A stretch of DNA of 39,076 nt from an uncultured bacterium (GTDB taxonomy: Bacteria; Chlamydiota; Chlamydiia; Chlamydiales; JAAZZY01), in NCBI GenBank assembly GCA_964351075.1, contig CAYGMF010000006.1, positions 1-39,076 of the forward strand, given 5' to 3'. This document shows positions 1-39,076 of the stretch, piece by piece (positions within the stretch are counted from its first letter, which is position 1; every line of letters starts with the position of its first letter). The translations under genes were made by a program, and so were the position numbers. The notes beneath the pieces were generated by a model. The model was given only the letters and a program-made list of their open reading frames with translations. It did no database searches and was not told where the DNA came from.

Positions 1-25
1 TTATACCCGAATTTAAACTATTTTC

Positions 26-54
26 TTGACATTTTAAGACAAATCGTGTATAAT
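26..54 (+). promoter_or_regulatory. sigma-70-type promoter with perfect consensus (TTGACA-N17-TATAAT) for the 80..910 ankyrin gene
   Basis: TTGACA at 26-31, a 17-nt spacer and TATAAT at 49-54. A GGAG Shine-Dalgarno sits at 68-71, 8 nt before ATG 80. Confidence 0.6.
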
Positions 55-79
55 ACACTCCAAGAATGGAGAATATTAT

Positions 80-910
80 ATGAAAGCTATAAACAGCTAC
101 ACAAATGCATATCAGGCAAACCAATCTAGCGCAAGCTCAACCAAACCTGACTCACCTAAGATAAGTCAACTAGCTAGAAAAACCGCCCAAATTTGGTTAG
201 ATCATGCCTCAATTAACCTATCAACTTCTGATAGCGACAGACAGGCCATAGAAGCTACTATAATCTCTCCAGAAAAAACACTCAATAAAACCGGACAAAA
301 GGTGACGATTCAACCTTTAAAAGCCTTAGTGGAGCCCAATACAGCTAATGAGCTAACAGGAAGAACTCCTCTACATCAGGCTATCGCTAAGGATGATACT
401 CAAGCCCTAAAAACCCTTCTTAGCCACCCAAACATCGATCCTAATAAGGTCAATAAATTTGGATGCACCCCTCTATATGATGCTGTTTTTGAGGGGGATA
501 TTGAAATGATAAGAGCCCTCCTTAATCACCCGAAAACTGACCCAAACTTAGGGGATGATGAAAAAAGCACCCCTCTCCATATGGCAGTCTCTATGAGCGA
601 TTATGAAGTTTTAGCCCTCCTCTTAGCTCATCCTCAAATAGTTTCTAATCAAAAAGACAGCGCGGGATGCACGCCTTTGGATGAAGCGGTCTATTTAGAA
701 GATCCCCAATCTATAAAAATCCTCCAAGACTATGAATCAAAGAAGTTGAAGAGAGAAGGAGCAAATAGCTCTACAAACGCTTTTCAAAAAGTAAAAGCTT
801 ATTTTGCTAAAAACAAAACTTCTCTAGTCTCAGGAGCTCTAGCAGCGACAGCGACAGCCGTTTCTATGTTGCCATACGCTACACGCTATTTTACCGCTGA
901 AGAAGCCTAA
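80..910 (+). CDS. ankyrin-repeat protein with a C-terminal hydrophobic (tail-anchor-like) segment
   Basis: Four consecutive ~33-aa ankyrin units (GRTPLHQAI.., GCTPLYDAV.., KSTPLHMAV.., GCTPLDEAV..), each followed by LLxHP..DPN. The N-terminal ~90 aa are Ser/Thr/Gln-rich and low in complexity. The hydrophobic stretch LVSGALAATATAVSMLPYA lies near the C-terminus. Confidence 0.85.
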   Translation: MKAINSYTNAYQANQSSASSTKPDSPKISQLARKTAQIWLDHASINLSTSDSDRQAIEATIISPEKTLNKTGQKVTIQPLKALVEPNTANELTGRTPLHQAIAKDDTQALKTLLSHPNIDPNKVNKFGCTPLYDAVFEGDIEMIRALLNHPKTDPNLGDDEKSTPLHMAVSMSDYEVLALLLAHPQIVSNQKDSAGCTPLDEAVYLEDPQSIKILQDYESKKLKREGANSSTNAFQKVKAYFAKNKTSLVSGALAATATAVSMLPYATRYFTAEEA

Positions 911-967
911 TAGCTTAAAGCGAAGAATTAAACACCCAGAAGCTTAAAATCAAAGGCTAGCTGCATG

Positions 968-996
968 TTGAAACAAAATGAGATTCCGTTTATAAT
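968..996 (+). promoter_or_regulatory. sigma-70-type promoter (TTGAAA-N17-TATAAT) for the 1020..2609 ankyrin gene
   Basis: TTGAAA at 968-973, a 17-nt spacer and TATAAT at 991-996, about 24 nt upstream of ATG 1020. Confidence 0.5.
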
Positions 997-1019
997 CCTC
1001 TACAAATCAATTAGAGGCA

Positions 1020-2609
1020 ATGGAGACCCAAATGACTTCTACAAGCTCCTTAGCTAGCAAAGCTAGCTGCCAATATCCCTCGCAACTTGATCTATTCGCG
1101 GCAGCAGTCTCTAACTCTACCGAAAGAATCCAAGAGCTTTTAACTGGACGCGCTGACCCTAACAGGGCTGACTCGCATGGATTAACACCTCTATTCAAAG
1201 CTGCTTCCTTGGGCCATACTAGAGCAGTAGAAACTCTTCTTACGGATCCAAGAACCCATCTAGAGCCTCACATCTCTTACCCTGGTCTCTCTGATGGCAA
1301 CACCCCCCTAATCGAAGCTGCACATCTATTAATTTCCGGCGCAAGTAAAGAAAAAAAACCTGAAACTCAAAAAATTATTGACTTGCTTTTAGATAGAGGT
1401 GCTGATCCTTCAACAGAAAACGCTAGAGGCGAAACACTCCTGAGTATTCTATGCATGTCCGATGATGGAATAGAAATTGTTCCGCGTCTCCTTAAAGATC
1501 CTAGGGTTGATCCAACTCATTGTGCTAAAATAGGTAGAGGAGCCGCTTTACACATAGCCGCAGCTTATAATAGCCATAAAACCGCAACTCTTCTTCTTGG
1601 AGACCCAAAAACTAAACCTAATCAGCTAAACAAGGAAGGAAACACCCCTCTACATGTAGCAATTCATGCTGGGTTTGGCACAAATACATTTGATGTTATA
1701 CAAGCTCTATTAGCCGGAGGCTGCGACCCTAGCGTGCTCACATTGCAAGGAGACTCTTGCCTTCACTTAGCTGCGGCCAAAGCAAACGTAGAAACTGTGC
1801 AAATTTTTCTCCCTGATGTAGACCCTGACACACGTAATAAACAAGGTCAAACAGCGCTGCATTCAGCTGCGACATCGCAACAAAAAGACGCAGGCGAAAT
1901 TGTAACCGCTCTCTATGAAAAAGGTTTTGATCCCAGTGCGCAATGTCGATCATCAAGAACTCCGCTACACACAGCCATAGTTTTTAGTCGCCATGCGCTT
2001 ATCCCTCTCTTTTGCAGTCTACCCAACGCTCGGTTTGATCTATGTGACAGAGATGGATCCCCCCCTCTGCATACAGCTCTACTTCTTGGACTCCCTCTAG
2101 ATAAGCTCGCCCCCCTGATTCAGGCTACAGATGTAACTACAGTGAATATACATGGAGCGTCTCCTTTCCTTGCAGCGATAAGTTCGGCTTCCTATTCACG
2201 TAACCCTGCACTTCCTTCTATTATGCAAGCTCTCTTAGATAGAGGTTTTAACCCTGAAACACCAAGATCTACTGATGGAAAGACCCCTCTTCATCTAGCG
2301 ACAGGACCAAGCAAAAGAGGAGCGTTGAACTTTCTTTTTAACACAGTAAAAGCTGAACCGAACCCTAGAGATTACATGGAACGCACTCCTTTCCATGATG
2401 CTGCTGAGGATCACCTTTCAAAAGAATGGGTCGTTCCCTTTGTAGAAACTCAAGGAGTAGAGTTAAATCCAGTAGACCTCTCAAATAAGACCCCTCTAGA
2501 TTACGCTATAGAGGCAAACTTCGGCGATACTGTGCCAGAATTTCTTCGACAGCATGGTTGCCTAACTTATGAAGAGCTCCAATCAGCTCAAGAATCTAAA
2601 GTTCCTTAA
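1020..2609 (+). CDS. large ankyrin-repeat protein (more than 10 repeats)
   Basis: Recurrent G.TPLH.A(A/I) ... LL..G.DP motifs run through the whole 529 aa (GLTPLFKAA, GNTPLIEAA, GNTPLHVAI, GDSCLHLAA, GQTALHSAA, SRTPLHTAI, GSPPLHTAL, GKTPLHLAT, ERTPFHDAA, NKTPLDYAI). Confidence 0.85.
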   Translation: METQMTSTSSLASKASCQYPSQLDLFAAAVSNSTERIQELLTGRADPNRADSHGLTPLFKAASLGHTRAVETLLTDPRTHLEPHISYPGLSDGNTPLIEAAHLLISGASKEKKPETQKIIDLLLDRGADPSTENARGETLLSILCMSDDGIEIVPRLLKDPRVDPTHCAKIGRGAALHIAAAYNSHKTATLLLGDPKTKPNQLNKEGNTPLHVAIHAGFGTNTFDVIQALLAGGCDPSVLTLQGDSCLHLAAAKANVETVQIFLPDVDPDTRNKQGQTALHSAATSQQKDAGEIVTALYEKGFDPSAQCRSSRTPLHTAIVFSRHALIPLFCSLPNARFDLCDRDGSPPLHTALLLGLPLDKLAPLIQATDVTTVNIHGASPFLAAISSASYSRNPALPSIMQALLDRGFNPETPRSTDGKTPLHLATGPSKRGALNFLFNTVKAEPNPRDYMERTPFHDAAEDHLSKEWVVPFVETQGVELNPVDLSNKTPLDYAIEANFGDTVPEFLRQHGCLTYEELQSAQESKVP

Positions 2610-3966
2610 GAGATATAGACTCTAAACAAAGCTCTAAAGAATGAGGTTCTAAATAAGGCATCTTTGGAACAACTTGTATATACTCTTTAAAGTTTTCTCG
2701 AAGCCTGTCAGAAGCTATTTTTTGTAGATCAAAAGCGGAAAGTTCTTTTAAATCTTCCAGCCCTGAAATGACTGATGAGAAAGAGTTCTTAATCTCTTCA
2801 TACGCTTTTCCTTTTAGATCTTTAGAAGTTAAGCAATGCGTATTATAAAAAAGATCTTGTGTGTGTCCTTTTGCTCCATAAAGAGCGCCTATTACAAAAG
2901 AGAGTCTCCAAAAACGTTTTTGATAATCTTCTGCATAAAAAGAAGTCACTTTTTTAGACTCAAGTTTTCCTTTTTCTAGCGCTTTAATACAAGCTACAGA
3001 AGTTACAGAGCTAAGCATAGCAGAGGTCATGCCCGTCGATAAAAGTGGATCAATAAAAACAGCTGAGTCCCCTACTAAAAAGTAATTCTCTCCTCCCCAC
3101 TTAGTTGTTCTATAGCTCCAATCTTGTGTTTGCTGAACATCGGATACAAGCATCCCTTTTTCAAGTAGATCTAAAAAAACCTCTGATTGTTTTAAAGAGT
3201 CTATATAGAGCTCTTTTCGAAACTTATTTTTTTTCTCAACATTGTAAAACTTTTGAGAGAGCACAGTCCCTATACTCCACGTCTTATCATGAAGTGGAAT
3301 CCCCCAAATCCATCCATTTGGAATAGAACTTAAAACTATGGGGTTTTCAATATCTTTGGAGTAGCCTTGTATACCCTGAAATCCTTTTAAAGAATGAGGT
3401 GAACCGACCTTTAACCAGTACCCCCAAAGGGCCACATTTTGAAAAGCCTTAAGAGGAACTTGTGATTTTAAATAGCGCCTAGCTAAGAGAGCGGCTCTCC
3501 CTGTCGCATCAATAAGGTAGTCACAGACTACCTCTTTTCGATCCTTGTTGGAAATGATCACAGAGCTTGCTTTATCTCCTGTAAATAACACTTCTTCAAC
3601 TTTTGTCTCTTCAAAAATTTCCACACCACACTCGCGCGCTCTAGTTAAAAGCAAGTGATCAAATTCCGATCTAATCACATGATAGGTGTATTGTCCTGAC
3701 TCTCCCCAGTTGATGAGCCATTTTTCGTTCCAATCAAAAAAAACACCCCCTTTTCGTTTAGAGCCTAAAGCTGCCACACGCTCTTCAAGATCTAACAGTT
3801 GTAATATGTAGGGAAGAGAGAGAATACCAGACTCCCCAATGTGATACCTTGGATGGCGATCTTTTTCAAAAAGAGTCACCTTAAATCCAGCTTTAGCAAG
3901 AAGTATAGCAGCTGTTGTTCCAGCAGGCCCTCCTCCCATTACCACAACTTTTTTAGAAGTACTCAT
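2596..3966 (-). CDS. flavin-dependent halogenase-like FAD oxidoreductase
   Basis: N-terminal Rossmann motif VVVMGGGPAGTTAAILLAKAG followed by FEKDRHPRYHIGES. The protein carries GWIWGIPL (the WxWxIP motif typical of flavin-dependent halogenases), GDSAVFIDPLLSTGM (the FxxPxxSxG region) and a candidate catalytic Lys in SKRKGGVFFDW. It starts 3 nt after the holB stop. Confidence 0.65.
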   Translation of the reverse strand: MSTSKKVVVMGGGPAGTTAAILLAKAGFKVTLFEKDRHPRYHIGESGILSLPYILQLLDLEERVAALGSKRKGGVFFDWNEKWLINWGESGQYTYHVIRSEFDHLLLTRARECGVEIFEETKVEEVLFTGDKASSVIISNKDRKEVVCDYLIDATGRAALLARRYLKSQVPLKAFQNVALWGYWLKVGSPHSLKGFQGIQGYSKDIENPIVLSSIPNGWIWGIPLHDKTWSIGTVLSQKFYNVEKKNKFRKELYIDSLKQSEVFLDLLEKGMLVSDVQQTQDWSYRTTKWGGENYFLVGDSAVFIDPLLSTGMTSAMLSSVTSVACIKALEKGKLESKKVTSFYAEDYQKRFWRLSFVIGALYGAKGHTQDLFYNTHCLTSKDLKGKAYEEIKNSFSSVISGLEDLKELSAFDLQKIASDRLRENFKEYIQVVPKMPYLEPHSLELCLESISLKEL

Positions 3967-3969
3967 AAG

Positions 3970-4785
3970 CTACAGAATAAAATTTAACATTAAACTCTCT
4001 ATGCAAGTCGAGAGCTTAATAGAGCGGTCAAAACCTGTTCTAGAAGTTTCTAAAAGAGTATCAAATTTTTTTAATGAAAAAGGGGCTGTATCTTTTAGGG
4101 AGCTAAACCACTTTTCGATTTCAAGAAACAAAAGTTCTGACTCTTGATTTAAAAAAAGGGTCTCATCAAAGGTTCTCTCTTTTTTAGAAAGTTTTTTCTC
4201 GAGCTCCTCTAAAATAGAGACTGAGGTCAAATGCAGGTCGTTGTATGAAAAGTGGGGCCACTTTTTTAAAAGCTCATCTAAAAGCTCTACATGTTTTTTT
4301 TCTGAATTAGCCTCTTCTTTCTCCTCAAAAAAAACTTTCTGTAGTCTTGAGGTTACGGTAGGCAACATCTGATCTAAAGAGGGAGCAAGTAAAATAAAGT
4401 GTGTCGATAAGTTCGGCTCTTCTATTGTTTTTAAAAGAGCATTTGCAGCTGCTTCTTGCATTCGCTCAGCATGCTTTATAACAAAGAATTGCAAGGGCGC
4501 TTCATGCGGAAAAAGTTGACTCTGCATCGATAGCCATCTTATTTGTTCAATGGTATAAACCGCAGACTTAGAAGAGGGATTTAATAGTGTAAGATCAGGA
4601 TGGTTTCCTGTTTGGATCTTTTGAAGATTTTCTTCAGAAGATCCTCTTTGACGAAAAACCTCGAGCACAAAGTCTGTTGCGCTTTGAGTCATCTCCCCCA
4701 TATTTGAACCTACAAAGAGGAGTGCCCCTGGAACTTTTTTTTGATCTAAATAACTTTTTAAAAGGGCTGCAGGCTCTTGACTCAT
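3970..4785 (-). CDS. holB: DNA polymerase III delta-prime subunit
   Basis: The N-terminus has PGALLFVGSNMG, a degenerate P-loop typical of delta-prime. The motif AANALLKTIEEP is followed by HFILL and the SRLQ/SRC-like motif TVTSRLQKV. The ATGA start/stop overlap with the upstream cyclase gene (4782-4785) indicates translational coupling. Confidence 0.8.
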   Translation of the reverse strand: MSQEPAALLKSYLDQKKVPGALLFVGSNMGEMTQSATDFVLEVFRQRGSSEENLQKIQTGNHPDLTLLNPSSKSAVYTIEQIRWLSMQSQLFPHEAPLQFFVIKHAERMQEAAANALLKTIEEPNLSTHFILLAPSLDQMLPTVTSRLQKVFFEEKEEANSEKKHVELLDELLKKWPHFSYNDLHLTSVSILEELEKKLSKKERTFDETLFLNQESELLFLEIEKWFSSLKDTAPFSLKKFDTLLETSRTGFDRSIKLSTCIESLMLNFIL

Positions 4786-5408
4786 AATTTTCTTAAAACG
4801 GCTCTTACTGGACTTGCTTCAAATCCCATTAATTTTAAAGGGAGAGCGATCAGCTCGTACACCCCATTTGAAATATCTTTTAGATAAAGGCATTCTAAAA
4901 CAGCCATTTTATATTTACTAGCACATTTCTGACTTAAGACATGTTGGCAATCCGTATAAAGATCAATACCCGGTGTATCAATACCCACTAAAACAACTCC
5001 ATTTTTATGAAGGTGTTCAATAACACTTGGATCAAGCGCTGCATAATCCTCGACAAAAGGATGGAGTCGATCTGCAGTGCCTGTCTTAAAAAGAATACGC
5101 GGAGCCTCTAACTTATTTGGCAACTGATCAGGGGTGATCTTACCTCCTTTTTCAATCTCAATTTCAACCACCTGACAAGGTCCGATAAACTTGCTTAACG
5201 ATTCCTCCCCTATAGAAAGTCCTTTAGGATCTGTGATTAAGGGGCTGTTAGCATGCGCTCCTAAGTGAGCTGTAGCTTCAAAGCTCGAGAGGTTCACACT
5301 GTGCCCTTTTTCAAGCTTAAGTTTAGGTTTCTGAGATAAAGGAGTATCGCTTGGCCAGACAGCATAGAGCTCATCTAGAGGTGGCGAGATGTCATATAGT
5401 TGAGTCAT
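4782..5408 (-). CDS. putative cyclase / kynurenine formamidase-family protein with a divergent metal motif
   Basis: The architecture is typical of the family: YDISPPL...VWPSD at the N-terminus, HLGAHANSP where HxGTHxDxPxH is expected, and VVLVGIDTPGID in the middle. Confidence 0.6.
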   Translation of the reverse strand: MTQLYDISPPLDELYAVWPSDTPLSQKPKLKLEKGHSVNLSSFEATAHLGAHANSPLITDPKGLSIGEESLSKFIGPCQVVEIEIEKGGKITPDQLPNKLEAPRILFKTGTADRLHPFVEDYAALDPSVIEHLHKNGVVLVGIDTPGIDLYTDCQHVLSQKCASKYKMAVLECLYLKDISNGVYELIALPLKLMGFEASPVRAVLRKL

Positions 5409-5528
5409 ATAAATTCAAAAGTTAAGTTTAAAAGGGAAAGTATAAGTGAATTGTGAGATTTCCGATAGAACTAAACCTCTCTTTTCCGAGAGGAAATAGC
5501 TATCTTAAGAGATAAGTCAAATAGTCAG

Positions 5529-5674
5529 ATCAGTTGAACTTCCCTCGCCTAAAGCCGAAGGGTTCTTGCTTTATAGCCCTGCTATTGTGCCAGCCCCACA
5601 AGCTTTAAGACCGACACCCCAGCTGCTTCAGGTTTAAGATTTAAGAATCAGTGACTCTCCCTCGCTTAAACCCC
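5529..5674. repeat. two direct copies of a ~28-nt motif in the non-coding gap downstream of the RHH gene
   Basis: ATCAGTTGAACTTCCCTCGCCTAAAGCC (5529-5556) and ATCAGTGACTCTCCCTCGCTTAAACCCC (5647-5674) share ATCAGT...TCCCTCGC.TAAA. No ORF spans either copy. Confidence 0.4.
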
Positions 5675-5705
5675 GTATACGCGTTTGTATCAATTAGTAC
5701 AGGTC

Positions 5706-5966
5706 TCACTTCCACATTTCCTTCTCAATTTCATCAAAAGATTTAGTTTCATTTTTAAAGTTCTCAACGTCTTTATCTGACCAAGAACCCGAAAGATGAT
5801 CTAGGTCATGGTGGCGGTGTTTTTTTGTTTTAAACCCTAACTCCTTCTCAATTATCCTTAAAGCTAGAGCATTTGCACTCATATGTAATTTTTTAGCTTC
5901 TTGCTTTAATAACGCCAAAAGCTCAGAGGGTATTCCTCTTAAGTTAAAATTTTGAGTAGAAGGCAT
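5706..5966 (-). CDS. ribbon-helix-helix (Arc/MetJ, VapB/FitA-like) antitoxin-type DNA-binding protein
   Basis: The N-terminus FNLRGIPSELLALLKQEAKKLHMSANALALRIIEKEL fits the beta-strand/helix/helix RHH pattern. The C-terminal tail GSWSDKDVENFKNETKSFDEIEKEMW resembles the toxin-binding tails of VapB-type antitoxins. An AAGGGGG Shine-Dalgarno lies 7-8 nt upstream of the ATG. Confidence 0.6.
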   Translation of the reverse strand: MPSTQNFNLRGIPSELLALLKQEAKKLHMSANALALRIIEKELGFKTKKHRHHDLDHLSGSWSDKDVENFKNETKSFDEIEKEMWK

Positions 5967-5983
5967 AGCAGACCCCCTTATTT

Positions 5984-6016
5984 GATACCAAAACTCAATA
6001 CCATAATGGTACCAAA
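5984..6016 (-). promoter_or_regulatory. candidate RHH operator: three TGGTA half-sites including one palindrome
   Basis: TACCA occurs on the plus strand at 5986, 5999 and 6010, spaced 13 and 11 nt apart. TACCATAATGGTA (5999-6011) is a 6+6 inverted repeat. All sites lie 20-50 nt upstream of the RHH start codon. Confidence 0.3.
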
Positions 6017-6170
6017 AAAGAATTATTTATGTAACGTATCTCTAAGAGATTAATAATCAATTATATAAGAAAATAACCTTTTTCAGCTATTCTAAAAAAT
6101 TGAATTTCGAGTTCCTCTCTGACTCTGTACTGAATCCTGAAAAGCTCACCCTCGGGCAACTTACTTTTTA

Positions 6171-6199
6171 TTGAATAAGATTACCCAACTTGTAATAAT
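6171..6199 (+). promoter_or_regulatory. sigma-70-type promoter with extended -10 (TTGAAT-N17-[TGt]AATAAT)
   Basis: TTGAAT at 6171-6176, TGT at 6191-6193 and AATAAT at 6194-6199. It aligns with the promoter of the downstream paralog at 7242-7269. Confidence 0.4.
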
Positions 6200-6234
6200 A
6201 GCTGATTCAATCTCAATCCCTTAGGAGGGTCATC

Positions 6235-7182
6235 ATGAATCAGCTTCAATCTATCTCAACTGTTTTAGCTCCCGATCCACTTCTATCTCAGTCTGTTGTT
6301 TCAGAATGCTCGGAGTTAAATTCTTTAAGTACTGCCCGTGTTTTTTCAACTTGGATCTCTTCGTTTATTTACCCCTCTTCCAATGAAGTCCTCATAAAAA
6401 AAGATGTTTGTGAAATGTTAGTCGGAAATAAAATGCAGAGCTTTACTCAAGTAATCGCTCATTTATTCAACAGTTTTTTTGGTGCAAATTTGATAGACAG
6501 AGTCATTGAGAATCCTTCAATAAAACTCGCTAATACAAGCTTAACTAAAATAATAGGAAGTTTACGTAACCGAAAAGAAAGTCACTCTATCTTAGCTGAT
6601 GTAACTGCTAAAGGAAATATTAAAGCTATGAACGCATTCGTGAATGCAAATGTTAACTTGGATACCCAGACTAAAAGTGGAATGACATCCTTAATAAAGG
6701 CAGCAGATAAAGGTGATTACGAAGTTGTGAAACTCCTAGTAGATGCTAAAGCAGACTTAGACATTCAAAGCGAAACAGGTGCTACGGCTTTGATGCAAGC
6801 AGCAGCAAGAGGACACTATAACATTGTGAAACTCCTATTAGATGCTAAAGCAAATTTAGACCTTAAATACAAAGAAGGCATAACCGCCTTGATGTTTGCG
6901 GCAGGAATGGGGCATCTCGAAGTAGTGAAACTCCTTATCAAAGCAGGAGCGGATATAGATATTGTGAACGAATTTGAGCAGACAGCCTTAAGTATAGCAG
7001 ATGCTAAGGGTCATCACAAAATTGTAGAATTCCTAATGAGCTCCTATATAGAGAAGGATAGAAAAGAAAGATTTAAAAATTATCAAACTGAAATGGCGAA
7101 AGCTCTAAAAACTGGAAGAATGACCGCCTATATTAAGAATAACCAAAATGTACAAGTTCAAAGTCGAAAAATTGAACTGTAA
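6235..7182 (+). CDS. ankyrin-repeat protein, paralog A (ends in KIEL)
   Basis: A ~135-aa N-terminal module shared with the next gene is followed by four ankyrin units (GMTSLIKAADKGDYEVVKLLVDAKADLDIQ, GATALMQAAARGHYNIVKLLLDAKANLDLK, and others). GGAGGG Shine-Dalgarno at 6224-6229. Confidence 0.85.
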   Translation: MNQLQSISTVLAPDPLLSQSVVSECSELNSLSTARVFSTWISSFIYPSSNEVLIKKDVCEMLVGNKMQSFTQVIAHLFNSFFGANLIDRVIENPSIKLANTSLTKIIGSLRNRKESHSILADVTAKGNIKAMNAFVNANVNLDTQTKSGMTSLIKAADKGDYEVVKLLVDAKADLDIQSETGATALMQAAARGHYNIVKLLLDAKANLDLKYKEGITALMFAAGMGHLEVVKLLIKAGADIDIVNEFEQTALSIADAKGHHKIVEFLMSSYIEKDRKERFKNYQTEMAKALKTGRMTAYIKNNQNVQVQSRKIEL

Positions 7183-7241
7183 GTTATTTTCGGTGTCAAT
7201 ATGAATCCCAGTAATGACATCGGCTCCCTTCTTACTTTCTA

Positions 7242-7269
7242 TTGAAAAAAAAACTCTGGTTGCTATAAT
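7242..7269 (+). promoter_or_regulatory. sigma-70-type promoter with extended -10 (TTGAAA-N16-[TGc]TATAAT)
   Basis: TTGAAA at 7242-7247, TGC at 7261-7263 and TATAAT at 7264-7269, 35 nt upstream of ATG 7305. Confidence 0.55.
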
Positions 7270-7304
7270 AGCTAACTTAACCTTAATCTCTTAAGAGAAC
7301 CTTC

Positions 7305-8663
7305 ATGAACCAAGCTCTATCTATTTCAAACGTTTTTGTTTCCAATCCAGTACTCTCTCAATCTGTTGTTTCAGAGTGTTTAGAACTTCAATCTATGAGT
7401 GTCATCCCAGTTTTTTCAACCTGGGTCTCTTCATTTCTTAACAATCCATCAAATGAGCTGCTTATCAAGCGAGATGTTTGTAAAATTTTAGCTGGAAGTT
7501 ACATAGAGAACTTTACTGATGTAATAAACTCTTTATTCAACAGTTTTTTTGGTGATAGCTTAATAGATAGGGTGCTTAAGCATCCTTCAGTCAAACTGGG
7601 CGATACAAGCTTAATTAAAATAATAGGAAACTTACACGACAAAGAAAATAAACACTCTATTTTATCAGCTGTAGCTGCCCGAGGAAATGTTAAAGGGATG
7701 CGAGCATTAGTCAAAGACAGTAGTGTCTCAAGCATCCAAGCTGAAGAAAACGCAAAAGCTTTAATACGAGCAGCTGCGCAGGGCCATTATGAAGTTGCAA
7801 AAATTCTTGTAGATGCTCATGCAGGCTTAAATCTTCAAGAAAAAAATGGTATAAGTGCCTTGATGTTTGCTGCGACTTTGGGTTATCACAAAATTGTTGA
7901 ACTGTTAATAGAGGCCAAAGCCAACTTAGATCTTCAAGGCAGCGGAGGCTCTACAGCCTTGATGTTCGCTGCTATTCAGGGACATCATAAAATTGTTAAA
8001 CTTCTAGTGGATGCTAAAGCTAACTTAGATCTTCAAGAAGATAGTGGTACAAGCGCCCTTATGGGAGCGACAACTAAGAGGTATTACAAAACTGCTAAAA
8101 TTCTAGTGAATGCAAAAGCTAACTTAGATCTTCAGGATAAAAAAGGGGTAACAGCCCTTATGTCGGCTGCAGCTGAGGGGGACTACAAAACTGTTAAGCT
8201 TCTAGTAGATGCTAAAGCTAACTTAGATCTACAAGATCAAAACGGCTCACCAGCCCTTATAATAGCGACAGCTAAGGGGCATTACAAAATTGCTAAACTT
8301 CTAGTGAATTCTAAAGCCAACTTAAATCTTCTATACAAAGAAAATGTCAGCGTTTTAATGCTTGCTGCAGGCCTAGGACACCACAAAACTGTCAAGCTTC
8401 TAGTAGATGCTAAAGCCAACTTAGACCTTCAAGGGAAAAAAGGCAGAACAGCCTTAATGGAAGCTGCAGAGATAGGTTCTCTTGAGAGTCTCAAACTCCT
8501 TATAGATGCAGGAGCTGATTTTAATTTGGAGGACAATGATGGACGCACAGCCCTCTCAATCGCAAAGAGAAAAGGCCATCAAGAAATTGTAGATTTTCTA
8601 ATTGATTTAGGTTTCAAAAATCTAGGAATTGATCCCTCTGAAGCTAAAAAAGATGAGTTATAA
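7305..8663 (+). CDS. ankyrin-repeat protein, paralog B, with a C-terminal KDEL
   Basis: It shares the N-terminal module of paralog A, followed by about 9 ankyrin units, many almost identical (..ALM.AA..GH.K.VKLLVDAKANLDLQ..). The last four codons, aaa gat gag tta (8649-8660), encode K-D-E-L before taa. Confidence 0.85.
   Translation: MNQALSISNVFVSNPVLSQSVVSECLELQSMSVIPVFSTWVSSFLNNPSNELLIKRDVCKILAGSYIENFTDVINSLFNSFFGDSLIDRVLKHPSVKLGDTSLIKIIGNLHDKENKHSILSAVAARGNVKGMRALVKDSSVSSIQAEENAKALIRAAAQGHYEVAKILVDAHAGLNLQEKNGISALMFAATLGYHKIVELLIEAKANLDLQGSGGSTALMFAAIQGHHKIVKLLVDAKANLDLQEDSGTSALMGATTKRYYKTAKILVNAKANLDLQDKKGVTALMSAAAEGDYKTVKLLVDAKANLDLQDQNGSPALIIATAKGHYKIAKLLVNSKANLNLLYKENVSVLMLAAGLGHHKTVKLLVDAKANLDLQGKKGRTALMEAAEIGSLESLKLLIDAGADFNLEDNDGRTALSIAKRKGHQEIVDFLIDLGFKNLGIDPSEAKKDEL
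7803..8495 (+). repeat. in-frame tandem array of seven 99-bp (33-codon) ankyrin units
   Basis: The unit phase recurs at 7803, 7902, 8001, 8100, 8199, 8298 and 8397. Long near-identical stretches such as cttctagt(g/a)gatgctaaagc(t/c)aacttagatcttcaag recur from unit to unit. Confidence 0.8.
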
Positions 8664-8692
8664 GCAACTCTTTAGGACAGCAGAGAGGTAAA

Positions 8693-9325
8693 TTAATCAA
8701 TAAGTTTTAAAAGAGCCTTCCAAGCTTTCTCAAAAACTTCTTCTTTAGACAATGTTGCATCTATTAAGTGAATACGGGCGGGTTCTTCTTTTGCAAGAGT
8801 GTGGTAGCCATGATAGACTTTTTGATGAAAAGAGAGCTTTAGATCTTCGAGTCGATCCCATTGTTTATCCATTTTTTCGATCCGCTTCATCCCTTTAGTG
8901 GGGTCTAGATCCAATATAAAGGTTAACTGGGGTTTGAGCCCCCTGCAGGCAAGCTCGCAGAGTTTTTGCGTCTCTATCTTACCAACTCCTCTCGCTATCC
9001 CCTGATAAGCGATTGTAGAATCGTTAAAACGATCACAAAGGACAATATGACCCTTATCGAGGTGAGGTTGAATAACCTCTTCGATATGCTGAGCTCTAGA
9101 GGTCAAAAAAAGGAGGAGCTCGGCCATAGAGCTTATAGAGTGCTCTTTTTGATGGAGGAGAATGTTTCTTATCTCTTCGCCAAGAGTTGTGCCGCCTGGC
9201 TCTCTAGTTTTAAAAACCTCAAAGCCTTTTTGGACTAAAGCTTTGTAGATCTCCTCAATTAGAGTGGACTTTCCAGCTCCCTCACCTCCTTCGAAGGTGA
9301 TGAAGAGTGGCTTATTCTGAGTCAT
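8693..9325 (-). CDS. tmk: thymidylate kinase
   Basis: P-loop FITFEGGEGAGKST, the REPGGT motif, the DRF..S..AYQG motif, and a length of 210 aa. Its start overlaps the gyrA 3' end by 14 nt. Confidence 0.9.
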   Translation of the reverse strand: MTQNKPLFITFEGGEGAGKSTLIEEIYKALVQKGFEVFKTREPGGTTLGEEIRNILLHQKEHSISSMAELLLFLTSRAQHIEEVIQPHLDKGHIVLCDRFNDSTIAYQGIARGVGKIETQKLCELACRGLKPQLTFILDLDPTKGMKRIEKMDKQWDRLEDLKLSFHQKVYHGYHTLAKEEPARIHLIDATLSKEEVFEKAWKALLKLID

Positions 9326-11807
9326 TGGAAGGCTCTTCAGTGACAGCTATAGCTTCTCCTTCAATAGCCTCTTCTGCCGCAATTTTTTGAATTGCTGATA
9401 TAGTATCTCCTTCGCGAAGATTTGCAAGTTTAACACCTTGCGTTGCTCTTCCCATAACACGCAGGTCATCCATACCAAAGCGGATCGTCTGACCTTGTTT
9501 TGACATCATCAAAACACTTTCTTCATTTTGAATAGAGAGGGCTCCTAGTACAAGACCGTTACGCTCACTTGTGATAATGGATCTAACCCCAACACCACCT
9601 CTATTTGTTTTTCTAAAGTCTTCAACATTTGAGCGCTTTCCAAATCCTTTGTCGCAAACGACTAGGATTTGTTCATCTCCATTGACTACTTCACAAGCAA
9701 TTACAGCATCTTCTTTAGACTTTAAGTTAATCCCTTTAACCCCACGTGCTGTGCGTCCCATAGCGCGCACTTGATCTTCATCAAAACGGATAGCCATACC
9801 CTGCTTTGTAAAAAGCATGATTTGTTGCTCTTTAGTTACTAAGTGAGCATTCATAAGAGAATCATGTTCATCGATGGTGATTGCATAGATTCCTTTACGT
9901 CTTGGATTTGCATACGCTTTAATTTCAGTCTTTTTAACGACTCCATTTACAGTGGATAAAAAGACATAATGATCTTCTATATCAAAGTCTGAAACTTTTA
10001 AAATGGTCGCTATTCTCTCACCTGGTTTAATATCTTCTAGAAGGTTGATAAGAGGTTTTCCTTTAGAGCGCCTTCCAGCTTCAGGAATCTGCCAAACTTT
10101 AATCCAATAGCAACGCCCTAGGCTTGTGAAGACAAGCAGGTGGTCGTGTGTGTTTGCAATGTAGATGCTCTTTAAAGCATCGTGTTCTTTTTTAAGATCA
10201 AATCCAATCACTCCACTACCGCCACGCCTTTGCTCTCTAAAAGTATCCATCGGCATACGTTTGATGTAGTCATCTTGAGAAATCGTTAAGATAACCGGTT
10301 CATTCGGGATCAAGTCTTCAACGTTAAGGTCCCCTTCTGCAGCAATAATTTCAGTACGTCTTGGAGTTTTATCAACACTTCTAACTTGTTCGAGTTCTGT
10401 ACAAATAATGTCATTAACTCTTTGTTCACTAGCTAGAATCTCTTTATAGTCTTTAATCTTCTCTAAAAGCTTTTGGTATTCATTGTTAATTTTTTCCTGC
10501 TCTAGCCCTGTCAACTGGTAGAGTTTAAGATCTAAGACTGCATTTGCTTGTCTCTCAGAGAGATTATAGAATTCCATTAAAGCAGATCTCGCTTCATCTC
10601 TTGAGGATTTAGCTCGAATAATTTTCACCACTTCATCTAAATGATTAAGCGCTATTAAATACCCTTCTAAAATGTGCGCCCTCTCTTCAGCTTTATTCAG
10701 TTCAAAGCGTGTTCTTCGACGAATAACCTCAATACGGTGATCGATCCAAGCCACAATAAACTGTTTGATGTTCATCACTCTTGGAAGCCCCTTATCAAGA
10801 GCAAGCATGATTGCCCCAAAAGTCACTTGAAGGTCAGTGAATTTATAAAGCTGGTTCACAATCACATCGGGCACTTCATTGCGCTTAAGCTCAACGACAA
10901 TTTGAAGCCCTTGCTTATCAGACTCATCTCTGATATCGCTTATTCCTGTGATCACTTTATTATGAATTAGATTCGCGATTTGAGTGATTAATCTCGATTT
11001 ATTCACATTGTAGGGAATCTCAGTAATTACAATAGAAGACCGTTCTCCATCTTTTTCTTCCACTTCAAGTTTAGCTCTTACAGTAAACTTACCGCGACCT
11101 GTGTGGTAAGCCTCTTTAATTCCTCTATAGCCACAGATAACCCCGCCTGTAGGAAAATCAGGACCTGGCATCTCTTGCATGATCTCATCGATAGAAAGAT
11201 CAGGATTTTCGATTAACATTTGTGTAACAGTGACCAACTCCTGCAAATTTTGAGGAGGGATATTTGTTGCCATTCCAACAGCAATTCCTGAAGATCCATT
11301 ACAAAGTAGATTAGGAAACTTAGATGGAAAAACAACCGGCTCTAGCTTGGTTTCATCATAGTTTTGGACAAGATCCACAGTTTCTTTTTCCATATCTTCC
11401 ATTAAGAGAACAGATGGAGCAGTTAAACGAGCTTCCGCATAACGCATAGCAGCAGGAGGGTCTCCATCAACAGACCCAAAATTCCCTTGCCCGTTGACTA
11501 GCATATAGCGCATGCACCACTCTTGGGCCATTCGCACAAGCGTTGGATAAATAACCATTTCACCGTGAGGGTGAAAGTCTCCAGATGTATCCCCACATAT
11601 TTTAGCACACTTACGGTGCTTTCCACCTGGAGCTAAATTTAAAAGCCGCATCGCGTAGAGAATTCTTCTTTGAGAGGGTTTTAGTCCATCACGTACGTCA
11701 GGAAGAGCCCTAGATATGATCACAGACATCGAGTAACGCAAGTAACTCTCTTTCATCTCATCTTCGACATTACGAGGTAGGATATTTCCAATATTATTAG
11801 GTAGCAT
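9312..11807 (-). CDS. gyrA: DNA gyrase subunit A
   Basis: [57 protein letters not shown] (QRDR region) and the active-site region [10 protein letters not shown]. The C-terminal domain has repeated beta-pinwheel blades (..G.GV.G..L). Confidence 0.95.
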
Positions 11808-11830
11808 AGAGCTCGCTTCTCCGTAAGGGT

Positions 11831-14380
<2,550 letters not shown>

Positions 14381-14695
14381 TTAGCCGATTCGAAAACGAA
14401 TGTCTTTAATATCAGTTTTGGGGAATTTTTCCTTTATCTTTTTTAACAAAATGCGTTTTTCTTTGTAAGTTAAGATGCTCAAGAGAGTTGAATTAGAAAC
14501 TTTTACTTCTAGAACACCTTCATATAAGCGATGTGCACACGTCATCGGCGCTAATTCTTCCCCAATGATTTCAGGCCAAGCGAGCAACACTAAATCAGAT
14601 CTTTGATCACAAGCGGTCGTTACTTTTTTTAAAAAGTTCGGGCAAAGGCGAGTGATTGATTTAAGTGTTGTGTCTGTTTTTTTTCGAAAGTACAT
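14381..14695 (-). CDS. DUF721 / DciA-like protein upstream of gyrB
   Basis: WPEIIGEELAPMT....L.EGVLEVKVSNSTLLSILTYKEKRILLKKI matches the DUF721 pattern (W..IvG..la..t.p..l..g.L.v.v.ss.w..eL). It has the conserved position immediately upstream of gyrB, as in Chlamydia. No clear Shine-Dalgarno is present. Confidence 0.55.
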   Translation of the reverse strand: MYFRKKTDTTLKSITRLCPNFLKKVTTACDQRSDLVLLAWPEIIGEELAPMTCAHRLYEGVLEVKVSNSTLLSILTYKEKRILLKKIKEKFPKTDIKDIRFRIG

Positions 14696-14707
14696 GCAGC
14701 GCTTGAT

Positions 14708-14737
14708 CTAAAAAAATCCCCTAATTAAAGGGGATTT
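14708..14737 (-). terminator. intrinsic terminator (minus strand)
   Basis: The minus strand reads AAATCCCC-tttaatta-GGGGATTT followed by TTTTAGA. This is an 8-bp stem with a GGGG/CCCC core running into a 7-U tract. Confidence 0.55.
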
Positions 14738-14817
14738 CGTGGGTTATTTTCTGTACTTAATTATACGTAAAAAAGATGTATAAAACAACGCGTTTTTTCA
14801 AAAAAAACGCATGCATT

Positions 14818-14958
14818 TCAGCCCTCTTTAGAGCTTCTTTTTTCACATATTTTTTTGACAGATCTGCGCCAGCCCTCCGCTGTTTGAGTGCGCTTTTTCT
14901 TCCCCTTAGTTGGGGATTTTGGTGACGAAGATTTCGTCATAACCTTTGAAGATTTCAT
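14818..14958 (-). CDS. unannotated 46-aa highly basic small protein (histone-like candidate, below the ORF-track cutoff)
   Basis: My hand translation gives MKSSKVMTKSSSPKSPTKGKKKRTQTAEGWRRSVKKICEKRSSKEG, with 16 of 46 residues K or R. An AGGAGG Shine-Dalgarno lies 10 nt upstream of ATG 14958. The terminator at 14708-14737 follows downstream. Confidence 0.35.
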   Translation of the reverse strand: MKSSKVMTKSSSPKSPTKGKKKRTQTAEGWRRSVKKICEKRSSKEG

Positions 14959-15009
14959 CTTTGATAAGCCTCCTGATAAAGATTTAATTTCAAACGATTA
15001 TTTTAAATA

Positions 15010-15035
15010 AGATCGGCAAGTAAATTTATACTTAA
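15010..15035 (-). promoter_or_regulatory. sigma-28-like promoter candidate for the small basic ORF
   Basis: The minus strand reads TTAAGTAT (15035-15028), a 10-nt spacer, then GCCGATCT (15017-15010). The enterobacterial sigma-28 consensus is TAAAGTTT-N11-GCCGATAA. The GC-rich GCCGAT core stands out in an AT-rich spacer. Confidence 0.25.
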
Positions 15036-15110
15036 CGAATTTGACAACTTTTTAGCTAGATAAAAATTAAAAAAAAGAATTTACAGTTCAACTTTCGTAT
15101 AAAGCGTGAG

Positions 15111-16619
15111 TTAGAACTCACCTTGAGAGTCGATTAAATCCTCCAAGAAGGCGAGTATAAGGCGAACGCCTACTCCTGTAGCCTTTGTACTGTGATAGTC
15201 TCGAGGATCTCCTATATAGGCTGTTCCAGCGATATCTAGGTGAGCCCAGGGAGTTGATTTAACAAACTCCTGTAAAAAGAGGCCTGCTACAACTCCAGAG
15301 GGGTAACCTGAGCGCCCGGCCGTGTTTTTAAGGTCTGCAATATTGGATTTCAGGGCTACTTTATAGTTTTCGTAAAGGGGTAATTCCCAGACTTTTTCTC
15401 CACTTATATCGCCAGAGAGGCAGAGCTTTTTAGCGAGTTTCTTGCTATTAGACATAAGGCCCGTTATTTCATTTCCAAGGGCAGCCATAACCCCTCCAGT
15501 AAGCGTAGCTAAGTCAATCATGCAACTCGGATTTAGATGCTTCTCTGCGTAAGCTAAAGCGTCTGCTAAAACAAGCCTACCTTCAGCATCTGTACTTAAG
15601 ATTTCAACTGTCTTACCTAAATAACTTTCATAGACATCACCAGGCTTGTAGGCGGTATCACTAATCGCATTTTCACAAGCTGGGACCACACCGATTATAT
15701 TGAGAGGTAAGTCTAGTTTTGCTGCAGCATGCAAAATACCTAAAACAGCAGCAGCGCCTCCCATATCACATTTCATGTGAATAATGGAACCCGATGAAGC
15801 TTTGAGCTGTATTCCTCCAGAGTCATAGGTAATTCCCTTACCCACTAAGACAGTAGCTTCTTTATCTTTAGGGTTTCCTTTATAGTTCACCATAATGAGT
15901 GCAGGATTTAAAGAAGTTCCTCGATTAACAGCCAGCATTAATTTTAAGTGTTCTTTTTCGAGCCTTTTTTTATCAAAAACAACGGTTGAAACTTTTTTAA
16001 ATGTTTTAGCAAAACCAAGAGCAATTTCAGAGAGCTTATCCGCATTCATGGTGTCTGCATTTTCATTTACCAGATCTCTTGCGAGATTTACACCCTCACA
16101 AATACTCATTGTTTTTTCAAGTACGCTCTTGTAAGTACTTTCAAGACCTACTATGCGACAAACTTCAATAGGTTCTAGCACCTTCTTGCTCGTCCCTTTT
16201 AGTTTTGTGAAAAGATAGTTTGCAAGTAAAAGCCCTTCACAAACACCTTTAAGCGTTGATTCTACTGTTATTTTTTTTAATTCTGGAAAGAGAACATTTA
16301 TTTTTTTTAAATGACGCACATGACAGAAACGGGTAAGTGCAGCATAAGACTTTCTTAAAGACTCCACCGTAAGCTGAGACTCTTGTCCAAGGCCTAGCAA
16401 AGCAAGTCTAGGCTCCTTCTGCCTTTCTGGGTGCACAATGAACAACTCACCAAGCCGACCTTTAAAGTCTCCAAGCTCAATTGTTTTTTTAGTCTCTTTT
16501 TGAAACAGCGCTTTAGTAGAGGCAGCAACAGACTTGCTGCCTCTCTTTTGATAGAACGGCAAAACAAGTAGATCTGCAAGAGGTCTTCTATTTATATTTT
16601 GTACGTTCGTAATACGCAT
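15111..16619 (-). CDS. pepA: leucyl aminopeptidase (M17 family)
   Basis: VGKGITYDSGGIQLK, MKCDMGGAAAV and the signature NTDAEGRL present as STDAEGRLVLADAL. Length is 502 aa, and the gene starts 2 nt after the ssb stop. Confidence 0.9.
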   Translation of the reverse strand: MRITNVQNINRRPLADLLVLPFYQKRGSKSVAASTKALFQKETKKTIELGDFKGRLGELFIVHPERQKEPRLALLGLGQESQLTVESLRKSYAALTRFCHVRHLKKINVLFPELKKITVESTLKGVCEGLLLANYLFTKLKGTSKKVLEPIEVCRIVGLESTYKSVLEKTMSICEGVNLARDLVNENADTMNADKLSEIALGFAKTFKKVSTVVFDKKRLEKEHLKLMLAVNRGTSLNPALIMVNYKGNPKDKEATVLVGKGITYDSGGIQLKASSGSIIHMKCDMGGAAAVLGILHAAAKLDLPLNIIGVVPACENAISDTAYKPGDVYESYLGKTVEILSTDAEGRLVLADALAYAEKHLNPSCMIDLATLTGGVMAALGNEITGLMSNSKKLAKKLCLSGDISGEKVWELPLYENYKVALKSNIADLKNTAGRSGYPSGVVAGLFLQEFVKSTPWAHLDIAGTAYIGDPRDYHSTKATGVGVRLILAFLEDLIDSQGEF

Positions 16620-16621
16620 AA

Positions 16622-17035
16622 CTAAAAAGGGATCTCATCATCAATATTTGAAGGAGCTGAAGAGGCTTTTGCTGTTTGCGCAGGAGCTTCTTGATTTTCA
16701 GCTTTATTTCCTTCTGAAGAGCCACGTCCAAACGGACTGAAGCGTATAACGTCAGCTACGATGTCTAATGAAATTTGAGACTTACCTTCTTTATCTGTGT
16801 AGATTTCAGGCTTAGTCATTTCACCAATTACAATTAAAGGACTCCCTTTTTTGAGATAAGGAATCATTTTATCAAAGCGATCTCCCCAGATAGTTACTCT
16901 CCACCAAAGAGTGGTATCTTGTGCACCCTTTCTAGAGTGTGTCGCTAGTCTTAATGTTATTACCTTTTGACCCGAAGCTGTGTGACGTTCTTCAGGATTA
17001 GCCCCTAGATGCCCAGCAATTTGTAACCAATTCAT
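16622..17035 (-). CDS. ssb: single-stranded DNA-binding protein
   Basis: An OB-fold N-terminus (MNWLQIAGHLGANPE...TLWWRVTIWG), a Gly/Ala/Gln-rich linker and the canonical acidic tip DDEIPF. Confidence 0.9.
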   Translation of the reverse strand: MNWLQIAGHLGANPEERHTASGQKVITLRLATHSRKGAQDTTLWWRVTIWGDRFDKMIPYLKKGSPLIVIGEMTKPEIYTDKEGKSQISLDIVADVIRFSPFGRGSSEGNKAENQEAPAQTAKASSAPSNIDDEIPF

Positions 17036-17117
17036 ACAGAAATCCCCTTGAGGTTAGTTAAGATTATTTAATCTAATCAGAAGTGGGTACTATGCTTTAT
17101 GAGGTGAGAATATTTCA

Positions 17118-17162
17118 AGAAAAAGAAGTTGCAAGCCGCAGTTTTTTCAACTCGCTTGCAAC
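17118..17162 (-). terminator. intrinsic terminator after the chaperone gene
   Basis: On the minus strand a 9-bp stem GTTGCAAGC/GCTTGCAAC (17162-17154 and 17136-17128) with a 17-nt loop is followed by TTCTTTTTCT. Confidence 0.5.
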
Positions 17163-17174
17163 AGATATGACAAA

Positions 17175-17711
17175 TTAAATCTTAATGATGTTTTCACCTG
17201 GAGATGGAGGACGAGAATTCCCACCAGGGCCCATCCCGCCAGGACCGATTCCACCAGGACCACCTTGTCCGGGACGTGGAATTTCAACTTCTTTGCCTTC
17301 TAAAACAGCTTTAGCAATTTTACGCCATTTTTCTACAGTTTCTACATAGAGAGGAGCAAAAGCGCGCAGCGCTTGCATTCCAGCATGTTCCATATCTAGA
17401 ACACAGTGCATTAAAATAAGCTCTTCTTTAACAGCAACGCCAACTCCGCCACCTGCCATCTGTCCGCCAAGCATCGACCCTTCTAGCATTTTTTCATATA
17501 GTCGTAATCGAATTTTAGGATCTTTAGGGAGCCCGTCTATGATAGGCGAATACACGTAAAGCCTTTTTGAATTTGGTTCGTAGGTCATGTGCATTGAGAA
17601 TTCATCATCGATTCCCAAAATACATGTGTTATTTTCGTCGAACTGAAGACCTTCTAGTCCTAGCTCCTTTCCAAATTCAACCAAATTCTCTTTGGCGTTT
17701 TCTAATGACAT
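17175..17711 (-). CDS. CesT/Tir-type type III secretion chaperone-like protein with a Gly/Pro-rich C-terminal tail
   Basis: The N-terminus L.EFGKELGLEGLQFDENNTCILGIDDEFSMHMTYEP..KRLYVYSPI is typical of class I T3S chaperones. The gene order chaperone-ssb-pepA matches my recollection of C. trachomatis CT043(Slc1)-CT044-CT045. Confidence 0.55.
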   Translation of the reverse strand: MSLENAKENLVEFGKELGLEGLQFDENNTCILGIDDEFSMHMTYEPNSKRLYVYSPIIDGLPKDPKIRLRLYEKMLEGSMLGGQMAGGGVGVAVKEELILMHCVLDMEHAGMQALRAFAPLYVETVEKWRKIAKAVLEGKEVEIPRPGQGGPGGIGPGGMGPGGNSRPPSPGENIIKI

Positions 17712-17804
17712 AATACACTTCCTTCGTGGCGCAATAAATTTAGTGGTCAGATTTTAGCAAAGAAACTGATATATTTGCAATCAATTTTTGAAACTAGAGC
17801 CTTA

Positions 17805-18818
17805 TTAGAGGATGAGCATGGCATCGCCGTAAGAGAAAAATTTAAACCCTTTTTCTACAGCAAGCTTATAAGCTTTTTTTGCTAGAGTTTGTCCCATAAA
17901 TGCAGAGATTAAGATAAAGAGAGAGGATTTAGGAAGATGAAAATTCGTCAAGAGGTGATCCACATATTTAAAGGTATAACCCGGTTGAATAAAAAGTCGC
18001 GTTCGAGCGCAAGAATCTGTTAGAATCCCCTCTTCTGTAGCAGCGGATTCTAGCGCTCTTAGAGTTGTAGTCCCCACACAAATCCTTCGGCCTGTTTTTT
18101 TATTAAGTCTATTCAATACCTCTTTTGGAATGCTAAAAGATTCCTCATGCATCTGATGATCACTTAATTTTTCATGAAAGATAGGTTGGAAAGTGCCAAG
18201 TCCCACATGGAGTGTTAACATTTCTTGATTTACCCCCTTGTTTTTCAACTCTTCAAGAAGCTTTGGCGTAAAATGCAACCCTGCTGTTGGCGCTGCAATT
18301 GAACCTCTTTTCTCAGCATAGACGGTTTGATAGGTGATGCGGTCTTTGGGATCGGGTTTATCCCTTTTTATGTAAGGAGGCAAAGGGATAATCCCAATCC
18401 GGTCCAGTTCGTTCATCAGGTCATCGGTTTCAAAGACGACGACTTTAGAGCTTTCATAGTCACGAATAACACTCGCTTTTAAATTTGGAGAAAATAAAAG
18501 TGTCGAGCCCTCTTTTATCTTCTTTCCAGGTTTTGCTAAAACTTCCCAAGTGTTTTTTGAGAGTTCTTTTGTAAGTAAAAGTTCAACTTTAACGCCATTT
18601 TCTTTTTGCCCTAGCAAGCGTGCAGGAAAGACTTTGGTATCATTAAAAATGAGGGTGTCTTGAGGTTCTAAAATTGAAGAGAGATCTCTGAAGGTTATTT
18701 CAGAAATCTCTTCTGTTTTTCGATCCACTACCATCAGTCTAGACTCGTCTCTTTGATCCCTTGGATACTGAGCAATCAAATCTGAGGGAAGATCAAAATC
18801 AAACTGTGATAAAAGCAT
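17805..18818 (-). CDS. queA: S-adenosylmethionine:tRNA ribosyltransferase-isomerase
   Basis: FDFDLPSDLIAQYP, SRLMVV, GAIAAPTAGLHFT-like (GSIAAPTAGLHFT), VGLGTF and VGTT..RALES. Confidence 0.9.
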   Translation of the reverse strand: MLLSQFDFDLPSDLIAQYPRDQRDESRLMVVDRKTEEISEITFRDLSSILEPQDTLIFNDTKVFPARLLGQKENGVKVELLLTKELSKNTWEVLAKPGKKIKEGSTLLFSPNLKASVIRDYESSKVVVFETDDLMNELDRIGIIPLPPYIKRDKPDPKDRITYQTVYAEKRGSIAAPTAGLHFTPKLLEELKNKGVNQEMLTLHVGLGTFQPIFHEKLSDHQMHEESFSIPKEVLNRLNKKTGRRICVGTTTLRALESAATEEGILTDSCARTRLFIQPGYTFKYVDHLLTNFHLPKSSLFILISAFMGQTLAKKAYKLAVEKGFKFFSYGDAMLIL

Positions 18819-18821
18819 TGT

Positions 18822-20024
18822 CTATTTTTTGATATCCATAAAAGCAATTTTAATGCCGGGGAAGAAAGCTTCTAGGATTTCAGCTGCATTTTTCCCTCTT
18901 TTTGCCATTTCTTGGGCGCTAAAGAGGCAAAGACCTGACCCAGATCCTTCTCCATATCCGACAAAGGAAAAGTTTTTGTCTGAATATTGTACTGAAAAAT
19001 CTGTACTTTTCAAGTTATTTTCGCCAAGCATCGCCTGAAATTGCATGATATCAAGATCTAAAGAATCTTCTTGATTCTCAAATCTGACCCCATACACCTT
19101 CTGAGAGTCACTGTCTCTGTAAAGCTCATATTTTGAAACAGAATCCCAACCTAATTTTTTAGCTAGTTCCTCTGTGTGGATATGATAAGACCAACGCGAT
19201 TCACTACGGCTAGCAAGTGCTAGAGGTGACTCTACTCCTTTATGGGAGGTAAACCCCTCTTTTCTAAAAATCAGATGATAAGGCGCTGTTTTTCCTGCGC
19301 AATTGGATGTATAGGTCGCATCGAAGAAACCTTCTTGAGTCCCGTGCTGATCTGACTTCATCACCAGATGGTGCGTTAAAGAAACGGCTTCATCCACTCC
19401 ATTGCGTCTTGAACAAACACAAGATCCTTGATAGCCTATTTCTCTAGCATCAAGGTGCCAAAAAGCAGACTCATTGCGAGTTGAGTAGAAATAAGCTTGA
19501 GTCCTAGCTGCAATAGAGAGGGCCGCTAAAACTTCAGGATGAAGTGCAGTATTAATTTTCGGGTTAAGCATTGAACTTACAAAATCTTCTACAGGTAGAA
19601 CATTGACAATACTCAACGTATTTCCTATTTGATAAACGTAGATGTCACCGGAGTATTGGATTCCATTTAAGAGGATATAGGTGTCTTCATTTTTAGGAAC
19701 AAGCGCGAGTTGAAAAACACCTGGAAATTGTTCTCCCCATGCAATCCCGTCTAAAGTCGGTCGAAGAAGGAACTGTTTATTCATATAACCTTTAGAAACT
19801 TTGGTCATGTCTTTTGGATTATAAATTTTGTAGCCACCTCGAACTTCTAAGTTAGCAGCATCAATGTCTTTATAAAGTAGCACCTTAATCAATCCTAAAT
19901 TAGAAGGTTGCTCTATTGTGACATGGCGACTTGGCAAGACACTTGCCTGGAGAGTAAAACTCCCAATTAACAAAAACAGACCTAAACAGGCTCGTAAACG
20001 CATAGTATACCTCTTTAACAACAT
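18822..20024 (-). CDS. spoIID: SpoIID/LytB-domain protein (peptidoglycan-remodelling, chlamydial SpoIID homolog)
   Basis: N-terminal signal peptide. SpoIID-type motifs are present: ALSIAARTQAYFY, the following Y-Q-G region (EIGYQGS) and YTSNCAGKT (family pattern YhSxCGGxT). The start overlaps the ruvB stop by 1 nt (TAATG). Confidence 0.7.
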   Translation of the reverse strand: MLLKRYTMRLRACLGLFLLIGSFTLQASVLPSRHVTIEQPSNLGLIKVLLYKDIDAANLEVRGGYKIYNPKDMTKVSKGYMNKQFLLRPTLDGIAWGEQFPGVFQLALVPKNEDTYILLNGIQYSGDIYVYQIGNTLSIVNVLPVEDFVSSMLNPKINTALHPEVLAALSIAARTQAYFYSTRNESAFWHLDAREIGYQGSCVCSRRNGVDEAVSLTHHLVMKSDQHGTQEGFFDATYTSNCAGKTAPYHLIFRKEGFTSHKGVESPLALASRSESRWSYHIHTEELAKKLGWDSVSKYELYRDSDSQKVYGVRFENQEDSLDLDIMQFQAMLGENNLKSTDFSVQYSDKNFSFVGYGEGSGSGLCLFSAQEMAKRGKNAAEILEAFFPGIKIAFMDIKK

Positions 20025-21022
20025 TACTTTTTTTTCTTTAGATGTTCATAACCTAAAGGAGTCACTTCTCGTCCACGAGAAGTTCTTTTAATAAAACCTT
20101 GCATGATCAAATAGGGCTCATAGACTTCTTCAAGAGTTGACGCTTCTTCCCCAACAGCCACAGCCAAGGTATTTAATCCTACTGGCCCCCCGTTATAATG
20201 ATCTATTATAATAAATAAAATCTTTTTATCCATTTCATCTAAACCGAGGCCATCAATTGCGAGCATTTTCGCAGCTCTCTCCACTATTTTTTCTGTGATA
20301 ACCCCTCCCCCTTTTATTTGAGAGAAGTCTCTAACCCATCGAAATAAGTTGTTTGCAATGCGCGGAGTCCCTCTGGATCTCTTTGCAATTTCTAAAGCAG
20401 CGGGGTCATCGATTTTTGTTTTTAAAATGGAGGCAGATCTTTTAATAATTTCTTTTAGAGTTTCAGGTTCATAAAAATCAAGTCTAAAATTGAGTGCAAA
20501 CCTTGAGCGCATAGGCGCAGTTAAAAGGCCTTGCTTAGTCGTTGCACCAATTAATGAAAAAGGATTGAGTTTGACTTGAACAGATCTTGCATGAGCGCCG
20601 CTATCAATAATAAGGTCTAAAGTGTAGTCTTCCATAGCTGGGTAAAGATATTCTTCAACGACTCTATTGAGTCTATGAATTTCATCAATAAATAAAATAT
20701 CACCTACTTGCAAGTTAGTTAAAATTCCTGCGAGGTCGCTTGGCTTTTCTAAAATAGGACCCGAGGTCATCACAATATTTGCGCCCACCTCTTTAGCTAC
20801 GATTGCAGCTAGAGTTGTTTTTCCAAGTCCAGGAGGTCCACTAAAAAGAGCGTGACGTAAAACATCGTTTCTTTTTTTTGCAGCCTGAATAAAAACGTCT
20901 AGGCGCTCAAGGATACTAGATTGCCCTGAAAAATCTTTTAGATATTGGGGCCTAAGTGGCCCTTCATAGCTTTTATCTTCTTCAGATAATGCACTTAGGG
21001 GGTTAGTTTCTGAACTTTCCAT
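20024..21022 (-). CDS. ruvB: Holliday junction branch migration ATPase RuvB
   Basis: LRPQYLKDFSGQ, Walker A GPPGLGKTTLA, Walker B ILFIDEIHRL, the TT..G.L..P.RSRF sensor region and RGTPRIANNL. Confidence 0.95.
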   Translation of the reverse strand: MESSETNPLSALSEEDKSYEGPLRPQYLKDFSGQSSILERLDVFIQAAKKRNDVLRHALFSGPPGLGKTTLAAIVAKEVGANIVMTSGPILEKPSDLAGILTNLQVGDILFIDEIHRLNRVVEEYLYPAMEDYTLDLIIDSGAHARSVQVKLNPFSLIGATTKQGLLTAPMRSRFALNFRLDFYEPETLKEIIKRSASILKTKIDDPAALEIAKRSRGTPRIANNLFRWVRDFSQIKGGGVITEKIVERAAKMLAIDGLGLDEMDKKILFIIIDHYNGGPVGLNTLAVAVGEEASTLEEVYEPYLIMQGFIKRTSRGREVTPLGYEHLKKKK

Positions 21023-21121
21023 TTTTTTAGTGTAAAAATTGTAGCAATAAAATGAACTTTGTTTCTATCTTAGTCAAATTGAACGAATAAAAGAAATCCA
21101 AAAAAATTCGGAGAGAAAAAA

Positions 21122-21742
21122 ATGGCAATCAAATCAGATCGTTGGATCAAAAAAATGGCCCTTGAACATAAAATGATCGAACCTTTTGTAGATCGACAAA
21201 TTGCAACTAAACAAGAAGTAGATGAGCTAACACCTTCTAAAGGTGGAACGCAACTACTTGAAGCAGCCCCTAAAAAAGCGATCTCTTGTGGCCTTTCTTC
21301 TTATGGATATGATGTTCGTGTTTCCAACAAATTTAAAGTGTTTACAAATGTTCACAATTCAATTGTAGACCCTAAAAACTTTCAAGCGAATTCCTTTGTA
21401 GATATTGAAGCCGATGTTTGCATTGTCCCTCCCAATTCTTTTGCGCTCGCAGTAAGCGTGGAATACTTTCGAATTCCTAGAAACGTCCTCACGATTTGTT
21501 TAGGGAAGTCCACTTATGCGCGCTGCGGAATTATTGTAAATGTCACTCCATTTGAACCTGAATGGGAAGGATATGTCACACTTGAAATTTCCAACACGAC
21601 TCCCCTGCCTGCAAAAATCTATGCCTTTGAAGGACTTGCTCAAGTGCTCTTTTTTGAATCTGATGAAGATTGCGAAGTCTCTTACGCCATGCGAAAAGGA
21701 AAATATATGAGACAAGAGGGAATTACGATTCCGACTGTTTAA
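21122..21742 (+). CDS. dcd: dCTP deaminase
   Basis: [66 protein letters not shown] and EG.AQVLFF. Confidence 0.9.
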
Positions 21743-21921
21743 GAAGACAGGGTTATCGAGACCCTATCCTATTTCTTAATCAATTTTGATCTTAACAGCT
21801 TTTATTTTTTGTGCAAGTGGATTCCTCCTTTGGAGAGAATAGCAGTTAAAATCTTGACAGGATCTTAATCATTATTTTAAAATTTCAGGCACCTTATTTG
21901 ATAAAGCAGTATCAGCGAGAA

Positions 21922-23163
21922 ATGTCTATCCTTATTACAAGTACTTACAGAGCTCTAAGCGATTTAACATCGGCCGCTTATCGTGAAGTTAAAAAAAGAC
22001 CCAAGACCACATTTGCTGCTGTTTTAGGGCTGGCGGCTTTTGGGTACGCCTATCAGAACCCTTCTTCTTTTTCATTTGATCTCTCATCTATAAATCTTTT
22101 TGGAGGGGCTTCCGAAAATAATGAAATTAATGTCCCTGCAATATTGAGTGAAAATAAGCGCTGCACTGGACTTAAAATGAAAGAGGATCCAAGGTGCAAA
22201 GAAGATCCAAATGCTCCAGCAGCCTTAGGAGATAAAGGGCGCTATGAAGATCTAGATCTCCCTATTTTCTCCTCTTTGAAGCTAGCTATTGATAAAGGCT
22301 CTATAGAGCTTCTTCAAAAAGCGAATAAAGAGGGTTTGTTTTCTAAAGTGGACTCTTTAACGCTAGATCTTATTACGGAGTATACTGCGTATGCAGGAGC
22401 CCCAAACACCTTAAAAGAAGTGGTCCGTATGCACCCTAAGCCTACAAAAATCCACTTACCCTCTCTTTTACAGCATGGGCAATCACATCTCAATCAGACT
22501 CTAACTGAAACTGGTCTTTTTAATACTTTTGAAAAAGAAATCTCAGACCCTTCAGTTTACCTCTTAGGTTTTTTTCCCTACTCTGATCCTTTCTCAGCTA
22601 TGAATAGAGCAGCTCTTTTGACGAGCTTAGTCCCTCATAAGCCAGATTATGTGGAGAGATTTCTCGACAAATGTGCTTATTTCAAGACAAGTATCACAAC
22701 GCAACTTTATAAAGTAGATGCCCTAGCTCTTCTTCGAGCAAGTATGGAACATGAGCACGTAGAGCTTACGGAGAAAATTATCTCTAACTTCCAGGATCTT
22801 TCAACAGCTGAGCTTTTTACTCTGATAAAAAACTTGGATGAGGCAAATCTGACTAAAAATCAAGAACTTGCCTACTTAAAATTAGTAAAGAGCAGGGCCT
22901 TTAATCAGTTCACTCTTTTGGATATTGCGAAGCTTCCCATTACAGCTCAACGCTCAAGCCAAGTTGGAGATGCATTAAGAGCACGTTATAGTGAGTTAAT
23001 GGAAACGCAAAAAACTTCTCTTACTGAAGAAGATTTCAAAGAGCTCATAAGCCATTTAGGAGAAGGCCATACTCTAGCGATTATAACGCAGCCTGAAGAG
23101 AAACCTCACGAAGATTCGGAGGAAGATTTGCCTGAAACGCCCTTCTATAATCGAGCGAGTTAA
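21922..23163 (+). CDS. hypothetical membrane-anchored protein
   Basis: The ORF is long and open. I prefer ATG 21922 over the TTG at 21898 used by the ORF track. There is one N-terminal TM segment (TTFAAVLGLAAFGYAY) and an acidic C-terminus. I recognise no family. Confidence 0.55.
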   Translation: MSILITSTYRALSDLTSAAYREVKKRPKTTFAAVLGLAAFGYAYQNPSSFSFDLSSINLFGGASENNEINVPAILSENKRCTGLKMKEDPRCKEDPNAPAALGDKGRYEDLDLPIFSSLKLAIDKGSIELLQKANKEGLFSKVDSLTLDLITEYTAYAGAPNTLKEVVRMHPKPTKIHLPSLLQHGQSHLNQTLTETGLFNTFEKEISDPSVYLLGFFPYSDPFSAMNRAALLTSLVPHKPDYVERFLDKCAYFKTSITTQLYKVDALALLRASMEHEHVELTEKIISNFQDLSTAELFTLIKNLDEANLTKNQELAYLKLVKSRAFNQFTLLDIAKLPITAQRSSQVGDALRARYSELMETQKTSLTEEDFKELISHLGEGHTLAIITQPEEKPHEDSEEDLPETPFYNRAS

Positions 23164-23332
23164 TTTTTTTAAAAAAGAGCTTGTTTTTATTTTTTCGTTG
23201 CTAGATCTTAAGAAAAAAAATAATTTAAACGCTTTTACTTGCATTTAACCCCAGGAATTAGAGAATGAGGTCAGGGGGCAGGCAAAAAAGAGTGCTCCAC
23301 TTGTTAGAGTTATGTTACGTTAGGAAAAGAAA

Positions 23333-23671
23333 GTGAAGGGAGTATCTCCGTCCATACGCACTAGAGACAAGACGCTAATAGCGAAGCTTATAGATGAGCT
23401 ATTTGTTCGTTCTTGGTGGGTCATTGTTTTTGTAGCTCTCAATTTTTGCATTTTCAATCCGATTCTAAAACATTTAGACTCAGGGGAAAATAAACTACGT
23501 TCTTCATTAGGTTCCCTTCAGCAAGAAAAACATCTAGCCCTCAACAAAAAACATCATTTGGAACTTCAGCTAGATAGTCAAGAGGACCCTTTTTGGGTGG
23601 AGATGATCTTAAAGAAAGAGCTGGGGCTCGTCTCTGAGGGACAAACGAAGGTACATTTTATAACTCATTAG
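23333..23671 (+). CDS. FtsB/DivIC-like septum-formation-initiator family protein
   Basis: A single TM segment (WWVIVFVALNFCIF) is followed by a coiled-coil region, then DPFWVEMILKKELGLVSEGQTKVHF, which matches the family C-terminus (DP.yiE..aR..LG....GE....F). GTG start; the stop lies 5 nt before the next gene. Confidence 0.5.
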   Translation: MKGVSPSIRTRDKTLIAKLIDELFVRSWWVIVFVALNFCIFNPILKHLDSGENKLRSSLGSLQQEKHLALNKKHHLELQLDSQEDPFWVEMILKKELGLVSEGQTKVHFITH

Positions 23672-23676
23672 AATCT

Positions 23677-24918
23677 ATGGCCATTCTACTTCTCTTACTC
23701 CTAACCCTAATCTCAGCTACCTTTTCAGCATCAGAAACGGCTCATTTTTCATTATCTCCAATGAAAATCCGAGATTACCAAGAAGATTCTAATCCAAGGA
23801 AGCGCCTTATTGCCAATCTTCTAAAATCTCCCTTGGAGCTTTTAGTGACAATTTTAATGATTAATGTTTTGGTGAACATTCTCATTCAAGATACAGTTTC
23901 CCATATTTTTGGCACGAAATCGAGCTGGCTTTTAACTGTAGGTGTTCCTCTTGTTATTACCTTAGTTTTTGGTGAAATCATTCCAAAAACTTTAGCCTTA
24001 GCTCATAACTCTCGCTTTGCTTATTTCATAGCTCCCTTAATTGCAACTGCGCGCTCAATCTTGGGGCCTGTTCGTCGAGCGCTCACTATCTTTACGAGTA
24101 TGATGACGAAGTTCATTTTCTTCTTTCTCAAAAAAGAAATGGCTATCACAAAAGATGAACTCAAGCACGCCCTAAAAGCTGGCCGGGAAAGAGGACTTTT
24201 AAATACTCGTGAAGCCGCTTTAATGCAGGGTTACATCTACCTTTCACATAAAGCGGTTAAAGACTTCAAAAGACCTCGCGAGGATATTATTTACTACGAC
24301 CTTAAAGAACCCCTCTCTAAGCTTGAACACATTTTAGTGGACCAGGAGGTTTCTAGACTTCCAGTTACTGAAGGAGGCGATCTGGAAAACATTAAAGGAA
24401 TTATCAGCGTTCGCAATTACTTTTTGCAGAAGGAAAAGTTATCTAATGCTGAGGATTTAATCCCCTTTTTGATGAAGCCCTATTTTGTCCCAGAATCAAT
24501 GCCGGCGAAGAACCTTCTTAGATATCTGGACAACAAAGGTAAATCTATTGCCATAGTAGTCGATGAGTACGGCTCCATTTCAGGGTTAGTGACACAAGAG
24601 GACTTGATTGAGGTTGTCGTTGGAGAAATTTCAGATCGTCGCGATGTTAAAGAGAGTTATACCCCTGCTGGAAAAGATGCTATTATTGCAAGCGGCAAGC
24701 TTGAACTTACAGAATTTGAAAATATATTTGGAACGCACCTTGTTAGCGCAGGAAACATGGTCACCATAAATGGATGGCTCATCGAAAAAATAGGAACTCT
24801 TCCAAAAACAGGTGACAAGCTTACTGAAGAAGGATTTTTCTTTCATATTCTTGCAACAGACCCTAATCGCATCCGCCGTATCTATATTCGAAAAATTAAA
24901 AACCAAAAAAAGGGATAA
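23677..24918 (+). CDS. DUF21(CNNM)-CBS pair-CorC/HlyC transporter-associated protein (TlyC/CorC family)
   Basis: Four N-terminal TM helices (LLLTLISATFSASETA.., GEIIPKT), a central CBS pair (V.DFKRPREDIIYYD.., SIAIVVDEYGSISGLVTQEDLIEVVVGEI) and a C-terminal CorC_HlyC-like domain. Confidence 0.85.
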   Translation: MAILLLLLLTLISATFSASETAHFSLSPMKIRDYQEDSNPRKRLIANLLKSPLELLVTILMINVLVNILIQDTVSHIFGTKSSWLLTVGVPLVITLVFGEIIPKTLALAHNSRFAYFIAPLIATARSILGPVRRALTIFTSMMTKFIFFFLKKEMAITKDELKHALKAGRERGLLNTREAALMQGYIYLSHKAVKDFKRPREDIIYYDLKEPLSKLEHILVDQEVSRLPVTEGGDLENIKGIISVRNYFLQKEKLSNAEDLIPFLMKPYFVPESMPAKNLLRYLDNKGKSIAIVVDEYGSISGLVTQEDLIEVVVGEISDRRDVKESYTPAGKDAIIASGKLELTEFENIFGTHLVSAGNMVTINGWLIEKIGTLPKTGDKLTEEGFFFHILATDPNRIRRIYIRKIKNQKKG

Positions 24919-24919
24919 T

Positions 24920-26158
24920 GTGAATACAGCAGCATTTTGGCTTTCGATCACTCTCTTTTGTGTTTTAGTCCAAGCTTTCTTCGCGATGATGGAGATGGCT
25001 GCTGTATCTTACAACAAAGTTCGCCTTCAGTATCATGTCTCCAAGGGTTCTAAGCGAGCCAAATGGCTCTCTAGTCTCATTTCTAATCCCCCAAGACTTT
25101 TTGGAACAGCCCTTTTTGGTGTCAACCTTGCCCTTCAAGTAGGCTCTGAGTGCTCAAGAAGACTTTATTTAGCTCTTGGAATAAACCCAGACTTAGCGCC
25201 TATAACTCAGGTCCTTATTGTACTCGTTTTTGCTGAACTTACTCCTATTTTTGCAGCTAGAAAATATTCTGGACAAGTCATCATGGCGGGGATCCCTGTT
25301 CTTTATACTCTATCCAAACTCTTAATTCCTGTTACTTGGACAATTGGCCTCATTAGCCAAACCATTAATTATTTGGTGACTGGTTCTAAAGAGGTTCACT
25401 TGATGAACATTACTCGAGATGAGCTGCAAAGAGCACTTGAAGAGCAAAGTCATGAAGTGAGGCCGATAGGCGATGATCCTGACTTTAACCTCCTTGTTGG
25501 AAACATTTTAAATTTACAGAATAAAGAAGCTGCTCACTTGATGATTCCCCTTCATCAGGTCCATATGGTGTCGAGCACACATACCGGGGAAAAAATACGA
25601 GAGATGCTCGATAAATCGTATCACCCCTTTCTACCGGTCTATGAGGAGGATCGTACTAACATTATCGGAATTATCGATACACGAGACCTTATCAAGTCTG
25701 ATTTAAAAAAGGAGAGCAAATCCTTTGTCGAGCCTCCATGGTTTGTAATTTTAGATGCCTCAGCAAGTGAGATTTTGAATCAGTTCAGGCACAACGAACA
25801 GAATGTAGCAGTTGTACTTGATAATGAGGGACAAGCTCTTGGAATTTTAACTTTAGATCTGATTATTAAAGCGCTATTTGGAGAAGGTATTGAAGATCCT
25901 CTTCCTCTCTTGGAAAGTAAAAAAACTTCTTTATTAGACAGAACTCTTCCAGGAGAGTTGTTAATTAAAGATTTTAATCAACACTTCAATGCCGAAATAG
26001 AGCACTTAGGCTGTTCTAATTTAGGAGAGCTTGTACATCAAATTTTGGGCCATCACCCTGAAATTGGGGAACTTATCAGAGTTGGCCCCTTTGAAATGAA
26101 GATTGAAGAAGTTTCTTTAGGTCATATTAAAAGTGTCTTAGTTCGCTCTATTATATAG
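24920..26158 (+). CDS. second DUF21-CBS-CorC/HlyC protein (paralog of the preceding gene)
   Basis: The domain order is the same (AMMEMAAVS.., AELTPIF, a CBS pair with NVAVVLDNEGQALGILTLDLI). I place the start at GTG 24920, with AAGGGA 5 nt upstream, directly after the preceding stop. The track start at 24812 would overlap the previous gene by 107 nt. Confidence 0.8.
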   Translation: MNTAAFWLSITLFCVLVQAFFAMMEMAAVSYNKVRLQYHVSKGSKRAKWLSSLISNPPRLFGTALFGVNLALQVGSECSRRLYLALGINPDLAPITQVLIVLVFAELTPIFAARKYSGQVIMAGIPVLYTLSKLLIPVTWTIGLISQTINYLVTGSKEVHLMNITRDELQRALEEQSHEVRPIGDDPDFNLLVGNILNLQNKEAAHLMIPLHQVHMVSSTHTGEKIREMLDKSYHPFLPVYEEDRTNIIGIIDTRDLIKSDLKKESKSFVEPPWFVILDASASEILNQFRHNEQNVAVVLDNEGQALGILTLDLIIKALFGEGIEDPLPLLESKKTSLLDRTLPGELLIKDFNQHFNAEIEHLGCSNLGELVHQILGHHPEIGELIRVGPFEMKIEEVSLGHIKSVLVRSII

Positions 26159-26309
26159 AATATTCAATCACTATTATTTAATTTATTTTAATTATTAAAT
26201 TAAAAAGGGCAATTAACTATAATAGATCCTATTAAGAAAAAATAACTTTACAATAAGCGCTCACTTGGAGTATCGTCCCAAAACTCTTTCTTGCAGGATT
26301 TTTTAACCA

Positions 26310-27659
26310 ATGTTGATCAAAGCTCTTCATTTTCTCAATCATTATCTCACACTAGCTGTGATCTTTCCTGCACTTATAGCTTTAGGTGTTTATTTAACGA
26401 TACGCTTAAGGGCTATCCAGTTTACAAAACTCAAACTAGGGTTTAAACACCTTTTAAAAAAGGATCCCGATAGTGAGGGCAACATCTCCAACTTTGAAGC
26501 GGTCTCTGCTGTTTTAGCAGGAAACTTGGGAACCGGTAATATTTCTGGGATGGCCATTGCATTGACTCTTGGAGGGCCTGGCGCTCTAGTCTGGATGTGG
26601 GTGATGGCAACACTTGGGACAGTCATTAAGTTTGCAGGTTGTTTTCTAGGACTTAAGTACCGCGAGAAAAACAGAGATGGGGAATATGTAGGGGGACCTA
26701 TGTACTACTTATCGAAAGGGCTTGGCTTTAAAAAAATAGCGGTAGGCTTTTCAATAGCTGCTATTTTAACCTCTTTAACAGTTGGAAACTTAGTTCAAGT
26801 AAACTCTATGTTTCTTCCTCTTCAGAAGACCGGAATCCCCCCCCATTACCTAGTTGCACTTCTTGTTGTTCTAACAGGCATCTTACTCTTAGGTGGTCTT
26901 AAGAGGATAGCCAAAGTTATGGGGGCTTTAGTTCCCTTTATGACAGGGATCTATTTACTTTCTGCTTTAACTATTTTAGCCCTCCACGCATCAGCACTTC
27001 CAAGTGCCATTATTTTGATGTTTAAAGCTGCTGTTTCTCCAACAGCTCTTATTGGCGGAACTTTAGGGTATGGAGTTATTCACGCGATAACAAGCGGCTT
27101 TGATCGTGGTATTTTTGCAACTGATGCAGGTTGTGGAATAGCCCCTATTTTACAATCGGGCGCCCGTTGTAAAAAGCCAATTATGGAAGGGATTGTGGGG
27201 ATGATAGCCCCTTTCATCGTGATGGTGATTTGCACAGTTACGGCTCTCGTTCTCATAGTCACTAATGCGATGGGTCTTTCTTTAGAACAAAGTACTAATA
27301 TGTGCACATGGGCCTTTCATCATGGACTCGGCCATCCTATTGGGGAATACATTGTGGTATTCTCGCTCATTCTCTTTGCATTCACCACTATTATCACGTG
27401 GGCTTACTGCGGAGAAAAAGCCATCGAATTCTTAGGTTCTCCTAAATCTATCAAAGCCTTTAAAGTTTTATTCTTAGCTATTCTTCCTGTTGGAGCCTAT
27501 TGCAAAATAGAGATCGTTTGGCTACTTGCTGACCTCTCTATTGCCCTTATGCTCTTAACAAATTTAATAGGTGTTTTTGGTCTTTCAAAAGAAGTGATTC
27601 GCGAGACCAACGAAGAGTTTAGTGCAAAAGAAGTTGCTCCTCAACTTACTGAGAAGTAG
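26310..27659 (+). CDS. alanine/glycine:cation symporter (AGCS family)
   Basis: ISNFEAVSAVLAGNLGTGNISGMAIALTLGGPGALVWMWV matches the AGCS signature region. The protein has about 11 predicted TM helices and a family-typical length of 449 aa. Confidence 0.85.
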   Translation: MLIKALHFLNHYLTLAVIFPALIALGVYLTIRLRAIQFTKLKLGFKHLLKKDPDSEGNISNFEAVSAVLAGNLGTGNISGMAIALTLGGPGALVWMWVMATLGTVIKFAGCFLGLKYREKNRDGEYVGGPMYYLSKGLGFKKIAVGFSIAAILTSLTVGNLVQVNSMFLPLQKTGIPPHYLVALLVVLTGILLLGGLKRIAKVMGALVPFMTGIYLLSALTILALHASALPSAIILMFKAAVSPTALIGGTLGYGVIHAITSGFDRGIFATDAGCGIAPILQSGARCKKPIMEGIVGMIAPFIVMVICTVTALVLIVTNAMGLSLEQSTNMCTWAFHHGLGHPIGEYIVVFSLILFAFTTIITWAYCGEKAIEFLGSPKSIKAFKVLFLAILPVGAYCKIEIVWLLADLSIALMLLTNLIGVFGLSKEVIRETNEEFSAKEVAPQLTEK

Positions 27660-28793
27660 CTACTCCCCTCTCATTTCATTTACAGATTCAACAATAAGAT
27701 CTATTGCTCGATCGATTTCTTCTTCAGTTGTCATTCGACTTAAAGCAAAACGAAGAGATGAGTCAACTCTCTCTTTACTAAGCCCCATTTCAGTTAAGAC
27801 TCTTGATGGAGCGACAGCTCCTGATGTACATGCAGATCCATGACTACAAGCCAGCCCTTTAAGATCTAAACTCATAAGGAGACCTTCTCCATCGACACCT
27901 TCAAAAGCTAAACAAGAGGTATTACAAATGCGCTCTCCCGCTCCATTTATAAGCACCCCGCTTAAGCGCTTTTGAAGTTCTCGCTCAAAGTGGTTCCGTA
28001 ATTTTTCCATTCTAGCAGTTTCACTTGGAAGAAGATCATCTAAAAGTTCTATGGCTTTTGAAAGGCCCAAAATACCTGAGAGGTTATGAGTGCCTGCGCG
28101 TCTTCCTTCTTCTTGCCCTCCTCCAATAATCAAAGGATTGAGTTCATAGTCAGAGGATAAGTAAGTAAAGCCAACTCCTTTTGGACCATGTAGTTTGTGA
28201 GCACTAAAGCTCATCGCTGTAATCCCCTCATAAATTTTAAAAGCCTCTTTTCCAAGTAGGGCTACTCCATCTACAATAAGAGGAACCGAATAAGTATGCG
28301 CGAGCTCTGCAAAAGCTTTTAGATCGGTCTTAACGCCTGTTTCATTATTGACAGCCATTACAATGATCAAACCTGTGTTTTCATCGAGCTCTTTTTTAAG
28401 ATCTTCTATTTGAGGCGCACCTCTTTCATCAATAGGAAGAAAAGCGACTTCTCCACCCTTTTCTTTGTATTTTAGAACATTTTTTAAAATGGAGCTGTGC
28501 TCAGCTCTTGTAGTAATCACCTTTTTTGGAAAGATTTTCTCAAAAAATCCTTTTAAAAGGTAGTTATTGGATTCAGAGCCCCCTGAGGAGAAGAGAATTT
28601 CTTCTGGTTCTACTCCTAAGCAAGTCGCCATCACGCGCCTAGCCCTTGTGAGCTCATTTCTAGCCTCCTGGCCAAAAGAATGGACAGAGGAGGGATTTCT
28701 AGGGATCTGACAGAGGTCAAAGCACATTGTTTCAAAAACAACTGGATCTAAAGCAGTTGTAGCGTTATTATCGAGGTAAATTCGTGTATCCAT
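27660..28793 (-). CDS. cysteine desulfurase (class V aminotransferase, NifS/IscS-like)
   Basis: IYLDNNATT, the PLP-lysine motif SFSAHKLHGPKGVG and the catalytic cysteine loop SHGSACTSG. Its stop abuts the stop of the convergent symporter gene. Confidence 0.9.
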   Translation of the reverse strand: MDTRIYLDNNATTALDPVVFETMCFDLCQIPRNPSSVHSFGQEARNELTRARRVMATCLGVEPEEILFSSGGSESNNYLLKGFFEKIFPKKVITTRAEHSSILKNVLKYKEKGGEVAFLPIDERGAPQIEDLKKELDENTGLIIVMAVNNETGVKTDLKAFAELAHTYSVPLIVDGVALLGKEAFKIYEGITAMSFSAHKLHGPKGVGFTYLSSDYELNPLIIGGGQEEGRRAGTHNLSGILGLSKAIELLDDLLPSETARMEKLRNHFERELQKRLSGVLINGAGERICNTSCLAFEGVDGEGLLMSLDLKGLACSHGSACTSGAVAPSRVLTEMGLSKERVDSSLRFALSRMTTEEEIDRAIDLIVESVNEMRGE

Positions 28794-28885
28794 GGACTTT
28801 TTTCCTTAAAGGCTCTTGAACTTCATTATAGAGGATCAAGAGTTTTCAGCCACCCTCTAATTTAGAGGGTTTTGTACTTCAAAAA

Positions 28886-29779
28886 CTAGGTTACAACTGG
28901 GGCTAGGCTCATCAAGAGGATATTGACTCCATTAAAAGTGGCGTGTAGTCCGATGGACGCATAGATCGATTGTTGTCTAAAATAGACAAAACCTAAGAAT
29001 AGAGCGAGTGTAAAAAGTGAAGGGATAATTTCTAAGTTGCCCCATCCTTGAGATGCTGAAAAGTGAAAGCATGAAAAAATGAGTGCTGTTAAAATAATAC
29101 CTGGTTTTCTTCCTAAGAAGCGGGCAAACCAGTTCTGTAAAAACCCTCTAAAAATAAGCTCTTCAATGACAGGCACAATGATAATGATAAAGAAACTTGT
29201 AAGAGCAAAGAGTATAGGGGTTTCCATAGTCGACTTTAAAAAGCGCACAGCCACTTGATCATGACCTGTTAACCCAAAATAAGTAATCAGAATATTAAAG
29301 GCTTGGCTAACTGCTAAAACGAGGGGAAAACTGATTAAAAAAGTTAAAATCCCCATTCCAACGTTGCGTACATTTTTTGAAAAACCTTCAAAAGATTTGG
29401 GTCCTAAAACAGATCGCCTAGACTCATGGTTTATCGCTCTTACATAACTCCAAAAGGCAATAAATAATATCGCCATGAGAATTAAATTGATCCAAGCTCT
29501 TACAGCATCTGTCTCTAAAGAGAGTTCTTGCTTTAGACCGATAGGAAAAGTTTTTAAGATTTGGACCAAGATAAATGGAACAACTAGAGAGATTCCAAAA
29601 TAGATCAAAAAGGTTAAGCAAACTTGCATTAAAGTTACTCGAATACTTTTTCGATCTAAGTCAGGTAACCTGAAGTAGCGCTTATGCCAAGCAATAAAGC
29701 AGGTTATGAGTGAGAGAAGAAGAGCTAATAGAAAAATGCCTAGATGCTCTTCCAAAACTTGTTGAAAGGTGGGATCCAT
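28886..29779 (-). CDS. CPBP-family intramembrane glutamic endopeptidase (CAAX protease/Abi family)
   Basis: A polytopic membrane protein with the three family motifs EELIFRGFL, FSCFHF and HATFNG. Confidence 0.8.
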   Translation of the reverse strand: MDPTFQQVLEEHLGIFLLALLLSLITCFIAWHKRYFRLPDLDRKSIRVTLMQVCLTFLIYFGISLVVPFILVQILKTFPIGLKQELSLETDAVRAWINLILMAILFIAFWSYVRAINHESRRSVLGPKSFEGFSKNVRNVGMGILTFLISFPLVLAVSQAFNILITYFGLTGHDQVAVRFLKSTMETPILFALTSFFIIIIVPVIEELIFRGFLQNWFARFLGRKPGIILTALIFSCFHFSASQGWGNLEIIPSLFTLALFLGFVYFRQQSIYASIGLHATFNGVNILLMSLAPVVT

Positions 29780-29785
29780 AAAATA

Positions 29786-30442
29786 TTACTTAGAGATAGT
29801 GATGTAATTTTCAATTTGCGAGGCTAAGTCTTTTTCTAATTTACCATGAGCTCTACCATAGACACTTGCTCTATAGGAGTCGCCTCCCCAAACAACTTTA
29901 TGGTAGTCTATTTCTTGTTCTACTCTAGGTATGGAGTGTTTACTTTGAAGAATCTCTTGCAATAAGACTTTAGGCTCCTCCCCACGAATGTCATATACGC
30001 GGACTCGAGCTTGGATCACAAGGGCTTTAGTAGGGAGTCCATTAAAAACACCTGTCTGTACTTCTTTGTGTTCTAAAAGCTCCATAAAAACGACATATTC
30101 ATTTTGTCCTTTAAAAGCTTTGAAGTCCTCTTTATTAAGGGTAATCAAATCTTTAGATTCAAGTTTAGCTTTGAGATCCATTGGGACTTGAACAGGGTTT
30201 AAATAAACTTGAGCGCTGTTGATGATACGTCTTTGAATTTCAGCCGTAATTTCTTGGGCTATATCCCAAGAGACTTGCGGTGTTTCTACATGGTTGATTA
30301 GGGGTATAAGAGCAGCTATTGGCTTTTGTTTTGCATTTTCGTGGTAGCGAAAAGACTGTATCCTCCCATGGTGAGATGAGCAACTAGAAAGTGTTAAAGT
30401 AAAGACCACAAAAGTGCAAATTTTTAAAAGAGTAAGCTTCAT
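29786..30442 (-). CDS. hypothetical lipoprotein
   Basis: Signal peptide with lipobox: MKLTLLKICTFVVFTLTLSS-C. A GGAGGA Shine-Dalgarno lies upstream. The stop is 6 nt before the CPBP gene start. Confidence 0.6.
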   Translation of the reverse strand: MKLTLLKICTFVVFTLTLSSCSSHHGRIQSFRYHENAKQKPIAALIPLINHVETPQVSWDIAQEITAEIQRRIINSAQVYLNPVQVPMDLKAKLESKDLITLNKEDFKAFKGQNEYVVFMELLEHKEVQTGVFNGLPTKALVIQARVRVYDIRGEEPKVLLQEILQSKHSIPRVEQEIDYHKVVWGGDSYRASVYGRAHGKLEKDLASQIENYITISK

Positions 30443-30525
30443 GAAATTTTATTCCTCCAAACAATATGAAACAAATTTGGAAGATAGCAAAAAAAATTCT
30501 TTCTTTACTAGAAAAATAAGCCTTT

Positions 30526-31461
30526 TTAAAAAAAAGAGGTCGTCTCTAATAAAACCATCGGCTTATCTTTTGAAGTTAGGGTAAGCAGCTCGTAATTTGG
30601 AGGGACAATAAAGGTTTGGCCTTCCAAAACCATTTCTGAGATTGAAGAGCTTTTTAAAGAGAGATTTCCTCTTAAAACAAAGAAGACTCTAAAAGAAGAC
30701 AAAGGCTCTAAAAGGATTGGGTCTGCAGCTTCCCATTTATAAAAGTTAAAATAAGGGCAACTCAAGAGCTTTGAGCGTTTAACTCCAATAGAGGGATAAA
30801 TGGTTTGGATTTTTTGAGAAATTTCTACTTTTTGATCTTGAAGCATCACTTTCAAAGCTCTCTCAATATGTAGAGGCCTTGGCTTTCCCTCCTGGTCTAG
30901 TCGTCCCCAATCATACAGTCTATAGGTTGTATCGGAGTTTTGTTGCACCTCATAGATCAAACATCCTTTGCCTATCGCATGCAAAAGCCCACCTGGAATA
31001 TAAAAGGTATCCCCTTCCTTCACATTGATCTGGTGCATATGTTTTTCTAAACATTTATTCTCGATAGCTTCTTTGATTTCATCGTCTGATAATCTACTTT
31101 TAAGCCCTAAATAGATTTGAGCGCCTTCTTCTGCGTGGATAACATGCCACATTTCAGATTTAGCTTCTCCTCCAAACAAAGAGGCATTTAGATCATTTGG
31201 ATGGACCTGAATACTCAATGATTTTTGTGCATCGATTAGTTTGATAAGTAGGGGAAAGTTAGAAAAGGCCTCTTTTAGAGACTTTCCCTTCATGGATCCA
31301 TTTGAGATCAAGCTCATCCCTTCTTCTCGGACTGAGGCTTCCCAAGATTCGGCAGTTGTCTTATTTACCAGCTTTCTTTTGAAGGTTTCAGCAATCCGCT
31401 TACCGCCCCAGAGGTAGTGCTTATAGGCGGGTTGTAAAATGATGGGATACGATTCGATCAT
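30526..31461 (-). CDS. manA: mannose-6-phosphate isomerase, class I (short bacterial type)
   Basis: WGG..I, PLLIKLIDAQKSLSIQVHPND, E.W.V, FYIPGGLLHAIG.G and YEVQQNSDTTYRLYDWGR. Confidence 0.8.
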   Translation of the reverse strand: MIESYPIILQPAYKHYLWGGKRIAETFKRKLVNKTTAESWEASVREEGMSLISNGSMKGKSLKEAFSNFPLLIKLIDAQKSLSIQVHPNDLNASLFGGEAKSEMWHVIHAEEGAQIYLGLKSRLSDDEIKEAIENKCLEKHMHQINVKEGDTFYIPGGLLHAIGKGCLIYEVQQNSDTTYRLYDWGRLDQEGKPRPLHIERALKVMLQDQKVEISQKIQTIYPSIGVKRSKLLSCPYFNFYKWEAADPILLEPLSSFRVFFVLRGNLSLKSSSISEMVLEGQTFIVPPNYELLTLTSKDKPMVLLETTSFF

Positions 31462-31478
31462 ACATTTGGCGAATTAAA

Positions 31479-31505
31479 TTGACCTAAAGGATTATATTTT
31501 ATAAT
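31479..31505 (+). promoter_or_regulatory. possible sigma-70 promoter (TTGACC-N15-TATAAT) for the AsnB-like gene
   Basis: TTGACC at 31479-31484 and TATAAT at 31500-31505. The 15-nt spacer is shorter than optimal. Confidence 0.3.
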
Positions 31506-31556
31506 GAAGGAATATTAAAGGTAAATGAATTAGGCTCTTAAAAGGAAAAGTCAAAG

Positions 31557-33467
31557 ATGGTTGAGTTTGCGGGGATAATTTCGAAGAACTCTCTTGAGGG
31601 GCTACCTGAAGAGATCGAGCAGATGCTTTCTATTATGAGTCTCCCTCTTACTGATCAAGAAAGCTTCCGATCAGAAGATCAAAATGCTGCCTTTGGACAA
31701 ACATCCCAACCTCTAGATAGCGACTTATTTAAAAATTATGTAATTGGAGTTCAGGGTGAAATTAACAACTTTTCTGAAATCAAACAAAAACTTCTCGATA
31801 AAGGGCAAATTCTTGAGAGTGAGGACCCCACAGCGCTTCTTATTTTAGCTTACCAAACATGGGGACCTACTTTTTTAAGTTTATTATGCGGCGGCTTCAT
31901 TCTATTTATTTATGATCGAAGAGAAAAGAAGTTATTGATCGGGCGCGATAAAATTGGTTCTCACCGTCTCTACTGGGGACGTTTTTCAAATACATTTGTC
32001 TTTGCAAGTCTTTTAAAGGGACTCATAGCCTCTCGCTTGGTCCCTCAACACCCTTGTTTAGAATCCATAGCTTCCTATTTTTACTTAGGCTACTTTCCTC
32101 AAGATAAGACTCCTATTGTAAATCTCAACTGCCTTTTACCTGGTTATTATTTGTTAGTAGATTCGGATGTGAATGTCATCTTAAACAAATACTGGTCTTT
32201 CCAAGACTCTGGCAAGGTTAAAGATGATACAAATTTAGATGAAGTGTCTGAGAGATTAGACCACTTGCTGATACAGGCTATTGAAAAAAGCAATCCTGAA
32301 AATAAAGCGATGACCTCTTATCTTCATGGGGATATTGGGTCAGCAGCGTTAGCGCATTATATGAAGAAGATGTGCCCCCAAAAGGGCTTTTGTTTCTCAA
32401 ATGACTTTGAGGGGCAAGCAAATTCTTATATGCCGTATGCCCAGCGCATTTCAGATAGCTTTCAACTTCCTTTTGAGAAGGAAGAGCTTAAATTTTCTGA
32501 TCTATATAATGAACTGAGCCAAATTGTTTGGCACTTAGATGAGCCTATTGCAGACCCGTCAAGTGTTCTTGTTTGGAATATGGCAAAACACCTTAAAGGG
32601 CGGACAAATAAACTCTATACTTCTTTAGGATGCAGTGAATTTTTAGGAATCCATTTAGGAAACACAGCTCTTTCTTACAAACCTTTATTTCTATGGTTTT
32701 TAAAACTTTCTACCCCTCTTTTTACCCGCGTGGGGATACCTCTTCTATCAAAATTTAGTAAGCAAGCGGCTTTTTCTTCTCTTCGTTTTTTTCAAAAGGA
32801 CTTTTGGGCAACTGAGTATATGGAACAAAATGCTCTTTATAGTTCAAGCGCTTTAAAAAAAGTTGCACCAGATCTCTACAAGCAATTTGATTTAGGAATT
32901 TATATCCACCAGACTTATCAATACCTCAAGTACATACACTCTCAAAACTTTGATATTGCCGACTATTCTTTTTATGATGCTGAAACAACTCTTTGCAATT
33001 ACTCGCTTATTCAATATCAAAATATTTTATTATCACACGGCATTGATCTTCATTGTCCCTTTTTAGATGAAAATCTTGTGCACTTTCTGATTCACACTCC
33101 AGAAGTTTTTAAATCGCATGGAAAAAGCCCAGCCCTTCCTCTACAAAAGATCTTACAAGGAAATCTTTCTCAAGAAGATTTAAACTACCAATATCACAAA
33201 GGGAATCACTATTTAGATGATTGGCTTCAAAATCCGGAAATTGAAGAGATTTACCAATTCTTATTCAATGGAACTTTATGTGAATCGGGTATTATTTCAG
33301 AGAAAGGGCTTCGAGATACCTTTAAGGCAAGAAATTTCGATTCTAGAGCATTTGAAAAGCTTTGGTCGATTTTAATTCTTGAAGTTTGGTTTCAGCTCTT
33401 TATTAACAGCCCCGTTTACACCTACCCTGAAAAAGGCTCTATAATAGCCCCTTCTAAAAAGCTTTAA
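31557..33467 (+). CDS. asparagine synthetase B-like protein lacking both catalytic signatures
   Basis: AsnB-type blocks are retained (VQGEINNF, LLILAYQTWGPTFLSLL.GGF, LLIGRDKIGSHRLYW, VFASLLKGL). The N-terminus is MVEFAGI instead of MCGI, and the PP-loop SGGxDS position reads HGDIGS. Confidence 0.75.
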   Translation: MVEFAGIISKNSLEGLPEEIEQMLSIMSLPLTDQESFRSEDQNAAFGQTSQPLDSDLFKNYVIGVQGEINNFSEIKQKLLDKGQILESEDPTALLILAYQTWGPTFLSLLCGGFILFIYDRREKKLLIGRDKIGSHRLYWGRFSNTFVFASLLKGLIASRLVPQHPCLESIASYFYLGYFPQDKTPIVNLNCLLPGYYLLVDSDVNVILNKYWSFQDSGKVKDDTNLDEVSERLDHLLIQAIEKSNPENKAMTSYLHGDIGSAALAHYMKKMCPQKGFCFSNDFEGQANSYMPYAQRISDSFQLPFEKEELKFSDLYNELSQIVWHLDEPIADPSSVLVWNMAKHLKGRTNKLYTSLGCSEFLGIHLGNTALSYKPLFLWFLKLSTPLFTRVGIPLLSKFSKQAAFSSLRFFQKDFWATEYMEQNALYSSSALKKVAPDLYKQFDLGIYIHQTYQYLKYIHSQNFDIADYSFYDAETTLCNYSLIQYQNILLSHGIDLHCPFLDENLVHFLIHTPEVFKSHGKSPALPLQKILQGNLSQEDLNYQYHKGNHYLDDWLQNPEIEEIYQFLFNGTLCESGIISEKGLRDTFKARNFDSRAFEKLWSILILEVWFQLFINSPVYTYPEKGSIIAPSKKL

Positions 33468-34023
33468 CATCTTCTAGTTTTGGATAAATCAAAGCATCTT
33501 CTTCATTTTTAGAAAATCGACTTTCTTTAACGCATTCTACCCACAGAGAGTCGTCTGAGAGCTCTTTTTTTGAAGAATAGCGTACCATTAGGAGTTGGTG
33601 CTCCTTATTCCTTAGAATTTTAACCCACTCATGTTGCGCATTCTTATAGGGAAAATTGACCCACCATTCAAAGTACATGGATTCAGGGTCTTTAAAGTGC
33701 ACTTCATAGTGTAAAAGATCCTTAGGCTCAATGTTCTCTTCAAGAGTTGAAATAAATTTGTCAAAAACAGCTTTAAGTTCAAAATCCTTTTCAAACTGGT
33801 ACGCTTGAGTGCTAAAAGACTGAGAGCTTTCCTCTAACATTTCCCCGTGAGGCGCCCAATCTATAATCTGTTCTCTCTCTTCAGTAATTTCAGACTTTTG
33901 GTCCCAAAAGCTTACAAAGTCAGAAGAGTGAGGGATTGATAAAGAGTAATCAAGACTCTCTTCTGAATAGAGAGAGGTACCGACTAACAAAGAAAAGATT
34001 AAGAAGAAGGAATATGCTTTCAT
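33454..34023 (-). CDS. hypothetical secreted protein
   Basis: N-terminal signal peptide MKAYSFFLIFSLLVGTSLYS. The mature part is acidic and Trp/Phe-rich. I recognise no family. Confidence 0.55.
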   Translation of the reverse strand: MKAYSFFLIFSLLVGTSLYSEESLDYSLSIPHSSDFVSFWDQKSEITEEREQIIDWAPHGEMLEESSQSFSTQAYQFEKDFELKAVFDKFISTLEENIEPKDLLHYEVHFKDPESMYFEWWVNFPYKNAQHEWVKILRNKEHQLLMVRYSSKKELSDDSLWVECVKESRFSKNEEDALIYPKLEDVKAF

Positions 34024-34232
34024 TTTACCACCTAGTTTTTAAATTGCGGTCTAGGTTAGCTAAAAGCGGCATATTCAGTAAAATGAAAAGGTCTATTTTT
34101 TAGAAAAATCTAGAGTTTGTATAGCAATATGATTTTTATCCTCAAAGAAATGGAAAAAAATAGCTCTAAAATGTAAAATTTTCATTTTTAATATTTAATA
34201 ACTCCCCAAAATAACCCAAATTGGACATAACT

Positions 34233-35135
34233 ATGAAACCAATAACGACACTCTTATTGTTGATAACACTATGTTCTCCATGCTTTTCTTCTGAAACTTG
34301 CACAGCTGGAGAATCACCATTTACAGCTGAATATAGTGAAACTATTGGCGCTAAAACGATACTTCAAGCGAATAAAATCGAATCTGTTTTTGCTGCAAAT
34401 TTTTTACTTACAGATGAAAAAATGGGGTTCTTTCAGGAGCATCTAAAAGAATTAGACACAATTTTACAAAAAAAGAAGGAAACTATTCAAGCAGAATGGG
34501 AGCATCGTAAACAAACCGCTAAAGAAAGAACAGAGCTTCTTAATTCGATAAATGAACGTATTATTGAAATATGTAATAAAAACCCCTCTAACTCTTTTTT
34601 AAAAACAGTTCAATTAACATTTTCAAAGTCTCTAATACTAACTGATAAAGAAGAACTATTACTAAAAGACTTTAGTGATTATATGAGCTTGCATCCCAGT
34701 AAAATTGAAGAAAGCTCTCCTCTTGAACTATTAAAGAAAATAGACCATGTCATTGCTTTAGCCGAATTCAAAAAAGATTCCATCATTGCTGATTATAAAC
34801 CTGAAAAACTGCCCCGCTATATAGAGGTTCCAATGTTAATGTATTTAATAGATAAATCAACATTGAAAGAAATGTTTTCTCTAGCCCACCAATTTAATGA
34901 CGACTATTTTCTTTCAGCATTGATGATATATGAAAAGACACTTCCTCATAAATATGCAAAGTCCATAAACAGGCATCTTGTTTTTTTAAAATTGTTAACT
35001 GACGATGAGCAAACCCTATCTGCAGAAGAAGCTCAAATAAAAGCAGAGCTCCAAAATATAACCTCCGTTTTAAAAAAATATGAGAATTCTATTAACACCG
35101 AAAAGTCAAGGCAACTTCTCTTTGGAAATTCATAA
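34233..35135 (+). CDS. hypothetical secreted protein
   Basis: From ATG 34233 the protein starts MKPITTLLLLITLCSPCFSS, a signal peptide. The track start at TTG 34221 adds 4 residues. The mature part is Lys/Glu-rich and probably helical. Confidence 0.55.
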   Translation: MKPITTLLLLITLCSPCFSSETCTAGESPFTAEYSETIGAKTILQANKIESVFAANFLLTDEKMGFFQEHLKELDTILQKKKETIQAEWEHRKQTAKERTELLNSINERIIEICNKNPSNSFLKTVQLTFSKSLILTDKEELLLKDFSDYMSLHPSKIEESSPLELLKKIDHVIALAEFKKDSIIADYKPEKLPRYIEVPMLMYLIDKSTLKEMFSLAHQFNDDYFLSALMIYEKTLPHKYAKSINRHLVFLKLLTDDEQTLSAEEAQIKAELQNITSVLKKYENSINTEKSRQLLFGNS

Positions 35136-35190
35136 TTATAAGTTTGTTTATTTCAGAATAAGATCAAGAAATTACTTTAAAAATACCTGC

Positions 35191-35219
35191 TTGAAGGTAT
35201 TTACCATTTGATATAAAAT
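35191..35219 (+). promoter_or_regulatory. sigma-70-type promoter for ffs (TTGAAG-N17-TAAAAT)
   Basis: TTGAAG at 35191-35196 and TAAAAT at 35214-35219, about 10 nt before the predicted 5' end of the SRP RNA. Confidence 0.4.
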
Positions 35220-35230
35220 AGAAACTATTA

Positions 35231-35331
35231 AACCGGGGACCTTATAAGATAGGAACCTCCGAACCAGGTCAGGACCGGAAGGTAGCAGCCTTAAGGAGTT
35301 CTTCTTATGTTGTAAGATTATCTCCGGTTTA
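35231..35331 (+). ncRNA. ffs: signal recognition particle RNA (small bacterial 4.5S type)
   Basis: ACCAGGTCAGGACCGGAAGGTAGCAGCC (35263-35290) matches the universally conserved domain IV sequence (E. coli ACCAGGUCAGGUCCGGAAGGAAGCAGCC). The 5' ACCGGGGA pairs with the 3' TCTCCGGT to close a ~100-nt hairpin, which is followed by a T tract. Confidence 0.8.
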
Positions 35332-35339
35332 TTTTTTTT

Positions 35340-35978
35340 TTAAGAGAGCACTTCTGGCTTATTGTCTACCATCCACTCTCGAAATCGCCCTTCAAAGTCT
35401 TTGAGCGTTTGGCCAAAAATATGGTCTACATTTTTAAACTGCTTAGCTCCTTTAAAGACTAACTTTAGAAATTGATCACCAAGATCTTCTGAGTCTAGCG
35501 CATCTTCGTAACCGTACTTATTGGCAAGTTCGACCCATTTCATCGCTCTATTAAGTGTTGGTAGAGATGGAGCTATAGAGGAGAAGAGATCTTCATTTTG
35601 ATTCTCTCTCTCTTTAGCTTTCGAAGTTTCCCATTGATCTCTGAGTTCTTCCAAAGAAAGCGTTTTTGGATTTTCAAAGACATGTGGAGATCTACGTTTA
35701 ATTTTATCTACGCCCTCACTTGCAATTTGATCAAACTTAAGATCGTGTTCTTTTATAGCTAGAGCTAAGAGAAAAGAGACTGTAAAGAGGAGATCTCCAA
35801 GCTCTTCTTTGACCTTTTGCCCCGTCCCGCTTCTTTGGGCATCTAGAACTTCATAAGCCTCTTCAATCACATAGTGACAGATCGAAGTTATGTCCTGATC
35901 TTTAACCCAAGGACAGCCCCGTGATCCCATCAGAGCTTCTAGAATTTTGAAATATGATTGCAAAGAAAAATTCATCAT
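35340..35978 (-). CDS. mazG: MazG-family nucleoside triphosphate pyrophosphohydrolase
   Basis: CPWVKDQ, the EEAYEVLDA ... EELGDLLF (EExxE...ELGDxL) metal-binding motif, and RSPHVF. Confidence 0.85.
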   Translation of the reverse strand: MMNFSLQSYFKILEALMGSRGCPWVKDQDITSICHYVIEEAYEVLDAQRSGTGQKVKEELGDLLFTVSFLLALAIKEHDLKFDQIASEGVDKIKRRSPHVFENPKTLSLEELRDQWETSKAKERENQNEDLFSSIAPSLPTLNRAMKWVELANKYGYEDALDSEDLGDQFLKLVFKGAKQFKNVDHIFGQTLKDFEGRFREWMVDNKPEVLS

Positions 35979-36072
35979 TTACCTACTTTTTAACGGAGAA
36001 AATTATAGGCAAATGATGAGATTATTTGAACCTCTTTTCGAGGTTTGAATAAGAACTAAAAAATTTAGTATC

Positions 36073-36246
36073 TTACTTACACTGCTTCTGAGGTGCTTTA
36101 TTGCAGCAAGTGTTGCCTCGGGCACATTTTTGCTTGTTACAGCAGTTAGACTTACAGCAATTTGACTTTCCACCTGTCCAGTTTTGACAAGCTGTCGCAG
36201 TAGCTGCTAATGCAAATGTAGCTATAATAAGAGCTAATTTTTTCAT
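36073..36246 (-). CDS. unannotated 57-aa cysteine-rich small lipoprotein (below the ORF-track cutoff)
   Basis: My hand translation gives MKKLALIIATFALAATATA-CQNWTGGKSNCCKSNCCNKQKCARGNTCCNKAPQKQCK. It has a signal peptide, a lipobox-like ATAC, and 9 Cys in the 38-aa mature part. A strong AAGGAG Shine-Dalgarno lies 6 nt upstream of ATG 36246. Confidence 0.55.
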   Translation of the reverse strand: MKKLALIIATFALAATATACQNWTGGKSNCCKSNCCNKQKCARGNTCCNKAPQKQCK

Positions 36247-36451
36247 AATATTCTCCTTAACGAGTATTTTTTTTGAAAATGGTCCCTATCCTATTAGAAT
36301 GGATCTGCCCCTAGATCTAAAGTGAAAACAAATTTAATTCAAGAAATATTTTCGATCTACAAGCTTCTAGCCTTCTCTCTGCAGAGATTGTCTATTAAAA
36401 TACATCCTAGACCTTTATACACAAGTGAATTAGATCTGCAGAAACTTCTAA

Positions 36452-36634
36452 CTACTTTTTATTGCTATTCTTTGAAAAACAGCAACAACAGTCAATACTA
36501 TTGGAACAACAGCTTCCACAGTAACTTGGCCCCCCTCTTTTTTTTGGAGCTGAAGTTTTACTGCTTCCCATCGAGCAACATGAAAGGAGCAGTGCTCCTG
36601 TTACAACGGTTAAGATCATGGCTATTTTTTTCAT
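36452..36634 (-). CDS. 60-aa cysteine-rich small lipoprotein
   Basis: MKKIAMILTVVTGALLLS-CCSMGSSKTSAPKKRGGPSYCGSCCSNSIDCCCCFSKNSNKK. It has a signal peptide with lipobox LLSC and 10 Cys in the mature part, counting the lipobox Cys. A GAGGTG Shine-Dalgarno lies 7 nt upstream. Confidence 0.6.
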   Translation of the reverse strand: MKKIAMILTVVTGALLLSCCSMGSSKTSAPKKRGGPSYCGSCCSNSIDCCCCFSKNSNKK

Positions 36635-36740
36635 CTAAGTGCACCTCTATTTAAGTTTAGGTAAAAAAAATATTTATACCTGAAGCTACAGATTTTAGGC
36701 TACAGACATAGTAGCCACCTTTAGGCATATTTTTTATGAT

Positions 36741-39076: not shown

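Follow-up and report, generated by a model that had tools for sequence, protein, structure and literature searches.

Results

A tandem pair of ankyrin-repeat genes beside tmk

The window analysed here is the whole stretch of 39,076 nucleotides of contig CAYGMF010000006.1 from an uncultured bacterium, in which five ankyrin-repeat (Ank) genes lie within 39 kb among the housekeeping genes holB, tmk, gyrA, gyrB, dciA, pepA, ssb, queA and ruvB. Two of them, Ank315 and Ank452, sit as a pair between tmk and a cyclase-family gene (Table 1), with tmk, an RHH-like ORF and the paralog Ank315 as the neighbours of Ank452. A RING domain suspected by eye in the fifth Ank protein of the window was unsupported by Pfam (E 0.15).

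Ank452 starts at the first ATG past an in-frame stop and runs for 452 aa to ...PSEAKKDEL. Its last four codons, aaa gat gag tta (codon 449 opening at position 8649), abut the taa stop codon at 8661-8663, putting a tetrapeptide of the PROSITE ER_TARGET pattern (PS00014, [KRHQSA]-[DENQ]-E-L) right at the end of the protein. Pfam scores far above their cut-offs place Ank452 among the ankyrin-repeat proteins (Ank_2, 230 bits against 27.3; Ank, 163 bits against 21.1), and in the AlphaFold2 (AF2) model residues 113-439 form ten helix pairs of a solenoid, many blocks of which reach pLDDT 84-92. The last blocks of the model have pLDDT ~52-69 and are coil by DSSP. Pfam found no F-box, U-box or enzymatic domain in Ank452.

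Ank315 (315 aa; Pfam Ank_2 E 1.5e-29) ends ...QSRKIEL, encoded by aaa att gaa ctg at 7168-7179 before its stop codon. The two proteins match by BLASTP at E 6e-91, with 50% identity across 279 aa, and pairwise alignment of their N-terminal ~125 aa gives 59% identity. A sequence-only reading that preceded this analysis had seen here a bacterial gene for an ankyrin-repeat protein and its tandem paralog, the two ending in K-D-E-L and K-I-E-L with x-E-L common to both copies, and the sequence, Pfam and BLASTP results bear out each part of that description, coordinates included.

A strong AGGAGG ribosome-binding site precedes Ank315, and each of the two genes has a putative promoter of its own. Since a promoter-like site stands at each paralog and the upstream regions are similar, the duplicated unit probably took in the promoter and ribosome-binding region along with the gene. 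Set against the five repeats of Ank315, the 99-bp array within Ank452 points to intragenic repeat expansion. Recent horizontal import of the pair was considered and rejected, as the GC3 of both Ank genes (0.29-0.30) equals that of the neighbouring housekeeping genes gyrA, gyrB and ruvB.

Table 1. Features of the Ank315/Ank452 locus and the type III secretion chaperone gene of the window
Feature	Position	Strand	Basis
Ank315 promoter-like site, TTGAAT-17-AATAAT with TG extension	6171..6199	+	Consensus match; upstream similarity to Ank452
Ank315, tandem paralog: same N-terminal domain, ~5 Ank repeats, 47-residue tail ending KIEL	6235..7182	+	ORF/sequence, Pfam, alignment
Ank452 sigma-70-type promoter-like site, TTGAAA-16-TATAAT with TG extension, 36 nt before ATG	7242..7269	+	11/12 matches, consensus match only
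Ank452 CDS: new N-terminal domain, ~10 ankyrin repeats, short tail ending KDEL	7305..8663	+	ORF/sequence, Pfam Ank_2 E 2.6e-69, AlphaFold2 model
Ank452 N-terminal domain, residues 1 to ~112	7305..7640	+	Common to paralog, predicted helical, without known family
Ank452 ankyrin solenoid, residues 113-439, ~ten 33-residue repeats	7641..8621	+	Pfam; AF2 helix pairs
99-bp tandem array (unit = one Ank repeat), 71-80% matches	7857..8469	+	Tandem Repeats Finder; paralog alignment gap of 33 residues
Ank452 C-terminal tail, residues 440-452 (NLGIDPSEAKKDEL region), predicted coil; KDEL at 8649-8660	8622..8660	+	Sequence; DSSP coil
CesT-family type III secretion chaperone gene, adjoining ssb and pepA; outside the Ank locus proper	17175..17711	-	Pfam PF05932 E 2.3e-27

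Host lineage and a variable slot

The GyrA of the window is 86% identical to that of the uncultured Chlamydiae MAG L001, the nearest available, in agreement with the earlier assignment of the source organism to the chlamydiae; identity falls to 75% with L022 and to 64-70% with the remaining GyrA-matched loci of bacterial-level identity. By their titles several of the matched loci belong to Chlamydiae, Parachlamydiaceae or Rhabdochlamydiaceae, the others being non-chlamydial or uninformative. The nearest relatives of the source organism are uncultured MAGs.

In L001 the slot between tmk and the cyclase gene contains a pair of small hydrophobic proteins together with a 332-aa Ank protein that is unrelated and ends FYGKN, and in L022 tmk directly abuts holB. 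No positional ortholog of the Ank315/Ank452 pair was found in these two, the closest genomes available, and their differing contents mark the tmk slot as a variable island of the effector type. Elsewhere in the window, the CesT-family chaperone indicates the presence of type III secretion components in the organism; no type III apparatus genes were found within the window. To our knowledge, type III secretion systems are universal among known chlamydiae, and the arrangement of the chaperone with ssb and pepA is one that we take to resemble CT043-CT045 of C. trachomatis.

A nearly orphan N-terminal domain

The N-terminal domain common to the paralogs matched nothing in Pfam at a threshold as loose as E<=10 and had no sequence relative in the PDB (best E 0.4). 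AlphaFold2 predicts it to be helical at low confidence (pLDDT 47 alone, <60 within the full-length model), and a model at pLDDT 47 was too poor for a fold search. Whether queried by itself or in a three-sequence profile, the domain had no match in a word-indexed set of 5.8 billion proteins, and exact look-up in a collection of ~15 billion proteins showed the window's exact proteins to be absent from it. The Ank452/Ank315 family was likewise not found in GTDB genome contigs, in JGI metagenome contigs searched with degenerate peptide patterns, or in PLSDB plasmids. Two loci, L038 and L039, that matched a 22-nt DNA word common to both paralogs proved to be chance matches inside unrelated genes.

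Exhaustive HMMER searching of 1.84 billion representatives with the N-terminal domain gave four borderline matches, of which only P0002 is credible; the other three, low-complexity or repetitive proteins at E ~1e-4, were discounted. P0002, a protein of 446 aa from two 1.9-kb ENA metagenome contigs of 30% GC, matches profile positions 10-123 at a borderline library E of 2.2e-4, and pairwise BLASTP gives E 4e-16 with 24% identity over 336 aa. Its architecture, an N-terminal domain followed by ankyrin repeats, is that of Ank452, and its C-terminus reads ...HPLKKKKILNS, without KDEL. With full-length Ank452 as the query, 2,953 generic Ank proteins were retrieved, covering the repeat region only. 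Judged by these searches, the Ank452/Ank315 family appears to be nearly orphan, with one distant relative among ~15 billion proteins, and the new element of the locus is this N-terminal domain joined to ankyrin repeats, not the KDEL.

Chance expectation and conservation of the terminal motif

The composition of 345 chlamydial ORFs, each of at least 150 aa, gave the chance rates for C-terminal motifs. For an exact C-terminal KDEL the expectation is 2.7-3.8e-5 per protein, or ~1e-3 across the ~32 ORFs of the window, and at ~0.07-0.09 per genome if ~2,200 proteins are assumed. For the PROSITE set [KRHQSA][DENQ]EL it is 5-7e-4, or about one protein in each genome, and for a terminal -EL 0.8-1%; in the window, 3/32 ORFs of at least 100 aa end in -EL, the third being a housekeeping-type halogenase-like enzyme with LKEL. 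Raykhel et al. (2007) found 35 non-PROSITE variants to be functional as well, with any residue but proline accepted at the -3 position (PMC2140024), so that KIEL of Ank315 is formally a competent signal too and formally competent ends are several-fold more numerous than the PROSITE set. By a rough estimate, such ends occur in 0.3% of proteins, several per genome by chance. An exact KDEL is mildly unusual, yet well within the reach of a post-hoc reading of many windows for many motifs, and since the loose forms of short eukaryotic sorting motifs arise at bacterial C-termini about once per genome by chance, they call for caution.

Both paralogs end in [KR]-K-x-E-L, on tails that extend 19 (Ank452) and 47 (Ank315) residues past the last common FL[MI]. 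No alignment of these tails beyond ...IV[ED]FL[MI] was recovered by MAFFT, blastn-short or tblastn, whether as DNA or as protein. If the two tail ends are independent, a second K-x-E-L would arise by chance at ~6e-4 and a second -EL at ~1%; if the extreme ends are homologous and set apart by internal indels, their three identities in five residues match the 48-59% overall identity and selection is unnecessary. The common K-x-E-L on unalignable tails may be taken as a weak hint of constraint on the terminus, and it is the only one. Separately, the Ank315 tail may contain a decayed Ank repeat, a weak hint at 28.9% identity that comes mostly from its GHHKIV part and is not relied on.

A charged tail shared in this form might alternatively be a signal of another kind, either a C-terminal type I or type IV secretion signal of the sort known from Orientia, Legionella and Coxiella Ank effectors or a linear motif read in the host cytosol, for example a PDZ-type ligand, and the basic-basic-x-E-L at the end of both paralogs would suit such a role. 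KDEL and KIEL would, however, belong to different PDZ-ligand classes, the paralog tails are unlike in length and sequence with the conserved part lying N-terminally, and the window showed no genes of type I or type IV secretion. We consider this explanation highly improbable, even though Ank effectors elsewhere use C-terminal signals and the C-termini of Orientia Anks are compatible with type I secretion (PMC4315096).

Among homologs of Ank452 the paralog keeps K-x-E-L, as KIEL, and the distant P0002 ends ILNS, a comparison that comprises two sequences only. A terminus of the form [KRHQSA][DENQ]EL was found in 0/120 of the best 120 among the 2,953 Ank relatives, a control set for C-termini whose members align to the repeats only and are uninformative on the Ank452 tail. 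The sequence-only reading had suggested looking for a conserved terminal xDEL/xxEL among orthologs; as no orthologs were found in the collections searched and distant P0002 is without the motif, conservation of the KDEL tail finds no support from this comparison. The literature searched yielded no account of a KDEL tail on a chlamydial or an Ank effector.

Export and topology

Export signals were assessed by a heuristic analysis of hydropathy and charge, not by SignalP. On this basis, Ank452 has neither a Sec-type signal peptide nor a transmembrane segment: within its first 40 residues the 12-residue hydropathy peaks at 1.25, whereas two Ank homologs whose Sec leaders are obvious reach 2.5-2.6, no 19-residue window comes near transmembrane values, and the first K/R stands at residue 55, with no basic n-region. 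Residues 1-23 contain 6 Ser and no charged residue; a Ser-rich, uncharged N-terminus is compatible with a type III signal, though not diagnostic of one.

No recognisable export signal of any kind was demonstrated, and the N-terminal domain has no known family and a low-confidence fold within an orphan family, all of which would fit proteins that are not exported, whether they serve a role in the bacterial cytoplasm or are decaying remnants of effectors with a functionless tail. We regard this as unlikely. The ORFs of both copies are long and intact, with promoter-like sites and, for Ank315, AGGAGG; the 59% identity of the N-terminal domains between the copies suggests purifying selection; and the uncharged, Ser-rich extreme N-terminus is like that of many type III substrates. 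Ank-repeat proteins of obligate intracellular bacteria are, moreover, typically secreted effectors. Orientia provides an example (PMC4315096).

The sequence-only reading had itself added the caveat that the KDEL receptor reads its ligand from the lumenal side. The receptor binds its ligands inside the Golgi and ERGIC lumen, and because Ank452 has no Sec signal or transmembrane segment, it has no evident way into a lumenal compartment and the topological caveat stands. If Ank452 is exported at all, the host cytosol is its likely destination, and KDEL would be unreadable there.

For KDEL and KIEL to be working ER-retrieval signals, the proteins would have to leave the bacterium for the inclusion lumen by a non-Sec pathway, pass through inclusion-ER exchange, be captured by the KDEL receptor and bind, through the solenoid, a lumenal host protein in the ER or an ER-like vacuole. 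Entry of ER lumenal markers, a DsRed-KDEL reporter and calreticulin among them, into the lumen of the C. trachomatis inclusion suggests some lumenal continuity or exchange, although the documented exchange runs from the ER to the inclusion, not the reverse (PMC3533787). A lumenal route to the ER is conceivable, and would need non-Sec release into the inclusion lumen besides this documented exchange. ER retrieval can also draw on the canonical KDEL at a true C-terminus with a predicted coil tail, on the formal competence of KIEL (PMC2140024) and on the K-x-E-L that both copies bear on unalignable tails. Set against these are a protein without Sec signal or transmembrane segment, and hence with no known path to the periplasm or inclusion lumen, the absence of the motif from the only distant homolog together with the failure to find orthologs in the collections searched, and the fact that the last five residues, if homologous, are no more alike than overall identity predicts. 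Ankyrin repeats are also classically cytosolic or nuclear interaction modules, and we think it very unlikely that the terminus works in ER retrieval. Location at the ER does not in any case call for the motif: 14/20 Orientia Anks are ER-localised although KDEL is absent from the whole set, which argues that the ER tropism of bacterial Anks is independent of KDEL (PMC4315096).

Discussion

Ank452 and Ank315 resemble the Ank effector candidates of environmental chlamydiae, Orientia tsutsugamushi, Legionella and Coxiella in their tandem 33-residue repeats and in belonging to an obligate intracellular bacterium, as well as in being multi-copy and lineage-specific, with repeat expansion, variable slots and no orthologs beyond a narrow clade. 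They differ in the N-terminal domain of 125 residues, which in Ank452 belongs to no described family, and the Orientia Anks differ further in having C-terminal F-box-like regions and type I secretion signals, Ank452 being without an F-box (PMC4315096).

With the ligands of the KDEL receptor, the ER-resident lumenal proteins described by PS00014, Ank452 shares the exact K-D-E-L and an apparently flexible tail. In contrast to them, it is a bacterial protein without a signal peptide for entry into the secretory pathway, so that by our heuristic check it has no access to the lumen, and its motif is not kept in the distant homolog P0002. The AB toxins, which had served as the precedent for a bacterial protein using this signal, have KDEL-like tails in cholera toxin A2 (KDEL), heat-labile enterotoxin (RDEL) and Pseudomonas exotoxin A (REDLK); they are Sec-exported, reach the endocytic and Golgi lumen by means of receptor-binding B moieties and carry catalytic domains. 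Ank452 is like them a bacterial protein with a KDEL-type C-terminus, for which retrograde Golgi-to-ER transport is possible in principle, and unlike them it has no signal peptide, no catalytic domain and no B-subunit-like neighbour.

Ank452 is most likely a chlamydial Ank effector candidate of a known type, in which a function of the KDEL is unsupported. The proposal of an ER-directed effector thus survives in one half: an effector role is plausible, with a CesT chaperone encoded in the same window, while KDEL as the directing signal finds no support in the ILNS end of P0002, in the best 120 Ank relatives, in the FYGKN end of the Ank protein in the L001 slot, or in any lumenal route. On balance we favour, as the probable explanation, that Ank452 and Ank315 are lineage-specific effector candidates whose N-terminal module serves export or targeting and whose solenoid binds a host protein, the KDEL being fortuitous. 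The last of these points has against it that a coil tail exposing KDEL in its exact canonical form is the optimal receptor ligand.

As effector candidates of this type, the two would be fast-evolving host-interaction proteins of an environmental chlamydia, each transcribed separately. The family-specific N-terminal 110-125 residues would most likely carry the export determinant, comprising a type III signal and a chaperone- or target-binding region, and the solenoid of five or ten repeats may bind a host protein, whether in the cytosol of the host cell or at the cytosolic side of a membrane. The terminal KDEL would go unread by the KDEL receptor, as the chance end of a short, disordered tail rich in lysine and glutamate.

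A bolder proposal is that K-x-E-L has been selected in a chlamydial Ank family, such that after release into the inclusion lumen the KDEL receptor is hijacked to place a scaffold inside the lumen of the ER or an ER-like vacuole. We give this very little credence. If true, KDEL retrieval would for the first time be seen in a bacterial effector that is not a toxin, and an ankyrin effector for the first time in a lumen. A functional KDEL would represent a new means by which an intracellular bacterium delivers a protein to the lumen of the host ER, and would speak for lumenal exchange between inclusion and ER. On present evidence the value of the locus is modest, and lies in a nearly orphan N-terminal domain and a variable effector slot beside tmk and gyrA in a poorly sampled chlamydial lineage.

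Terminal residues and ankyrin-repeat genes

Neither of the tandem ankyrin-repeat proteins, Ank315 (C-terminus KIEL) and Ank452 (C-terminus KDEL), was found when its exact sequence was looked up in a collection of 15 billion proteins, and the GyrA encoded in the window reached 86% identity to its top match among GTDB representatives. In this genome a terminal -EL is found on an ordinary enzyme too: the last residues of the tryptophan-halogenase-like FAD enzyme encoded in the window are -KEL, and those of the 472-aa counterpart in L001, the locus of the closest available genome, are KERST. Ankyrin-repeat genes number five in the 39-kb window, the pair and three more (see table), and the N-terminal domain that the pair has in common was present in none of these other three.

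Features of the window and of L001, with supporting matches
Feature	Location	Strand	Details
Ankyrin-repeat ORF, 276 aa	80..910	+	C-terminus AEEA
Ankyrin-repeat ORF, 529 aa	1020..2609	+	C-terminus SKVP
Tryptophan-halogenase-like FAD enzyme, 456 aa	2596..3966	-	C-terminus -KEL
VapB/RHH antitoxin-like ORF, 86 aa	5706..5966	-	weak match, E 0.0018, under Pfam cut-off
pepA	15111..16619		
ssb	16622..17035		
CesT-family type III secretion chaperone	17175..17711	-	Pfam E 2.3e-27
CNNM/CBS/CorC-type transporter, first	23677..24918	+	listed as overlapping the second
CNNM/CBS/CorC-type transporter, second	24812..26158	+	listed start GTG
Rce1-like CAAX prenyl protease family protein	28886..29779	-	Pfam E 3.2e-19
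Ankyrin-repeat ORF, 478 aa	37412..38848	-	C-terminus ERLP
L001 small protein, first	13267..13668	+	tmk-cyclase slot
L001 small protein, second	14189..14731	+	tmk-cyclase slot, paralogous to the first

The variable slot

Immediately upstream of the Ank315/Ank452 pair sits the short antitoxin-like ORF. When the 297-bp gap at 5409..5705 was examined for ORFs of 50 aa or more, none that could encode a partner toxin turned up. The antitoxin-like ORF may be left over from a mobile or addiction module and would then mark the variable slot. The same slot of L001 holds two paralogous small proteins that have their N-terminus in common, contain the hydrophobic segment TLGYTLLTVGA[VL]AGSVA and match no Pfam family; these may be inclusion-membrane-type proteins.

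Other genes of the window

The type III secretion chaperone gene directly adjoins ssb and pepA, an order that resembles CT043-CT045 of Chlamydia trachomatis. The adjacent CNNM/CBS/CorC-type transporter genes are a tandem duplication, the second of which probably starts downstream of its listed GTG. The window also encodes an Rce1-like protein, and an Rce1 ortholog of Lawsonia was recently reported to be an ER-localised T3SS effector (PMC11796264).

On the N-terminal side of its repeats, the 478-aa ankyrin-repeat protein carries a Cys/His pattern (ECPICL...HVFHTVCL...KCPTCRR) that looks RING-like by eye. A RING domain was unsupported by Pfam, where zf-RING_2 scored no better than E 0.15; were such a domain real, this protein would be a possible E3-ligase-type effector.

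Follow-up and report, generated by a model that had tools for sequence, protein, structure and literature searches.

Does the 46-codon open reading frame (ORF) that lies directly after the aminopeptidase gene pepA in an environmental chlamydial genome encode a protein, and is it a counterpart of hctB? Hc2, the product of hctB, is a DNA-compacting protein of infectious Chlamydia. A sequence-only reading of the window (by which we mean the whole stretch analysed, 39,076 nt of contig CAYGMF010000006.1 from an uncultured member of the Chlamydiales) had proposed that this ORF, here called the mini ORF, may encode a miniature or relic Hc2-like protein, with a sigma-28-like promoter and a terminator of its own. 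We examined its conservation, its relationship to Hc2 and the signals on either side of it.

The gene and its conservation

Features of the locus are collected in Table 1. The position of the ORF, its AGGAGG and its basic composition were confirmed by direct reading of the sequence. The product, MKSSKVMTKSSSPKSPTKGKKKRTQTAEGWRRSVKKICEKRSSKEG, has 12 lysines and four arginines (16/46 residues), its acidic residues are three glutamates, and the net charge of the whole protein is +13. Residues 1-26 form a disordered basic tail that is K/S/T/P-rich and fast-evolving, and residues 27-45 form a predicted helix carrying the motif QTAEGWRR (AlphaFold, pLDDT 85-92). This helix is predicted to be amphipathic and basic: W30, V34 and I37 share one face, and the remaining faces carry R/K.

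Table 1. Positions of the features discussed, in window coordinates
Feature	Position	Strand	Remarks
pepA (M17 leucyl aminopeptidase)	15111..16619	-	Upstream neighbour; defines the hctB slot
Sigma-28-like site TTAAGTAT-N10-GCCGATCT	15010..15035	-	TTAAGTAT 15035..15028, GCCGATCT 15017..15010
Sigma-66/70-like candidate promoter TTTACT-N16-AATAAT	14997..15024	-	Overlaps the sigma-28-like site
5′ leader block AATAATCGTTTGAAATTAAATCTTTATCAGGAGGC...	14959..15002	-	Near-identical in window, L001, L010, L090, L091, L092 (alignment)
Shine-Dalgarno AGGAGG	14969..14974	-	10 nt before the ATG of the mini ORF
Mini ORF CDS, 46 codons	14818..14958	-	Read from sequence; ATG 14958..14956, TGA 14820..14818
AT-rich hairpin, then TGTTTTAT	14788..14812	-	11-bp stem, 3 GC pairs; directly after the mini ORF stop; -12.2 kcal/mol
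Sigma-66-type promoter TTGTTT-N17-TATAAT	14760..14788	-	Presumed for dciA-gyrB-gyrA; conserved
GC-rich hairpin AAATCCCC..GGGGATTT + T7	14708..14737	-	-15.4 kcal/mol; after the TATAAT box and before the dciA start codon
dciA (helicase-loader family)	14381..14695	-	Downstream neighbour; synteny; Pfam DciA, 44.2 bits

To find related loci, contigs were scanned with the nearby CesT chaperone gene as seed. The gene order CesT chaperone-ssb-pepA-ORF noted earlier for the window is present, and the order given there for Chlamydia was seen, as ssb-pepA-HC2, on a real Chlamydia contig (L093). The slot directly 3′ of ssb-pepA is the one used in the window, on that contig and at 13 further loci. On its other side the ORF is followed by dciA, the first gene of dciA-gyrB-gyrA, and the order pepA-ORF-dciA-gyrB-gyrA recurs in L001, L002, L005, L010, L011, L090, L091 and L092. 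A megablast comparison of the locus with plasmids gave no match and was uninformative.

Ten close homologues of 46-56 aa, with 64-87% identity, have an invariant 19-residue core, RTQTAEGWRRSV(K/E)KICEKR; homologues in public collections are labelled hypothetical proteins. Pairwise comparison of the 19 core codons gave 295 synonymous versus 14 non-synonymous differences, and the variable sites number 6, 1 and 15 at the first, second and third codon positions. Reading frame and length are kept in at least 20 clusters, with profile E-values down to 1e-21, so that a possibility raised with the first proposal, loss of the frame in relatives, is not what we found. GGAGGC at the Shine-Dalgarno site is invariant in the alignment of nine loci of the mini clade, and conservation of the 5′ leader block exceeds that of the N-terminal part of the coding sequence. 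The mini ORF is a genuine protein-coding gene under strong purifying selection.

Relationship to Hc2 and possible function

The core motif of the mini protein matches the C-terminal motif of Hc2/HctB. Two comparisons that had been suggested for this ORF were carried out: alignment to Hc2 C-termini by hhalign, which aligned the shared motif, and inspection of small basic ORFs at the same locus in relatives, which yielded the homologues described above in the same slot. RTQTAEGWRRSVKKICEKR of the mini protein aligns to the Hc2 C-terminal segment ...RTAH(S/G)WRQQLMKLVAR; the Chlamydia HctB C-terminus is RTAHSWRQQLMKLVAR, and the Chlamydia Hc2 proteins retrieved end in ...NRSRTAHSWRQQLMKLVAR.

Longer forms provide the connection. 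The pepA-adjacent ORF in L043, L046, L070 and L087 encodes a K/R/A/T-rich protein of 152-195 aa that ends (V/I)QTAEGWRR(S/N)(L/I)MK(M/L)YG (also given as QTAEGWRRxLMKMYGEEIC). Each of these four long forms gives an end-to-end match to Pfam PF07382 HC2, with scores of 44.3, 39.8, 37.4 and 22.8 bits, the first of which is above the gathering score of 40, and they match NCBIfam histone_lik_HC2 below its cutoff. Part of their Pfam score may be compositional. The hhalign comparisons gave 95.7% (E 8.7e-9) for mini versus long forms, 91.8% (E 7.4e-7) for long forms versus Chlamydia Hc2, and a weak 43% (E 2.5e-4) for mini versus Chlamydia Hc2 directly, with the same motif aligned in all three; since the direct match is weak, the homology is transitive and runs through about 20 aligned columns. 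AlphaFold predicts a single helix in the mini protein and in Chlamydia Hc2, each at the shared motif, and the ribosome-binding context AGGAGGCAA is common to the mini ORF and the long-form hctB genes.

Scanning of 11 mini proteins gave no match to Pfam HC2 or NCBIfam Hc2 (NF038052), even at E<=10; the only hits in Pfam and NCBIfam were GrgA at E 6.8 and EnY2 at E 0.039, neither meaningful. The K/R pentamer repeat array is absent from the mini protein, whose tail of about 22 residues is basic and non-repetitive.

The mini protein falls within a wider family, which includes Hc2 and is defined as basic proteins of Chlamydiota that have R-x-Q-T-A-E-G-W-(K/R)-R no more than 40 residues from the C-terminus. 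Only three clusters were returned when 1.84 billion representatives were searched with a profile; the wider family came from a word-indexed search with relaxed E-value. A search with a long-form profile was swamped by low-complexity K/A-rich proteins; it recovered Chlamydia Hc2 but missed the long forms from environmental genomes. Distinct proteins bearing the motif number at least 111. Their median size is 52 aa, but the search started from small proteins and may under-sample long forms. The phylum-wide C-terminal element reads R-x-Q-T-A-E-G-W-(K/R)-R-S-hydrophobic-x-K; T, A and W are invariant among the 111 unique members, about 8-12 residues are invariant in all, and the tail is free in sequence and length (41-195 aa). 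A profile of the family had no match in a sequence search of the PDB, and a literature search with pc1836, S4CHLAM and QTAEGW found no relevant mention.

The shared C-terminal motif, the intermediate and long forms that occupy the same slot and match Pfam HC2, the conserved Shine-Dalgarno context and the common predicted C-terminal helix all argue for homology with Hc2. The mini ORF is thus a functional gene and probably the counterpart of hctB by position and by descent, reduced to two modules in a clade of environmental chlamydiae. The word ‘miniature’ in the initial proposal therefore fits a protein of Hc2/HctB type in the hctB slot. The word ‘relic’ does not: the gene is under strong purifying selection and, as the number and median size of motif-bearing proteins indicate, members of the family outside Chlamydiaceae usually measure about 50 aa.

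By analogy with Hc2, the mini protein would be made late and would bind nucleic acid electrostatically, the contacts being made by its tail and by the basic helix face. The face that bears the Trp would supply a specific conserved contact, either self-association or a conserved partner, needed by all members. The lysine-rich pentamer domain thought to give Hc2 its nucleoid condensation is missing, and with about 22 tail residues the mini protein would probably act weakly, in the manner of a protamine or of an RNA/DNA-coating factor, and would not be a full nucleoid condenser.

A different job despite the same ancestry is possible, and we regard it as rather unlikely. The protein would no longer condense the nucleoid in bulk and would retain nothing but the role of the invariant QTAEGW(K/R)R helix, for example docking on RNA polymerase, ribosome, topoisomerase or release factor, or ligand sensing; in Chlamydiaceae Hc2 the Lys-rich array would be a lineage-specific add-on. 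A few invariant residues beside a freely varying tail are typical of a short interaction motif, the helix is the sole confidently predicted structure, and some short members (P0025, P0084, L042) have acidic, non-histone-like N-termini. Nearly all members are nevertheless strongly basic, and the gene neighbourhood suggests no partner, since neighbours differ between clades (dciA-gyrBA, asd, neuA/neuB); nor is there a PDB relative to guide a model.

Promoters and hairpins around the mini ORF

The sigma-28-like site noted upstream is real as a motif, unlikely by chance and well placed, yet its dependence on sigma-28 is doubtful. It fits TNAAG-N13-GCCGAT (TTAAG-N13-GCCGATC in the window). TAAG-N13-16-GCCGAT occurs once in the 39-kb window, both strands counted, versus 0.20 expected, and the expectation for the 150 nt upstream of the mini ORF is about 4e-4. 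The site starts 77 nt before the ATG, compared with 69-74 nt for the bona fide sigma-28 promoters of the long-form orthologues. Clear sigma-28 promoters precede the orthologues in Chlamydia, L043, L046, L070, L085 and L087; those of the long forms read TAAAG-N15-G(C/T)CGATA(G/A)AT, the architecture also found for Chlamydia hctB in L093 and published for C. pneumoniae hctB (PMC3333780).

Against sigma-28 use stands the spacing. The spacer of the site is N10 versus an equivalent N12 in Chlamydia hctB and all long forms, 2 nt short, and TNAAG and GCCGAT are 13 nt apart versus 15 in every hctB promoter examined and the 14-15 published for sigma-28 promoters of Chlamydia (PMC3333780). The site is also absent from the alignment of five close relatives: the closest (L001) has ACCTATCT in its columns, and L010, L090, L091 and L092 have nothing similar. 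What these relatives conserve instead is a -10-like element (AATAAT/TAATAA) preceded, 16 nt upstream, by TTTACT; all six members of the window's subclade have the -10-like element in the same alignment column. As a consensus match, TTTACT-N16-AATAAT is no more frequent than chance. No fliA gene lies within the 39-kb window. The sigma-66-like and sigma-28-like elements overlap, and transcription of the mini ORF would probably start from them, 30-45 nt 5′ of the ATG.

Other lineages differ again. Nine short or medium forms have strict TGGCA(C/T)-N5-TTGC sigma-54 sites 48-95 nt upstream, versus 0.07 expected, so orthologues of the mini gene in other lineages stand behind late-type sigma-28 or sigma-54 promoters.

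Downstream, the AT-rich hairpin is weak or absent in relatives (-3.6 kcal/mol in L001, -1.6 kcal/mol in L010). The stem of the GC-rich hairpin is identical in L001, and an equivalent hairpin and U-run with other stem sequences is found in L010, L090 and L092. This hairpin with its T7 run is the structure that had been taken for the ORF's own terminator. It is present, but because it lies 80 nt past the stop and 3′ of the sigma-66-type promoter, which is found 21-32 nt 3′ of the stop in 9/9 aligned loci, it is not simply assignable to the mini ORF.

The hairpin and U-run before dciA, and the position of the ORF immediately 5′ of dciA-gyrBA in 9/9 mini-clade loci, could indicate a cis-acting leader, upstream ORF or small regulator for dciA-gyrB-gyrA unrelated to Hc2. 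We reject this as very improbable, since a separate conserved promoter lies between ORF and dciA at all nine loci, members elsewhere are not beside gyrase genes while the linkage with pepA recurs, and an invariant 19-residue peptide is unexpected for a leader. A chance ORF in AT-rich intergenic DNA, conceivable for a short frame of AT-rich lysine codons and no Pfam or NCBIfam match, has negligible probability and is rejected on the codon differences, the conserved frame and the invariant Shine-Dalgarno.

Significance and comparison with known systems

Hc2 has been stated to be unique to Chlamydiaceae (PMC1403754) and hctB, unlike hctA, not to be conserved across environmental chlamydiae (bioRxiv 10.1101/2024.11.28.625222). 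Contrary to these comparisons, the sequences collected here point to an hctB that is widespread among environmental chlamydiae but cryptic, because conservation is limited to a short C-terminal motif and the majority of versions measure about 50 aa.

We lean slightly towards a broader reading that joins these observations. Hc2/HctB would be no invention of Chlamydiaceae but an expanded branch of a phylum-wide family, with a helix of about 20 residues, beginning R-x-QTAEGW(K/R)R, as its ancestral functional core. Proteins of about 45-60 aa would be normal in environmental chlamydiae and missed by BLAST and orthology pipelines, and the lysine-repeat array would be lineage-specific and expandable. 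Promoters would have switched repeatedly between sigma-28 (Chlamydiaceae, L043-type), sigma-54 (many Parachlamydiaceae-type) and sigma-66-type (mini clade). If so, the known chlamydial sigma-54 regulon would be larger and a minimal, synthesisable Hc2 model would be at hand.

The part of Hc2 preserved by selection is the Trp-containing helix, for which we found no description of function in the literature, and the mini protein offers a minimal version from nature, 46 residues long, that is accessible to peptide synthesis. The promoters suggest that control of this late gene shifts among sigma-28, sigma-54 and possibly sigma-66, a point relevant to the wiring of the RB-to-EB switch outside pathogens. 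The mini ORF also exemplifies functional genes of fewer than 50 codons that length filters would discard.

Likeness to protamines, SPKK-type histone tails and the Burkholderia H1-like proteins (NF038053) is compositional only, consisting of short polycationic S/P/K-rich segments (SPKS, SPTK); these ‘SPKK-like’ motifs were not used as evidence, since even the nearest relatives do not conserve them. Ctl0021/CT652.1 resembles the short family members as a small late protein of about 60 aa, chlamydiae-wide and with a sigma-54 promoter. It is an acidic coiled-coil (e.g. MSTPHAQQELARLEFINDQL...) without QTAEGW (Table S1, PMC12282069), and the identification of the sigma-54-preceded short proteins with it was rejected. 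HctA/Hc1, a late chlamydial nucleoid protein, is likewise small and basic, but combines a conserved dimerisation domain at the N-terminus with a basic C-terminus (PMC2848022), a polarity opposite to that of the mini protein, which does not match the Pfam Hc1 model.

Parachlamydiaceae-type short and medium proteins (P0084 of a Protochlamydia MAG, L027, L036, L067, L082; 46-118 aa) have the basic tail and the motif, often near pepA; they differ in C-termini that vary past the motif, without the VKKICEKR extension, and in mostly sigma-54-type promoters (TGGCAC-N5-TTGCA). The long forms of L043, L046, L070 and L087 share the post-pepA slot, the QTAEGWRR core and AGGAGGCAA with the mini gene, and differ in an N-terminal M-x-x-LQ(K/R)R, a long K/R/A/P repeat region, the LMKMYGEEIC end and textbook TAAAG-N15-GCCGATA sigma-28 promoters.

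HctB/Hc2 itself (CT046; PF07382; NF038052) measures 86-129 aa in the Chlamydia sequences retrieved, against 46 aa for the mini protein. In C. trachomatis it has 165-237 aa, of which a K/R-rich pentamer repeat array of 72-144 aa is the DNA-binding part (PMC2848022; Supplement 3 of that paper lists Hc2 accessions, including pc1836, without sequences). The mini protein has neither this array nor a Cys-rich segment and does not match the HC2 model; its promoter is not clearly of sigma-28 type, and its downstream neighbour is dciA-gyrBA. Common to both are the locus directly after ssb-pepA, a strong Shine-Dalgarno, a very basic and otherwise disordered protein, and the motif T-A-x-(G/S)-W-R-x-x-(L/V)-x-K in the sole predicted helix.

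A conserved small gene between pepA and dciA

The ORF singled out in the sequence-only reading, a 46-codon minus-strand gene, is present in the window sequence at the positions given there, together with the AGGAGG, the upstream motif and the downstream hairpin ascribed to it, and direct reading gives its product 16 K+R and 3 E. The same-strand order is queA, CesT-family chaperone, ssb, pepA, ORF, dciA, gyrB, gyrA. The Chlamydia order cited in that reading was confirmed: a Chlamydia contig (L093) has a CesT chaperone and ssb upstream, pepA, and then hctB (Pfam HC2), 143 nt after pepA.

Features of the window
Feature	Position	Strand	Remarks
CesT-family chaperone	17711..17175	-	
pepA	16619..15111	-	
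TTAAGTAT-N10-GCCGATCT	15035..15010	-	Upstream of ORF
5' leader and first six codons	14941-15002	-	ATGAAATCTTCAAAGGT, MKSSKV
AGGAGG	14974..14969	-	10 nt ahead of ORF ATG
Mini-hctB ORF	ATG 14958 to TGA 14820..14818	-	Product MKSSKVMTKSSSPKSPTKGKKKRTQTAEGWRRSVKKICEKRSSKEG
Second hairpin, AT-rich	14812..14788	-	Abuts ORF stop codon; -12.2 kcal/mol
Sigma-66-type promoter TTGTTT-N17-TATAAT	14788..14760	-	Between small gene and dciA
GC-rich hairpin then T7	14737..14708	-	Downstream of ORF; -15.4 kcal/mol, U7; 12 nt ahead of dciA ATG
dciA	14695..14381	-	Pfam DciA
Five ankyrin-repeat proteins	80-910, 1020-2609, 6235-7182, 7305-8663 (+), 37412-38848 (-)		
Tryptophan-halogenase-like FAD enzyme	2596-3966	-	Adjoins holB and a putative cyclase
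Tandem CNNM/CBS/CorC_HlyC (TlyC-like) paralogues	23677-24918 and 24812-26158	+	Listed ORFs overlap 107 nt
Bacterial small SRP RNA	35232-35331	+	Rfam RF00169, 61.3 bits

Ten homologues, 46-56 aa long and at 64-87% identity, came out of a database of 5.8 billion clustered proteins; among them the core R23-R41 (RTQTAEGWRRSV[K/E]KICEKR) is near-invariant and the N-terminal 22 residues are variable. The order pepA - small ORF - dciA - gyrB - gyrA is kept in every contig retrieved (L001, L002/3, L005/6, L010, L011, L090, L091 and L092). Across the 19 core codons of a nine-locus DNA alignment, codon positions 1/2/3 have 6/1/15 variable sites, and the pairwise codon differences (295 synonymous versus 14 non-synonymous) indicate strong purifying selection on the protein and thereby rule out a chance ORF.

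With the homologue alignment as input, AlphaFold2 predicts residues 1-26 to be disordered and residues 27-45 to form one helix (block pLDDT 85-92). Pfam and NCBIfam scans of the mini proteins gave no family match, and no PDB relative of the family was found. At the DNA level the leader and first six codons hardly vary within the subclade, and synonymous changes are few, which hints at RNA-level or operator constraint, e.g. a repressor site or translation-initiation structure.

Elsewhere in the 39 kb, the ankyrin-repeat proteins are of the kind that environmental chlamydiae, like other symbionts of amoebae or arthropods, typically use as host-interacting effectors. Given the overlap with the first, the second TlyC-like ORF has probably been assigned a GTG start too far upstream. 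A halogenase-like enzyme is not usual in a core region of chlamydiae.

Relationship to Hc2/HctB

Species-representative genomes were scanned with the conserved chaperone as seed, giving 80 chlamydial loci that were examined for the motif in all six frames and, with tblastn, for the neighbouring genes. At L043, L046, L070 and L087 the gene directly after pepA encodes a 152-195 aa protein (long form) that starts M(F/S/L)(T/R)LQ(K/R)(R/A), is built mostly from K/R/A/T/P repeats and has the C-terminus (V/I)QTAEGWRR(S/N)(L/I)MK(M/L)YG(E/K)E. The long forms match Pfam HC2 (PF07382) end to end, with 44.3 bits for L043 (gathering score 40) and 39.8, 37.4 and 22.8 for the others; matches to NCBIfam histone_lik_HC2 are below that model's cutoff. 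Their profile retrieved genuine Chlamydia Hc2 proteins, one so named for C. suis, which start MLGVQKKRS and end ...NRSRTAHSWRQQLMKLVAR or ...RVRTAHGWRQQLMKLVAR.

The suggested kinship with the C-terminus of Hc2/HctB was upheld by profile-profile comparison: the mini family (46-56 aa) aligns with the long forms at a probability of 95.7% (E-value 8.7e-9), the long forms with Chlamydia Hc2 at 91.8% (7.4e-7), and the mini family directly with Chlamydia Hc2 at 43% (2.5e-4), all three over the same ~20 columns. In the AlphaFold2 model of one Chlamydia Hc2 the sole helix, residues 116-128, is exactly this shared motif, and the ribosome-binding context AGGAGGCAA is common to mini and long genes. From the long forms after pepA, their HC2 matches, the alignments, the shared helix and the ribosome-binding context, we take the ORF to be an hctB orthologue whose repeat domain has shrunk to ~22 residues. 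Since its product falls outside both the model-based and the repeat-based definition of the Hc2 family, we call it a reduced variant rather than a member as currently defined.

A record labelled Verrucomicrobia yet carrying the chlamydial chaperone-ssb-pepA cluster (L085) has, after pepA at 8627-9306, a long Hc2-like ORF that is rich in K/R/A and has a perfect TAAAG-N15-GCCGATA site; its C-terminus, …RRGSCRTSSCGSKKTVW, is without the QTAEGW motif and may be a frameshift or divergent end.

With two more distant members added to the mini proteins, a profile search yielded 89 proteins, and with ORFs from retrieved loci the family reached 111 distinct sequences. Those sources that carry a name are Chlamydiae, Chlamydiales, Parachlamydiaceae, Protochlamydia or Parachlamydia MAGs. 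All members are basic proteins with R-(I/V/T)-Q-T-A-E-G-W-(K/R)-R-(S/T)-hydrophobic-x-K close to the C-terminus, T, A and W being invariant. Otherwise typical members with motif variants were also seen: QTAEGFKR (Trp to Phe, L050:9099-9497) and ILSAEGWKR (Thr to Ser, L056:7407-7730). Lengths are 41-195 aa (median 52), with 77/111 members below 60 aa; short forms may be over-represented, since it was short proteins that made up the query profile.

The motif gene lies <200 nt from pepA in 14 distinct loci (window included). In seven others (L008, L018, L027, L028, L036, L067, L079) it is 1.1-2.1 kb downstream of pepA, mostly following asd, and in two genomes (L007, L009) it is elsewhere, adjoining neuA/neuB-like genes; most remaining loci surveyed have none within 2.5 kb of pepA. 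The recurrent feature is therefore pepA linkage, and dciA-gyrBA linkage is specific to the window's clade.

Promoters and hairpins

Chlamydia hctB in L093 has the promoter TAAAG-N15-GTCGATAGATCAA; that of C. pneumoniae is published as TNAAG-N15-GCCGATA, with a consensus of TNAAG-N14-GCCGATA (PMC3333780), and the only genes found by sigma-28 ChIP-seq in C. trachomatis are hctB and tsp (PMC12282069). In the long environmental forms, TAAAG-N15-G(C/T)CGATA(G/A)A starts 69-74 nt ahead of the ATG; 5/9 strict sigma-28 matches in 1.85 Mb of searched sequence stand before these genes. Strict sigma-54-type sites, TGGC(A/C)(C/T)-N5-(T/A)TGC, stand 48-95 nt upstream of nine short or medium members (0.07 expected), all in Parachlamydiaceae-type MAGs (L027:11399, L036:8414, L067:10856, L082:8618, L023:11601, L034:4084(-), L050:9043, L007:3906, L009:3943), with near matches ahead of four more. 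These predicted sites tie the family to both late alternative sigma factors; the sigma-54 part is unexpected. The C. trachomatis sigma-54 regulon by ChIP comprises only ctl0021 and ctl0052.

In a Protochlamydia MAG (L008:3746-3891) a sigma-54-like site, TGGCATAATTTTTGCA, precedes a 30-codon K/G-rich ORF, MVKKSKGQEGQSKGKGKKGKKEKKGEAKAE, with its own AGGAGG, followed downstream by a hairpin and the 68-aa motif protein P0084. Upstream of a 118-aa member, at L036:8254-8360, dense GTCCAT(A/T) direct repeats face ATGGAC repeats, together forming a long imperfect inverted repeat.

The sigma-28-like promoter proposed for the window ORF fared less well. TTAAG-N13-GCCGATC does start 77 nt ahead of the ATG, and chance is an unlikely explanation for it, since TAAG-N13-16-GCCGAT occurs once in the whole window versus 0.20 expected; but the spacing falls 2 nt short of that in every hctB promoter seen, and at these alignment columns ACCTATCT stands in L001 and nothing similar in L010, L090, L091 or L092. 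Sigma-28 dependence of this ORF is conceivable, though we consider it rather unlikely. The six subclade members share the highly conserved leader AATAATC(A/G)TTTGAAATTAAATCTTTATCAGGAGGC, whose first bases are a -10-like box; in the window, L001 and L092 this box is preceded by TTTACT at a distance of 16 nt.

After the ORF stop, TTG(T/A)(T/A)(T/A)-N17-TA(T/C)(A/C)AT is kept in 9/9 aligned loci and is best read as the dciA-gyrBA promoter. The GC-rich hairpin described as the ORF's own terminator exists, U-run included, but lies downstream of this promoter; it may be a terminator of the mini-hctB transcript, an attenuator of the gyrase operon, or both. L010, L090 and L092 have an equivalent hairpin and U-run with different stem sequences, that of L092 overlapping the -10 box; the L001 stem is identical to the window's. 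The arrangement of sigma-66-type promoter, GC hairpin and U-run just before the dciA start, seen in the window, L001, L010 and L090, could be a promoter-proximal attenuator of dciA-gyrB-gyrA. The AT-rich hairpin is not conserved among related loci.

Proposed function and comparison with Hc2

The analysis shows mini-hctB to be homologous to hctB, to share its locus, to be under selection and to encode a predicted helix, and shows that late-type promoters occur in its family. Its protein (net charge +13) would be made late and would use the tail and the helix's basic face to bind DNA, RNA or both; for Hc2, strong RNA binding is reported alongside DNA binding (PMC2848022). The invariant T-A-x-G-W face would make the specific contact, by associating with itself or with a conserved partner. 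So short a tail makes full condensation of the nucleoid uncertain, and the main rival reading is that the mini protein retains just the function of the motif.

Hc2 has been stated to be unique to Chlamydiaceae (PMC1403754), and hctB, in contrast to hctA, has been said to lack conservation among environmental chlamydiae (bioRxiv 10.1101/2024.11.28.625222); pc1836 is listed as a Protochlamydia Hc2 in one paper (PMC2848022). A literature search for the motif found no description. Two by-products of the ORF analysis, the view across the family and the link to sigma-54, are of greater interest. The ORF is, judged by homology, a minimal variant of Hc2/HctB: it shares with Chlamydia Hc2 the same predicted C-terminal motif helix, and differs in having no repeat domain beyond ~22 residues.

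Follow-up and report, generated by a model that had tools for sequence, protein, structure and literature searches.

Two conserved small genes for predicted cysteine-rich lipoproteins in an uncultured chlamydial family without detectable OmcA, OmcB, or MOMP

Are two tiny, cysteine-rich open reading frames (ORFs) on one strand of a chlamydial contig genuine genes and, if so, do their products belong to the disulfide-linked envelope typical of chlamydiae? In place of a rigid sacculus, chlamydiae are held to have a disulfide-linked shell of OmcA, OmcB, and cysteine-rich porins; OmcA (CrpA/EnvA) is the 9-kDa small cysteine-rich lipoprotein of the outer membrane complex of Chlamydiaceae, covered by the Pfam family PF03503 (Chlam_OMP3). 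Networks of OmcA, OmcB, and porins joined by disulfides are credited with stabilising the elementary bodies (PMC3561449, PMC2878342, PMC6490308). The window, i.e., the whole stretch of DNA analysed here, comprises 39,076 nucleotides of contig CAYGMF010000006.1 from an uncultured member of the Chlamydiales. The two ORFs, called ORF A and ORF B, lie in the following setting, where both Shine–Dalgarno sequences and the homopolymer stretch are readings of the sequence.

36642..36647, minus strand: Shine–Dalgarno sequence GAGGTG of ORF A, 7 nt 5' of the ATG
36452..36634, minus strand: ORF A, 60-aa precursor of a predicted small cysteine-rich lipoprotein; signal peptide at residues 1–18, lipobox LLSC, Cys19
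36530..36545, minus strand: A8-G-A-G6 homopolymer stretch within ORF A, in the codons for PKKRGG
36322..36654, plus strand: antisense ORF of 110 aa with a GTG start, a shadow ORF without Shine–Dalgarno sequence, family match, or relative
36314..36342, minus strand: putative promoter of ORF B; TTGAAT (36342..36337), 17-nt spacer, TAGATC (36319..36314)
36253..36258, minus strand: Shine–Dalgarno sequence AAGGAG of ORF B, 6 nt 5' of the ATG
36073..36246, minus strand: ORF B, 57-aa precursor of a predicted small basic cysteine-rich lipoprotein; lipobox ATAC, Cys20
36029..36045, minus strand: terminator-like hairpin AACCUCGAAAAGAGGUU 3' of ORF B, fold z-score -3.55
35340..35978, minus strand: mazG, nucleoside triphosphate pyrophosphohydrolase (PF03819 at 1.6e-18), the conserved downstream neighbour of ORF B

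Split at the lipobox site, the ORF A precursor reads MKKIAMILTVVTGALLLSC followed by CSMGSSKTSAPKKRGGPSYCGSCCSNSIDCCCCFSKNSNKK; its mature part has 42 residues with nine cysteines and ends in CCCCFSKNSNKK. The ORF B precursor reads MKKLALIIATFALAATATAC followed by QNWTGGKSNCCKSNCCNKQKCARGNTCCNKAPQKQCK, with a mature part of 38 residues, nine cysteines, and a net charge of +8. The initial annotation had proposed two minus-strand small genes here, each with a Shine–Dalgarno sequence, a signal peptide, and a lipobox cysteine, and we recover the same coordinates and features, as well as the CC, CCxxxCC, and CCCC clusters in both peptides. Of the 9–10 cysteines that it gave for the mature peptides, nine are right for each and ten for neither.

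ORF B is present as a single copy in eight of the nine species genomes of the host GTDB family and has no orthologue in the 241 other genomes of the order. With one orthologue from an Antarctic-lake metagenome, the eight sequences make up the ORF B family (nine sequences); ORF B is the founding member of this family-restricted gene family. It usually lies directly upstream of mazG: the two genes adjoin in Antarctic-lake contigs (L001, L002, and the short contig L003) and in genomes G001, G002, G004, and G005. The ORF B family has a dN/dS of 0.17. A scan of genome contigs with three of its sequences yields the sister species only; the single match of ORF B in a metagenome pattern scan was rejected as a false positive, limited to the signal peptide and located in high-GC DNA.

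ORF A is confined to the host genus. Neither the word-index search nor the metagenome pattern scan gives any match to it, and its intact orthologue, P0003 (60% identity, E = 3e-8, dN/dS of about 0.11 against ORF A), emerged only from an exhaustive HMMER search, on an Antarctic-lake metagenome contig; P0003 lies at a different contig end, separated by an insertion sequence from the ORF B orthologue. Since P0003 has an atypical lipobox (LSNC), which fails the PROSITE PS51257 rule, and since the sister species has its copy (L028 2576..2790) broken into two frames, ORF A seems dispensable. Only the signal peptides of ORF A and ORF B align, and the ORF B profile has no match to ORF A; hence, common descent of the two tails is unproven. 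Conservation of the small ORFs in related genomes, whose lack the initial annotation had named among the things that would speak against it, is seen for ORF B across the host family and for ORF A in its intact orthologue.

AAGGAG is kept 5' of all nine ORF B-family members, and at the P0003 locus (L061) GAGGT stands at the same distance 5' of the ATG as in ORF A. The A8-G-A-G6 stretch, possibly a slippage site, is not kept in the gene of P0003 when the two loci are compared. The pattern TTGAA(A/T)-N17-TA(G/A)ATC, the putative promoter, is common to G000, the Antarctic-lake contigs, G001, and G005; the consensus promoter scan does not list the ORF B candidate because its second hexamer, TAGATC, ends in C. 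Each ORF B-family gene has its own terminator hairpin, followed in other genera by a T7 run, and most have a TTGAA(A/T) promoter-like box. By RNA folding, the ORF B leader and the spacer between ORF A and ORF B are indistinguishable from shuffles, and Rfam gives chance-level matches only in this region.

The 1.52-Mb genome has 1935 six-frame ORFs of 50–80 aa, of which 14 satisfy the lipobox rule and five contain at least nine cysteines; the combination is seen only in ORF A and ORF B, adjacent and on the same strand, against an expectation of 0.036. By cysteine fraction, ORF B ranks first and ORF A third among ORFs of the same size. The codon-usage log-odds of both ORFs lie around zero or below it (0.0 for ORF B), but this score tells nothing here, as it penalises cysteine codons and is zero even for the well-conserved ORF B. 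A public collection of 15 billion proteins contains neither ORF A nor ORF B nor the antisense ORF, but does include the neighbouring 140-aa ORF. The initial annotation had feared that a pipeline might call the antisense ORF in place of ORF A, which is not borne out by this joint absence; it was right, however, that the antisense ORF is no genuine gene. The latter has no family match, no relative in related loci, and no Shine–Dalgarno sequence, and at the orthologous locus L061 stop codons interrupt all three antisense frames; we reject it.

That ORF A and/or ORF B are chance or non-coding frames and the plus-strand 110-aa ORF is the true gene might be argued from the missing public annotation of both small ORFs, their codon usage, and the single intact orthologue of ORF A; this reading is barely credible and is essentially refuted by conservation, given purifying selection in both proposed frames, conserved lipobox, Shine–Dalgarno sequences, and terminators, closed antisense frames at the orthologous locus, and the excess over the chance expectation. 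ORF A and ORF B are genuine conserved small genes, and two independent ones.

All nine ORF B-family members satisfy the PROSITE PS51257 lipobox rule (Lys or Arg in the first seven residues) at Cys20, as does ORF A at Cys19, and the genome encodes the processing enzymes Lgt (E = 8e-51) and LspA (E = 5e-30). Both products are predicted lipoproteins of the signal peptidase II (SPII) type, which agrees with the earlier view of genuine lipoprotein genes with cysteine-rich tails. Cysteine makes up 21% of mature ORF A and 24% of mature ORF B (17–20% in Chlamydiaceae OmcA). Mature ORF B-family peptides contain 15–30% Cys and 17–31% Lys/Arg, with abundant Ser and Asn, CC, CxC, and CxxxC motifs, and almost no aromatic or acidic residues, the exception being a Trp three residues past the lipobox Cys in eight of the nine. 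On 35–44 residues there are 6–13 cysteines and a net charge of +5 to +13; ORF A and ORF B themselves are Lys/Asn/Ser-rich and proline-poor, with net +6 to +8.

Beyond the signal peptide, the invariant positions of the nine ORF B-family members come down to the lipobox Cys and one CC pair; the cysteines shift position from genus to genus, and the members end in different residues (K, K, R, H, N, S, R, R, R). Judged by its alignment, the family conserves make-up, not cysteine spacing, and AlphaFold2 gives no confident fold for ORF B (pLDDT 52, pTM 0.22), a picture closer to a cross-linking tail than to a defined fold. For both peptides, Pfam and NCBIfam yield weak signal-peptide similarity at most; a PDB sequence search at E up to 10 finds no metallothionein or other cysteine-rich protein, and the ORF A profile has three chance-level PDB matches (E at least 1), all to unrelated proteins. 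No fold-defining cysteine spacing of the defensin-like or knottin type is conserved across the nine members.

Membership in the OmcA family was defined by a PF03503 match at or above the 25-bit cut-off. PF03503 does not match ORF A or ORF B even at E up to 1, and a six-frame search finds nothing in the host genome or in 40 relatives; in the control, it matches 25 of 28 Chlamydiaceae genomes and no other family. With hhalign, the ORF B family or ORF A can be aligned with true OmcA at residues 1–20 only, i.e., along the signal peptide. Alignment to the OmcA family, a check suggested in the initial annotation, thus came out negative, and we reject ORF A and ORF B as family members. There is no omcB in the window, and its family PF03504, found in the genomes of 11 of 32 other families sampled, is absent from the host genome and from all nine genomes of the host family; an environmental OmcB as a query has no match in the host family, and no MOMP is found there. 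The missing linkage to omcB, described earlier as atypical, is therefore real, but it is no local oddity, as the whole family is without detectable OmcB and MOMP.

ORF A and ORF B are OmcA-like in design, not in sequence. They share with OmcA an MKK-type Sec signal, a lipobox, a tiny mature part of 17–30% cysteine, a chlamydial host, and a presumed envelope location; the LSxCC junction of ORF A resembles LSSCC in OmcA. The differences concern length (about 70 mature residues in OmcA, 38–42 in ORF A and ORF B), make-up (OmcA is near neutral with 10% proline, OmcA types being Pro/Asp-rich, whereas ORF A and ORF B are strongly basic and proline-poor), and the adjoining omcB, which ORF A and ORF B lack and which is found nowhere in the host family. 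A parallel in architecture comes from environmental chlamydiae (G032, G037, and G039), where small lipoproteins with 26–37% Cys lie directly beside omcB, once as a tandem pair, and do not match PF03503 either; omcB-adjacent small Cys/Pro-rich lipoproteins of this kind are annotated as OmcA, e.g., pc0617 of Protochlamydia amoebophila. Like ORF A and ORF B, these proteins combine a signal, a lipobox, and a cysteine-rich tail, are fast-evolving, defined by make-up, missed by PF03503, and possible as tandem pairs; they differ in having 17–30% proline, Asp, and a net charge of about -4 to +3, and in all loci read they lie directly beside omcB, whereas ORF A and ORF B lie beside mazG.

We give an even chance to the reading that the two products are SPII lipoproteins that staple the envelope together through disulfides, where lipidation, location, cross-linking, and expression timing are what we infer. 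After Sec export, Lgt would lipidate the lipobox Cys and signal peptidase II would cleave the precursor, leaving an unstructured, strongly basic tail of 38–42 residues with eight further cysteines, tethered to one of the membranes of the chlamydial envelope. This tail would form intermolecular disulfide bonds with other Cys-bearing envelope proteins, candidate partners being further lipoproteins of the same genome that end in cysteine clusters, and the peptides would lend stiffness to the infectious-stage envelope, a role ascribed to OmcA in Chlamydiaceae. Both would then be functional analogues, not homologues, of OmcA, in a lineage without detectable OmcA, OmcB, and MOMP.

This reading is supported by the same architecture in the omcB-adjacent lipoproteins of other environmental chlamydiae, by the enrichment of cysteine-cluster tails among lipobox ORFs of the genome (at least four Cys in the last 30 residues in 5 of 27 lipobox ORFs vs. 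7 of 1221 other ORFs; Fisher p = 2e-6), by a third small paralogue in the same genome, and by a VKOR-type disulfide-generating membrane protein encoded there. Against it we count the lack of OmcA homology in the mature peptides, the missing OmcB or MOMP partner, the lack of a Pfam match for DsbA or DsbB, and the atypical LSNC lipobox of P0003 together with the split ORF A copy of the sister species; moreover, a disulfide does not readily form between vicinal cysteines, and a make-up dominated by Cys, Lys, Ser, and Asn, with CC and CxC motifs and next to no aromatics, is also metallothionein-like. Of the OmcA-like envelope cross-linker in the initial annotation, the architecture and the cross-linking role, still the leading reading, are retained and the OmcA membership is lost; cross-linker and metallothionein-like peptide, the two functions it offered, remain the two leading readings.

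The second of these, that ORF A and ORF B are lipid-anchored metallothionein-like peptides whose reduced thiolates act as periplasmic ligands of Zn(II), Cu(I), or Cd(II), for metal buffering or scavenging by an intracellular bacterium, is unlikely. A Cys-rich, Lys/Ser/Asn-rich, and aromatic-poor make-up is the compositional signature of metallothioneins, and the peptides resemble them, the eukaryotic MT families included, in size, cysteine fraction, CC, CxC, and CxxxC motifs, abundance of Lys/Arg, Ser, and Asn, near-absence of aromatic and acidic residues, and a mode of evolution in which make-up counts for more than fixed positions; the third small paralogue has the CxC run CICECIEACMCEADCICKC. 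The thiols might stay reduced, because DsbA and DsbB have no match, although a VKOR-type oxidant is present. No Pfam metallothionein matches at E up to 1, nor does any PDB sequence, and the conserved neighbour is mazG rather than a metal transporter or regulator. The occurrence of the same tail type on several larger unrelated lipoproteins suits a docking or cross-linking module better. To our knowledge, the known bacterial metallothioneins (SmtA/BmtA, PF02069, and the mycobacterial MymT) are cytosolic and have no signal peptide, whereas ORF A and ORF B are predicted to be exported and lipid-anchored; we know of no description in bacteria of exported, membrane-tethered metal-thiolate peptides as a class. 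The narrower version, with ORF A, ORF B, and the CxC-rich third paralogue all being lipid-anchored periplasmic metallothioneins with which an obligate intracellular chlamydia would capture or buffer envelope Zn or Cu, is distinctly unlikely.

Another periplasmic role, either as a sacrificial thiol/redox buffer or as an Lpp-like peptidoglycan tether via a C-terminal basic residue, is improbable. Small monocistronic lipoprotein genes with a strong Shine–Dalgarno sequence, their own terminator hairpin, and mostly a TTGAA(A/T) box recall lpp of Enterobacteria (Braun's lipoprotein), itself a tiny lipoprotein and, as presumed for ORF A and ORF B, an envelope staple, and many ORF B-family members end in Lys or Arg. 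However, Lpp forms a coiled coil without cysteines and is attached to peptidoglycan via a conserved C-terminal Lys; ORF A and ORF B show neither a coiled coil nor a conserved C-terminal residue, nor do they match the LPP family (PF04728). For a thiol-buffer role of such a lipopeptide we know of no precedent.

Quite improbable, too, are surface-exposed cationic peptides, acting as adhesins on anionic host glycans or as defensin-like antimicrobials. The charge, length, and number of cysteines are in the range of cationic cysteine-rich peptides, the strong ribosome-binding site and own terminator hairpin would be compatible with an abundant product, and a basic motif of OmcB binds heparan sulfate; but cysteine positions vary between genera, unlike in defensin or knottin folds, the canonical lipobox in every ORF B-family member argues for a tethered rather than a released peptide, and no immunity or export genes lie nearby. 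A RiPP or bacteriocin precursor is rejected, given the classical hydrophobic SPII signal leader and no maturase or transporter nearby.

Lineages without OmcA and OmcB, such as Simkania and Rhabdochlamydia (PMC6490308), raise the question of how their infectious stage is stabilised. Reports of OmcA absence outside Chlamydiaceae say little, since PF03503 detects OmcA only in that family, and genes of less than 60 codons with extreme make-up escape annotation. The uncultured family described here, without detectable OmcA, OmcB, and MOMP, has retained a conserved mini-lipoprotein, unannotated and with cysteine at roughly one residue in four; together with the larger lipoproteins with cysteine-cluster tails, it points to an alternative, lipoprotein-based network, or to metal handling in the envelope.

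ORF A and ORF B, two small cysteine-rich lipoprotein genes, lie on the minus strand with the following neighbours:

Features of the locus
36073..36246, minus strand: ORF B, 57 aa
36322..36654, plus strand: antisense ORF, 110 aa, GTG start, without a Shine–Dalgarno sequence
36452..36634, minus strand: ORF A, 60 aa
36741..37163: 140-aa ORF between the 478-aa gene and ORF A, publicly annotated
37412–38848, minus strand: neighbouring gene, 478 aa, with C-terminal ankyrin repeats (Pfam)

Both products start with MKK, after which come a hydrophobic segment and a lipobox conforming to the PROSITE PS51257 rule (LLSC with Cys19 in ORF A, ATAC with Cys20 in ORF B); the ATG is preceded by GAGGTG at 7 nt and by AAGGAG at 6 nt, respectively. 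The mature parts, 42 residues in ORF A and 38 in ORF B, contain nine Cys each, in CC, CCxxxCC, and CCCC clusters. The initial annotation was accurate as to coordinates, Shine–Dalgarno sequences, lipoboxes, and Cys clusters, while its count of 9–10 Cys is corrected here. Among the 1935 six-frame ORFs of 50–80 aa in the assembly (1.52 Mb, 96.5% complete), 14 pass the lipobox rule and five have at least nine Cys; only the adjacent ORF A and ORF B combine both, against an expectation of 0.036, hence their pairing is not due to chance. By Cys fraction, ORF B ranks first and ORF A third among the ORFs of this length. That these are chance ORFs is essentially excluded; together they form a genuine pair of unannotated genes.

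Searches with single sequences and with profiles detect one ORF B homologue, and no more, in eight of the nine species genomes (1.4–2.5 Mb) of the GTDB family f1, to which the organism belongs; in a further 241 genomes of the order they detect none. The lone match outside f1 was rejected, as it covers only a signal peptide within a 315-aa frame. The family alignment (n = 9; eight genomes and an orthologue from Antarctic-lake JGI metagenomes, the source of relatives at 83% protein identity) comprises proteins of 54–63 aa, all with a canonical lipobox and Cys at position 20, after which x-[NS]-W-[GT]-G is the usual sequence. The tails contain 15–30% Cys and 17–31% Lys/Arg, carry a net charge of +5 to +13, and are nearly devoid of acidic residues and proline; besides the signal peptide and the lipobox Cys, one CC pair is the only invariant feature. 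AAGGAG precedes the ATG and a hairpin follows the stop codon in every member, with T7 after the hairpin in most genera. A TTGAA(A/T) box is present in most members (the G008 genome offers no upstream DNA), with the spacing TTGAA(A/T)-17 nt-TA(G/A)ATC in this genome, the sister species G001, the related genome G005, and the Antarctic-lake contigs; mazG is directly downstream in all of these and in two other relatives, G002 and G004. ORF B differs from its Antarctic-lake orthologue by 23 nucleotides, 14 of them at third codon positions, with a dN/dS of 0.17. By these comparisons, ORF B is a conserved gene defining a new, f1-restricted family of basic cysteine-rich mini-lipoproteins. By eye, the approximately 110 nt upstream of ORF B (36247–36360; promoter-like boxes and leader, including GGATAGGGACCATTTTCAAAAAA) seem more conserved within the genus (L001–L003 of the Antarctic-lake contigs and L028 of G001) than the coding sequence. 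RNA structure prediction gives nothing significant for the leader.

For ORF A, no homologue is found by word-index search, in 40 relatives, or by a metagenome pattern scan, while an exhaustive HMMER search yields one match, P0003 (57 aa, 60% identical, E 3e-8; MKKTILILSVFTGAFLLSNCSMPAKHRPTAQKRGSGSSANCCSNTCCCCFSKNSSKK), at the end of an Antarctic-lake contig (L061). In another contig of the same sample, 255 nt separate the contig start from the downstream ORF B orthologue, and the two contig ends have an inverted match of 27 nt in common; a third contig has a DDE transposase (PF13737; L002 15–299) at that break point, and the Antarctic-lake contigs all break at this transposase site (end of L061, starts of L001 and L003). 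Given the matching contig ends and the transposase, the orthologues of ORF A and ORF B are probably neighbours in the Antarctic-lake organism, with an insertion sequence between them. Conservation in related genomes, whose lack was part of one refuting condition in the initial annotation, is seen for ORF B in eight of nine f1 genomes and for ORF A in the intact P0003 (dN/dS about 0.11, with dS saturated).

The equivalent slot of G001 (L028 2576–2790, JAJACV010000006) holds an ORF A-type copy split across two frames: a 44-aa signal-plus-lipobox fragment and a second frame ending in ...NDSCCCCFSHNSQLYC (CCCCFSHNS tail, cf. IDCCCCFSKNS of ORF A). A-runs of 7–8 bases (A7, A8) lie close to the break, and the split could reflect a pseudogene, an assembly error, or slippage. 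Beyond this genus, no ORF A-type gene is found in the genomes searched. The alignment of ORF A with ORF B is confined to the signal peptides, therefore paralogy cannot be shown. Within the ORF A coding sequence, positions 36530–36545 form an A8-G-A-G6 tract, a potential slipped-strand site, not conserved in the Antarctic-lake orthologue. We consider ORF A a real gene, but a younger and less stable one than ORF B.

The 110-aa antisense ORF has no family match and no relative in related loci, and all three antisense frames are closed at the P0003 locus; hence it is judged a shadow ORF, as initially proposed together with the genuineness of the small minus-strand gene. ORF A, ORF B, and the antisense ORF are all absent from a collection of 15 billion proteins, in which the 140-aa ORF is present. 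Therefore, both real genes are unannotated and the wrong ORF is uncalled too, contrary to the suggestion that a pipeline could call it instead. No family is assigned to the 140-aa ORF, and the loci read contain no relative. The N-terminal half of the 478-aa protein shows a RING-like pattern, CPIC...HxxH...C...CPTC, matched by no Pfam model at E up to 0.001.

The OmcA model PF03503 has no match in ORF A, ORF B, the whole genome, or 40 relatives. In a control search, the model recovers 25 of the 28 Chlamydiaceae genomes (same GTDB order; recognised through PF03503 and MOMP matches in 1.0–1.3-Mb genomes) and no other family, hence it defines Chlamydiaceae OmcA only; across 200 genomes of the class, again only Chlamydiaceae are matched. 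In profile–profile comparison with true OmcA from the PF03503-matched loci, residues 1–20 alone align. ORF A and ORF B are thus outside the OmcA family, and the initial suggestion of extra OmcA-like proteins is not borne out at the sequence level.

In three environmental chlamydiae, omcB is directly adjoined by small Cys/Pro-rich lipoproteins of 63–151 aa and 26–37% Cys (L029 in G037, L030 in G039, L031 in G032), a tandem pair in G039, none of them matched by PF03503; thus, what defines the OmcA kind outside Chlamydiaceae is its architecture, its make-up, and its linkage to omcB. Of these features, ORF A and ORF B have the architecture, but neither the linkage nor the make-up: the omcB-linked lipoproteins have 17–30% proline and a net charge of −4 to +3, whereas ORF A and ORF B have at most 5% proline and net charges of +6 and +8, respectively. 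The lack of omcB linkage, noted initially, extends to the family: OmcB (PF03504) is found in none of the nine f1 genomes, compared with genomes from 11 of 32 other families sampled, nor with environmental OmcB as query; MOMP (PF01308) is not found in f1 by a search with a working control. These absences apply to the genomes searched, at Pfam or BLAST sensitivity. Simkania and Rhabdochlamydia are already listed as lacking OmcA/OmcB (PMC6490308). The ORF B family is of the OmcA kind in design, not a member of the OmcA family. A 49-aa lipoprotein-like ORF of a different chlamydial family (G040, L024 1486–1635; MKKFLTLAIFALASAGLVSCANGQMNKKNNSKSQNCDKCDKCSKNGKNR) resembles ORF A and ORF B in design, being basic, Asn/Lys-rich, and with CxxC motifs; it is below the profile threshold.

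The genome (G000) encodes Lgt and LspA, and has no Pfam match for DsbA or DsbB. Relevant loci elsewhere in it are:

Candidate disulfide enzyme and predicted cysteine-rich or cysteine-tailed lipoproteins
C2:34281–35630, minus strand: VKOR-domain protein, 449-aa membrane protein with SPW repeats and a VKOR domain with CxxC
C16 (L063) 1210–1538: third small cysteine-rich lipoprotein, coding sequence interrupted by a scaffold gap of 100 N
C29 ~8706, minus strand: lipoprotein, 127 aa, tail NCSTCCQSNNCCGKKVNCKSKKNC resembling the ORF B family
C46:10291–10767 and 10897–11376: two paralogous lipoproteins with Cys-cluster ends
C8:11321–11893: lipoprotein with a Cys-cluster end
C49:8880–9917: lipoprotein with a Cys-cluster end

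Disulfides in this organism may be generated by the SPW/VKOR protein. The third small lipoprotein has an ORF A-like signal peptide (MKKMVLFLFILTGAFMFYSC) and an acidic, CxC-rich tail (CICECIEACMCEADCICKC, SLIQKAKPAEQKVVGCICECIEACMCEADCICKCNAE); the same 17 residues are repeated on both flanks of its gap, suggesting that the gap arose in assembly. Cys-cluster ends of the larger predicted lipoproteins include, besides NCSTCCQSNNCCGKKVNCKSKKNC, ...ACVIPCACGC, ...SCLVPCLCPC, ...CLPCGCSDPSCHSPNSCD, and ...CAYNCCTNNYCQDYTCCTYQCGCNYQCG. Pfam gives no match for the four scanned (one C46 paralogue, C8, and the N-terminal part of C49 included). At least four Cys in the last 30 residues are seen in 5 of 27 lipobox ORFs vs. 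7 of 1221 other ORFs (p = 2e-6). This enrichment, together with the several cysteine-tailed lipoproteins, suggests that in this organism the Cys-cluster tail is a modular addition to lipoproteins; ORF A and ORF B would represent the simplest version, consisting of an anchor plus a tail.

Signal peptidase II (SPII) would process both proteins into lipopeptides with unstructured tails, and these tails would join other cysteine-tailed proteins of the envelope through intermolecular disulfides. The same make-up fits equally well lipid-anchored, metallothionein-like metal binders, the main rival and the other initial proposal; this role is unlikely, being unsupported by sequence-family searches, gene context, or the exported location. 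Other periplasmic roles are improbable, and a cationic adhesin or antimicrobial role has little probability. Cross-linking is favoured because Cys spacing lacks conservation and structure prediction yields no fold, because several lipoproteins carry the same tail module, and because disulfide linkage of the envelope is usual in chlamydiae (PMC3561449, PMC2878342). We hold with about even confidence that ORF A and ORF B would be SPII-processed lipopeptide disulfide cross-linkers, analogues of OmcA in an OmcB-less lineage.
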